From: Entomortierella parvispora E1425
Lineage: Eukaryota; Fungi; Mortierellomycota
DNA length: 64,000 bases
Direction: 5' to 3'
Assembly: GCA_020891255.1 (NCBI GenBank)
Contig: BQFW01000003.1
Coordinates: 434,001-498,000, forward strand
Notes under the pieces: model-generated
The model's input: the letters and a program-made list of their open reading frames with translations, nothing else
Database searches by the model: none
What the model was told of the DNA's origin: nothing
In this document: positions 1 through 64,000 of the stretch, piece by piece
Position numbering within the stretch: position 1 is the stretch's first letter
How the letters are laid out: the number at the start of each line of letters is the position of its first letter
Position numbers and translations under genes: made by a program

Positions 1-2405
1 TCCTCACCAATGGCCACAAGTCGAATATTGTTTTATCCGCAACCAGCTGATATTCTTACATGCGTTGACGAAGTCCACAGACTCGAGGTAGTTGGAGTGT
101 GGCAAATCCGGGGCAGATGTGTTGTTCTCAGAGGTCCTGAGTTCCGAGAATTCAGACGCCAGTTGGTTTAGAGATCCTTTCATGAGCTGTCCTTTTCCCA
201 CATAGCCTGTTGACCTGGGTGTATCCAGTGAGAGATCATCGACATCCACATCGTTATCGTTCGAGGAGTCGGCCAGGACAGTTGGTTGAAATCCTGACTC
301 GTAATGGAACCGATTACCAACTTGGCGACGCAATCTCCTCTCGTGAGCGTCTACATCTGTGATAGAAGCCTGTCGGCCATGACCAAGTTTAATGCCAGGC
401 GATGCAAGCACAGGGGATGGTCGACCAGGTATAATGACTCCAGACAAGGCCGGTCCTGCCAGAGGACTAGAAGCAGAAGATCTTATTGTACTGGGCATGA
501 TCTTTGGTGAGGCCTTTGGTGAGCCTTTAGGAGATATGTTGGGAGAGCGAGCCAGGAGCGGCGTCCTGATCCCTGCTCCAAGAAGAGAAGGTCCCGGTGA
601 GGTATATTGCTGCTGCTGCTCGTAATCTGAGGCCACGTTCATATCGATATAGGATGCCTTTCTGGATTTCACAAGGTATCGTCCTGAAAGCGAGGAACTA
701 CGAGAGATCGAGGGCGAAGGTGTATCCCTGTCTCTGTCCGAATTGCGATCACGCATTGTATCATTGGAAGCTGGATTCCGCATGTTCTCGAATGGGTTGT
801 TCTGCGATGCAACCTCCAAGAGTGACGCTATACTCTGTCCAGTATTGGGCGACCCAGATCTAGACCGTCGTTCCTGAGCCATGTACTGAGAAAAGGACCC
901 TGTAGGGATCGAGGTCGAGTATGTATTCATAGATGGCGATGGTATACTCCGTGTTGGGGACCATCCATCCAAGGAAATGTCGTCCGTGATGGATGCCCTC
1001 CGAGAGCGAGCAATCCTGCCAATTGGCTTTGGTGAAGAAGGGCTTGATCCATGCTCCGAGTGAGTTCCAGCATCAATCCAGGATGTCCTCCTAGAACGAA
1101 TCAAGTACTTGCCGCCACTGACTCCGGTTGCGTTGTTACCTCCAGTGCTACTACTGGCTCCTGTTGCGGGCTTGGCAAGAAACGATCCCTGATCCCAATC
1201 ACTCAGGCTGTTGGACACCGATGTTGCTAAATTGGAGGGTCTCCGGCTGGAGCTTCCTCCTCTTGGGTGCTGATGCGTTAGGCGGGGTGATTCTGGAATG
1301 GACAGCGAATCACTATTAACCCGATAGTGATGTTGTTGAGATACATCATCAGAATCATTGGATGATAGTGACGATCGACTCGATCGTCGAGCGAGCAACG
1401 GCTGGGGGATAGGGATACTTTTGAACTTTGTGCTGGAAGTTGACTCTGAGTTTCCGTGTTGGTGACTAGCTTGAGAATGTGAGTGAGGATGCATTGACTG
1501 GTAGGACGAACTGAACTGATCCGAAGGCCGTTTGAGGATACGACCTGATTCAAAGGATGACGCCGCTGAGGACGTCCCAGAAGCCGATCCGAGGTTGTCA
1601 AAGGAACTCTTGCGACGCGCCGGGATGGCTGCCGCTACTGGTGGGGATGGGAACCGACCTGGTTTCGGTGAGGACTCTCTGCTAGTGTTGGAGGTTGTAT
1701 TGCTGCCGCTGCCATGCATGGAATCCGAGTGATGTAACGAATGCAGTCGCGACAGACTGGAGCTGCTGGTACTCCTACTACTGCTACCAATGCCCTGGCT
1801 GTTGGCGATGCCGATGGTGATTGAGGACATTTTGGGTAATGCTGTTGGCATCAGAATTCGGTCTCGCGTCGGGCTGCTGCCAATCCCCAGGGCCGAGCGA
1901 CCCCTCGTCTCTGGAAGGCGACCATGGTTTATGTTGGTGGGGGTCCTGCCTCCAGATATGCTTCCGCTGTCATTGAAGGAGATACTCGTTGATGGGCCAT
2001 GGTTGGTGCCATCGATGCTCCTCCTGGGAACAGGCTGCTGCAGCTGCAGTCCTTCAGTCTCGACAGACGGGGTGGCAGGGGATAGGGTCAGCGACGGGCT
2101 GTCTCGCAAACCTGGAATGCGCATAAAAGTGAGGCATTTTCATGCATGTTAATCTCCATTAATGCGAACTACACGCAGTAAACCAACTCATGGGCCTGGA
2201 AGGTCTTGCCACGCTTACCTGTGTGGCTAGGGTTGACAACTGGCGACGGAAGCTGAGAAGAGGAAGTGGTGTCCTGTGGCGACGCGGAAGAGGAGGAGGA
2301 GGAGGAGGAGGGGGAGGGGGAAGACGCTGTGGTGTTTGTGGTGGTGTTTGGGTTCAATGGAGAGGATCGCTTTGTGGTCTTTATCTTTTCAGAAAAGATC
2401 TTCAT
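1..2405 (-). CDS. Ser/Pro-rich low-complexity protein, N-terminal part of an unidentified gene; continues beyond the left edge of the window
   Basis: Exon 1 2405-2219 (MKIFSEK...PSHT) ends at donor GTAAGC. After a 107-nt intron ending CCAG, exon 2 2111-60 joins in phase ([10 protein letters not shown]) and ends at donor GTAAGA (59). About 745 codons with no recognisable folded domain; several RRxS/RKxS motifs. Confidence 0.75.
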
Positions 2406-2494
2406 GGCGGAGAGGAAGGGTGTGAGGTTGGTGGCCGCGGGGAATGCTGGCGGAGGCTACTTTTCCGTTGCTGTGATGGATGGACGGAAGGAGA

Positions 2495-2538
2495 GATGGA
2501 TGGATGGATGGATGGATGGATGGATGGATGGATGGATG
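2495..2538. repeat. (GGAT)n microsatellite, about 11 units
   Basis: Direct read of the sequence; lies just upstream of the gene at 1-2405. Confidence 0.95.
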
Positions 2539-3919
2539 AACGGATGGACAATTGGTAGCAGTGTCACGATAGATGAAAGAGATGGAACGAACGGAAATGT
2601 GGGATTGCAAGCGAGGGTGCTGAGTGGAGGGAGAGTCTTGTGTCCGTTTTTTCGTGTGTCAGTTTGCGTCTTGCCGGATATGTGTCTGTCTGTCAGCGTG
2701 TGAGGAGTGAAGACATGCGTGTGTGTGTGTGTGTATGTGTATGTGTGATGACGGAGGGGAGTGGGAGAGATGGGAAGGATGAAGGGACCATGAGGGAATG
2801 AAGAAGAAGGGAAGAAAGAGGGCACCCAAGAGGAGAGAGCAATGCAGAGAGAGCGAGAGGGAGAGAGACACCATGGGTGGACACACAGACACACGCTCGA
2901 CCGAGTGTGTCCAGACAGTGAGTGCATTCTTTTTCATTCCCCCACTGCACACCACAGCATGCACACTGCACACTGCACACTGCTGATTCATTCACACAAC
3001 ACACACACATCAAAAAGCAAATGGCCCAGGCTGTTGATTGCATATCTGTCGGATGAACCATGCACATCAAAGGTCCAGAAAGGTAAAGAGGATGGGGAGA
3101 TCTTGTCCTCCTCCTCCCTGCCTGTCCCCATTCATCTTTGGTAGTGTATCGCCAACAATAAACAGAAGATGGAGGAAATGAACTTTTCACTGTGTCACCC
3201 TGTACAACGAGAAGCCAATTGAACCTTGCACAGTCAGTGCCTGCGCATCAGACCCCCTTCCCGCTTGATCCGCACCCCGCATGGCCCCCACACCCCGTCC
3301 CCGTTGCCAGCGACACAGACTGAGAGACAGAGAGAGAATGAACGAACGAAAGAAAACGTGGATCTGCAACAACAAGCTTCTTTCTGGCAGGGACCGGTCC
3401 GAGTCAAACCAGAAAAGAGCGCCCAACCCCTCCCACGCGGCAAAGTTTGGAGTGTCTGGATGGCTGTATTCAATCTCTTCATCGGTGCATCCATGCCATG
3501 CATGCACTGTGGATATTTCGTCCTCCTTGGCTGGCCCTGGGCTCACTCGTCTTTTGCTTTCAATAGTCTATCTCAATAGCACTCTCTCCTTTGTTTTCTC
3601 TCCCCTTCATCTCCTTGCTGCAACACGACTGGACAAACCGAAAAAGAGCCGCGAGAGATCACACTCTCTTTCCACGCCACCTATCTTCGTGGGAAAGCCT
3701 CCTGCTCGCTGACTGGTCAGCCGTGGTCGCCAGCACTCTGGCGAGCCCCATCTGCACCAAATGCGGAAGGATTGACGTGCTTGGGATCCACATCCGCAGA
3801 AGACAAAGAGGGGAACGGCTCCGCCCTTCGCCCTTCGCCCTTCGCTGTGGAACCCCCACTGGACAATCAGTCTGACCACGCGTTCCTGGGCCAGGCTGAC
3901 GTGAGTGGCAGCTGTTCAG

Positions 3920-3927
3920 TATAAAAA
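3920..3927 (+). promoter_or_regulatory. Candidate TATA box of TPP2
   Basis: TATAAAAA 200 nt upstream of ATG 4120, followed by a CT-rich leader. Confidence 0.5.
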
Positions 3928-4119
3928 GCCTTGGGTCCTTCATTCTTTTTTCCTTTTCATTTCACTCTTCAATCTCATTTCTCCCTCCTCCCGTCCCTCT
4001 GTTCCATACTTTCCTCTCCTTCCTCTTCTTCCTCCGCCTCTTCCCTTGACGTCCTTCTCATCCTCCTCTCCCTACCTCATTCTTCCTTCTGTCCAACTCT
4101 GCACATAATCCGATCCACA

Positions 4120-7100
4120 ATGACCGCCCTCAAGACCATTCGCCCCATCCCAGAGTTTCCCCTCCAGGGCATCCTTCCCAAGGAGGTAATGAACCGTTGC
4201 CCTTTCTTAGAGTCTATTGTTCTTTGTTGTGTTGACTAACGAGTGCTTGTGAACAACTCTCCACTTCTACATAGGAAACCGAGGCTGCCTCCTACTTGAA
4301 GAAATACCCCAACTATGACGGACGCAACACCATCATTGCCATTCTCGATACTGGTGTTGATCCAGGTGCAGCTGGACTCTTGGTCACCTCGGATGGAAAG
4401 CCAAAGATCATTGACATTGTGGATTGCTCTGGCTCGGGCGATATCCCCACCACCACCGTCGTCAAGCCCACAGAGAATGAGGAAGGCATTCCCGTCATCA
4501 CTGGTCTGACTGGTCGCAAGCTTCTTCTCGGCAAGAGCTGGAAGAACCCTTCTGGTGAATACCGTCTCGGATTCAAGCGCGCCTACGATCTCTTCCCCGA
4601 GGATCTTAAGGATCGCATCAAGAAGGTAATAGAGGAAAAAAAGGATTGCCCCAGTCTTGAGTAACAGTGGGATGAAAAAATTGACTAGCGTGGGAGAAAA
4701 GAAAGGCAAAGAAGGGCCCATTCCGTTGTTTATGTTGAGGTGCTTATTGTTGTCGTTTTTCTCTTGAATCTGTGTAAACAGGAGCGCCTTGCCGAGTTCC
4801 AAAAGAAGCATTTCTCTCTTGTGGCCAAGGTTCAGGAGGAGCAGGCTGCCTTCCTCAAGGCGCATGCCACCCTGTCAGAGGAAGACCAACGCGTGAAGGC
4901 CGATTTCAACGCAAGATTGGAGGTGCTCAAGGATTCCTTGAAGAACTTTTCTGACCCTGGCCCGGTGTACGATGTTGTTGTTTTCCATGATGGCTCAGTC
5001 TGGCGCGCTGTTGTCGACGCGAAGGAGGACGGTGATCTTCAGGGTAAGTCTTTATTTGTTGTTGAAGAATTCACAGAAAGATCATCCTCCCTCGGCATTT
5101 TCTGATTGGCTTCTCTTTTTCTTTTTCTTTTTATGCGCCAACAGATGCTCCTCAACTGACCAATTATAAGACTGAGCGCCAGTACGCGACCTTCAGCAAC
5201 CAGGACAAGTGCAACTACAGCGTCAACATCTACGATAACGGCAACATGCTCTCTCTCGTCGTCATTGCTGGTTCTCACGGCACTCACGTCGCCGCCATCA
5301 CTGCTGCCAACCACCCTGACGAGCCTGCTTTGAACGGTGTTGCTCCCGGCGCCCAGATTGTCTCCATCAAGATTGGTGACTCTCGCCTCGGAAGCATGGA
5401 GACCCAACACGCTCTTACTCGTGCTGTGCAGGTCATCATTGAGGACAAGTGCGATCTTGCCAACATGTCTTATGGTGAGGCTTCTAGCTACCCCGATATT
5501 GGACGCTTTGTCGAGTTGATTCGCGAGGAGGCTGTCGGTCGCCATGGCTGCATCTTTGTCTCATCCGCCGGAAATGCTGGCCCTGCTTTGAGCACTGTTG
5601 GTTCCCCTGGCGGCACCTCTTCTGGCATTTTCAGTGTCGGTGCTTTCCAGAGTCAGGCCATGCAGCAGGCCGAGTATGCCCTCTACGAGGCCGTGCCTGA
5701 GAGACCTTATACCTGGTCTTCTCGTGGCCCCGCTCTTGATGGAGCTGTTGGTGTTGACATTTACGCCCCCGGCGCTGCCATCACATCCATTCCTGAATAC
5801 GAACTTTCAAAGTACCAGCGCATGAACGGTACCTCGATGAGCTCCCCCAACGCTTGCGGCTGCATTTCGTTGATTCTTTCTGGACTTAAGGCTGAAAACA
5901 AAGCATATACCCCCTACCGTGTTCACCGCGCTCTCGTCAATGCCTCCAAGGACATTCAGGATCAATTCCGCGTTGGATTCCTCCAGGTCGAGAAGACTTT
6001 TGAGCATCTCTTGACCTACCACGCCTACGAGGAGCAGGATGTTGACTACAAGATCCAGATTGCAGAGCGTGAGAACGCCCGCGGCATTTACATCCGAGAG
6101 TGGGAAGAGTGCAACAAGGCACACACCCTGACCGTCAAGGTCGAGCCAAAGTTCATGAAGGACGTTGATTACAACAAGCCCGATATCAACGAGAAGAAGC
6201 TCTCATTTGAGTGCCGCATGACCCTCGTTGCCACCGAGAGCTGGATCCGCGTTCCTGACCACCTTTTCATGAACAGCGCTCTTCGTCAGTTCGAGGTCAC
6301 GGTTGACCCCACTCAACTCGCCGCTGGTTCGGTTCACTTTGGTGAGATCCAGGCTTTTGATTCATCCTGCCCCGCCCGCGGCCCTGTCTTTAGCATCTAT
6401 GTCACCGTCGCCAAGCCTGTCGAGTTGACCACCCAGTCCTACATCAAGTTTGAGAACGTTCAGTTTGGACCTGGTCACATTGAACGTCGCCTGATTCGTG
6501 TCCCTGCTGGTGCCACCCATGCCGAGGCCGTTATCCGTAGTGCCAGCGGCGCCAATGTTGCTCAGTTGTCGGCCAAGTTTGTGGTGTATGTCGCCCAGTT
6601 GATTCCCCAGCTTCGCAATGACCACACCAACCAGGGTTACATGATCCGCCTCGGCAAGGGAAGCTACGGTGAGGCTGGAGCTGAGGAGCAGTCTGAGACC
6701 AAGCGCTTCTCTGTCTACAGCAACCACACCATGGAACTCTGCTTGGCGCAGTACTGGGATAGCCCAGGCGCCCATAACGTCACTGTTGAGTTGACTTTCC
6801 ATGGTATCCAGATTGCTGGACCCACCAGCGGACCCCGCACCGTCTTTGTCAACGGTGGTGACCACATTACTCGCTTCCACGTTTCTGCTCCCATCCGTCG
6901 CGAGGAGGGTCTCTCTCCCAGCATCTCTTTGGACACCCTCCGCAAGATTGTTCGTCCCTCGGAAAGCTCTATCAAGCCATTGGTCGCTGACCGTGATAGC
7001 TTGCCCAACTCTCGCCTTATGTACAACTTGATCTCCACCTACAACTTCAAGGTTGAAGCCTCTGGCAAGGAGTCCGTCACTGTCTCGCCTCGCTTCCCCA

Positions 7101-8338
7101 GCTTGAACAATCTTTTGTATGACTCTCCTTTGGAGATGTTCTTGATCGTCTCTGACGTGAACAACAAGGTTGTTGGCTTTGGTGATGTCTACGTCAAGAA
7201 GTTCAAGCTCCCCAAGGGCGACTACAGCATGCGTCTCCAGCTTCGCCACGAGAGCGAAGAGACTTTGGAGAAGTTGCGTCACTTGCCCGCTGTCATTGAC
7301 TTCAGCTTGGCCAAGTCTCAGACTTTGGAGGTTTCCGGAAACTGGCCCGATGCTCTTGTCAGCAAGAAGAATGCATTCCCAAGTGTCTTGGAGCGAGGAG
7401 ATACCAAGGCAGCATTCGTGGTCTCTTCCACGGAGCACCCCAAGGGAGCCAAGCCCGGCGACTTTTTGGTTGGAGAGTGGAAGTGGGGCGGACCCAAGGT
7501 GGATGGTCAGCCTATTGCTCGCGTTGTCTACGCCATTGCCCCTGAGCAGATCGCTATCAAGGAGGAGACTGTCGAGCTTGAGGAGGAGATCAATGTTGCT
7601 AAGCAATTGGCTGAGCAGGTTCGCGACGCCCAGGTCGCCTGGTTGAAGAAGAGCGGGTCTGCCTACAAGACCGAGAAGGACAAGGAGGCCGCTGCTGTTG
7701 CCAGAAAGGAGTTGATTGAGCAATTGGAGGCCGCTGGTCATGGAGAGCATCTTCCTTTCATGTTGGCTCAGTTGGACGTGTCGATTGCTGTTGCAGAGGG
7801 AGCTGAGGCTTCGGTCAAGGATGAGAAGTGGAGAGAGGTCCTTGTTGTTGCTGACAAGATCACCAACGCGATCGACCAGGCCGCCCTTGCTCAGTTCTTT
7901 GGTCTCAAGCCCGTGACTCTTCACGGCAAGGCCGAGGCTGAGCAGCGCAAGGTCAAGAAGGAGAAGGAGGAGGCCAAGGCCGCGTTGGTGGCTGCTCTCA
8001 AGGCCCGTTGTGTTGCTCTTGTTGCACTCAAGGAGGACTCTGATGCCGCTTACAACCACTTGAGCCAATGGAGCGAAGGCACTGGTGTCTCTGACTGGAA
8101 GTCTGTGAACGTTTACTTGGAGCGTGAGCGCAAACATGGTCGCAATGGATTGGCCCTTCAGCGTGTTAATAGCTGGTTGAGCGAGCAGGGCGGTGGAAGC
8201 AAGGAAAGCGCTGCCAACATCAAGAGTGCGATTGCTATTCGTCGTGAGATCTTGCACGAGTTGAACTGGACTTTGTGGGAGGACTACGAGCAGAGCTGGG
8301 ACGGCATCCGTTTGCCCAAGGCCGCCGCCACCTTCTAA
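4120..8338 (+). CDS. TPP2: Tripeptidyl peptidase II (subtilisin family S8)
   Basis: Exons 4120-4185, 4275-4625, 4782-5043 and 5145-8338, all GT-AG and phase-consistent. Catalytic motifs IAILDTGVDPGA, GSHGTHVA and NGTSMSSP; N-terminus PKEETEA..YPNYDGR and DGKPKIIDIVDCSGSGD are typical of TPP II. Confidence 0.96.
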
Positions 8339-9604
8339 ACTTACACGAAAAGACCAGACCATGTGATCTGAGTTTGTACATGTACGTACAAAATGTAGAA
8401 TAAAACCCTTAACTCTTTGACACCACGATTTGATTGGGCAGTGGGTGTTCAAAATCGCGCACTTTTTTTTGAATATTCTAATGTCTTTCTGGCTCGCTGG
8501 ATTACCGAGGGATTTGTGGTGCTGGGACCTTCTTATTGCCCCACAATCCCAAGGATTAATGAAGAAATTACTTTTTTTTTCCTTTACCTCATCATTCGCT
8601 GGTATCGAGACGAGTTGCTTGATACTCTCTTCAACAGGTGCAGGTCGAACCAGAGAATGTCGCTGGTGGTTTGATCCGCCCATCTGCTCCGGATAAAAAC
8701 GGCACCCGCTCGGCGAGGTGCAGCGAACAAAAACAAACAAAAAGTCGATTGCAGCGTCTCACAAGTAGAAAATTATAATTCTAAGCAGCGGGTGGATGAC
8801 CACCGACCACAGGCACCCGCTGTTTAGGTGGATGAGTCGTTGCGAGTGGAGTAGAGAGTGGCCGTCAAAACAATCATCAACAACAATGGCAACAAAAAAA
8901 ATCAGCAAAAACAACTACAAGCGCAACACAACAAGGATGAACAACGAACGAAAATGCCGCAATTAGGAAGTTGAAGGTGAAGGGTTTCTTTTACCTTGAG
9001 AGCTGCTCAATTGGCGAATGAATGAACAAAGAGAATAATGAATAAAAAGGGAGTGGTTCAATCGTGGTGGCCGCGGCAAATCCTTTGTCCAGAAGCGAAG
9101 CAGCAACAGGCAGGCAGAACGGACGAAAGGACGAGATCTAAAAAAGTGTGGGCAAGGCAATTAGAAGCGGGGGTAGACCTCCAGTACCCAGGTTCGACTG
9201 GCGTGCGTAAACTCTGTTCCCGTTCTTTCTTTGACTTTGGCTTTTTTTCGTACCTTCTTCTCTCGCAGTCCAGGCAAACCCAGCAGAGCCAGCCAGGGCA
9301 AGCCCCCCTGTCCTGTTCTTTTACGCTCTTGCATCTGGTTGAGGTTGAGGCTACTGGTCTCACACGCGGAGTATTGTATGGGTATTGTAGTGCGCGATGC
9401 GACGATTGATTGACTGATCGCATTGTACCTGGCCTTGAATCGAGTCGTCTTGTTTATCTTTTTTCTCTGCTCTTTTCAAACACCGGCCGTCTCTCCCTTC
9501 CTCCTTTCTTTTCCTCTCTTCTCTCTTTCTCTCTTTTCTCTCTCTTTTCTCTTCTTTTTCTTCCTCATTCCACTCTCCCCATCACCTCTTACATCTACAT
9601 CACA

Positions 9605-10798
9605 ATGTCTCTCTCCCACGGTCAGGAAATCGAGTTCAAGGAGGCTTTCGCCCTCTTCGACCCCACCAACTCCGGTGTCATCCAGCCCAAGGCCTTTGCC
9701 GACTTCCTTGCTGCAAGTAGACCCTCTGCTCGTCATCTCTTCCCCAAACTCTCTTCATTCCTCTACTCTTCAGCGCGAATGCCGTCAATGAGTTTTTGCA
9801 TTCTCTGCTTCAATAAGTTTTCTTTCGACTTTGCCACTCCTGCCTTCTTTCTGCAAACATGAGATTCTGGACCTGTGCCGAGGAGTGTCGAAACCCTGGG
9901 AACTGCTCTTGCTCAGAACTCTGGACTCAACTGAGCAGCCAATGGCTGGATTAAGCTTGATCTTTTTTCGGTTGCAGGCTATTAATGACATTGGATCCAC
10001 TGTCGTCTTGCTCTTTGACATCCTCGTTCGCCTGGAGAGACTCGTATTGTCTATCTGTCTGTTGGCCGATGGACTGGACACAAACTATGATGATAACAAC
10101 AGCAACAGCGTTGATGTTGACGATTGATGCAACAGACACTGCTGGCACAGACGTTTTATTTTTATTTTGGTCCCGCCCTAGAGTCCCTGCTCCGTCCTTT
10201 TTTTTTTTTTACCTTTGTCGATAGTTTTCTATTCCCCACTCCGTCTCCCCCTCTCCTCGGTTTTCATCAAAGAGCAGGTTAATAACCCGGGTAATCGTCA
10301 TTTTTATCATTTATTTCAATAGCTCCTCAACAACCCCGAGTTGACCAACAGTATCAAGCTCCCCACCCAGCCTTTGGACTTCAAGGCCTTCTCTGCCTTG
10401 ATGGCCCGCAACCACAAGGGTGCTGAGACTTCCGATGAGGCCTACGGTGCTCTTTTCCACACCATCAACAAGGATGGTTCCGGCAACGTCTCCTCTGCCG
10501 AGCTCCGTGCCGCTCTCCAGCACTTTGGCAACAACTCTCTCTCCGAGGTAAGAAAAACAAACAGCTGACGGATGCTGTATTGAAATCCAAATTCAATGAT
10601 AGTCGGCGGCGCAATGATCTCTCCAAAACACCAAGCTAAACCCCCCTCCTCTCCTTTTTTTCTCTACCATTCTAGGCTGATGTCGATGAGATCGTCCACG
10701 AGGCCGATGTCTCTGGCGATGGCCGCATTACCCTCGAGGAGTTCTTGAAGATCATGCAGAAGTCTGAGAAGAAGCTCCGTGGCGAGCACGTTCTGTAA
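9605..10798 (+). CDS. Calmodulin-like EF-hand protein of about 151 aa with a degenerate N-lobe
   Basis: Exons 9605-9712, 10323-10547 and 10676-10798. EFKEAFALFDPTNSGVI (EF1-like), shortened EF2 ending LDFKAFSALMARN, NKDGSGNVSSAEL (EF3) and canonical DVSGDGRITLEEF (EF4). Intron 1 needs a GC donor to keep frame. Confidence 0.85.
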
Positions 10799-11080
10799 AT
10801 ACGCCTCTAGTGTTTGCGAAACTCTTAGACTTTTCCCCCTCCTCCAGCAATCTCTTCTAGTTCTCTATATTCCCTCCTTTTCAAACATACATATATAAAC
10901 TCTTGTAATAACTAAACACATCGCGGAAGGTTGGACAGAGAGTGCCGGGAAAGATGGCCTGATAGGGGGAGAAGCGAGGAAGGGAGGGGTCGTGTGTCCC
11001 ATTGATTCTCGGAGAAGCGAGCAAGGTTGCAAACAAACAGGCAGACGAGCCAGGTTCTCTCCCCCACAGTTTTTTTTTGC

Positions 11081-11083
<3 letters not shown>

Positions 11084-11114
<31 letters not shown>
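11084..11114. repeat. (GA)n microsatellite
   Basis: About 15 GA units, read directly. Confidence 0.95.
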
Positions 11115-11121
<7 letters not shown>

Positions 11122-11661
11122 CTGGGCGCACAGAAAGGAACTTATTTTCGACTTCAAATCATGGGCACTGGGGAGAACGATTCGAGGCCAAAAGGAAGAA
11201 AGAAGAAAGCTCTCACGCCCTTTCTCAACTCTATCATTTTAGGCCTTGCTCCACAGTGTTTGTCTGCTCCCTTCCCCGTTTTTTTTACAACCTGTCCAGT
11301 CTATTGTTTGCAACTTTGAAGTGGGGGACTTCTCTAGGCTCGAAACGTGGGGAAGATGGGTGGGAAGGATAGTGAAACGTGATCAGCGAGTTTTCATAGG
11401 AAAGGCGAAGGATATGGTACATTTATCAAGGGACTGGATTGGCCTTTTTGGACATCCTCTATTTCCAATCCCTTCAGGCCTTCCCTACTCTCAAAGGTAC
11501 ATGGCTGATGACTGGCACGCCTATACAATGCCCAACGTACAACAAACTCGTGGTATTTAATTTGGCTATGATCTGCTAGGCAATAAAAATGAGGCCTCTC
11601 AAAATTGAAAGGGTTCGATATTATCCAGCAATCATCCATCGTTGACCCACTTTTTTTTTTA

Positions 11662-12312
11662 TCAGTCAACGTTGACCAGGAAACAAGTCGAGTACTCTTC
11701 TCCCACCGGGTTTTTGTCAAACTGCCACCACCACACCAATTGATACATCCCCGGAAGAGTTCCCTTTGGGATCTTGACCTCGCCATGACACACCGTGTTG
11801 GGGTTCTGAGGGTCCTCACAATTGGCCGGTGTTGCAAAGTTCATCTTGGCCAACAACATCTGTCCGTTCCCAACCGTGTCGCCTCGGTCCGTCAACAAGG
11901 TGTTGGGTCGACCGTTCCAATAGATCTCGACTTGGGAGGGCGCCTGGGCCGCACCACTGACAATCTGATGTTGAGGATCGTCCAAATGACCATTGGCCTC
12001 CCAAGTCAACGTCAGGGTCTGACCAGCCTTGACAGACGCAGGAGGTAAGGCCTGGTTGACATCAAAGTTGTCTTGGCGACCGGGCTGGCAGACGGGGGTA
12101 TTGTTTTGGCGGCCGCTAATGAGATATGTGTAGAGGGTGTTGATGTCGGGGTTGGCCCGGGTGGGATACCCAGTTCCGTAACCACTGCATTGAGTCGACG
12201 AGATGGTGTTGCTGCAGTCCAACCAGGAATGGGCTGCGACACCAGAAAAAAGGACGGATTCTTGACTGAGGACGACGACAGAGGCCAAGGCGAGGATATG
12301 GACAGCCTTCAT
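11662..12312 (-). CDS. Secreted 216-aa protein with predicted mature N-terminal His; LPMO-like copper-protein candidate
   Basis: Single exon from ATG 12312. Hydrophobic signal peptide ends VAA|HSWLDC; second His in WEANGH; C-terminal IPKGTLPGMYQLVWWW and GEEYSTCF; six Cys in the mature chain. Confidence 0.85.
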   Translation of the reverse strand: MKAVHILALASVVVLSQESVLFSGVAAHSWLDCSNTISSTQCSGYGTGYPTRANPDINTLYTYLISGRQNNTPVCQPGRQDNFDVNQALPPASVKAGQTLTLTWEANGHLDDPQHQIVSGAAQAPSQVEIYWNGRPNTLLTDRGDTVGNGQMLLAKMNFATPANCEDPQNPNTVCHGEVKIPKGTLPGMYQLVWWWQFDKNPVGEEYSTCFLVNVD

Positions 12313-13205
12313 TCTGAGAGAAAAGTGAGTGAGAGTAGAAATAAGGTGAAGTAATGGATTGGTACCAGAGGTTACGACAGATTTGAATAGAAAATGGAAA
12401 GAGGAATGAGGAAAGAAGAGAGAAAAGTCTGAAAGTTGGTGGATATTGGAGGGAAAAAGGCGCGTCCTTTTATGGAGGCGAGAGAACAGCAGAACAAAGC
12501 AGGGGATGCCATTCACAAAAGGGGTGTGAAGACTTAGCTGTTTCATGGCTGGACAAAGAACCCGCGACTCTGGAGAAGGAGATAGATAGGAAAGTAGGTA
12601 AGGAGAGGGAAATGAGTGGGATAGAAGGAACGCTGGGAGAGATGACTAGACAGGGGGGCAATTTACGCGTGCTTCTTCAACGAACCCCATGCAGGGGGAC
12701 GAGGGTGGGGCCGTGCGGCCATGTAAAGTATTTAAGGGGCGGCAGTTGTTTTGTTCAGCATCGATCTGGCAATGCGTGAGGTGAGCAGCAGAGGAAGGAC
12801 CCTGTTGCCAAGACTTGCGAATGACGCCAAGGGGATAACGAACGAGCCTTGGGTGCCGCCAGAGAAGGAAGCCCGTCTTGTGGACGGAGGCTGTGGTGGC
12901 GCGGCAGAGGGTCCCGCGAGTCCGCGAGTCCGAGACAGACGGGCCAGTCAGAGTGGACTCAAGGAAAAAAAAGCCCAGAGTCGTGTTTGCGCAGGGAAGC
13001 GACACAAAAGAGGTTCCTTTCTGCCACCAATTTCTTCGTCATACTAGGCGTTTCTTTTCGACTCTTCTTCTTCTTCGTCTTCTCATCTCCACAATTGTTC
13101 TCTCTTCTTTCCTCATCTCATCCCTCCCCCCTTCGCACGCCTGACCCAAGCCTGCTCTAATCAAGTCTATAAATTCAAGTCTGCTCTGTTCGTGCATTTC
13201 AGCAA

Positions 13206-15923
13206 ATGGTTGTCATCAACTCGGCCCTCCTCGCCAAAAAGTTTCCTCAGTTGCCAGTCAACGACGTCGACCAACTCGTGAACCAGTTCCGGTAAGAAGT
13301 GCAAGCCGAGAAAAGAACCCACTCCTTGTTCCTAGCTTGAGATCAGAGGCGTCATTCCTCTTTGCCTCGAGACTGACCCCTTGTTTGTTCAACGATTCAT
13401 AGTCGATTCGACATCGATGGACGCGGCCAAATCGACCAAAAGGACCTCGTCAAGGTCATTCAAGACATTGGCGAGGGTCAGTCCTACGACCAGATTCGCT
13501 CTACCATTAAGGCTGTCGATATCAATGCCACCGGAAAGGTTGAGGTGGATGAGTTTCTGGAGGTAACGACTGGAGCCTTCTTTACTGTTCGCGTGCAACT
13601 TTTTCATCATCTCGTGCGCGTGGTCAGACCACAACTGACCTTGCGTGGGCATCTCCTTTTTTCGCTACTGTTTGGGTTGCTGACTCTCCCGCTCTTTTTT
13701 TTTCTTTTTTTTTCTTATCTTGACAGATTATCTCAAAGTTGCGTGAGGGAGGTGCAAGCCAACACACTGCTGGCAAGAAGGTGATCCAGGTCAAGGGAGC
13801 CAACAACAACATTACGCACTCGATGAACGATGACGAGCGTTCCGAGTTTACTGCACATATCAACTCTGTCCTCGCTGGTGACTTGCATATTGGAGACAGG
13901 ATCCCTATTCCCACGCACACCATGCAGATCTTTGACGAGTGTAGAGGTAAGAAAAAATCACCCAGAAAGCTTTCCTTTTTTTTTGCCATTCGTCATCAAG
14001 AAATTATGAGAGAGGGATAAACCTTTTTCGCGGCTGGAACAGATAACTGTTCTGGAAAACGAAAAGGAATTATAGCAGTGACGCGGATTGTTCAATTGCA
14101 CGGTATCCTAATCAAACTCGTTCTACAACGATCTTTGTTGGATATAGATGGTCTCTTGCTCTGCAAATTGATCAATGACTCAGTACCAGATACTATTGAT
14201 GAACGTGTGTTGAACGTCAAGAACAAGCTGTCCAACTTCCAGATCATCGAGAACAACAATGTGGCCATCAACTCTGCCAAGGCTATTGGATGCAGTGTCG
14301 TCAACATTGGACCTCAGGATATTATGGACGGACGTGAGCACTTGATTTTGGGACTCATCTGGCAAATCATCAAAGCTGGTCTCTTGTCCAAGATTGATAT
14401 CCGCCTCCACCCCGAACTCTACCGCCTCTTGGAAGAGGACGAGTCACTTGAGAAGTTCCTTCGCCTTCCCCCAGAGCAGATTTTGTTGAGATGGTTCAAC
14501 TACCACCTGAAGGCTGCAGGATGGCACAGAACGTAAGTTTTAACTTCTTGTTTGACTGCTTGCTCGGAAATAGATTCTTTTGATTGTTTGTTTGCCGGCT
14601 CTTTTGTCAAAAATGAAGTCCAGAGCGAACAGCACGGCGGGAAAATCACAGAAAACCACAGAAACGCTCGCTGAAATGCTCACTGGCATTGCAAAGAAAA
14701 TTGCGAAAGGTGTCTAGTTGCTAACACTGACTATTTTGTACGTGCTCTCAGTGTGAACAACTTTAGTTCAGATGTCAAGGATGGCGAGAACTACACTATT
14801 CTCCTCAACCAATTGGCCCCAGATCTTTGCTCCAAGGCCCCTCTCCGCGAGAACGATCTCTTTTCCCGTGCCGAACAGATTCTCCAGAACGCCGAAAAAC
14901 TCAACTGCCGCAAGTACCTTTCCCCTCAGTCGCTCGTTGCAGGAAACCCCAAGCTCAACCTTGCCTTCGTTGCCAACTTGTTCAACACCCACCCTGGTCT
15001 CGATCCTTTGGAGGAGGTCGAGCGTCCAGAATTGCCCGATGTCGAAGGAGATCGCGAGGCTCGAGGTAAAGCGAGAATCATGTTTTAGCAATGGCGTGTT
15101 GTGGAGTACACAGTTTTCTAATGTTCTCATTGTTCTTTGAGAAATCTAGTCTTTGCCTTGTGGCTCAACAGTTTAGATGTCGATCCTTTCGTCAACAACT
15201 TGTACACTGATCTTCAGGACGGAGTCATCCTTTTGCAGGCCTTTGACAAGATGCACCCCGGTATCGTGGACTGGAAGCGTGCCACTCGCAAGCAGCCCCT
15301 GAACCGCTTCAAGGCGGTCGAGAACACCAACTACGCTATTATGATCGGACAGCATCTCCGTTACACTCTTGTCAACATGCAGGGAGCCGATATCGTCGAC
15401 GGAAGCCCAACCCTTACCCTTGGTTTGGTTTGGCAGATGATGCGTGAGAACGTAACACAGACCATGAAGAAGCTTTCAAAATCAGGTCGCGATATCACCG
15501 ACATGGAGATGATTCGCTGGGCCAACGAGACTGTGCAGCGTGGAGGAAAGACGAGCAAGGTTGGAAGCTTCAAGGATCCTTCTTTCAGGACCGGTGTCTT
15601 TGTGTGCGATGTCTTGAACGGAGTTCGCCCTGGATGCGTCGACTATGCTATGGTCAACAGAGGCTCTACTTTGGAGGATGCCAAGATGAACGCCAAGTAT
15701 GCCATTTCCGTGGCAAGAAAGATTGGTGCTGTCATTTTTGTTCTCCCCGAAGATATCATCGAGTGCCGCGCCAAGCTTGTAAGTTTGTTTTCTTTTGCCC
15801 ATGAACTACCGTTTAATCATTCAAAGCGATCGGCAGCTCATACTCACCCACCATGTCTTTTTTCTCTAGATTCTCACTTTTATTGGATCGCTTATGGCTA
15901 TCGACACTGCTGGAAAGGCTTAA
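13206..15923 (+). CDS. SAC6: Fimbrin/plastin actin-bundling protein
   Basis: Seven exons (13206-13291, 13403-13562, 13727-13946, 14148-14532, 14752-15065, 15150-15778, 15870-15923). N-terminal EF-hands, then four CH domains with DGLLLCKLINDSVPDTIDER, LILGLIWQII, PEQILLRWFNYHL, LTLGLVWQMMR and YAISVARKIGA. Confidence 0.96.
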
Positions 15924-16014
15924 TCGCGCCAGCTTTTTGTATGAAAATAAAAAAAAAATGTTCATCGTATTGAGCTCGGCGGTGTTGTGTTTGAATAGGG
16001 AATACGTCTATGTG

Positions 16015-17021
16015 CTATGACAAGTGCACCTTTTGAATATCTTGAGCCATTCGATACACTTCTGGATCGACGTTGCCTTCTGTTCCTGTTTGGCAGGATC
16101 CATTGCAGGCTCGAGGCTGGTCAACATCCATGGCAGAATCTGCGTCCTCGCCCTTCACGGTTGCATCTGCTGCAAGTCCATGTTCTCCCGATGATATTTG
16201 AACCTGCACCTTTGGTGTGTTGGCTGCCAATTGCTTTTGAAGTTGCTCCTCCGAGGGCTTCTTGTCCTCGTCGTCATCGTCTCCGGAGAGGTCCGAGTCT
16301 GAATCGGAATCGGCACTGGGTGGCAATTCTGGCCACATTTCACGAGGGCCCGCCCATCCGCACTCCTCGCACAGTTTCGTCACCGCAGGGTCGTGAGGCT
16401 GTCGTGGGCAATCCTTGATCTTTTGGAGATATCGAAGAGGCAAATCATAATCTATCGGAGGCGCGAGTGTGTATGTGTTCGCAAAGGGTTAGTGGTTACA
16501 GATCCGTCTCTTCATTTCCTTCTTTCCGAAAGAGATGTCATGTCAAGAGAAAAAAAAGACTTACGGATTCCATCGCAAAAGGGTGGACGTGTGGTGTATC
16601 GACAGTCGCAGATGCTGTACATGGTCTGCGTGTTTTTGCCGTCCGGGACCTTCCACCGCAACGGCTTAAATGTTGTTCCTTTGTGGGATTTGCCATCGCA
16701 CCTGTGGAGAGGGGAGAAAGAGACGCGGGCGTGAATGATAGTCCGACGACGGGGAGTGAGGTAGATATGAACGAAACAGAAGCAAGTTCTTTACCATGGC
16801 CCTTTCTTAGTAAGACCGCAGGTGCACCATTCCTTAATTGAACCGGGCTTAAGACCTCGGACCGTGCATGGGTTGTACTATCAGAAAAGTAGGAACAGAA
16901 GGTAGGAGATCATGATCAGTCAAAGTCGCACAAATCAAGTTATTTTCCATGTCCTGACTTGGGTTCTTACGTTTGTGACTTTTGGCTTCTTGCCTAGGTG
17001 ACCAAGGTCTTCAATGTCCAT
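16015..17021 (-). CDS. CISD3: CDGSH iron-sulfur (NEET) protein with two CDGSH motifs, CISD3/MiNT-like, plus acidic C-terminal extension
   Basis: Exons 17021-16971, 16877-16795, 16701-16565 and 16451-16015, phase-consistent GT-AG. Motifs WCTCGLTKKGPWCDGKSH and ICDCRYTTRPPFCDGIH. Confidence 0.88.
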
Positions 17022-17519
17022 GGCTCAGATTAGGATGGGGAGAATGAGATGGAGTGGAGGGAGGGAATGGAATGATGTCAGAGGAGAGGAACAGAGAAGG
17101 AAGGAGTTTTTTTTCCTATTTATTTCTCACGGGCACACTTGAGGAGTTTACTGGAGGAAGACAGGTTCCCATGACGAACGACTGGTCGTAACGGTCGAGC
17201 GCGCTCTGACAGGAGCAAGCAAACAATTGAAACAATTGGCGTATTCAATATCAGTCCCAAGCAGGTTCAGCATTATCATCTGGACACCATGGACTAGGAC
17301 GATCTCGGGCGTAGTCCTGTTTGAAGTGAAGTCCGAGCACTCAAGTTCGGTGTCCAGGACGGGGGGCCATTGACCAAATCTGGTCCAAAAAAAAAAGTCG
17401 ACTAGATGAGGGATCACGTGAAGGGACGAAAAATGATCGTATGCGCTCCACAGTACTGGTGTTTATTTGCTGTGATGAGATGCTCGCCCTGAGATTCCAT
17501 CACCCATACACTGCACATC

Positions 17520-19647
17520 ATGAACTACGACGAGGAAATCGATATTGCTTCCGAGGTCGACTTGGTTGTCAACGCATACCCTGTCCAGGATGACGGACTC
17601 GATGAGGAGCTCTTGGCTGCTGGTAAAGTTGCCATCCATCTCTGTCACTCTTCTGCCTCGGAAAGAAAAAATTATTCGCTCCAACATCACGCCACCAAAG
17701 CACCCATGACTCAGTCCATGGAACCCTTCAAATCGACGATCAAACGACCAAACAGCTTTCATTTTGGACAAAGACTCTTGGCATCAGATGCCTTGATGGC
17801 ATCATGGACAGGAATGGCCACTGTGCTGGTGTGGGGAATAGCCCAGCTAACGTTTCTCTCCTATTATGGGTATTTGCATATGATTTAGACCAGACTACTC
17901 AGCAGTACCAGGAGGTCTTGATCCCCGAGGTGGTCAAGAACTTCATCATGTTGTTCCACCGCAGTGTCTTGGAGAACAACGTCTACGAGCTCCAGCAGAT
18001 CTATGAGCACTCGTTCAACAAGTTGACTGAGAAGTTCTACCTCAACGAGTCCTGGCCCGAGCCTGAGGCTATCTCGCCTTTGGTCAACGACGGTAAGTTA
18101 CCCCACCCTTCTTTTGACCATTGTGGGTGGTGTAATTCAGCTGAAGATGAACAATATCAGAGGTTTTCTAACTCTTTTTGATTTATTGGAACCTATAGAT
18201 CAGGTCTTTTTGACCCTTTACCGCGAGTTGTTCTACCGCCACATTTACTCGCGTCTCACCCCCACCATGGAGCACCGTTTCCACTCCTATGAGAACTACT
18301 GCGACTTGTTCAACTACATCTTGAGTAAGTAATTCAGTCATGGACATCTGGATCGTGGGCAGTAAGAAGATAATGCGAATCGGCAGGAAAAGCAGCATGT
18401 TCTAACTCGATTCGCTGCTGTATTTTTTTTTTTTTTGTTCTGTAGACTCTGAGGGACCCGTTGCTTTGGAGCTCCCCAACCAGTGGCTCTGGGATATCAT
18501 TGACGAGTTCATTTACCAGTTCCAGTCTTTCTGCAACTACCGTAACCGCATCAAGAACAAGACCCCCGAGGAATTGGCTTTGCTTCGCGACAACTCCCAG
18601 ATCTGGAGCTGCTACAGTGTGTTGAACGTCTTGTACTCTTTGATCCAGAAGTCTCGCATCACGGAGCAGCTTTTGGTTTCCAAGAACGGAGGCGATATGG
18701 TTGAGGCTGCTGGCGAGTACGGTTCGCGCCCTCTTTACAAGATGTTGGGTTACTTCAGCATTGTCGGATTGCTCCGCGTCCACTGCTTGTTGGGAGACTT
18801 CACTTTGGCCCTCAAGATGATGGAGAACATCGAGCTGAACAAGAAGCAGGCTTTGTTTGCCCGTGTGACCGCTTGCCATGTCACCACCTACTACTATGTT
18901 GGATTCGCCTACATGATGATGCGCCGTTACGCCGATGCCATCAAGGCCTTCTCCCACATTTTGACCTTCATCAACCGCACAAAGCAGTACCACAGCCGGT
19001 CGTACCAGCATGACCAGATCAACAAGAAGGGCGACCAGATGTACGCTCTCTTGGCCATGTGCGTCACCTTGTGCCCCACCCGTTTGGATGAGAACATTCA
19101 CAGCCAGTTGAAGGAGAAGTACGCCGATCAGTCGACCAAGCTTTCCAAGGCCGATGAGGCTATGCCCATCTTCGAGGAGCTCTTCCTCTTTGCCTGCCCC
19201 AAGTTCATCTCGCCCAACGGCCCCAACCTGGACGAGGATCCCGAGGTCTTGAACTCGATGACTGTCTTTGAGCCCGTTCAGCACTACACCAAGATCTTCT
19301 TGGCCGAGGTCCGCAACTCGATCTTGTTGCCTACCTTGCGCTCGTACTTGAAGTTGTACACTACCATGGGTAACGCCAAGTTGGCCTCCTTCCTCGAGGT
19401 CGAGCCCGAGCAATTGCGCACCTTGTTGATGATGGCCAAGATCAGGAGTCGCCAGATCAAGTGGGTCGAGGGTACCCTTTTGGAGGGCGAGTACCAGGGC
19501 ACCTCGGATTTGGACTTCTGCTTGAGGGAGGACATGATTCACGTTTCGGAGGCCAAGGTTGGTCGTCGTTATGGTGATTGGTTCTTGCGCAACATTAACA
19601 AGTTCCAGGATATCCTCGGAGGTTTGGAGTTGACGAGCAAGGCTTAA
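17520..19647 (+). CDS. EIF3L: Eukaryotic translation initiation factor 3 subunit L
   Basis: Exons 17520-17622, 17889-18092, 18199-18324 and 18446-19647. Motifs [68 protein letters not shown] and [11 protein letters not shown]. Confidence 0.95.
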
Positions 19648-19851
19648 GTAGGATGGAGTGAGCGCGCCTGTGTGTGAGTGAAAAGAGGCAGTGGGGCCTC
19701 CCCCTAGATATTTCAGTAAAAAAGCATTTTGCCACCAAAAAAACACGTACATCAAATATTGAAATTTGTACTGAGACACCAGAGATCTGGTCGAGATCAG
19801 CTCAAAGCATTCTTTCTTTCTCATTCAACCAAGACCGACCCATACATTACC

Positions 19852-20565
19852 ATGATTCCTCCTCCAATAGTCCAGCGCGGTCTTTTCACCTTGGACCGAT
19901 CGCTGTTCAAGAAGACTGTCAGCGTGATGGCTCTCAGGATTCCTGCCAACTTGACCATGGAGTGCAAGAAAGCCATTGGAACGTATGGACCCTTTTTTTA
20001 TTTTATTTTTTTTAAGGCCGTTATTGACCATTTGATCTCAATGGTGATCCTTGCGGAAGGGGTCGAGAGGCTATCACCTGCGTGCATCAAGTGGACGGAT
20101 CGTAGCGATGTGCATGACGAGAAGATCTACGCTCTTTGGCTGCCCTGGATAGGATCTGACTATTTGTTTCTGTTTTCTGGTCTTTCTTATTTAGAGACAT
20201 GCTTTTGGAACCCAAGATCAGGAACGTTATTGACAGCGATGATGGCGAAAAGTCTAAGCGCTTGGTTCTTTTGAACTTGGACATTAAGGATAAAGGTAGC
20301 TTGGAGACACTGTGAGAAGGACTCATCCCAGATCTTTATGGCCAGCTCACCCGTTAGCTTTTTGTAGTTTGATTTTCCGGAACTTACTGGAGGGGTGGTT
20401 TTTTTTTCTTTTTGACCTGGACTTCTCTCTTTAGATCTTGAGGGTGCCTCAGAAGGAACAAAGAACTTTATCAAGGAGAAAGGAATTGACGTGACGGAGG
20501 CGCAGTTCAATGTTGCATACGACCACTGGACTGCAGGTAACGACCAATTTTTAGTTTGTTTATTT

Positions 20566-20599
<34 letters not shown>

Positions 20600-22114
20600 C
20601 TGGCGAGAATCCGAACAGGACAAGGTGCATGAAGTCGATTTTGGATCACTGACGCTTCTCTCATGTTAGATGAGGTCTTGAGAGCCATCTTGCCAGAGGA
20701 CCTTGTAGATGAGGCCCCTTCGTCCTTCACGACCGTCGGACATATTGCCCATATGAATTTGAGGGATGAGTATCTTCCCTGGAAGAACTTGATCGGAGAG
20801 ATTATCTTGGACAAGAACCCCAACCTCAGGACAGTTGTCAACAAGATGGACTCTATCGATACCACCTTCCGATTCTTCAAGATGGAGGTCTTGGCAGGAG
20901 AAGACGACATGATTGCAGAAGTTGTATGTATTTTTGATATCGTGTATTTGGAAAGTCAAAGCTGGAGGGAAGGGGGGGTCCAGTACAGGTTCTGATATCC
21001 ATTCATTTTTATAGAGAGAAAGTGGGTGCAAATTCAAGTTCGATTTCTCAAATGTCTACTGGAACTCACGTCTTCACACTGAGCATGAGCGTCTTGTCAA
21101 GATGTTCAAGCCCACGGATGCAGTATGCGATGTGATGGCAGGCGTTGGACCTTTTGCGATGCCTGCGGCCAAGAAGGGATGTTTGGTCTATGCCAACGAT
21201 CTTAACCCAGTCTCATACAAGTGCATGTTGGAGAACAAGTCTCTGAACAAGGTAACAAAAGGACCCTGAGAACTGACAGAAGGCGTTTTATTTCACCACC
21301 GTGCCACCAGAATATCCACCTCGCACAAGAAGACTGATGGCAGCTTTTCTTCTTCTAGCTTGACAAAAACCTTGTCATTTACAACTTGGACGGTCGTGAA
21401 TTCATTCGCAAGGCGGTGGCAGATTTGGAGGCATCTGGATACAAGGGCGCCCCTCCTTCAGTACCAGGAACCAAGAAGAACCATGGCAAGGGAGCCAAAA
21501 AGGAAGATACCCCCGCTGTTGCCGCCCCTACCCCTGCTCCTGCCCCCGTCGTTTTGGAAGAAAACAGCAACAGACTGAAGACGTTTGATCATTTCGTCAT
21601 GAATCTCCCAGCCACAGCGATCGAGTTTTTGGATGCATTCCGCGGTTTGTTCAAGGGACGTGAGGAACATATCCCTGAGCCCAAGGTTCAATTGCCCATG
21701 ATCCACTGCCATTGCTTCTCAAAGAGTGAACAACCAGAGGTGGACGTCCGGGAACGAGTCGAGGCTGTGATGGGTGGCAAGTTGGAGTTGGACTCTGTCA
21801 AGTTGCACTGGGTCCGGAAAGTGGCCCCTAACAAGGATATGTACTGCATTTCTTTCCGTCTTCCTGCCGAGATTGCTTTTGCAAGGTAAGGTAAGAAGAT
21901 GATGAAGAGGTGCGCACGGGTCTTCCTTTGTGTACGTGTGTGTGTGTTGTGCCCCTGGATCCCCTCTAGAACGATTGACACTGACGCGTGAATTTAAATT
22001 TCGTGTCATCATAGCGACGTCAAGAGAAAACTAGAACCTGCCATGGAGAGTGCGTCCGATGCCGTGGACCCCCTGACTGCCGAGTCCGATGAGAAGCGGC
22101 AAAAGACCGAGTAG
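19852..22114 (+). CDS. TRM5: tRNA (guanine-37-N1) methyltransferase
   Basis: Seven exons. Motifs [83 protein letters not shown] and [15 protein letters not shown]. Confidence 0.95.
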
Positions 22115-22971
22115 CGGTCCAATCAGTCAAGCTTTCTTTTTTGGTTGGATAAGCGAAAGAAGTGGGGGAGAGCCAGCTTGTTTTCCTTACCTGCTTGTGC
22201 CCGATAAGCGGCATCCTTTCTGGAGGTCCAGGAAGTGAGCGTATCCTTTCCCATCCTCATGTTATTTTTGCATTAAACACGTTTTCGTCATATCCTTTTC
22301 GTTACATCGGGATTTCCATTGTTGGTCGTAATCCTGCTGTTTGTGGATAACCCTTTGCACCCTGACTGGTTGCAAGAATCCGTCGAGCAGAATTGAAGTT
22401 CCCTCCCTTTGTGAGTTGCCCTCCTGAACCGGGAAAGATGTTTGTCCTGGGAAGTTTCCCTGCAGAAAATCCTGTTTTTACTCTATGTTTGTATTGAAAC
22501 AAAAAAAAGGGCAGAGTGAGAGGAAGGAGAGAACAAGAGATAGCCAAAAATAGGCTCTCAAGCGCAATATCGAAATGAATGGATTGGGGATTGAGTTCCT
22601 TTTTTTGTTTTTTTTCTTCTTTGTACTGTATTGAGGTCAACAGGTATGGAGGACTATGTAGAATTGGGTTTTTTTGTCGCACGGAAATGAAGTAACTCGG
22701 ACATCAGTTGTGGGAACAAAAATGAGAGAGAAAGGTATTATAGACCTCAGAGGAAGAGGGATAGAGGAGGAGGAGGATACGGGTGTTGACCAAAATAACT
22801 GAAAAATACATGCGAGCGGGGCTGGGCTGATCGAGCTTTTTGTTTCGATGTTGTTGGGGCAGTAAGCGGAGTGTCAGGGGGGACGACAGGGTGGTATCGG
22901 TAGAGTGGTAGTGGTGGTGGTGGTTTCGGGGGTACATTGATTGCAATTACCCCTCCCTTGTTTGCTCCCTT

Positions 22972-23649
22972 TTAAAGCTTGGCCTGGATAGGAACGCTGG
23001 TGATGTTGACGAGTCCTGCAGTCTTGGAAGTGGAGTCCTTCTTTTGCTTGTTGACGTACCAGCCCATCTCGACACCCTTGCGTTCGAACCCACACTTCTC
23101 ATAGAACGGTACGTTCTTCTCGGAGCAGTCCAGAATGACCTTGTAGCAACCGACCTGTTCTCCAATCGCCATCAGGGTCTCAATAATCCTCTGGCCCAGC
23201 TTCTTGCCTTGCTGATCCGCTGAGACGGCAATATCCTCGATATGACCGACCAATCCCAGTTCGTGAATAAACTTGCGCTCCACCAACACGGTGCCGGCGC
23301 CCACAATCTTGCCTCTTCCTGGGGTGACCAACAGAGGGGTCGCTGACGGTGTTGGAGGGGACGTCGAGGAGACGTTCATATCCTCGATGACGATCGTGTA
23401 GTATTGATCCGAATGTTGTTTGAGGTACGTGAACCGGTCTTGGAAGGCTTGATCAGAGATACTGCCGACGGTCGTGAGGACCTGGAGGGTCTTGAGGAAG
23501 GAGGTGTTGGACCGGATTTGGTTATCGGTTCTGGAGAGGGGACGGATGACATAGCCAGAGGGGAGTTTTTCTTGAAGGGCGGCGGGAATCAAGGCGGGGT
23601 CAAAGAGCAAGTCGTCAGATTTCTTGAATGGGGACCTGTTTGCTGGCAT
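22972..23649 (-). CDS. GNA1: Glucosamine-6-phosphate N-acetyltransferase (GNAT) with a C-terminal extension ending AKL
   Basis: Single 225-aa ORF with VERKFIHELGLVGHIEDIAV, QQGKKLG and GCYKVILDCSEKNVPFYEKCGF. Confidence 0.93.
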   Translation of the reverse strand: MPANRSPFKKSDDLLFDPALIPAALQEKLPSGYVIRPLSRTDNQIRSNTSFLKTLQVLTTVGSISDQAFQDRFTYLKQHSDQYYTIVIEDMNVSSTSPPTPSATPLLVTPGRGKIVGAGTVLVERKFIHELGLVGHIEDIAVSADQQGKKLGQRIIETLMAIGEQVGCYKVILDCSEKNVPFYEKCGFERKGVEMGWYVNKQKKDSTSKTAGLVNITSVPIQAKL

Positions 23650-24553
23650 GGCTGGTTATATATGTATAAGAGTGAGGGTGTAAGGGAGAGAGGAGGAAGA
23701 GGAAGAAGCACAGGAATGAGAATGAGAAGGGAGAACGGGACAGAGATGAGGAGGAATGAACAAGATTAATGTGAATGAGAAAAGAAGAAAGAAAGAGCGT
23801 GAGTAAAGAAGTCGAGGTGACCCTCTGCCCCTTTCGAGCGGTGCGGTGCGGTGGTGCAAAAATATATCAAGGTTTGAACCTATGGTGCGCCTGCCCACGG
23901 ACACATTTTTGTGGGTTTGATTTGGTGCCCGCCTTGTGTGTGTGTCTGTTCCTGCGGCTGTATGTTGTCTGTTTGTTGGGTTTGACCATTCAGTGCGTCC
24001 CATGAGCAAACAGCTGGAGCGGGGCTCTCTTCTCTTCCTTCGCGCGCTCTCTTTCTCTGCCGCTGTTGTCTCTTTCTCACTCTTGTAGTTCTGGCTGGGA
24101 TGACGCTATTAATACTGCATCCACGTCCGTCTATCTTTTGTCGTTGTCTGCTCCGCCTATCTCAGCGCTGTCAGCCCACCTTCTCCGCGTCAAAACGGCA
24201 GGCGCGTTTTCATAGACCCTTTGTCCAAGCCAACGGCCCTCGAGCCATGTATTGCGCTAGTGGATTCCAATGGCCACCCTTGCTCTGGCAGCTTATCCTG
24301 GAGTACCTCCTTCCTCTTCCTATTCCCGCTTCCACCTTGGCCCGTGGGTGCAAATGTGTCCTGAACCCGAACAAACAGCGTAACGTTGCTCTTCTTTCCT
24401 TTTCCTTAACACAACCTCCACCTTCTTCGTTTCCAGTAGAAGAGACCTTCAAAACTTGCAACCTCATTACTCTAACCAACTCCTTCCTTCCTTCCTTCCT
24501 TCCAACCTGCTGTCTTGTTGCAGTTTTCACCTTTGACCCTCATCGACTAGAGA

Positions 24554-27500
24554 ATGGCCCCTGGGGATCCAGAGCCTGGAATTACAGCAGCCGGGTCCAA
24601 AATGGAAGACTGTAAAGGCTCGTCTCCGCCACTTTCGGAAAATGAAAGTTCTCCTGTATCCCACTTGGAAAAGGACGGAGAGCATTGCAATCGGCATCAC
24701 AAAACCCACCACCACCATCATCATCAACAGCAACAGAAGCAAAACCAAGACAACGCACCTGCACCCCCCACACAACAGAGCAACACAGGTGTTCAGGAGA
24801 GGGAGAAGGAATACGATGAGAGCCATTCTCAAGTCAGGGACCACTGTATCAACGAAGGAGCTGTCTCGGGATTGATTGAACATTTCCGTTGCCAAGGGTC
24901 TACATCTGTTCATCTTGGACAACATCCCCCATCTGCCGCCAGTACACCAATATTGCATGAAGGAAACAGCCCTCACGGAACCAGTGGCGGTGTATCAGGC
25001 AGCAGTATTGACACTCAATTGGAAAATGACGACGTGGTGATTAAATCCTCTGTGAAGAAGCCCGTCGACACAGAAGCACCTACAGCCTTGCGTCGCCGAA
25101 GATCCAACCGATTAACACAGAGCGCCCGGAACAGTGAGGAGAGCATGTCATGCAACGAAGCATCGACGCCATTATCTGGCGAGGCTAGAGCCTCTTTGGA
25201 GGCACCACCCCACGGAAGTAGCGCAGGATCAGGAAGAATTGTGGTGCCTGTGGCTTCGATCCAGCGAAAACCGTCTTTAAGCTCCATGCGTGATCATGTC
25301 CCTGCCAACATCCGGACCACCGACCAACAGCTGAAATTCAAGCTCTCGGTCGAAGAGGCCTCTCCGCCTTCAACTTCTTCGAAACAACAACACGCTTCCA
25401 TCCTGACGGAGGAGCTTTCTGGTGTCGCCACAGGATCAGACATCGACGACAGGGATGACGACTTTGACTGGGGGGAGGATAATGTGGAAGACGACACCTT
25501 CGTGGACCCTTCTTCTGTGATTCAGGATGATATCTCGTTTCGAATCCATCCGTTTGTCTCCAAAGTACTCAAGAATATCCTCATTCTTTTCGTGCTCTTG
25601 ATCCCTAGGATCATTCTTCATCATGTCCACACACACCACCATGAAACTATCGTGTTGATCGAGGATGGCCGGCCCTATGTTGCAGTCGTGATCGGGAACC
25701 ATATCGCCTACTACGTCATCCGGTTCCTCGTCATGGGCCTCTTCAAGCTCATCCATAGGTTTGGAACGGTGGCCATCAAAATCACGCTCGAGACTCACGA
25801 TGGACTTGTCCCATATGTCGCGCGATCTGTTTGGCTCATGAACCTGATCACGTTTTGGGCCATCTTTGTTCACTACCCAAGTTGCGCGCGCGCCAAGAAT
25901 GCACTGGAGTTGGTCATCCTGGAAGGAGGGGCCGCTGCTGCCGTGGCAGAGACAGAAGCCAACGCTGGGTTAGGAGGCGTCGAGTTGCAGTGCCGGCGAT
26001 GGGTGTTTTGGTGGGTCTATCGGTTTCTGTGGGGTATACAGGCCATGTTGGTACTCTATATCCTAAAGAGGTACTCGATGCAGGTTCTGTCAGATCGATT
26101 TGAGCAGGACAACTCAAAGTATGTGGAACTCAACTTTCAAGGACATGTGCTGGATGGCTTGCAAAAAATCAAGCATCCGTTGAGCAGGGCCAGCCATCCA
26201 GGATCGCACTATCCGGGAGGGGGATTGAAAAATCCAGCTGCATGGCTCGTGAAGAGCACCTCTGGCTCCGTCGCAGGTGGGGTGATTGGGCCTGCTAGTG
26301 GAGCTCGATCTCCGGCGTTGAATTCAGCTCGGCTTTTCTCAGCATTGGACAGAAGGCCTTCAACAGCTACAATTGTGGCAGAAGATGTCTCGCTCGGGCA
26401 TCGACAGAGTTCAAAAAGATCTATCTGGATGCTTCTAAAGAACTCGTTCCAAAAGCGAAAAAAGGAGGCAGACTCGACGGAGAACAACGTCAATGGGTCT
26501 GAGGAAGCACTGGGAGGAAGAGACGAAAAGTCTGCGGTCTCTCCATCAGATTCAATCCACGAGACAGAGAGCGACCACGCCCTCCCAGAGCCTGAAGAGT
26601 TGGTCCGGATGAGCCGCAAACGCAAGTCTAGACTGGTCAACAGTCTTCGTAACAAGCCAATTGATGTAAACATCGCGTCTTTTGCTCGCATGGAGGCAGA
26701 ATATCGAATGATCTTTACTAACGCTTCTTCTTTCTGCATGTTGCTGACTAGAATCCAAACAAGAAAGCCAAGGAGTTGTGGAACAGGATCTGCCCCGCTG
26801 ATCAAAGGTATTTGGTGCGCGCCGACTTGCAGCCCGCTTTCAAAAAAGAGATCTTTGAGCGCGTTTGGAAGCTCTTTGATCCTAGTGGAGGCGAAACCAT
26901 TACTCCTGCGATGTTCAAGAAAGGTACCTGTGGACCACTGCGGATGGTAGTTTTCTTTTGATCAAAACAATATGGAGGACTGACTGAATGACGCGCGCGT
27001 TTTTTTTTTTTTTTTTTTTTTTTTTTTTCGGGTGATAACTGATCCCAGGTATATCGGACCTGGTCAACCTTCGGAAGAGTTTCACGTCGACACACAAGAC
27101 GTTCGAGAATGCCATGGCCAAACTGGACATGATACTAGGATTTGTTGTCTTTTTGATATCTGTTATCGCTTTCTTGATCGCTTTCGATGCTGGTGTCCAG
27201 CAATACGCTGTCGGAGTCTCTTCGGTAATGCTTCTCTCACAGCCAAGGGCGTCTAAACCACTGCTGCACTGTGCTTTTTCTAAACTTTTGAATCTTGGGG
27301 GCGTTCTTTCACTGATAGTTATTTGTCGGCTGTGCCTTTATAACAGGCTCATCCGCCAAGAATGCTTTCGACTCTATGATCTTCATCTTTGTGATGGTAT
27401 GACCAACATGACCTATGGACGAGTGTAGCCGTACTGACGTTACCCTTACTGACCTACTCCCTTCCCTCTTTCTTCCCTCTCATCCATCCTGATAGCGACG

Positions 27501-28849
27501 TAAGTGCCACGCGAACCTTAAAACTTGCTTATGATCAGCTTATGGTTAGCTTATGGTTAGCTTATGATCAGTCACTTAACTAATGCTTTATTATACGACT
27601 TGGTCTAGCTTACGACGTGGGTGACAGGATCGAGCTCAATGTAATGTTCTGCCCAACGCGCAGTGTGGATTCATTCTCATTCACCACTACTAACGTAGTG
27701 CTTTATCGCTGCACTGAACTGTCCAGGGATCTTATTTCACAATTACGACCATCCATATCCTGACAACGGAGATGAAGCGAAACGATGGCATGGTAATTCT
27801 TTGAGAACTCATCATCATACAAGACATGCCTCCTAGACCACTGGCTCACAAATCCTCTTTTATTGCAAACTGCAGCAAGTGCTTTCTCCAAACTACGTCC
27901 TGGGGACGCGTCATATCCATAACCTCAGTCGCGCAGGTATGTTACCAATAGACACAGAAAAACAACAACAACAACAACAACAACAACAAAAAAACCAGAG
28001 CCGCTCACATTCCTGACCTCCAACGATCAAACATGAATTACTCTGCAAAAATGATTAGGCGACCACATCGACAATGTGTACATGGACATTCCCCTGTTCA
28101 GTTCTGCCCGCACCATTCAAAAACTCAAGCAAAAGATCCAGGCTTTTGTGGAGGGTGAGGCCAGCGCCGATTATTTCAAAATCGATGTGATCCTGAACGC
28201 GAAGAACAACCACACAAAGGACGGCACCTGTAAAGCTGGCCTCCAAATTCTCTTCAGAGTTCATCACCGCAATCGATGGGTCGACTCTGACTTCTCGCCC
28301 CGGAAACTGAAATCGATCCTGTTTTTGCGAGCAGCCCTCAATGAGCTCGAGCTGGAGGATCTGAAGGATTTGATCGAGATTCGGAGATCACTCGGGTACG
28401 GAATTGCTCCTGCCCCACTGCAGGCGCCAAATCCAGTGCTGAATGAGGGTGGGTATCCCGTGGGGTTTGTGGGAACATCAGAGAACGTGTATGATTCACC
28501 AGACAGCCGAAACCAAACCCAACAAGGAGAACAGCCCATCTCCGAAGTTTATCCTCATCCCGAGATTTCTGGTAGTGTCTATTTGGCACGCGATAATCCC
28601 ACCATGGGTGCATCACCCAGTTCAGTTGCCTCGATTTTGAGCCAAAGAAGCTTACGATCCACAGTCGGCTCCAGGGAAAGTGAAAGAGACCCCAGCAATG
28701 AGACAACAACTCTATCCACAACGACGGTCCAGCATGCGTCTTCTCACAATCTGGGAGCACGGCACGTCCTTGTTCCAGAAACGATCCAGCTCTCGACCAA
28801 CGCAGCCAATTTTCAGCCATATCCCAATGGTTTCCAGTTCCAACGATGA
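24554..28849 (+). CDS. MscS-family mechanosensitive channel (eukaryotic Msy1/Msy2-like) with long disordered N-terminus and degenerate EF-hand
   Basis: Multi-exon gene with several TM segments and EF-like LFDPSGGETIT. MscS core SAKNAFDSMIFIFVM-RPYDVGDRIEL, TIHILTTEMKRNDG and SPNYVLG..IHNLSR. The model needs a 4-nt micro-exon at 27496-27499. Confidence 0.9.
27528..27571 (+). repeat. Four tandem 11-bp units in ABBA order (A=CTTATGATCAG, B=CTTATGGTTAG) inside an intron
   Basis: Units at 27528, 27539, 27550 and 27561, read directly. Confidence 0.9.
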
Positions 28850-28920
28850 TCGCTTAGCTCTCCTTGCCTGTAACAATTAATAAAGTCTCTTTTATTCGGC
28901 ACAAATGTCCATCGGTACCT

Positions 28921-29733
28921 CTATGACATGGTCCCGTTCGGGGATATTTGAATAGGCGCCCCAACAGAAACGTCGGTTGGTTGTACCTGATGTCCAGAGG
29001 GTGTTCCTGTGGCTTCACTTCCAGGTATAGGGACTGCTGCCAGTTGATCGGGTACGGTTCCATTTGCAGAAGGCTCCTCGACCTTGATCTCCACACGGGT
29101 GCCATCGGGCATGATCTCCATACGGACAACCTTCTCCTGATTCCGAAGATATTGCCAGTGATAATACTGTCTCTCGTGCACAAAAGTAGCCGTATCCTGT
29201 TTCATGAGATGGTCCCGAAAAGATTTGTGTTGCAGTAATGACAAGAAGTGCAGGCAGTGTGGGTAGCTATTCAGAGAGATGAACAACGAGGATAAGTTGT
29301 GAGCCTTTCTTTCTTTCTTGAGGGGATCTTGCAAAGGGCATTGTTTTCTTACATAATGAACTTTGCGTATTCTGGTTTCCGGAAGTATTGAAGATAGTCC
29401 AGGTACAGAACGAACGCGTCCTGATTAAAGTATTGTTGCTGGGCGAGATCTACTTGCATGGGACATTACACGTTAGCGAAATGCAATTGGAGTCGAATCC
29501 TGGGGTGTTTCATTCGCCTTGAGCTCAGATGTTTGAAAGAAGCGGAATGAGAATGAGAATGATGGAGGGATAAAGCGGGAAGGATTAAACGTACTGTGAA
29601 GGTACCATGGGTTGGCGAGACATTGGACAAATTCGAGCTCGATCTGGAAGCGCTTGAGTTGTTCATAGGGATCCTCTGTTTGGATAGGCTCTCCAGCTGA
29701 TGATGCCGGCGTTGATGTCTGTGAAAAGTCCAT
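28921..29733 (-). CDS. MED31: Mediator subunit 31 (Soh1)
   Basis: Three exons: RFQIELEFVQCLANPWYLH / NLAQQQYFNQDAFVLYLDYLQYFRKPEYAKFI / IYPHCLHFLSLLQHKSFR. Confidence 0.95.
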
Positions 29734-30022
29734 GAGGTGCGTGTTGATGGTATTGATGGTATTGTTGTTGCTCTAGTTGTTGTTGTTTTCGGTAGCAGCG
29801 AATGGCGGCGGTGAGGATGGAGGGAAGGAGGGGCGGGAAGGGCGTACATGTGAGCGTTTGTTTCGTTTTGCCACCACAGCCAGATTTGGTGGCGGGACGA
29901 GCGGCGGGAAAGGGCGGTCGTCTCTTGGGCGACGTTCTCTCTTTCCTTGTCTCTGCCTTTCATTCATTCATCTCTTGTCCTCTTTCACTCTCGCATTCAT
30001 TCATCCATCCATTCATCCCACA

Positions 30023-32734
30023 ATGACCATCCCTGTCTACTTTGAGACTGGTCCACATCATGTCCTCTGTCAGGTAGTGATCCCCATTTCAAAACGTGTC
30101 GTGCTATGTCGACAAATAACAAAACACTCAAAAGCTAACTACCCCTTTGGCAACCATAGGTACCAGGGCTGGACCCCATCAAGTTTCCCTATCCAGACGA
30201 TTTCGAAGACTGTTGGGATCACCACCATGTGCGTCTGCCTTGCTCCTCTCGAACGCCCTCCACTTCCGAAAAATCAACATGGCCCGATATTGTCCAAGGC
30301 CTCACAACGACCATTAACAACTCAAAGGAACTGGACACGATCATGGCACGTTGGAACGGAGGCGGAGGAAACTCCTCGGACTGGAACATTCGTGCCCTTT
30401 CGGTCTTTCTGAATAGGCGCGCAGATTCCCAGAAAACAGCGACATCTTCCTCCCAGTTCCATGCTCGACGCGCAGGCAACCACGGTCCTATGTCGTTGTC
30501 CTTTCTCAACAACCCCGAAGAGAACTCGGACCAACGGGAGAGCGATATTGAATCAAATGACGGTAGCAACTTATCTGACATCGACGATGACGAAGGACAG
30601 TTTTTGAGTGAGGAGGAGAGAACACGATTCTTTGACGTGGTTCTGCCAAAGATGCAGGCTTTGGCACTTCGGTTGCCAGAGCTGGTCAAGAAGCCTATAC
30701 CGTTCTTGGATCAGCAGGTCGACTCGGCTGTGACACTTCGACAAGAACAGGTAAGTACTTGTAACATGATGCCGGCACTCTGCTACTGCCCTATCCAGAG
30801 CTGATCATCATATTACACTAAAATATAGATTGCATGTCTACTCGCGAACGCGTTTTTCTGTACCTTTCCGCAAAGAAATTCATCTCGTATGAACCAACAT
30901 CATGGAGCAGACAAGAAAAGAAAGGCTACAGACACCAAAAACATTCCTGAAAAGAAGAAGACCTTGGGCCAAGCTCCAAAAGATCCCTACGGCAATGCTA
31001 GTCAGGGCGATAGTCGAAAGGCAGGAGATCCCTTCAGGAACACGAATGGACAGATGTCCCTGTTTGCTTACTTTAACAAAAGTGAACAAAGACCAGCGCC
31101 TGAGCCATCTGAAAAGCCGACTTCAGACAACCATGAATCTCAGAGCATGTCGCAGGGACCTTCAACCGACCAGCCTATCAGGGTGGACCGAGAGCCAGTG
31201 GCACAGAAAGAAACGAAAAAGCCCATTCCACGACTTCCATCTATCAACTTTTCGAGTTTATACAGCAGCGACAATGTCGAAGATCCGTGCTCAAACGTCA
31301 ACGCCGCCAAGCTTCGTTGCCTCGTCCATTATTTCGACCGCGTTACCTCCGAAAGTATGTGATGATCTACCGTAACCACTTTGTAATCTTTTTCGTTATT
31401 TCTCTGACATGAACTTTTCTGACATCTATCATCAACTTTCTGTAGTGCCCCAAGGAGCAGTGACATTTCATAGGCAGGTCTTGATGACACCTTTGACCCT
31501 GGAAACAAGTGAGCGCATTAGCAAAAGGCGGTTTCGATATTCGAATGTTCGAGTCGACCCTGATAGTCCCTTGGAGGATGAAGCACCGCCAGATGCGCTT
31601 CAGCTCGATTTCGCCAACAAGGTCATCGGTGGCGGTGTTCTGGGTCATGTAAGTCGGAATATGAGTAGAAAGCTGGATGAATTGCCACTGTGGTACTAAT
31701 CGGTCCGAATCATTTTATAATGGTTAAACAGGGTTCAGTTCAGGAGGAGATCCGGTTTATGATCTCCCCAGAGTTAATTGTGTCCCGACTATTCACAAAA
31801 ACTCTTCAAAACAATGAAGCATTGTTGATCAAGGGTGCAGAGCGGTTTTCTAACTATAACGGATACGCCCGTACCTTCGAGTGGCATTCTGATCATCGAG
31901 ATGCCACGTCGAGGTAAGATATTTCCTACTGGAATTTGCATTGTTGCTTGCCGCAATTACTGACACGACTTTGACTCTTAAAACAAATGTAGGGACAGAA
32001 TGGGAAGAAGGAAAACAGAAATCTGTGCTATCGACGCGGTTCCATTTCGATCAAAGGAGGCACGCTTGGACCAATTTTCGTCGGAATTTGTGATGCGAGA
32101 GATCAGCAAGGCCATTGTCGGATTCCGACGATCTCCCATCACAGCCTCAGAGTGGGGTCTATGCCGTCCAGAGGAGCCTATGAGACATTTGCCTTTGATT
32201 GCCACAGGCAATTGGGGCTGTGGAGCGTTTGGAGGACATTTGGAACTCAAGTTTTTGATCCAATTATTGGCTGCATCCGTCTGCCAAGCGTTTTGCGAGG
32301 ATGACAAAGATGTGGCTCTGGGTCGTGATCTAGTCTACTATACCTACGGGCTCGATGATCTTGGCAAGGAAATCGAGGAATTCATGGGTCACCTCCACGC
32401 CTGTCCAACTGCATTTGAGCCAGGTAAGAATGCCTTTTTTTCTTCCACTTCTGCCAATTGCTTCTGGGATGCTTGATACTCATCTACTTTTACTTTTTAT
32501 TGTTTTTTATCAGTCTCACTGCTAGAATGTATCGAATTCTACCCGATCAAATCTGGCAGAGGTAAGAACATTAGTCTCCGCGAGTCCAGTCTGCTGAACT
32601 ATGTGGGCAAGGCATTTGGGTTTCCCTCTACTCTCATAAGCCCAACGATGCCAGAACCGTTGTATTCATCGTCATCCCTGTGCGCGTCGACCGACTCTTA
32701 CCTCGAAGAAGGTGAGGATGGCGATGACGACTGA
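30023..32734 (+). CDS. PARG: Poly(ADP-ribose) glycohydrolase, canonical (animal/plant-type)
   Basis: Seven exons. Motifs WDHHHVRLPCS, QIACLLANAFFCTFP, KLRCLVHYF, catalytic [23 protein letters not shown] (split by an intron) and IATGNWGCGAFGG. Confidence 0.93.
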
Positions 32735-32890
32735 AAAATTGCCGTTGGATACATATCCACAATCCAAAAATAAACAAAATGGATTTGCTGACCGCCACCA
32801 CGGTTATGAAATCAGTCGAGAAAGGACACGCAGGAGGGGAAAAAGAGATGCTATTTGCTTGTCAAGTTCAAAAATCTTGTTCGTTTTCTT

Positions 32891-33640
32891 TTAATCATTG
32901 CTGACGATGGGATGAGCTGATAAAGGGGACCACCAAGAGAAACTGGCGCTTCGTTTTTGGACACCGGGACCATAGGCCTCCACGGTCACGATGTGATCTG
33001 TAGACTGAAGAACCATCCCTGCACGCTCCATCACCCTTTGACTGGCCAGGTTTTCTGCATAGGCATCGGCCCTGACAAGATCAAAGCCCTGTTCTTTCGC
33101 CGCGATCTCGTTCAACAAATAGGCCAGGGCTCGGCGGGCATATCCTTGGTTCCTGTATTCGGGACTCACCCAGTATCCTGTCCGACCCTCTTTGACCTTT
33201 GGGACAAGTGGATGTGACAGAGCATTTTCTGATGTGGCTCCTACTGCTGCTGCTGTTGTTGCTTCTGTTGCGGTCGGCGGTTTTGGTTTGATGGGATGGA
33301 GACTGAGCCATCCCATGATCTTGCCGTCAGGACTCGTCCGCATGGCCCAATGGGCGTTGACGCCTTGACTCTCAATTACCCGATCTGCTCGAGCGACATG
33401 GGTCCTCGCCAAGTCCTCGGGATATGGAAACTTGAAATAGGACGAGTTTCGAAAGACAGAGTCATCCAGGTTCAGGATCCGGACCATCTCTGGAATGTCT
33501 GAATGCAAGACCGCGCTCAGGAACAGGGGCGGCTCCTGACTGACGAAATAGGGCCCCATACATTGAGCTTCTTCACGTCGGTACAGTGCTGGCGGAGACG
33601 ACGGCTGCGGAGCCAAGGCTGTGGAGGGGGTCTCGGTCAT
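32891..33640 (-). CDS. GNAT acetyltransferase, RimJ/RimL-like
   Basis: Intronless 249-aa ORF: FPYPEDLAR, GKIMGWLSL, TGYWVSPEYRNQGYARRAL and ENLASQRVMERAGM. Confidence 0.85.
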   Translation of the reverse strand: MTETPSTALAPQPSSPPALYRREEAQCMGPYFVSQEPPLFLSAVLHSDIPEMVRILNLDDSVFRNSSYFKFPYPEDLARTHVARADRVIESQGVNAHWAMRTSPDGKIMGWLSLHPIKPKPPTATEATTAAAVGATSENALSHPLVPKVKEGRTGYWVSPEYRNQGYARRALAYLLNEIAAKEQGFDLVRADAYAENLASQRVMERAGMVLQSTDHIVTVEAYGPGVQKRSASFSWWSPLSAHPIVSND

Positions 33641-34033
33641 TGGTTCCTCTTCTTTTTTTTTTCTTTTTTTTTTTTTTTGGGGGACTGGAAGGGACTAGTT
33701 GGCTGGTCTGTTTTCCGTTACGCCGACTCTTGGATCGCAAATGTGGGCTGAGGCTGGAAAGAAGGGTGTGTTGGTTGGAGAGGAGGTTGGGGTAAAAAAA
33801 AGAAAGAGGGATAGAACCTCCTTTTGTCTTGGACTGATTTTCTTGAACGCACGCCGCTGCGACCGCCGCCTCTGGTTTATTTTAGTCCATTTGCGGGCGT
33901 TGTGTAACAGGTGGTGTTGTCGGTGACCTTGGACAATCCTATATCTATTCTCGTCATCGTCGAATCGAATCGGGCGAAAAGGTTCATGAAGGGAACAAGT
34001 TCTTTATTTTATGGAAGAGATATGAAATAAATA

Positions 34034-34064
<31 letters not shown>

Positions 34065-34195
34065 TGAGCTAGATACAATGAGCTCTCCTCCAGAGACAGA
34101 GGAGGGGGGATGCAGGATGAAAAGAATGATGAAAAATGAAAATGAAAATGATTGTGTCAGGATGAGGGTATTTTTGGTTTTGTTTTGTTTTTGTT

Positions 34196-37100
34196 TTACA
34201 GGTAATCTAATCCAGGGACATCCTGTCTCCGATGATCACCATGCTGGCGTGCTACACCTGTACCCGAGCCCAGGTCGACAGATTCGAATTCTGCCAGCGT
34301 CCGTGTTCCACGTTCCTCCATTGGGAATTGAGATCCCAATTCAGTACTGATTGACGACAAGTCATGACTAGAGATGAAGGCTAAAGATGCAAACAAAACA
34401 AAGTGAATACGACATTCAAATCATATCAGACAACATGAAAGAGGTGTAGGAACTCAAAGATAACTTACAGCGCCATTCAGTTCGCAGGCTGTCAATCATC
34501 TCTCCTGCTTGCTCCGGGTCAATGGACTCGTCCTCTTCCAAAGCCGTCTTTCCTGGCTCGATGATCACCACATTGCCCCTACTCCTCGTGCCAGAAGGAC
34601 TTGCTCCAGCGCCTCCCTGTCCTCGTCCTCCCGCAACATCGTCGCGTTCCGATTCTCCAGTATTAATCCGGACATGTTTTTTGCGTGGTGACATTGTCTG
34701 ATCCGTCGAGACAGAATCCCGGCTCGAATGTGCCCCCAATCCATGCTCATCATTGTCCCCATTGTTCTCGGTCGAAAGCTCCTGGATCCGTCGGACGGCC
34801 CTGTAGTGTTTCAAGAATCTCTGTCGAAGAATCACCTTGAGCAAGACCCTCTGAACGTTCATCGCGTTCACACGCGCGTGGACTCGATCCATCTTTTGAC
34901 GATGGCGGAGCAAATCCCCGATCGAAAGACACTGGTCGTCCTCAATCAACTTGTAATGAGCCATGATGATCAACATCTTTTGGAACGAGACTCCCATCTG
35001 GACCTCTTGAGGCTCCTCACCTCCTCCCATCTCTTGCATTTCAAACATCGCTGCCCTGCGGTTCGCTGCCGCGGCCGGTCCGAAACTGGGCGCTCGCCAA
35101 TGCAGCAGACCCTTCTTTTTCCTGGCCGAGCTCGGGATCGGCTCCATCGACATTACAGCCTCCGTGTACAAAAAGTTGTAAGTTTTGCGTCGACGCGCCA
35201 CCTCCGCCGCGTCCAAATTGGCAATGGCCGAGTTGAAGGCATCCAAGTTGTAATCCTGATGAATCTTGTACTCGATATTGGGTCGCTGCTCCACTCTTCT
35301 GCTTCCAGGGGCCAGGTCCTTTTGAGAATCTTCCCTGTTCATGGTTGATCGACGACTGGTCTCATTCAACATCAGCACCTTCTTGGTGGTGTTGGAAGTC
35401 GCAGTGCTCTTTTCCAGATCCTTGGCCGAGAGTTTGACCGCGTTGGGCTTGACAGTCTCGAGCTTCGACTGAAGCTTTGCAAGCGAATGTTCCTCGTTGT
35501 AAATGCGCAGATCAAACGCTCCTCTCAATTTCTAAATGCGGACCAAAACAAAAGAATGGACAAGTTGGTACGTTTCCTTGTAATGACATACGAGTCCTCA
35601 AGGATATTGGTCACCTACCATCAAGAACTTGGCCAGGTCCTCTTCTTGGATATAGCCAGTGTTCTCGTGATCAACCTCGGCCCAGTGGCGCTTGTAACGA
35701 CGAATCTCTTCTCTCGTGATCAGCGAGAATCCGGGAGCGATCTGGTACACATAGGAAAAGTTGTGCATCACCACCACAATGAACATGTTTGTGAAAATGT
35801 ACATCGAAATGATGTTGAAACTGATGAAGAGCGTGTAGGCCCACGCCGTCGAGCCACAATCAGACAAGAGGTAGTTATCGGGCTCATTCACACAGTTGGG
35901 TCGCTCAACCGCAAAGTCGTGCATCAAATCATTCCATCCCTCTCTATAGTAGTCAAACACAGGGGAATAGGTGAATTGCCTCGAGTTAGCTCCCTTATCT
36001 TCATGTTCATGACTAGTCTTATCCTGATATGAGCCAGGGTCAAGACAATCCAACTTACCCAGTCGACATTCTCGCCATCATCAGTAATGAGGTGCCGATA
36101 TTTCTGAAGTTCACATGGTCGCCGCCGTTGGGTCCATATGAGGTCAATCCAAAGATCTCGCCAAACATGATTCCATAGACTGCGAAAACAACGAGCCACA
36201 CGCCCAACAAACTCGAAATCGATCCAATACTTGCACTAGATACAAAATAGGAGGGGGGGGGGTTAAGATCCGCCCAAGTTCTTGTTCTGACCTATCATCA
36301 AATAAAATATCCTTACGCCATGGTCATGAACAGTTGGTTAAGACTGTCACTGCGCTGCACAAGTCGAAAGAGGATAGCCGTCAAGAATAGCTTCTGGGTC
36401 TGGATCAGAGGTTGCCATGAAGATCCGCAGAGGCGGGCGATAGTGATCAGGATTGCGCAGATCGAGACTACGCTGTTGTAGATGTTCCAGCGGTTCTTGC
36501 GGAATCCTGTCCAGCCCAGACCTCCAATCTTGAAGACAATCTCGGCCATATAGACCGAGAGCAAAGCCAAGAACACCCAGTTCTTCACTCCCTCCCAATC
36601 TCCAGAGTTCACGTGTTCAGTCGCGAGTACAATGCCGTTCACGATCGTCACCACCGTCAGGAAACGGGTAAACCACCCTTTCTTGGGCGATGCCACGGTG
36701 AAAAAGAATTTTCGGATTGGGTTTGCCGGTGCCTTGGATCTTGCCTTGCTCATTTTGATACCGCCCAGCAACTTTTTCAAATCCATCCAGCGTCGCTGGT
36801 TGGCCGTCATGAAGGCTGTTCCCGTTCGCTTCGTGTAATTCTCGATTACAATCGCCACAAACAGAGCCGACACAAAGTACCCTCCCGCCAAGTTGAACAG
36901 GACAAAGAATATGGCGTTGTAGCGAGACGCATCCTGGTTTGGTTGAAGTCCCAGTCCGACCACATTTCGAGCAGTGTCCATGACTCCAGTCCAGCCCTCC
37001 TGTGAAACAATCTCAAACAGGATGAGGAAGGAGGCGCCAAAGTTGTCGAAACTGTAAACATGCGGGTTGGCCCACACACGTGGCATCCAGATATTGGTGT

Positions 37101-38758
37101 CTGGACTGAGAAAGACGCCTGTACAGTCGTTGATAGAGTTGATGTCGGAGCTTTCGTCGTTGCATTTGAAAAAGAGTCCAGAGAAGAGCCGCATACCATA
37201 AATCGCAAAGGGGACAATCAATGCCATTGACAGCATGGTGGCGTCAAAGAGCTGAGGGAATCCTGCGACCAACACTGCATGAAAGGTTCCTTTGATATAT
37301 GCAGACTGGTTGATGAGTCTGAGCGCACGCAGTGCCTTGAGAGAGCGGAAGAATCGGGATACACCCTGTGAGCTTGCGAGGTTGGCCATAAGGGGGGCAT
37401 AGAGCGTGAGCAAAACGAAAAAGTCAATCTGGTTCCAAAGAGTTTTCAGATAAGCGTCCGGAGTGAAGATGAAGCCATCCGCAATCACTCGGATAAAGAA
37501 CTCGACTGTAAAAATGGCAGGGAATACATAGTCGGAGATGCGGATGACAATCGATTGCTCGTCTTCTGGGAGGCTGAACTGGTGTAACCTCCAGACTGGG
37601 GTGGTTATCGCAGCAACAATCACGCAGGCCAAGATGGCCAGCGTGATGAATAGATTGAAGGGTCGACTCAGCATAACATTCTCCCGTGCGCCTTCATAGC
37701 GGAAACCCCGTCCTGGAGTCACAAATCGTTGCAAGAACCGTCTTGCCTTGTTCTTTGGACCGAATATGAACAAAGATCGATGTCTGAATGCCTCTTGCGA
37801 GAAAAACGGTTCGTCCTTGATCCTCTCGTCATCCATGCTCTCCCGTGCGGGTGCCTGCGCCGAATAAAGATTTCTGAAATGTTCGTTATCGTGCACCTCT
37901 CCTTGGTTCAGGGGTCCGTGCCGGGGGGCGCGACTGAATTCGTTCAAAAGACTCGAGTCTCTCCGGTTCTGTTGAGCAGCCCTGGGGTCTATCCTTAGGA
38001 TAGGGTCTTTTTCAACGCCATGGAACAGTTCGTTATCGCCGAGTAGGAACTCTCGAGCAAGTCCTTTGCGCATCTTATGAATCCATCCCGTCTGAATAAC
38101 ATCCACGCCGATAGACTTTGGGTAAGGCTTGAGGTATTTCGTCAAGTAGAGTACATACTTTCGCTCCTCTTCTTTGGTGTATCCTGACTGTGCCGCGAAA
38201 TCCAAAATCTGTTGGGTATGCTTTGCACCTTCTGCGCCACCCTCAAAATTTTCCATGATGATAGCGATGAGCATGTTCACCAACACGACTAACAGAAGAT
38301 AAGTAGCCATAGAGGGTTAAAAGGCTGTATACCGATGTCATGCAACAACAACCTGACAAAATACCGGTGCACTTACAATTGGCAAAACTGTAGAAGGCGA
38401 TAATAAAAACTGTAGCAATAACGACCTGACCCCATGGGATCTCTGAAGTGATGACATTGTACAAAATATCTGTCCAGTTCTCTCCGGAAAAGAGCTGTAT
38501 AAGAAAATGCAAAAAGAGGTTAAACCTCGTTCTGATATTCGCCATCAAGCAAGATTGATTTCATCTTCTGTACATACCTGATACATGGCCAGATAACTGA
38601 CATAAAAGTCAGAAAAGTTCATTGGGGTTGAAGTAGGATCAACAATTTCACGGAAGAGAATGCCTGCCATCACGGACACCACCACAAGGAACATGGCAAT
38701 GAAGAAGATCAAGTTGAGCAAACCGATCCAACTACCGACGACTCGTTGCTATCAAAAC

Positions 38759-38789
<31 letters not shown>

Positions 38790-41700
38790 GGTACAGGAAA
38801 AATCTCTGATCTCCCAGCAAATCCCTGGGGAATCGATGCATTTCTCAACTTACAATAAGAGATCGAAGACGCTCGACGTAGATGATGACACGGTATATTC
38901 TCACCACTTGAAACACGGTCAAGTAGACATAGACGTGGCTGTTGTGGACATAGGGGATTTGGATGATCAAGGTCGTGATGGCCAAGGTGAGATCTACAAG
39001 GTTCTTTTTGCTGTCAAAGAACTCGCCGGGTCTCGGGAAGCAAACTAAAAAGCGGATGAAAATATCCACGGCGAACGCCACTGTGAACCATAGCTCCGCG
39101 CGATCTAGAAGAGTGAATAGGAGTAAGCATCAACTGTTGATGTCCGAGACCTCTGCTTGTCCCCCCAACCGCCCTCTTCTCCCTTACCAATGAGCTCCAA
39201 TTTGCTTGGAGGAGAGTTATAGCGAGGCAAGCACTGGAAGACTAGATCAGCTACAATCGCAAGAACCCAGACAAACTCTAGACTCTCAACCCAAGCCTTT
39301 CTTCTGCTAAACATATTGTTGCCCGTAAATGTGAAATTGTTGACACTGTCGTTCAGGATGTTGTTTTTGTTGCTATGTTCGTATTATGCAAGATTGGCAT
39401 CACATCATTAGCGTCGGTCGTCTCTTCCTTGCCTTATCCATTTGTTCAATGAATCCATCGAAACTCACCTGTCCTTGTTGTCAGAAGTAAAAGCAGAGTT
39501 TTGGGCCGAGTCATCTCTGATCTTGGCAAACATCTCATTGATGACAGCGATGAACAGGTTCAAGATCCAAAAGTTCATCACCATGACAACCAGCACAAAG
39601 TAGAGCGATGACCAACTGTACTCTGCGTCCATGATATAGTACATAAGATCTGTCCACGTTTGTCCAGTCATGAGAACGTAGACTGGAACCATGGCGGAGT
39701 AGATAACGTCGAATGAGATGGCACCGTCAAGATTAACTCCCGTATCCTATTCAGTTCAGGTACTGTGTTAAAAAACAGCTCAACGAATATTTCACGGATT
39801 ATTTCCTCCCGTTGCTGAATCTCGAGGTAGCTTACCAGGCAGACATAACCATGAGAGCAAATACGACCCTTTGGGCTTGTGGGACTCGGCTCTCCGTCCT
39901 TTTGAATATAAGATGACTCGCGTGTCGGATCGGTGAGATTATAATAACCTCCGCAGAACTGATCTTCCAGGATGTCTGTTGCGTTCGTCGCCGACACACA
40001 GCGTCTAGACAGCGATCCTTTGAAGGCCTGGACTCCAATGATGCTACAGAATTTCGGAGGATGATTGTGTGTAAGTATCCAATGGAAACATTTGGACCGC
40101 CTTAATATATACACGTTCAAGTACTTGCCTGAAAATAATAAAAAAGAATGCAATGAATAGAGCAATGTTGACGAGAAGGGGTGCACTCTTCTTGAGCGAA
40201 TGAAGAATTGTGGCTGATCCTGCTGTGATGTTCAAAAGTCGAAGGGTACGCATCGCCGCAATCGTCTTGAAAAAGTACACATGCTGAACGCCAGCCATCA
40301 TCAGACAGAAATCGATCCAGTAACAGAGAACAGCCAGAAAGTCGATTCGATTGAATGTGTGTCGGAGAAAAGGTATTTGGGTTCCTGTCGCAGCAATGAA
40401 TTGTGGTTTGTATGCGACGAGAGGGTCCATGTAGGTTGGAATAAATTGAGTCATAGTTGTCTGTCGGCCCACTGCAAAATCAATGATCGTTGTGGCCCTA
40501 GTGGTTGCAGTGGTAGTAGACTGTAGAGGAGCCGTTTGTTCCGCGGGTCTCATGGTTGAGGAGGGTGTTGCTGTGTAAATAGGCTTGAATGTGGCTGCTG
40601 GGGTGACGTGATGTGTATGGGCCATGGTTGATGAGGGCGCAAGCATAGTCTCCCGCCTGACAGCATTGGGCGATTTACGCAAGATAGTGGGATTGGTATC
40701 ATGCAAGTTGTCTGTTCTCTGTCTCTTGCCAAAGTACTTGCGAACTTTTTCTCCATCCTTTGGAAACAATATCAGTCCAGAGACAATGATTCTTGACCCG
40801 AGCTCAAGTCTAGCGACGCATTTTCAAAGTAAAAGGACGTTGAGAGTTAGTCCTTGTTCACACGTACTCCGCGTGCATTTGTCCAACTGGTGGCTCACTT
40901 ACGTATAAAGAATGAATATAACAAGCAATCCATAGTCGGTCCAATGTGCCCCCCAAATCGTGTCGCTTCCTTTTGGTGATGAGACCATAAGGACCAGAAA
41001 GATGAGGTTGAGTACCAGCAGGACAAGCAATGACAGCTCGATCCACCTAATATTCAACATACACAGAGTGTTAGACGCCTTGTAAATCAATCTATCCTCC
41101 CTTCTTGAACAAAGTATGCCTGATCCAGAAGCTCGACCTACGTTTGGTTCAGTAGGTCATTCAGGCGCAATCGAAGCCGATTATTTGGGCCAAAGATAAA
41201 GAGTGAGTAACCTTCCAGAGGCTGTTGAGTGGCCATCGGTATTGAGGGTGGCTGAGCCTCTGGGGGCACGATAGTCGCTGACGATCCTTTATGCGTTCCT
41301 AGCTTGCCCTGTACGTTGCTATCCTGATTTGCTCGGATCATATCCTCATCCTCATCCTGACTCTCGTCATCTTCATTCTCTGTAGCGGCTTTGGAGTATA
41401 CAGACGCGATCTCCGGCGTAGGGGGAGGAGGCAGCTTATTTTTAGAAGATGATCCGGACAGGTTCATGACTCTTGTTGAAGCCCTTCCCAGGGCGTCCTT
41501 CATGGACGCTAGCCGCGCCGAGGATCTTGCTGATTTTGCAGAGGAGTGTATACTGATATTGGAAGAGTGGTTGTGATGAAAGCCACGATTGCGCCGCGTG
41601 GGCGTAGTTGGAGGCTGTAGAAAAGAGCTAGCGCCGAGCAGATCTTCCTGCGACTGGTCTGAATATGGCGGGGAAAAGTTGAGAGTCAGGCCTGTGCGGT

Positions 41701-41884
41701 CATGTAAAGGGCCGAGCTCGAAGTCGGAGGATGTAGACCGATCAGATTCCGTCCTGGCAAGACTGGCCCATGCGGCGCCCCTGGAGTCGACAGTAGGGTC
41801 GAATGAGGGGTCATTGTCGGGATCGTTGCTTTGGTTGGAGTGCCTGAGGGACTCGTACTTTGTGCGGCCTAAAGGCATGGGCAA
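34196..41884 (-). CDS. CCH1: Four-domain Ca2+ channel, fungal Cch1/NALCN-type
   Basis: About 11 exons read in phase. Pore helices MTGQTWTD, FSGENWTD, VSQEGWTG and STGEGWND give a Q-E-E-E filter; S4 segments carry reduced charge; one intron is GC-AG (40128-40044). Confidence 0.93.
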
Positions 41885-42403
41885 TGAGACGATAGCGCAG
41901 GAGGAGGAGGAAGAGGGGGAGGGGAGGGGGTAGGGGTGAGGGGTGAAGAGGAGGAGAAAAGAAGGTGGACAAGGGAAAATGAATGAATGAATGTGTTGAA
42001 GGATGAGTGAAGAAGAGAAGAGTGAAGAGAAAGTAGATTGATTCAGTGGTTGATCCCAGGCAAGAAAAAAAAGAAAAAAAAGAAAAAAAAGAAAAAAATA
42101 AGGACCCCTCGGCGACGGACATTGGCAGGCAAATAGGGCTGTGTGGGTGGGCTAGGCACAGGCACAGGCACGGGCACAGCCCTGTCTGTCTGTAATGCTT
42201 ATCTGGCCGTGTGTCCACGTCCTTCTTTCTGCCCTTCTCTTTCCTTCTGTGCTCTCGCTCATTCCTTACCTTGGATCTCCGTGGTGTTAGGGGTGGCAGT
42301 GGCAGAGTCCACGGTCTCGGGTGGGCCGTCGGTGTGGCCGTGGATATGCATCTCTCTCTCTCTCTGATCTGTAGGATTGTCCTTTTCCTGTGGGTGAGCG
42401 TGG

Positions 42404-42449
42404 GTCAGTCAGTCAGTCAGTCAGTCAGTCAGTCAGTCAATCAGTCAGT
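42404..42449. repeat. (GTCA)n microsatellite in the Cch1/PTP divergent promoter
   Basis: About 11 units with one mismatch, read directly. Confidence 0.9.
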
Positions 42450-43058
42450 GCGTCCAGGTGTGTGTGTGTGCATGGGCAGGAGAGCAAGGGTGGAATGAAC
42501 AATGAATGAATGAACAATGAATGAAAGGCAAGGAGAAGGAAAGGAGGGAAGAAAGGAAGAAAGGAAACACAGCGACTGAGGCAGCCAGGGCGGCGGTCTG
42601 TCTTCTGGCACACCTCTTTTCAGTCTGACAAGAACCGAAACACAGCCTGGGCGCAGGAGAGTGTCTGTGATCGTGTGTCTGTGTGTGTGGTTCCTTCCTG
42701 TGCGATGACAAAGTGTTCAGTGCAAGTGCGACTGCGAGCGTGGTGGTGGTAAGTGTGTGTGTGTGCATCTGTGTGTGCATCATTATGTGTGTAACAGCAA
42801 ACAATCATCACCATGGCCACCTCTCGTTCTCCCTTTCCTTTTCATCCTCATCCCCATCCTCATCCTCATCATCCCCATCCATCTCTCCATTGTCCGTCCT
42901 CCTTTCATTCTGTCTCTGACACTGTCTCTCCTCTCCCATTTCCTTCGCTCTCTCCGTTTCAAACCGTCCTGATCCCATCCCCGCTCCTGCTTCTCCCTCC
43001 CGACAATCTCGACATTGTCTGACACATCCTCGAGCCCATTAGCCCATTATCCTCTCCC

Positions 43059-44318
43059 ATGAGCAACCCTGCACGCCTGCCACGCTTCCTGCGACCCGAA
43101 TCCCTGTCTGGCTATCAGAACAAAGTCTTTGCCCACCTGAACCAACTGGAGCGTCAACGCGCCCAGGATGCCGCCCGCTCTGATTCGCCCTTCTGCGTCC
43201 TCCAGGGCACCCAGTCCGCGACCCGGGACCTGAATCGATGTAAGGCTTTTATCTATGTTGTTCAACGCCAAATTCATTTTAAATGCAATTAGAGCGGGAA
43301 AAAAAGAGGGAAAGGGGCCAGGCTCTTCTTTCACCTTTACAACATGACTATACCACCCATCATACTATCTCCTGCACGACGAACAGATCGGGCATTTGCT
43401 CTGGCCCAAAAAAAAAAAAAAAAGCTGACCATATTTTCTTTTTGATGTGGACAAATAGACAGCGATATTCTCCCTTATAAACATTCTCAGGTTTTACTAG
43501 CTGGCGGTCAGGGCGGGCCCCAATCCTTCATCAACGCCAACAGGATCACAGCGCCTCAGAGTCTCAAATCCAGTCTACCGCCCAGCTTCAAGGGTTACAT
43601 TGCAACCCAAGCTCCTTTACCTCACACACAATCTCGATTTTGGAGAATGGCCTTTGAGCAAAATGTATATGTCATTGTTTGCCTCACCGCCGTTAGCGAG
43701 GACAGGACCCGTCGCGCCCAAAAGGCAGAGCGGTATTGGCCTTTGGCAGGACAGACGGACGAAATCGAACGAGGTCTCTTTGTCAGGAACTTGGATTCGG
43801 TCGATGATCAGAGTCAAGTGGCGTACAGACACTTTGAACTGTGGGATGCTAATCGACCAGACCTTGCAAGGAGACCCATGCTGTTGGTCCATTATCAAGG
43901 GTGGCCCGACCATGGTGTGCCAACACAGTCGCAGGAGCTTCGAGACATTTTGCTCAAGATTCGCGCGTGGAAAAGAGAACAGCAGCAGCAATTGCACTTG
44001 ACGCTGGAAGACTTTGGTCCAATGATTGTCCATTGCAGTGCTGGATGCGGGAGAACTGGAACATTTTGTGTCGTTGATACAGCGCTCTCAGTGTTGGAGT
44101 ACATTCAATACCCTCATTTGGCCGCGGCCTTCCGCAGTAGCTCAGCGGTAGAAGGCAAACAGAATGGCTACACTGCTGAAGATATGTATGACCCGGAGGG
44201 CAACCGAGATTTACTCTATGAATCTTTAAACTCGTTCCGGAATGAGCGCATGTTGATGGTGCAGACTCTATCTCAATACATGTTTTGCTACCAAGTGGTT
44301 CGGGATCTTTGCGAATAG
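43059..44318 (+). CDS. Classical protein tyrosine phosphatase
   Basis: Exons 43059-43239 and 43459-44318. Motifs LNRYSDILPY, FINAN, YIATQAPL, FWRM, YQGWPDHGVP, catalytic VHCSAGCGRTGTF and MLMVQTLSQYMFCY. Confidence 0.94.
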
Positions 44319-44849
44319 AACGCAAAAGAGAAACAAAGAGCGATTGCTTTGTAATAAACTCTAGGGCTCGTCAAGAGAACTCTTTTTTGAGTCGAACTGT
44401 CGATCCCCACAGCCTCAAACTAGCGAGAAACGTCCATATTTCATGCTAAATAAGGCTCGTGCACTTTAAAGAGAACCCCCTTTTGTTAGCCAGACTTTCT
44501 GTCCATCTGTCTATCTGCCTGTCTGCTTGCCTGCCGTCATGATGCTCCGCGGAGTATTTGCCTGCGCGGCATGAGATCGTGTGCTTTGCATGATTGTTGC
44601 TTTCTTCTTCAATTAATAGGGGCCTGAAGACTTTTTTGTGGTTCTCTTTGTCTTACCGGGAATGTGAGGACCCAAAGGTTGCCATTAGAGTCAAGTCGAG
44701 GGAGTAGAACTGCTAGAACATGTTCAACCCATCGCTGCTCCATATGGCAAGGATCTTTGAAAACGGGGTCGTCATGAGAAAATGTCGAAACTCTAATGTT
44801 CTTCAACTGCCATCCAAGATTGAACACGGTCCTTCCCCTTGTGTGGCAG

Positions 44850-45033
44850 TGCACTCCCTGCAAGAAAGACGCGCTCGCTGTGTGCGCAATTATTGTTCAA
44901 AGAGGGTGACACCGTGAGGTCTAATAATTCATGGGAAATGGTGTCCCAAGCAACAAATACTTTCATCGAGAGAAGGACAGATCATGGTACAAGTGGCAGT
45001 GCAAAGTCTGGTCGACTCCAAAAGATGTCAACA
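44850..45033 (+). mobile_element. Possible degenerate Tc1/mariner transposase N-terminal (HTH) remnant
   Basis: Frameshifted translation SLQERRARCV / LLFKEGDTVR..VSQATNTFIERRTDHGTSGSAKSGRLQKMS resembles the Tc1-like pattern G.S.R.IA..L.VS.STV..I..R..ETGS...SGRP.K. No DDE domain or TIR is visible. Confidence 0.3.
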
Positions 45034-46801
45034 CTTTCTTTTCCTCCTTTCTTTCTCTCTCTTTGATAAAAATAAAGGGGTGGACACAGGACTATTTTTA
45101 CGAGGTCGATTAACAGAATTCCAGCTGCGAGAAGAGGGACGATGGGTGCCCTTGGTCGCACAAAGCGAGCGAGGAAGAGAGATCATAAAAATAGTCGCTC
45201 GTGGTCGCACAATCCATCTCGAAGGGCGCGTGGCGCGAGACGTTTTCCATTCATGCGACTGGCCCTCACCCTCGTTGTTATTGTTGACCTGCAGATGCAC
45301 ATAAACAACCCAGGAAAAGACGCCTTTCGGTATTTTTGGACTATCGCCACTCGACGCCTCACTGCCAGGTTGTTCAGCACCTACCTAAACGGATAGGGCT
45401 GAGTCAGGGCGGGGTGGCGAGGCGGGTGGACAAAGACAAACAACGTTGTGAGCTTCTTTTGGGATCGGGAAGCCGGCAAACATTCTAATCTTGGAAGACA
45501 ATCCTGCTGGTTCACTTTTATCCAGGAGGGAGGGATGGACTTCAAGTACCTGAGACGATAGAAAAGCGACGGACTTGTCGATCTAGATCGTTGTCAGGGG
45601 ATCTGAACAGATGAGATCATACTCCGTTACTATCATTGCAATAATATGAATACCACCACAGCTGTACCTTTGTTCCTTGCATGATGAGCGTGTTCATGTC
45701 CCTGCTTTCTGCTGCCAGCTGTCGATGGAAAATAAGAAGAAAAACTCAATTGCCCCCTTTCCCCGTTCTCTCGATCTGTCCATCATGGAACAATCCAATG
45801 GTTAGATCGGGTGGAAGGGGGCTGTGATTGACGCTGTGCCGCAATGGCAGTATTAGCGCTAGAAGGATCTCGAGTGTTCACGTTGTACATTGGATAGTGT
45901 ACTCATAGTCCGTCATTTTGCCACCGTTGCCGCTGCGGTGCATTTTTTTTTTCCTTTTTGTATTTTTTTTTTCCTACTCAGTCCTGTGCTACCTTTGTTC
46001 TGCGGCAAAGGTCCTGTGTCAAGGTCCAGACCCAATTTAAGTGTTTTTTTTGGTTTTTTTTGGTTTTGTGCACTGTTCTCCACCGACCCCAAAGAGAGAG
46101 ATGAAATTGGGTCGACCGAGAGAGATGGACGGTCTGTCATCCCTCCCCTTTTGATTTCCAACACCGCAACAAACGCATGCGATTTTTGGGGAATGGGTTG
46201 TCGGACAGTGACGGTGGATTGATTTTTTTTATTTCTGCCCTGGAAAGAAGCGCGGGCTTGGTTCGTGTCTCAGACTTGACGCGTCGGGTGGGAGGAAGCC
46301 AAAATAAGAAGAGTTATCTCCTCAGCCTCGTTAGTCGCGGTCCAGGTGAAAAGGAAAGGAAGAAGAGAAAAGCGCCTCGGAAGGAACGAAGGAACAAAGG
46401 ATTTTCGATCGATGCGAGCGAGGGCGGAATTGAATCGAAGGTAAAGAGAATGCAAAAAGGGAACAACAAGGGTGGAAGGACAGAAGAAGGGAGACGAGCA
46501 CAGAGTCGCACGAATGCAATCCATCTTGCCCACAACAAAAGCTCCGTTTTAGCGCGGTCCAGGGTGGAGGAACAGAGAGAGAGAGCGACAGAATGACTGA
46601 ATGACTGAGTGACTGACTGGGTCGATTGAATCGAACAAGAGTAGAAAAGTCGGCTCTCATTCAATTGCTCTTCAGTTCGTTCGCCCCTGTTTCTCTGTCT
46701 GTCTCTCCCTTTCGTACCTCGGCTCCTGCTCCTTCCTCCTCCACCACCACCACCACCACCATCTTCACCACAACCATCCCGCAGACTCTCAAACCCTCCG
46801 G

Positions 46802-46808
46802 TATAAAA
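46802..46808 (+). promoter_or_regulatory. Candidate TATA box of the zinc-finger gene
   Basis: TATAAAA followed by about 440 nt of ATG-free CT-rich leader up to ATG 47249. Confidence 0.5.
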
Positions 46809-46931
46809 CACGCGCTCGTTCCCTCCTCTGCTCTCGTTTTTTTTTCTCTCTTTTTTTTGTTCCCTTCCCTGTTTCCTTCACTTCAACCTTTAACTTCAAC
46901 TTCAGCAACCTCTGTCTCTCTTTTTCTTTCT

Positions 46932-46962
<31 letters not shown>

Positions 46963-47248
46963 TGTATACCCTTCATCCACGCCTCTTTTGCCCTGACCTT
47001 TGCTCTTTCTCGCGCACGCGTTGCCTTGCTTTTACTTTGCCATCCCTCGCTCCTTGCTGCAAACCGTCGACCGCCTTGTATCCTCTATCCTCGGCCCTCT
47101 TCTTTCCACATCTGCTCTCTTTCTTTTCTCATTCGCCTCCTTTCCCTTCTCTCTCTTGTCACCCCCAAGCAACATTCCTTCCTTCCACCTCTTCAGTCAC
47201 TCCACCATTCCCCCCTGATTGAACTAATAGTCTTTCATTCCTACCCTT

Positions 47249-48649
47249 ATGGACATGCCACAACATCCACATACACAACACTACCCGGACCCTAACCAGG
47301 CCAGAGCTTACTTTGAGTCGTGTCTTGATACCTTCGAGAACGTCTCCGCTGCTGAATCCTCCACCACTCCCCCGGCCTCGGACTCGTCCGCGCCTTTCAC
47401 CATGGATTCTCAAGAGCCTTCAAGCGCTCCCGCCTCGAACTCTGAACAGCAGCACCACCAGCAAGCTGACCGTGAACACAATGGTACAAACAGCTCCGCC
47501 CCCACCTCTGCTTCCTCCTCGTCCTCCACCGCAGTCGATTTCGAGGGCCACTATGGTGCTATTCCACCCCCCATGCCCTTGGTCTACCCGCTCCTGGCCG
47601 AGGCCTTGGTGCGCGAGGGCTTTCCGGGCCTAGCCTCCATGCTGTCGTTCACGCAAGACCAGCGTCAGTTGGAGCAATCCATGGAGCACTCGTACGGTTA
47701 CGAGCACGACCCTAACCACCTGCACTCACTACAAGACCCACATCACCCACAACAACATCCCTCAATGCAGGATGACACATATCTGTTGGACTATGTGGTT
47801 CAGGAGCACAACATGCTAATGGCTCAGCATGGTTATTCAGCAGGGGGTGCTTCCTCTTCCTCTTCCTCCTCTTCCTCGGCCGGCGCAGTCGGTGGCTCCT
47901 TCCACAGCAACAACCCTCAGGACCAGAGCAACAGTAATGGCCCGGCTCTTCCTCAGGATGCCAACAATAGTTCGTTCTCGCTGATGGGTGATATGCAACC
48001 ACTCGAGCTGATGCAGTACAACTCGCTCCTGTTGGATCGCCACTACTTTGACGCTTTGCCTTACTCAATGGTCGAAGCCGGCTGTGGGGCAGACTCTGCT
48101 GGAGGCGCGGGTTGGTGCGATTCCCCCCAGAGTCTTGGCCTGGGCGGTCAGGGTAACTATTTCCCAGACCAGTTCTCACAACCCTTGCACATCCCCCAGC
48201 AACCACAGCAGCCCCAGCAGCCACATCAGCACTATCACCACAATGGGTTCTATGACAACTCCTCCTCGGGTTCTTCCTCGAACGCGGCCTCCTCATCCGC
48301 TGCAGCGGGTTCGTCCTCCGCAGGGGCCTTCAACTTGGGAGGTCTGAACATGAACGGATGGTCGAGCTCTCAGCTCTACCCCCACGGCGATTATTTGTTG
48401 GAGCGAAAGCAACAAGCAGCTTCTGGCCATGGTGGTATGCCTGCATTGCCCGGTCAAGTCTACGCGGCCCATACACAGCCTCTTTTGGAACCAGCGGAGC
48501 CCGAGGATTCCGATGACGAGGACGATGATGTGGAGGGATATGACCACGATGACGAGGACGTGCCTGGTATGACTTCGTCCGACTACCAGCAACAGCCACC
48601 TCCCTTGCAGCCAAATCGGACTAGCCGCCGTATCTCGCGACAGGAGGAA

Positions 48650-48691
<42 letters not shown>

Positions 48692-49336
48692 CAACAACAA
48701 CAACAACAGCAACAACAACAACAACAGCAACAACAGCAGCAGCAACACCATTATCACCATCAGCAGCAGCAATATCACCCTTATCAATATCAACCTTACC
48801 CGCAAACACATCCCAAGCGGGGTAAGAGCGATCCAACCTCTGGACAAAGGCGACCCTCTTCTGGAGCGAATGGACATTCGCGTCATAGCTCCATGTCCTC
48901 CGTCCACAGCAACACGTCTATGATGCTGGAGCTGTTGCAAGCGACGTCGACGACATCATCCCCCTCATCTACGGCCTCGCCTTCTTCAGACTCTTCCATG
49001 CCTTCTCCCAAGGGCAAGGGTCATGGCAACCACAACAACCGATCACAGATGGACACGATCGAGAAGCGAATGCACCCCTGCACATTCGAGGGCTGCGACA
49101 AGTCCTTCACCCGAGCCTTCAACTTGAGATCACACCTCAACACCCACAACGGTGAAAGGCCCCACAAGTGCACAGAGGAAGGCTGTGAATGGGATTTCGT
49201 GAGACGCCATGATTTGGATCGTCATATCAAATCCAAGCATATGGCCAACAAGCCCTATGCTTGCAAGCAATGCACCTCTCGCTTCGGAAGGAGCGACGCG
49301 CTACAGAGGCATCGTCGTCTGGAGAATCATATCTGA
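47249..49336 (+). CDS. C2H2 zinc-finger transcription factor, three fingers with Crz1/CrzA-like recognition helices, polyQ tract
   Basis: Intronless 695-aa ORF with fingers CTFEGCDKSFTRAFNLRSHLNTH, CTEEGCEWDFVRRHDLDRHIKSKH and CKQCTSRFGRSDALQRHRRLENH; TGERP-like linker NGERP. Confidence 0.9.
48650..48745 (+). repeat. CAG/CAA coding repeat, about 32 Gln
   Basis: Counted in frame within the zinc-finger ORF. Confidence 0.95.
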
Positions 49337-50895
49337 GTGAGACCGATTTCATCATTTTATTTTCTTTACTCCTCTATCCATTTCTGTTTTGTCTTTCCTC
49401 ATCATCGTCATCTTCCTCATTGTCATCTTCCTCATCGTCCATCATCCTCACTCTTGTAGATATCCACTCCAGGAAAAAAAGAAGCTTTTTTTTTTTTCAT
49501 TCACGTCTTTCTTTTTTGGTAGATCTTTTCTTTTCTTTTCCTCCCCCATGCCCCTGTCTTCCGATCGCTCTGCTCCCTATACCTGTAAATATATACCGCA
49601 TCTCTTTTTTTTTTTTATTATTTCCGTGGAAATGAATAAACACAAACGAAAAATGAAAAAAAAAAAATGTTAAAAAATAACTATCTTTACTGTGCCAATG
49701 CAAGGAGAGGCAAATGCGGCGTGCGACAGCAACGGCGGCGGCGGCGTCAGAGGGAGGGCGACGAGTGGGTCACAGTGGAGAAGGAGGGACAGGAATGAAG
49801 GGAAACCTTGCAACTTCATCGCATCTCCCGCGCGCGCGCGCCCTGAGCCAAGGTCCAAAGGGCCCAGGAACAGACCCAAAAAAAAAATTTCTCCTCGGAG
49901 GCTCACAGCCATCCAATTCATCTTCTGCTACTATGGAATTTTGAGCCGCAGTTTTGAATGTTTTTTTTTTTTTTTTTTTTTTTTTTTGCGTCTTTTTGTG
50001 AGTGTTTTTTTTCAATTGATGTTGACGCTATTTCGACTGTGACACGAACAGAAGGGGGGGAGGAAGGAATGGCCTTGGCAACAAACGGCACACGCACACA
50101 CACACCTCTGGTGTGAGGCCAATTACAAAAACATCGGCATGCTTTTTTTTATATTGTTTTGTTCTTTGTGTTGCTCCTGGCTTCTACCACAGAAAGGGCC
50201 AAAGGGCAATCTGGCGAAGGACTAAAACGTCCACCAGGACAGGCAGGTGGGGGGAAATGAACAGAAAATTGAAAGTCGAAGAGAGCGATCCTTGAAAAGC
50301 GCTAAAGCTACATCATTTCCCCCTCACTCCCCTAGGCTCTTCAGGGCAAAGCAAAGGCCAAAAGATGGAAAAGTCTGAGCGGGACGTTCGTTCTTGGCAA
50401 TTATTACCCTGTCATGATTGAGCATTAGATAGAGAAGAGATGGGATGCAGCTGCAGCAAGTCCCAGGCAAAGGAAAAAGTTTTGGAGTCATGACCAGATG
50501 GTGGCAAAAATATAATTCGATGTGTGACGACGATCGTCTGCATTGTTGAAAAAGGCTGCAGTTTCGATCGAAAGATGCACTAACACACACGCATGCACTC
50601 ATACACAACAAAACTGCGCAGGTTTTAAGCATGGACGAAAAGCCCCATCCTTAACATGGCACTCTTCCGACTGAACGCCTCCGCCTCCTTTTCTCCAGGT
50701 TGTGATCATTATATTTTATTTTATGAAAAAAAAGTATGCTTGGCAGCTTTGCAATGCGTTTCGAGAAACAAAAACAGGGTAAAGACAAAAGAAAGAGAAA
50801 AAGAAATATCATCAAGATGCGTCGTTTGGTTGCTGGGTGTGTATAGGTGTGGGGTGTGGAAATGGGATGGTACTCATGAAGGGTTGTGTTTGCCC

Positions 50896-53800
50896 TTAAT
50901 CCTCGATCAGGCTGACGAGCTCCTTTGTATACTTCGCAATATCAAAACTGGCACTGGCCATCTTCTGCTTCACGGCCTTGGACTCTGGGTCTGCTCCATG
51001 GGCCATTTCTGGCTCAGCCTCCACCTGCTCCTTCATTTCGTTCAACAAATCCAAGGAGTTCTCCAAGTCCTCCAAGACCATCTCACCCTGCGATCTCAGC
51101 TCGGCCGCCTGGGGTGAGGACATAGCCTCGGGAGAGGCCAACGTCAAACGGGTTGTGCGAATCACCTGGTCCACAACCTTGGTGATCTTGTCCGAAGCAT
51201 CCAAAATCTCGTCCGCGTCCGAGGAAGTTCTCAAAGATCCAATCAGTTTCTGGATCGAAGACACAATGAGACCGGTTTGAGTTTCGAGGTAGATCTATTC
51301 CGTCAAGAACAAAAAGAGATGTGAGCCAAAGCAGAGAGATCATTGACAATTTTCGGGTGACCAGGGCGAGCCACCCGTCGGCAGCCCTGAGCAAAAGAAA
51401 AAAAAGGTTACACTCTTGGATAAAATATTACCTTCAGTCGAGATGCCTCCATGGGCTCATCAGAGTTTCCAAAGTCCATGGAATCTTGATGACCATGCTG
51501 CTTGGAGTCTTCACCGTGGTGATCGCGGTCCATATGACTATCCTCGTGGTAAGGGTGGTTGCCATTCACATTCGCGTTGCTGTGGCCATTACTGCTGCTG
51601 TTCGCCTTGTTACCGCCACTGTGTTTGGGGACATTCACGATATCCATTACGATTGCCTCCAACTGATCTGCTGAAGACTCCAACTCTGTCAATGTCCTAT
51701 CGAACTCCTCCTCATCCTCGTTGAAAGCGTTGGAGTGGACCTTGGCCGCCGTCATCAGTTGTGTCAATCCCGAGGAAAGTTCCTGCTTCAAGTCTGCAAA
51801 GCTATCGTCATTTAGCATATCGTGCTCATAGTCTTCGACATCTTCCGTGACAGCCTTGCAGGCGATCACGACTGACTTCATACCAAGAAGGACAGCAGAG
51901 GATGATTCCGATCTAGAAGAGTCAATTTAGCATTAGCATGACATTCAGAAATGAGAAGACACAAACATACCATATAGTGGCTGATAAATTTTTACCTTCC
52001 GGCAGACAGGAGATCATCGATGGCATCGCGGAATGTGGTTAAGCTGCTCTGGTGGATGACCGAGTCAGGGTTGACGAGTGTACTATCGCGAACCTGTTGG
52101 CGACCTTGGTTCCAGTCGTCGTCCTCCTCCTTGGCACGGTGATCATCCTCATGGTCGAGGTCAGAGTGTCCATTCACAGACTTTGGCTGGTTGCCCATGG
52201 TATGAAGTCCGTTGGCTGCAGAGCTGGTAGGGGCGGCCGCTGGTACCACGGGGGTTGGGGTATTCTCGTGAGTTACCACTGATCGTGCAGCAAGAGCGCT
52301 GTTCTCTTCCTGAACTCTCTTGTGGTTTTGAGTGGCGTCTTCAAGATCAGCCTTGAGATCACTGTTTTCATCCTCAAGCTGCTTGATACGGTTGTATGCC
52401 AACTGAAGCTCTTCCTCGGCATCCAAGTGGTGTTGCTTAATGGTCTTCATCTCCATCACAAGAGATTTCACCTCCTGGTTCACCATGTCAACAGTCTGCG
52501 CGAAATATGAAGTCATCACATGTTAGAAATTGGTGGCAAATTCAACATTGCTACCATCCAATGATCTAATGAAACATACCTCAAGCTGAGCATTATAATC
52601 GTTCTGGACTTTGTTGTATTCCACTTGCAACTTTGTCAGGCGAGTAGACTGTTCGTTGTACATTTCAGTCTGCTTGGCCAACTGACGCTCCACCTGTGAG
52701 AGACGAGATCCTTCTGGTCGGTTGATAGCATCGCCCACCTCACTCTCCAAATGCTGAAGTCGTTTGCAAAGGGCAGCAATGCGGGTTTCATATTCTTGTT
52801 TTGACGCATCCGATGTCTGTATGGATGTAAAACCGTGGTCATAGGCCTGTTAGGATCTCATGATCTAATATCAGAATTAAACGTGTATGCTCATTTAAAC
52901 CTTGACTTACAGAGTTGGTATCGATTCCGAGGCCGTTCAAAGAACCCCTGGTCTCGTTATCAGAGCCCTTATTAGGAAGTCGAATGAGCTCATTGTCTTG
53001 CTTCTTATCAGAGGGGTTGCCTTTGGTGTCCGGGCTGTCCTTGACAATATTTCCAAGGTCAGCCATCAAACTATCCAGGCTAGCAAAGTTCACACTGCCG
53101 TCCAAAGCAGTGGGGGGAGCCTGTTGTTGCGACGGCTGTTGATTACCAGGGGCACGGTAATATGTCTCTTCCTCGGCGTTAGAGCTGTCCTGGATGGTGA
53201 AGGTGGCCATGTTGGGCACAACACTCGACTGCTGCACCACAGGTGTCGTTGGCTCACGCTCATGGCGGTCCTGACGATCCCGCTCCTGGTAAGTTGATGC
53301 TGGTGGTGGCGGTGCCTGAGACAAAAATTCTTTCTCCTCCAGGGCTTTCAGCTAATTCAAGTTGTTGTAACGGATCAGTCATCCAGCAAGGTATTTGGTA
53401 TGACCATATACGGATCTCTGGTCACGGCAAGAGACTTACAGGGAACATCTCCATGAGGGTAGGGAACTGACGCTCCAACTGCACATAGACATCACTGGCA
53501 AGATCCTTGAAGCGATTCTGAGGAAGGGTAGCCAGCTTTTGACGAGCCTGGTTCCGCTTGGGGTGATAGTCGTCCCTGACAGCCAAGAAAGGCACTAACG
53601 TTCCAAGTCAAAAAAGTCCAACAAATTAAATGGTGAACGGAAAGCTCTCGAAATTTTCTTCCCAGACTCTCGGCATGCATGCACCGCGCTCCTTATGGAT
53701 AAGAGCAATGCTCAAAAGAAGATGACCGGGGCGGATGGGGGGCAAAAAAGCAACAAAGTCTGATTCTTCATCTGCTCAACTCTTGCTCTTTCTCCCAAAA

Positions 53801-54662
53801 AGTCGCACATAAGTTCCCGTTATCTGTCGACTCTTTTTTTTTTTTTTTTTTTTTACCTTGAACGGTATCTGTCCTGCGCTTCAGTTCATCATAGACATCT
53901 GTCGAAAGGTCCTGAAGCTGATTCTGCAAGAGTCTCGACAACTTTTCTCTAGCAGCAATGCGCTGCTCGCTCACACCATGTTTTTCTATTTAAAAAAAAG
54001 AAGGTCCAAGGTTGAGAAAAAATATATTAATAAACGATAGTGGTTTTTTTTTTTGGACCCCCAACTGGACTCGGCTGATCAGACACGGACAAAAAATAAG
54101 AGAGAGGGCACACAGACTCGCACAATAAAGAGCAGAAAAAGTGCGGAGACAATGTTGAAACGCTCCAGGTGCGCCACTGCATGTCGCCACCTCCTGTTTG
54201 ATCCGAGATCCAAGCCCGTTTCTTTCAACGCTCAAGAGAAAAGGCAAAAGTGGGTGCCTGCTTACCTTTCAGAATATGGGCCAGGAGATAGGACTGAAGA
54301 GCCTCGTAATGTCTCGCAGCAATTTCCATTACATTGCCAGCAGCAGAGCCGGTTGCAGGCGAGGAGGGGTTGGATCGTTGCTGCTGTTGAGACCCCTGTC
54401 CTGGCTTGGTGTTGATGTGCATGCTAGGACTGATGGGGGATGAGGGCTGGGGAGAAGTAGAGCGGTTGGTGGCCGAGAGCGAAGAAGGGGAAGTGGCGGC
54501 CGAAGGATGATAGGGTCTCTGAGGAGTATACCCCTGTTGCTGCTGTTGTTGTTGTTGTTGTTGTTGCTGGCTGTTTCCTTGCTGGAGATAAGGAGACTGC
54601 TGCTGCGGCTGCCACTGAGAGCTGGGCTGCTTTCGAACCTCTGGGTGGTCACCTCTGTTCAT
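50896..54662 (-). CDS. SPA2: Spa2/GIT-like polarisome scaffold
   Basis: Multi-exon gene. Two Spa2-homology repeats (AREKLSRLLQNQLQDLSTDVYDELKRR; RNQARQKLATLPQNRFKDLASDVYAELERQFP), central coiled coil and GIT-type C-terminal helical domain ending ASFDIAKYTKELVSLIED. Confidence 0.88.
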
Positions 54663-55304
54663 GATGAGGATCCTGGTTCGGTCAGGAGAAGGACGTGAAT
54701 GTGAAGAAGAGATGAAGTCTTGTCCAAATGCGAAAGATGATCGGTCGAGAAAACAGACAAACAGACAAGAGTCGGATCCAGATGGAGGGAGAGAGGAGAA
54801 GGGAAGGGAAGGAAGGATGAGAAGAGAAGAATGGGATGCAAAAGAGGAAGGAGAGGATCGAGTCGGATGGTTCAAGCGGCAAAGCGAGTGCGTGCGTGCG
54901 TGCGTGCGTGCGTGCAAGAGAGCCGGGCGAGGTGAGAGGTGTGAGGTGACAGGAGAAGGAGATGGGAGTAGGAGTGTGATTGATTGATGAAATGGACAAA
55001 TGAACAATGAACTCTATTTCCGCCTGCTCTTCAATCACAGGCTGGCAAGGGCAAGTCAACATAGCCACACTCGTCTGTCTGTCTGTCTGCCTGTCTGCCT
55101 GCTGTCTGCTGAGGTGAACGATGGCGGGGTGGACTGATTGGACTTCGGAAATGAACGTTTGCCTCTCTTTTCCTCCTGGTCCTGCAAGTAGACACTCACA
55201 CAATCGTAAGCATGGGCCGCGGTGGCGTCTATCTTTAAAAGACCACTAGTGTATTCTAAGTACTCTATGAATAATCTCTCGTCAGGGTCAACCGCAGCTG
55301 ATGC

Positions 55305-56671
55305 TCATATCCGCCTTTCGCTGGCATCGCTGTCACTGCCCGGGTTGTCTTGCCCAATTTGCCCTGAGTACGAGACCGAGGGAGTTATTGTCGTCGTGGT
55401 CGAGTCGCTATCCAGTCCCGCGCTGCTGCCCTGTTTACTCTTGCCCATACGAGGCTCCTTCCGTATCGGAATCTTGATCCCTTGCTTGGCAAAGCACCTG
55501 GAGAGTGCCGTCGATTCTATTGCAAATCAATCCATGAACAGTTTAAAAAAAAAAGTCAAACAATGGTGATACCAAGGTGGCACCATTGTTTCCAATTTCA
55601 CAAGCGCGCTATGTACCTGTCATCCCTGGGAATTTTTTAGCCGAATATATTGTAAAAGGTTCGGAAAACGTGGTGGCTGTGATCAAGGAAGGAGGATCGT
55701 CAGGTCTAGATTGTTTGGAAGGGTCAGAAAAGTACAACACGTGTAAGCAGTCATATCCAATGCTTTGTTTGCAATGGCTCTCCTTCCCATCACGCTCAAC
55801 CTACGCTGGAGGAAGTGTGAATGAGAACTTTAGGGTAAAAGTGCCTTCACTCCGGACACTGATATCCTGAAAGACAAAATAGACACCGAGTTCGTTGTCC
55901 AGATTTGACAACAAGTTTCCAGAGGCTACAGTAGAGCCAGTGAGGTTACGACTGACCATTTGATTCTGCGAAACCAAGGTCATTACTGACATGCGCCCTC
56001 CCCCATCGCCAGCGGGCAAAGAGGGCCCATTGAACACTGGTCCCTGCGCAGGATTGGTGACAAGCGTACAGGGTGTAGTACGATCTGCAGAGTAAATATC
56101 TGCCATGACCATGTAAAAGTTGACATCCATTTGGCTATTTGTATCAAGGAAGGACAAAAGATGAACATGGCGTGCTGAACTTCTGTATACAGGGGTTCGC
56201 CCGCAACAATAGAACATCTACGGCCCTTCCAAGCCGCAGTGAAGTCTTTCTATCTTTGGTTTTATGACTCCGCACTACTACTGATCCAGTTCTATTGCGC
56301 CAGTGGAGCTCGATCAATGACTCTTTTCCTAGCTCACCCACCCACATACCTTACATCTGCCAGGGTCCCGTCTGTATTCCTGACTACCAACTTTAATATT
56401 GGGGGTGGATCCATGGGTCTCCGATCCTATTTGGAGATAATAGCAATTGGGGGTCAGATACGCAGTGATAGCAAAGATCAATGGCGCTTCATGGGTAAGT
56501 CGCGAGAGGAAAAAAAATTGAACGTCGAGGAGACGAAGGGACTTTTCTACCATTGGCACTTTGTCTCTGCTGGATCAACTATACCTTTTCGCCAAATCCA
56601 CACATTCTGGCGTGAATGGGGTTTTGCACCATCTGAAGCTCATATGTTCTGTTATAGGGTGATCGAGGCAT
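55305..56671 (-). CDS. Velvet-domain protein (VosA/VelB/VelC-like); start codon uncertain
   Basis: Five exons: RTYELQMVQNPIHARMCGFGEK / DRRPMDPPPILKL / RNLTGSTVASG..GVYFVFQDISVRSEGTFTLKF / FSEPFTIYSAKKFPGMT / ESTALSRCFAKQGIKIPIRK. ATG 56671 is the nearest start. Confidence 0.88.
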
Positions 56672-58678
56672 GATATTAACATGTGGAAGGGAACGATGGG
56701 TCGGATATGAAAGGAAAAAAAGGGCGGGGAAATCAGAAAAGAAAGAAAACTGGAGAAAACAGGTTCCAAGAGTGGCCGTTTTTATGTCTATTGTCCGAGG
56801 CTGAAGGTGATTTGGTCTTTGCCCGCTCTGGGACTCTGATCGGACAAAGTCACCCATCCTAAGTAAGATCGCCTGAGTCCACTGGCGCTGTGAATCCATG
56901 CCGCCCTTCTTGAAGTAACCAAGAACAAAGTTTAGACCGTTCGGCCTTGAAACGTTTTTGCTTTCTTCACTTCTCTTTCCAGTGCAACACTCTCCGCTGT
57001 TTACCGCGACAGTCCAAAGATCCATTCCTCGAACCCCCCTATCCTCATCCAGGTTTGACGATGCATTGTCACACGGTTGAATCATGAAAAGATGTCCGTG
57101 GTCTGAAACTTTTCTCCGTCCAAACAAAATGCCCACGCAATCATCCACTGTTTTGGTTCACGTACCTGTGCACCATTTATTAAATGGCAGGGTGCCTGCA
57201 ACTTTGGACTTCAGGCGAAACAGTTCTGGTTTGTCGGTGTAGGTAAAAAGTAATATCCAAGCCCGAGATCTTGGATAGAAGACACTATTAACAGGGACGC
57301 GTTTGGCTGCTGAAGGTGAGAGTAAAGGGCAGAAGATGAGTGGTCAGGATCTAACTAACAGGAGAGGCAAAGGATGCCCCAAGGAAGATACGCCAACGAG
57401 ACAGATGACGGAATGATCTACTCCAATGCAAATGCAAACCGCCCTGCTATTTACTGCCGACGAACATCCTGACACAGCCATGATCTTCACGCCGAATCCA
57501 TTTGATTAAGATACCGTCCAGATCACTGAGGTGCTTGTGCGCTTTCCATCTTGGATAAGTGAGTTACCACTGCCGCCAACGCACCAACCTCTGACTCGGG
57601 TGTTCTGAGGAAGCAATTCTCCAGTGGGCATACTGTAGTGGGAATACTCTCTCCAGCGGTGAGTGATTATTTTGAGTGGACAGTCCTTGAGCCCCTCGTT
57701 CAAAGTTGCATTCCCAGCGTCGTATCTGCAGCTCTAAGCTATAGCTCGCGGCCCATCCTTAGGGTGTGAAGGTCAAATCCATGGGGGAGTCTCTTGCTGC
57801 TGCATTAAGAAATGCATGGGTCGATTCGAGGTGAATGCTGTACCTGAAGAGAAAGAAAAAGACTGCAGCTCTTGTAGAGACTACTACGAGAGTGGCTACC
57901 TTTGATTGGAAGAGTGTAACGTTGGGGGATAGACGTTCATACAGAAATAATAAAGTCGGTGCAGGTCGTTCACGAAATGGATGAATGAATGGACGGAATG
58001 AATGAGGACGAAGTAGACAAAGCGAACGGTCAAAGAGAAAGGGCGAAAAAAGAGTACTCTGCAAATGTAACGGCAATCAACAACAGGTTGGCTGGAGGCT
58101 TTTCCAAATTTGAATAAGTCAACATGTTCCTCTCTCTCTCGCTCCAGTGGAGGCTGACAATACGCCCTTGGAAGGACTCTTCAAGGCAATGTCCATGCAT
58201 CCGGAGGTGGGTTGGAAAACGCAGCGTCGCAACTCACAGAGTGACCTTTCTCAGGGATGATCAATCTACCCCCCCACCACTCCACCCCTCCCCCTAGTTA
58301 TCAAACAATGCGGCAGCTTAACGTCTGGCCGAATGACCGAGTGAGGGCCTGGAGTGGCAACCTAGATCCACAAGCGCGCCGTTCTTTTCTACTCCACTGA
58401 CGTTGTGTTTTGACAAAAATGAGAACCCCCAATGTTTTTGAACCTCGAACTCCTTCCATCGTAGAAACGTCAATGTTGTGGCAAAAGGAAAGTGGCCCAT
58501 CCATGTAGACCCCTTTTTCCCTCCTTCCCCTGTTCACCCCATTCATGGCTTTCATCAAATCTCGATCTCTCTGGTTTCTGTTTGGCACAACCATGAACGT
58601 GAATCTGTGCGTCCAAAGGAAAGCTCCAAAACAATGGAAAATAAAGGAGGTTCAGTTTCTTTTCTTGACAAACTACTT

Positions 58679-60059
58679 CTATCGGACAATTGACAAACGT
58701 GGCAGTTCTAAGGTTTTCTCAAAGGAAGCACACAACTCCGTGAAACTGCCACGATCGGACAAGTCAGGGAGGGATAGGGCACATGGCACCTGATCAAGTT
58801 CACGTAGTAGATACTGGCAACTTGTAACAAAACAAAAATCTTGGGTGAGGGAGTCATAGACAATCAAAAAGGCAGATAAACAGGCGCAGAGTATGAAAGA
58901 ATATGGGGGCAGAAGGATTCTTCGAGGGCGAATGGAAAGACAGCCTTCCAGCACCACCAAGCTACACAACGCGAAAACGCGTGTCCAGAGACTGAAAGCT
59001 CCTCATCTCCACGTGGCTAATGGGCTGTCTGGGCTGCAAAGGAAGGGTAAATTCAGCATTCTCCCTACACAAGATATGTTACCACTGAGACCTTCAAAGC
59101 TACATAGAGCACTAAACACAACCGCCGCTAAGACTGGTCCAGACCCAGCTGCAAGGTCAATGGTGAGGCTACTCCTTGTCATCCATTATATTCTCCTTTC
59201 TCCTTCATTTGTCTCCTAGGGATGATGTTCTTGGGAGGATAGGTGGTGTTCATGGAGCAGTATTCTAGACCCAGGGGTTAAGTTGATTGCGATATGAAGG
59301 CTGAGATGGTACTATCCAGGATGGAGACTTTTATTTTGCAAGAGTTCCCACTACTTCAGAAAATCGTTCAGCTTGAATTTTTGGTGCCCACAAATGCAAC
59401 CTGATAAGAAAGCGGAGCGATTGCGGATTTCCGTAGAACGAAAGTAACGTTCCACAAAATATTGTTAATACCTTGCACCATCTGCTAGGTTTCGCCTTGT
59501 AACGATGAAGGCAAACTAATGCATTGAACTATTTCTGGTTCCTTTTCACCGAAGCATCGTAGGCAAATATTCCTCATTCGGTCCTCTTGAGCATACTCGC
59601 CTTCGATGCTGGCTTCGCATCTTGACCCCCAAAGGACAGATCACACACTTCGGTCTTCCCCGTAAACAGTTACTCACAAATCCATTTGCCGCCGTGAGAC
59701 TCATTGGGTTCGTGCGGATAGGTAAAGCTGGTTGCGAAATACCAAAGCCTGAACAAACCTAGGGTTGTTGTCAGGATAAGCTTGCATTTGTTTTCAGTTT
59801 TTCTTGCAGTTGTGGACTTGCTCCAGGGGTATTATGACCAGATGACCATAGTATCAAGATCGGTCGCCTCATGGATCACAGCTGTTGCTCTAGCCAGGAA
59901 ACCACCAGATGACCATAGTATCAAGATCGGTCGCCTCATGGATCACAGCTGTTGCTCTAGCCAGGAAACCACCAAAGAGTCACTCTAATCGAAACCTTCA
60001 TTGGTCAGGTGGTATGATAGGTTCCTCATCGTGTACTGCTGCTCTTGTGTGGAGGTCAT
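58679..60059 (-). pseudogene. Possible decayed coding sequence, family uncertain (weak resemblance to Leu-rich RNI-like proteins)
   Basis: Region lacks the microsatellites and homopolymers of other spacers. The minus strand gives protein-like fragments (LFGGFLARATAVIHE, LHLWAPKIQAERFSEVV, VLAAVVFSALCSFEGL) broken by stops and frameshifts. Confidence 0.22.
59837..59974. repeat. Perfect 67-bp tandem duplication
   Basis: ACCAGATGACCATAG...CAGGAAACC occurs at 59837-59903 and 59904-59970, followed by 4 further matching bases. Confidence 0.97.
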
Positions 60060-60732
60060 CGTTGAAAGCGATGAAGAAGATACGAAGACAGACAATTAGT
60101 GAGATTGTTGCTTTGAGAGTCATTGATGTTAAGATACAGATCGAAGGCGGCCGGAGGGTGGGGGGAATTATCAAAAAGCGTGAGTGAAAACGTGGGGACA
60201 ATTAACGATATCGTTGCTTGACAGTCTTGTATGTTGACATATAGATCAAAGGCGAACGGGAGGAAGTATCAAACAGAGAGAGTGAAGACGTGAACGAATG
60301 GCGTGAACAGGAACTTGAAGAAACACCAAAGAGGTGCGAGTCGCCTGTTGAATCGTTTGTGTCAACAAAGTTTTCTTTGAGGAGTTTGTACACTGAGGAG
60401 GAGGAGGGAGGATGGTTGCAGTCGTGTGGGAGCAAAACTCCATCTGGCCATCTCTGCTCTATCTTTAAACGGGCTATAACTCATGGAGATGAAGGTATGC
60501 CGCGTACTCACGGCCGTAGAATGGTTCTCACGCAAACATCATCCGCACGAAAGACCGCCAGAAATCATCGCGTCTAAAAAAATAAAAATAAACACGTGAC
60601 TACGTGACTGTCGCTTTGGTGTTTTGTTTTCTTTTTTTTTTTACCTCTGGCATATCAAGCCTCGTCATTGCTGACATTTCACTCTTGTTGAATCCATGGT
60701 CCCCCGCCTCTCAACATCACCTTCTCCTCAAC

Positions 60733-63700
60733 ATGCCACCCATCGCTAAATTCAACACTTTGGAGAGAGAGCGGACGTTCCAGAACCCCTCGGACAAGTC
60801 CTTCCAGACACCCGCTCTGCAGGAAATGGTGGCTCCTCACATTGAGGCGTTCAATGCCCTGATGGAGTTTGGTGTCGGCAAGAAGACCGGTTTGCTTGAC
60901 TTGGCTCTCCAGGACATCGGATCGAAGTCTGTCTTTGACAAGAAAGATGGTGGCCTTGGCAATAAGTTGTCTTGTACGTCTCCTCACACAATCACTCGAA
61001 CCTCTCTCAGCAACCACGGAAGCATAGATCAGGCGACTGACTTGTATTTCTTTCTCTCTCTTGCCTGTATTGATAGTCTGGGTGGACGAGCTTACTCTGA
61101 GCAAGCCTACATTGTCCGACAAGGAACGCAACTCTACTACCCGTCAGATCTACCCCACCGAGGTATTTGCCCAGATTCTTTGAAAGCGATGCTTGGAACG
61201 CGCAGACAAAATACAAAACAGATAGAACTGACCGCTGGACGTTGAAAACATAGGCAAGAGAGAGATTGAACTCTTACAAAGGAAAGCTTCAGGCAAAGCT
61301 CGCCTGGAGAGTGAATGACGGCCCAGTTGTTGTGGAGACTCGCGATTTGGGACAGGTGCCCATCATGATCCGTTCAAACCGTTGCAATTTGGAAGGCGCA
61401 TATCCAAAGGAGCTGATTAAGCACCACGAAGAGTCTGAAGAGTTTGGTGGCTACTTCTTGGTGAACGGTATCGAGAAGTTGATCCGTTTGTTGATTGTTC
61501 CCAGACGCAACCATGTCATTGCTTTGATCCGTTCCAGTTTCACCAACCGTGGACCAACCTACTCGTCTTACGGTACCGCCATTCGCTGCACCCGGCCAGA
61601 TCAGACTTCCCAGACCAACACCGTCCATTACCTTACTGATGGTGGCAGCATGTTGCGTTTTGCCTGGAGAAAGCAGGAATACCTGGTTCCCACCATGTTG
61701 ATTTTGAAGGTAATAACCTTTCGATTCAGTTGAAGCGAAATGGAAGACAAGCTTTTATTAACAATGTCTGCTTCGACATATAGGCGCTGATCGACACCTC
61801 GGACAAGGAAATTTTCGACAGTGTCATGTTGGGCGACTTGCAAAACACATTCTTGACTGACCGTGTTGAGTTGATGCTCCGCAGCTTCAAGACTTACAAC
61901 CTTCACACCCGCAAGCAGTGCCTTGCTTACTTGGGCGAGAAATTCAGAGTTGTCATGAACTTCCCTGAGGACTTTACAGACGTCGAGGTCGGTGAGGGTA
62001 TTTTGAACAAGATTGTTCTCGTTCACTTGAAGAACAACAGAGACAAGTTCAACCTTTTAATGTAAGTGTAGATCATATAAGGGGTGGATCTCGGCAGTTT
62101 TTGTACCATGCTGATTACTCATGCTCTTCCTTTTGTCAATTTCAGCTTCATGATCCGCAAGGTTTATGCTTTGGTCGCTGGCGAGTGCTCACCAGATAAC
62201 CCAGATTCTCCTCAGCACCAGGAAGTTTTGTTGGGAGGGCATTTGTATGGATCCATCATCAAGGAGAAGATTGAGGATTGGTTGAACGGCATCAAGGCAC
62301 AGATTACCCAGGATGTCCGTCGCAAGGTCGCTGGTGTTGATTTCCTCAACAGTAAGTTGGATCGTCAATGTGAAAATCTTACGTTTTCATCAACAGTTGA
62401 AACGGTTGCTAATGGATACCCATGCTTTTTAATAGACCAATACTTCACAAAGACTCTTTTGAAGACGAGTGGACTTCAGGATATTGGACAAAAGATGTCC
62501 TACTTCCTCGCCACCGGAAACCTGGTGTCCAACACTGGTCTGGATTTGCAGCAAGCCACCGGTTACACTATTGTTGCCGAGAAGTTGAACTTTTACCGTT
62601 TCTTGGCCCATTTCCGTTGTATCCATCGTGGTTCTTTCTTCGCCGAATTGAAGACGACCACTGTTCGTAAATTGCTTCCCGAAGCCTGGGGATTCCTCTG
62701 CCCTGTTCACACACCCGATGGTTCCCCTTGTGGTCTTCTGAACCATTTGTCACATACCTGCAAGGTCATTACGCAGCCTGCTGATGTTTCCCGACTTCCA
62801 AACATCTTGGCCTCCCTCGGAGTTTCCCAGACACTCGTCCCCGCTCGTGGACAAAAGACAGTTGTCGTGCAGCTTGACGGTCGTATCGTCGGATACTGTT
62901 CCTCCGACGAGGCAAAGAAGGTGGCTGACGCCCTTCGTCACTACAAGGTCTCTGGTGCTCATCAGGGAGCTATCCCTCTAGATGTTGAGTTGGGTTATGT
63001 TCCAGTTTCTCACGGTGGTCAATACCCTGGTCTCTACATCTTCTCAACTCCTGCTCGTATGATGCGTCCTGTGCGTTATCTTGCCAATGGCAAGACGGAT
63101 ATGGTCGGTTCGTTTGAGCAAGTCTACATGGAAATTGCCTGCATGGATGATGAGATCCGCCCTGGCGAGAGCACCCATCAGGAGCTTGCCCCCACCAGCA
63201 TGTTGAGTATCATTGCCAACTTGACCCCCTTCTCCGACTTTAACCAGTCTCCCCGTAACATGTACCAGTGTCAGATGGGTAAGCAGGCCATGGGAACCCC
63301 CGCCACTGCACTCAAGTACCGTACCGACAACAAGATGTACCGCCTTCAGACTGGACAGACCCCTATTGTTCGCCCTGCACTCCATAACACTTATGGAATG
63401 GACGGTTTCCCCAACGGTATGAACGCTGTGGTCGCTGTTATCTCCTACACTGGTTACGATATGGAGGATGCCATGATCTTGAACAAGTCCTCGCACGAGC
63501 GTGGATTCGGATATGGTACCATTTACAAGTCTGAGATCGTGGATTTGGGAGATCTGAGAATCCGTGGTGAGGCCGTTCTTCACCATTTCGGAATGGGTCT
63601 TGATGCTCCTCGTTCCTGGAGAGAGAAGTTGGATAAGGATGGTTTGCCTTGCATTGGTGTGACTCTTAAGGAGGGCGACCCCATCTGTGCCTACATTGAC

Positions 63701-64000
63701 GATACTACTGGAAAGACCATGATCAAGAAGTACAAGGGTATGGAAGATGGTATTGTTGACGAGGTCCGTCTCTTGGGTTCGGACAATGGCGACTCTGAGC
63801 TTCAAAAGATCCACATCAAGCTTCGTATTACCCGTTCACCCATTATTGGAGACAAGTTCTCATCTCGTCACGGACAGAAGGGTGTCTGTTCCCAAAAGTG
63901 GCCCTCAGTCGACATGCCTTTCTCAGAGTCTGGAATCCAGCCCGATGTCATTATCAACCCTCACGCTTTCCCCTCTCGTATGACCATCGGAATGTTCGTC
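60733..64000 (+). CDS. RPA135: RNA polymerase I second-largest subunit; 3' end beyond the window
   Basis: Exons from 60733, 61077, 61254, 61784, 62146 and 62436. Motifs PHIEAFNA, GGYFLVNGIEKLIR, ATGNLVSNTGLDLQQ, VRKLLPEAWGFLCPVHTPDGSPCGLLNH, NQSPRNMYQCQMGKQAMG, GYDMEDAMILNKSS and IGDKFSSRHGQKG. Confidence 0.97.

What the first reader, a model, noticed from the sequence alone, without database searches (positions are those of the whole stretch)
11662..12312. Candidate unclassified lytic polysaccharide monooxygenase-like copper protein (HSW-type His1)
Seen: a 27-aa signal peptide places His at mature position 1 (HSWLDC), with a second His at about mature 82 (WEANGH), a strand IP...PGxYxLxWxW, a terminal E-x-Y-x-x-C motif (GEEYSTC, Tyr about 180) and six Cys. 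Established: LPMOs bind Cu with His1 plus a second His and an axial Tyr/Phe; AA11 and AA15 end in E-x-Y/F-x-x-C motifs. The families I know (AA9-11, AA13-17, X325) do not typically begin HSW. Inference: a divergent or new LPMO-fold family acting on chitin or another wall polymer, or a Cu-binding protein like X325/Bim1.
Basis: partly seen in the sequence, partly recalled or inferred. Interest (0 to 1): 0.72.

Follow-up and report, generated by a model that had tools for sequence, protein, structure and literature searches.

The report
Uncharacterised LPMO-like copper protein (DUF7492)
This soil-fungus gene encodes a small secreted protein with the fold and conserved copper-holding residues of the enzymes that cut chitin and cellulose by oxidation, but it belongs to a large family (Pfam DUF7492, in fungi and oomycetes) for which I found no published test.

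Summary
Window 11662-12312 (minus strand) is an intronless 216-codon gene of Entomortierella parvispora. It has a 27-residue signal peptide, then HSWLDC, a second His at mature position 82, GEEYSTC with Tyr180, and six Cys.

The protein belongs to Pfam DUF7492 (52 bits, cut-off 27). An exhaustive profile search found 762 cluster representatives. Those I could name are fungi (Mortierellomycota, Kickxellomycotina, Allomyces, a chytrid, Saitoella, Lipomyces) and oomycetes. In 178 fetched proteins, His1 is kept in 146 of 148, His82 in 173 of 174 and Tyr180 in 158 of 165.

A model of the mature domain (pLDDT 94) matches only LPMOs at the top of an unfiltered PDB scan. Z is 9-11.6 for AA10, AA15, AA13, AA11 and AA9, all tied, with residue 1 laid on their His1. 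By sequence only AA11 structures are reached (E 4e-6), and only over the last 50 residues. There Glu178 and Tyr180 align with Glu139 and Tyr141 of AfAA11B.

Best reading: a secreted histidine-brace copper protein of an unclassified LPMO family close to AA11, probably an oxidative polysaccharide enzyme. Substrate and activity are untested. A copper-handling role like Bim1 remains possible. No paper names the family. The scan noted HSW-type proteins elsewhere in this genome (s1-185110).

The parts
11662..12312 (-). Complete intronless coding sequence: 216 codons plus stop at 11662-11664. Pfam DUF7492 member.
   Evidence: Identical to the called gene in GCA_020891255.1 BQFW01000003.1.
12232..12312 (-). 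Signal peptide, residues 1-27 (MKAVHILALASVVVLSQESVLFSGVAA). Predicted cleavage after Ala27.
   Evidence: Hydrophobic core and V-x-A at -3/-1. The same arrangement occurs in 128 of 134 homologues.
12229..12231 (-). His28, which is His1 of the mature protein: the proposed N-terminal ligand of the histidine brace.
   Evidence: Codon read. His in 146 of 148 homologues. Model residue 1 is laid on the N-terminal His of solved LPMOs.
11665..12231 (-). Mature LPMO-fold domain, 189 residues, with no C-terminal extension, CBM or GPI signal.
   Evidence: AlphaFold2 model with pLDDT 94 and pTM 0.91. Z is 9-11.6 to AA10, AA15, AA13, AA11 and AA9. The C-terminus ends at the last strand.
11986..11988 (-). 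His109 (mature His82, in the N-G-H motif): the proposed second ligand of the histidine brace.
   Evidence: His in 173 of 174 homologues. The other two His of the mature protein, 88 and 149, are not conserved.
11683..11700 (-). E-E-Y-S-T-C motif. Glu205 (mature 178) is the proposed second-sphere residue, Tyr207 (mature 180) the axial residue, and Cys210 (mature 183) is disulfide-linked.
   Evidence: These align with Glu139, Tyr141 and Cys144 of AfAA11B (9exj) and with Tyr140 of AoAA11 (4mah). The roles of those AA11 residues are described in PMC12186267. Tyr is kept in 158 of 165 and Glu in 119 of about 160 homologues.

Best explanation
The gene encodes a secreted mono-copper protein of the LPMO fold. 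It belongs to the uncharacterised family Pfam DUF7492, whose nearest characterised relatives are the chitin-active AA11 LPMOs. Proposed mechanism (inferred): signal peptidase cuts after Ala27, so that His28 becomes residue 1. Its free amino group and imidazole, together with the imidazole of His82, hold one Cu ion in a histidine brace. Tyr180 sits in the axial position, and Glu178 in the second sphere positions H2O2 or O2, as in AA11. After reduction to Cu(I) by an external reductant, the enzyme oxidises a C-H next to a glycosidic bond in a wall-type polysaccharide or its soluble oligomers. My best single guess for the substrate is chitin or chito-oligosaccharides. Three disulfides (6-15, 48-183, 138-148) stabilise the domain. 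Shown here: the gene, the family, the fold, and conservation of His1, His82, Tyr180 and Glu178. Inferred: cleavage site, copper binding, catalysis and substrate.
For: Pfam DUF7492 at E 7.5e-14, 52 bits against a cut-off of 27. 132 of 135 family domains match it. There are 762 representatives at E<=1e-3 in the exhaustive profile search. His1 is kept in 146/148, His82 in 173/174 and Tyr180 in 158/165 (plus 4 Phe); Glu178 is kept in 119, with 12 Gln. The His directly follows a signal-peptide-like segment across the family. The model has pLDDT 94. In the unfiltered scan of 48,161 PDB chains, ranks 1-25 are all LPMO or LPMO-like proteins, and unrelated beta-sandwiches start at Z 6.5. Model residue 1 aligns to the N-terminal His of these chains. 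The profile hits the AA11 structures 9exj, 4mah and 7p3u at E 4e-6 to 6e-5, aligning W-x-W and E-x-Y-x-x-C. PMC12186267 describes Glu139 and Tyr141 as the AA11 active-site pair and calls the Tyr plus Glu combination unique to AA11. Cys co-occurrence gives three consistent pairs.
Against: There is no biochemical evidence for any member of the family. I found no paper on it. Some LPMO-fold families with an intact histidine brace do not cleave polysaccharides (X325/Bim1, some AA16). Glu178 is Ala in 18 of the 178 fetched proteins. The family occurs in yeasts (Lipomyces) and in obligate biotrophic oomycetes, which fits a housekeeping role as well as a degradative one. This protein has no carbohydrate-binding module. 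The distances between His1, His82 and Tyr180 in the model could not be measured.
Confidence: 0.55

Rival explanations
1. It is a non-catalytic copper-binding or copper-acquisition protein of the LPMO fold, working like X325/Bim1. The histidine brace captures Cu at the cell surface or in the medium and hands it on, without cleaving any polysaccharide.
For: LaX325 (6ibh) is matched at Z 8.8. Atlas clusters with the BIM1-like domain are matched at TM 0.56-0.58. The family occurs in Lipomyces yeasts and obligate biotrophs. There is no CBM. A review notes that a histidine brace does not predict polysaccharide activity.
Against: There is no Pfam BIM1-like (PF20238) match even at E<=10. X325 scores lower than AA10, AA15, AA11 and AA13. 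This protein ends at the last strand, with no Ser/Thr-rich linker or hydrophobic GPI signal. The conserved Glu-x-Tyr pair aligns with the catalytic second sphere of AA11.
Confidence: 0.2
2. It is an LPMO-fold oxidase that mainly makes H2O2 or acts as a redox helper for other enzymes, as reported for some AA16 proteins. It would not cleave glycosidic bonds itself.
For: The paper list includes a study in which AA16 oxidoreductases boost AA9 LPMOs (PMC10088020; title and abstract start only). The AA16 structure 7ze9 is a weak sequence match (E 0.14) and a structural match (Z 7.9).
Against: AA16 is among the more distant LPMO matches. The active-site motif aligns best with AA11, which is catalytically active on chitin or chito-oligomers.
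Confidence: 0.12
3. It is simply a very divergent AA11, and curators would place it in that existing CAZy family, which would remove the novelty of the family.
For: AA11 structures are the only solved proteins reached by sequence (E 4e-6). The Tyr plus Glu arrangement is shared.
Against: The similarity covers only about 50 of 189 residues, at 30 bits. Even the weakest of the 150 listed family members score 70 bits or more, most of them over nearly the full profile. Structural Z to AA11 (10.3-10.4) is no higher than to AA10, AA15 or AA13. Pfam keeps it as a separate family, and no source names any member AA11.
Confidence: 0.1

Closest known systems
AA11 lytic polysaccharide monooxygenases (AoAA11 4mah/4mai, AfAA11B 9exj/9hdg, AfAA11A 7p3u)
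   Same: Both are secreted fungal proteins with the LPMO beta-sandwich fold and an N-terminal His. The C-terminal strand pair carries the same motifs (P-G-x-Y-x-L-x-W-x-W and E-x-Y-x-x-C). Glu178 and Tyr180 align with Glu139 and Tyr141.
   Different: There is no detectable sequence similarity over the first 135 or so residues. The second His is at 82 rather than about 60. The N-terminus is H-S/T-W-x-D-C, followed by a Cys6-Cys15 loop. Structural Z is not higher than to other LPMO families. The family also occurs in oomycetes.
AA10 LPMOs (Pfam LPMO_10; e.g. ScLPMO10C 4oy7, CBP21 2bem)
   Same: These give the best structural scores (Z 11.6, rmsd 3.4 A over 151 residues; TM about 0.6 to Atlas AA10 clusters). 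UniProt automatically names some family members 'Chitin-binding type-4 domain-containing protein'.
   Different: This protein has no LPMO_10 Pfam match, and only 7 of 135 family members have weak ones. Identity is 13-15%. The AA10s compared in PMC12186267 have an axial Phe with Glu, where this protein has Tyr with Glu.
X325 / Bim1-like copper proteins (LaX325 6ibh; Pfam BIM1-like_dom)
   Same: They share the LPMO-type fold with an N-terminal His brace, have no CBM, and occur in non-degrading yeasts.
   Different: Z is lower (8.8) and there is no Pfam match. This protein has no GPI signal. The extra Asp ligand could not be assessed.
Pfam DUF7492 (PF24320)
   Same: This protein is a member: 52 bits against a cut-off of 27.
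   Different: The Pfam entry carries no function. Its 265-position profile is matched only in two stretches by this compact Mortierellaceae form.

Membership tests
Pfam DUF7492 (PF24320) | Score above the curated gathering threshold | tested here: met
   E 7.5e-14, 52 bits against 27. 132 of 135 homologous domains also match.
LPMO superfamily (histidine-brace copper enzymes) | His as the first residue of the mature protein, directly after the signal peptide | tested here: met
   V-A-A|H-S-W in this protein. The same arrangement occurs in 128 of 134 homologues, with a small residue at -1 in 133 of 134. No SignalP or N-terminal sequencing was available.
LPMO superfamily (histidine-brace copper enzymes) | A conserved second His and an axial Tyr or Phe | tested here: met
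   His82 is kept in 173/174 and Tyr180 in 158/165 plus 4 Phe. Tyr180 aligns to the axial Tyr of AA11.
LPMO superfamily (histidine-brace copper enzymes) | Immunoglobulin/Fn3-like beta-sandwich fold superposable on solved LPMOs from residue 1 | tested here: met
   The model has pLDDT 94. The top 25 of 48,161 chains are all LPMO or LPMO-like, with Z up to 11.6, and unrelated folds score 6.5 or less.
LPMO superfamily (histidine-brace copper enzymes) | The three active-site residues cluster on a flat surface | not testable with these tools
   Model coordinates are not exposed, and only alignment ranges are returned.
LPMO superfamily (histidine-brace copper enzymes) | Copper binding and oxidative cleavage of a polysaccharide | not testable with these tools
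   This needs recombinant protein, EPR or ICP-MS, and product analysis.
AA11 | Significant sequence similarity to characterised AA11 over the catalytic module | tested here: not met
   The family profile reaches 9exj, 4mah and 7p3u only over profile positions 137-188, at 30 bits and E 4e-6. The single sequence gives E 0.16. The dbCAN AA11 HMM was not available.
AA11 | Axial Tyr combined with a second-sphere Glu (E-x-Y) | tested here: met
   Glu178 and Tyr180 align to Glu139 and Tyr141 of AfAA11B (PMC12186267).
AA10 (Pfam LPMO_10, PF03067) | Match to the family profile | tested here: not met
   No hit at E<=10 for this protein. 7 of 135 relatives have weak hits, best E 5e-4.
AA9 (Pfam PF03443) | Match to the family profile | tested here: not met
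   No hit for this protein. 5 of 135 relatives have weak hits. PDB AA9 chains score E 0.2 or worse.
AA13, AA14, AA15, AA16, AA17 (solved representatives) | Sequence similarity to a solved member | tested here: not met
   In the profile search of all PDB sequences at E<=10, AA16 7ze9 scores 0.14 and AA15 5msz scores 0.27. AA13, AA14 and AA17 are not listed. Structural Z is 10.3 for AA13, 10.8 for AA15, 7.9 for AA16 and 7.3 for AA14.
X325 / BIM1-like | Match to PF20238, and a C-terminal GPI-anchor signal | tested here: not met
   No Pfam hit. The sequence ends ...CFLVNVD with no linker or hydrophobic tail. The Asp ligand could not be tested.

The most novel reading that the evidence does not exclude
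DUF7492 is a catalytically active LPMO family of its own, a sister of AA11. Its substrate would not be one of the classical ones. It could be a wall polymer shared by fungi and oomycetes, such as beta-1,3-glucan, or the organism's own wall during growth. That would explain the family's presence in yeasts, zygomycete-grade fungi, chytrids and biotrophic oomycetes alike.
Probability: 0.15. Interest if true: 0.85.

Novelty: new variant of a known kind. Interest (0 to 1): 0.6.

Why it matters
LPMO families have repeatedly changed views of how organisms attack or remodel recalcitrant polysaccharides, and each new family (AA13 to AA17) brought a new substrate or a new biological role. DUF7492 has hundreds of sequence clusters across early-diverging fungi, some Ascomycota yeasts and oomycete plant and animal pathogens. 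It keeps an AA11-type Tyr/Glu copper site, and I found no published characterisation. If it is active, it would add a family to the oxidative CAZyme repertoire. It would also give a handle on wall remodelling or copper handling in groups where classical LPMOs are scarce, such as Mortierellomycota and Kickxellomycotina. If it only binds copper, it would be a second Bim1-like system. For this one gene the result is more modest: it is one of several paralogues in this genome.

Tried and rejected
1. The first AlphaFold2 run used the full precursor and a 15-sequence alignment. It gave pLDDT 72.5 with residues 22-59 unresolved. I replaced it with a mature-domain model built on 135 sequences.
2. NCBIfam gave no family, as expected for a eukaryotic protein.
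3. Literature searches for DUF7492, PF24320, six locus tags of family members and a possible family AA19 all came back empty. AA18 is cited to Santos et al. 2025, and the review describes the metagenomic cellulose enzyme CelOCE as a newly reported one. Linking the two is my own knowledge. I treat AA18 as unrelated.
4. PxLPMO1 of Podosphaera was considered as a described relative. I rejected it because it has His1 and His52 and models on X325.
5. I looked for a tandem paralogue or other copy in the window and found none.
6. Genomic context gave nothing. The neighbours are a fimbrin-like gene (EF-hand plus CH domains) and an EF-hand protein gene, with no functional link.
8. A profile-profile comparison with an AA11 alignment was not possible, because no tool returned full AA11 sequences and I did not type any from memory.
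9. Fusions of the domain with TGT, PPR or Tos1 domains in some gene models were judged to be probable merged gene models, not real architectures.

Full report
**1. The observation**

The minus strand of window 11662-12312 carries an uninterrupted ORF of 216 codons. A longer ORF reaches an upstream ATG at 12546. However, the 216-residue form is the deposited gene model, and it matches the length and N-termini of homologues.

- The first 27 residues are a typical signal peptide, with a hydrophobic core and V-A-A at positions -3 to -1. The next residues are HSWLDC.
- The four key codons were read by hand: His28 at 12229-12231, His109 (mature 82) at 11986-11988, Glu205 at 11698-11700 and Tyr207 (mature 180) at 11692-11694.
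- The mature protein has six Cys, and its only His residues are 1, 82, 88 and 149.

**2. Organism and context**

The gene lies on BQFW01000003.1 of assembly GCA_020891255.1. A 50%-identical paralogue, named EMPS_01789 of Entomortierella parvispora, lies on another contig of the same assembly. The window is therefore from E. parvispora (Mortierellomycota).

The neighbours are a fimbrin-like gene (EF-hand plus CH domains) and a small EF-hand protein gene, which tell us nothing about function. There is no second copy in the window.

**3. Family**

- Pfam places the protein in DUF7492 (PF24320) at E 7.5e-14, 52 bits against a cut-off of 27.
- The word-based search found 32 relatives, nearly all Mortierellomycota.
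- The exhaustive profile search of 1.84 billion cluster representatives found 762 at E<=1e-3 and 250 at E<=1e-10.
- Named members come from Kickxellomycotina (Spiromyces, Dimargaris, Ramicandelaber), Allomyces, the chytrid Quaeritorhiza, Saitoella and Lipomyces yeasts.
- Named members also come from oomycetes: Phytophthora, Nothophytophthora, Albugo, Saprolegnia, Hyaloperonospora, Peronosclerospora and Pythium.
- Sources call them 'hypothetical protein', 'DUF7492 domain-containing protein' or, by automatic transfer, 'Chitin-binding type-4 domain-containing protein'. None calls them AA11.
- Long members carry C-terminal extensions with no Pfam domain. A few fusions to TGT, PPR or Tos1 domains place the His internally and look like merged gene models.

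**4. Conservation**

All 178 fetched proteins were aligned to the family profile without any filtering.

| Position (mature numbering) | Conservation |
|---|---|
| His1 | 146 of 148 with a residue there |
| Ser/Thr2 | 144 of 148 |
| Trp3 | 138 of 148 |
| His82 | 173 of 174 |
| Tyr180 | 158 of 165, plus 4 Phe |
| Glu178 | 119, plus 12 Gln and 18 Ala |
| Cys183 | 159 |

- His88 and His149 are not conserved.
- In 134 homologues with a Met start, the presequence has a median length of 22 residues. Position -1 is A, G, S, T or C in 133 of them, position -3 is small or aliphatic in all, and 129 have a strongly hydrophobic stretch. The N-terminal His after signal-peptide cleavage is therefore a family property, not an accident of this gene.
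- Alignment A2 shows His1 and His82 as invariant, but I selected its rows for those residues, so the unfiltered counts above are the ones to quote.
- Presence and absence of Cys across A2 pairs them as 6-15 (absent together in 24 sequences), 48-183 and 138-148. This predicts three disulfides.

**5. Fold**

- The precursor with a shallow alignment gave a mediocre model (pLDDT 72.5).
- The mature domain with 135 diverse sequences gave pLDDT 94.0 and pTM 0.91.
- Foldseek against the PDB returns LPMOs of AA10, AA9 and AA11 in nearly all of its top 50 rows, with TM about 0.4-0.54.
- VIA-align gives Z 11.6 (rmsd 3.4 A, 151 residues) for ScLPMO10C. It gives 10.8 for AA15, 10.3-10.4 for AA11, 10.3 for AA13 and about 9-10 for AA9. 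These are all ties.
- The unfiltered scan of 48,161 chains puts only LPMO or LPMO-like proteins in ranks 1-25, including X325 at 8.8, AA16 at 7.9 and AA14 at 7.3. Generic beta-sandwiches follow at Z 6.5 or less.
- In these alignments model residue 1 pairs with the first residue of the mature chains. By my knowledge of those entries, that residue is their N-terminal His: residue 1 of 4mah, 5msz and 4opb, His35 of 4oy7 and His28 of 2bem.
- Atlas clusters of DUF7492 match at TM 0.76-0.79, bacterial AA10 clusters at about 0.62 and BIM1-like clusters at 0.56-0.58.

The fold is LPMO, and the family sits about as far from each named family as those families sit from one another.

**6. Link to AA11**

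By sequence, the single protein reaches only AoAA11 (E 0.16). The 135-sequence profile reaches AfAA11B (9exj, E 4e-6), AoAA11 (4mah, 5e-6) and AfAA11A (7p3u, 6e-5). In every case the match covers only profile positions about 137-188.

The aligned block is I-P-x-G-x-x-P-G-x-Y-x-L-x-W-x-W ... E-x-Y-x-x-C. Counting along the printed alignment:
- Glu178 pairs with Glu139 of AfAA11B.
- Tyr180 pairs with Tyr141 of AfAA11B (Tyr140 in AoAA11).
- Cys183 pairs with Cys144.

PMC12186267 states that AfAA11B binds copper with His1 and His61 and has Tyr141 axial. It also states that Glu139 is crucial for productive use of H2O2, and that Tyr plus Glu is a combination unique to AA11. The CWR-1 study shows that mutating either His or the Tyr of an AA11 abolishes chitin oxidation (PMC9550227). 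DUF7492 therefore shares what that paper treats as the AA11 signature in the second sphere. It lacks detectable similarity to AA11 in the first two thirds of the domain, and its second His lies about 20 residues further along.

**7. Interpretation**

- Shown here: a real secreted-protein gene, membership of DUF7492, the LPMO fold, and family-wide conservation of the three copper-site residues and of the Glu.
- Inferred: cleavage at Ala27|His28, Cu binding in a histidine brace, peroxygenase or monooxygenase chemistry, and a polysaccharide substrate.
- I favour an active enzyme (about 0.55). The conserved Glu-x-Tyr pair is a catalytic feature rather than a metal-binding one. The structure also scores higher against catalytic families than against X325.
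- Chitin or chito-oligomers is the best single guess for the substrate because AA11 is the nearest relative, but the support is weak. The family also occurs in oomycetes, whose walls are mainly glucan (my own knowledge), and in yeasts.

Rivals:
- A Bim1/X325-like copper-handling protein (0.2).
- An AA16-like H2O2-producing helper (0.12).
- On classification only, a very divergent AA11 (0.1).

**8. Novelty**

Pfam already delimits the family, and UniProt's automatic names hint at LPMO likeness, so the family itself is not a new discovery. I found no paper that names DUF7492, PF24320 or six member locus tags. The LPMO reviews I searched list AA9-11 and AA13-18 only. The library does not cover most subscription journals, and CAZy's internal unclassified families could not be consulted.

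The scan's own notes show that HSW-type LPMO-like genes were flagged elsewhere in this genome (s1-185110), along with other unclassified His1 proteins. Those notes agree with this report but are not independent evidence, and I did not verify that their proteins belong to DUF7492.

**9. Limits**

- There was no SignalP, no dbCAN and no access to model coordinates.

Noticed in passing
window about 11040-11100: There is a (GA)n/(CT)n microsatellite in the intergenic region between the EF-hand gene and the LPMO-like gene. It shows up as SLSLSL and RERERE runs in the mechanical ORFs.
   Followed up: no
window about 9605-10798 (+) and 13206-15312 (+): The flanking genes are an intron-containing 151-aa EF-hand protein gene and a fimbrin/plastin-like gene (EF-hand plus two CH domains). 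Coordinates were converted from locus L001.
   Followed up: partly
L002:5001-5657 (GCA_020891255.1 BQFW01000002.1): This is a 218-aa paralogue (EMPS_01789, 50% identical) of the same family in the same genome. It is flanked by two genes of 560 and 593 aa that have no Pfam family.
   Followed up: partly
family-wide (P0078, P0094, P0146, P0158, P0205-P0208): DUF7492 is shared by fungi and oomycetes (Phytophthora, Albugo, Saprolegnia, Pythium, downy mildews). The oomycete members share an H-S/T-W-I-D-C-I/L/F-D start. Whether this reflects ancient origin or fungus-to-oomycete transfer was not examined.
   Followed up: no
P0070, P0091, P0146, P0134: Some gene models join a DUF7492 domain to TGT, PPR, Tos1 cell-wall or WW domains, and in the two that could be checked (P0091, P0134) the conserved His lies far from the N-terminus only in P0091. 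These are probably merged neighbouring genes. The Tos1 neighbour in Pythium might hint at a cell-wall locus.
   Followed up: no
window 11641-11661: A run of ten T on the plus strand (A on the coding strand) lies immediately after the stop codon. It may belong to the 3' end or polyadenylation region.
   Followed up: no
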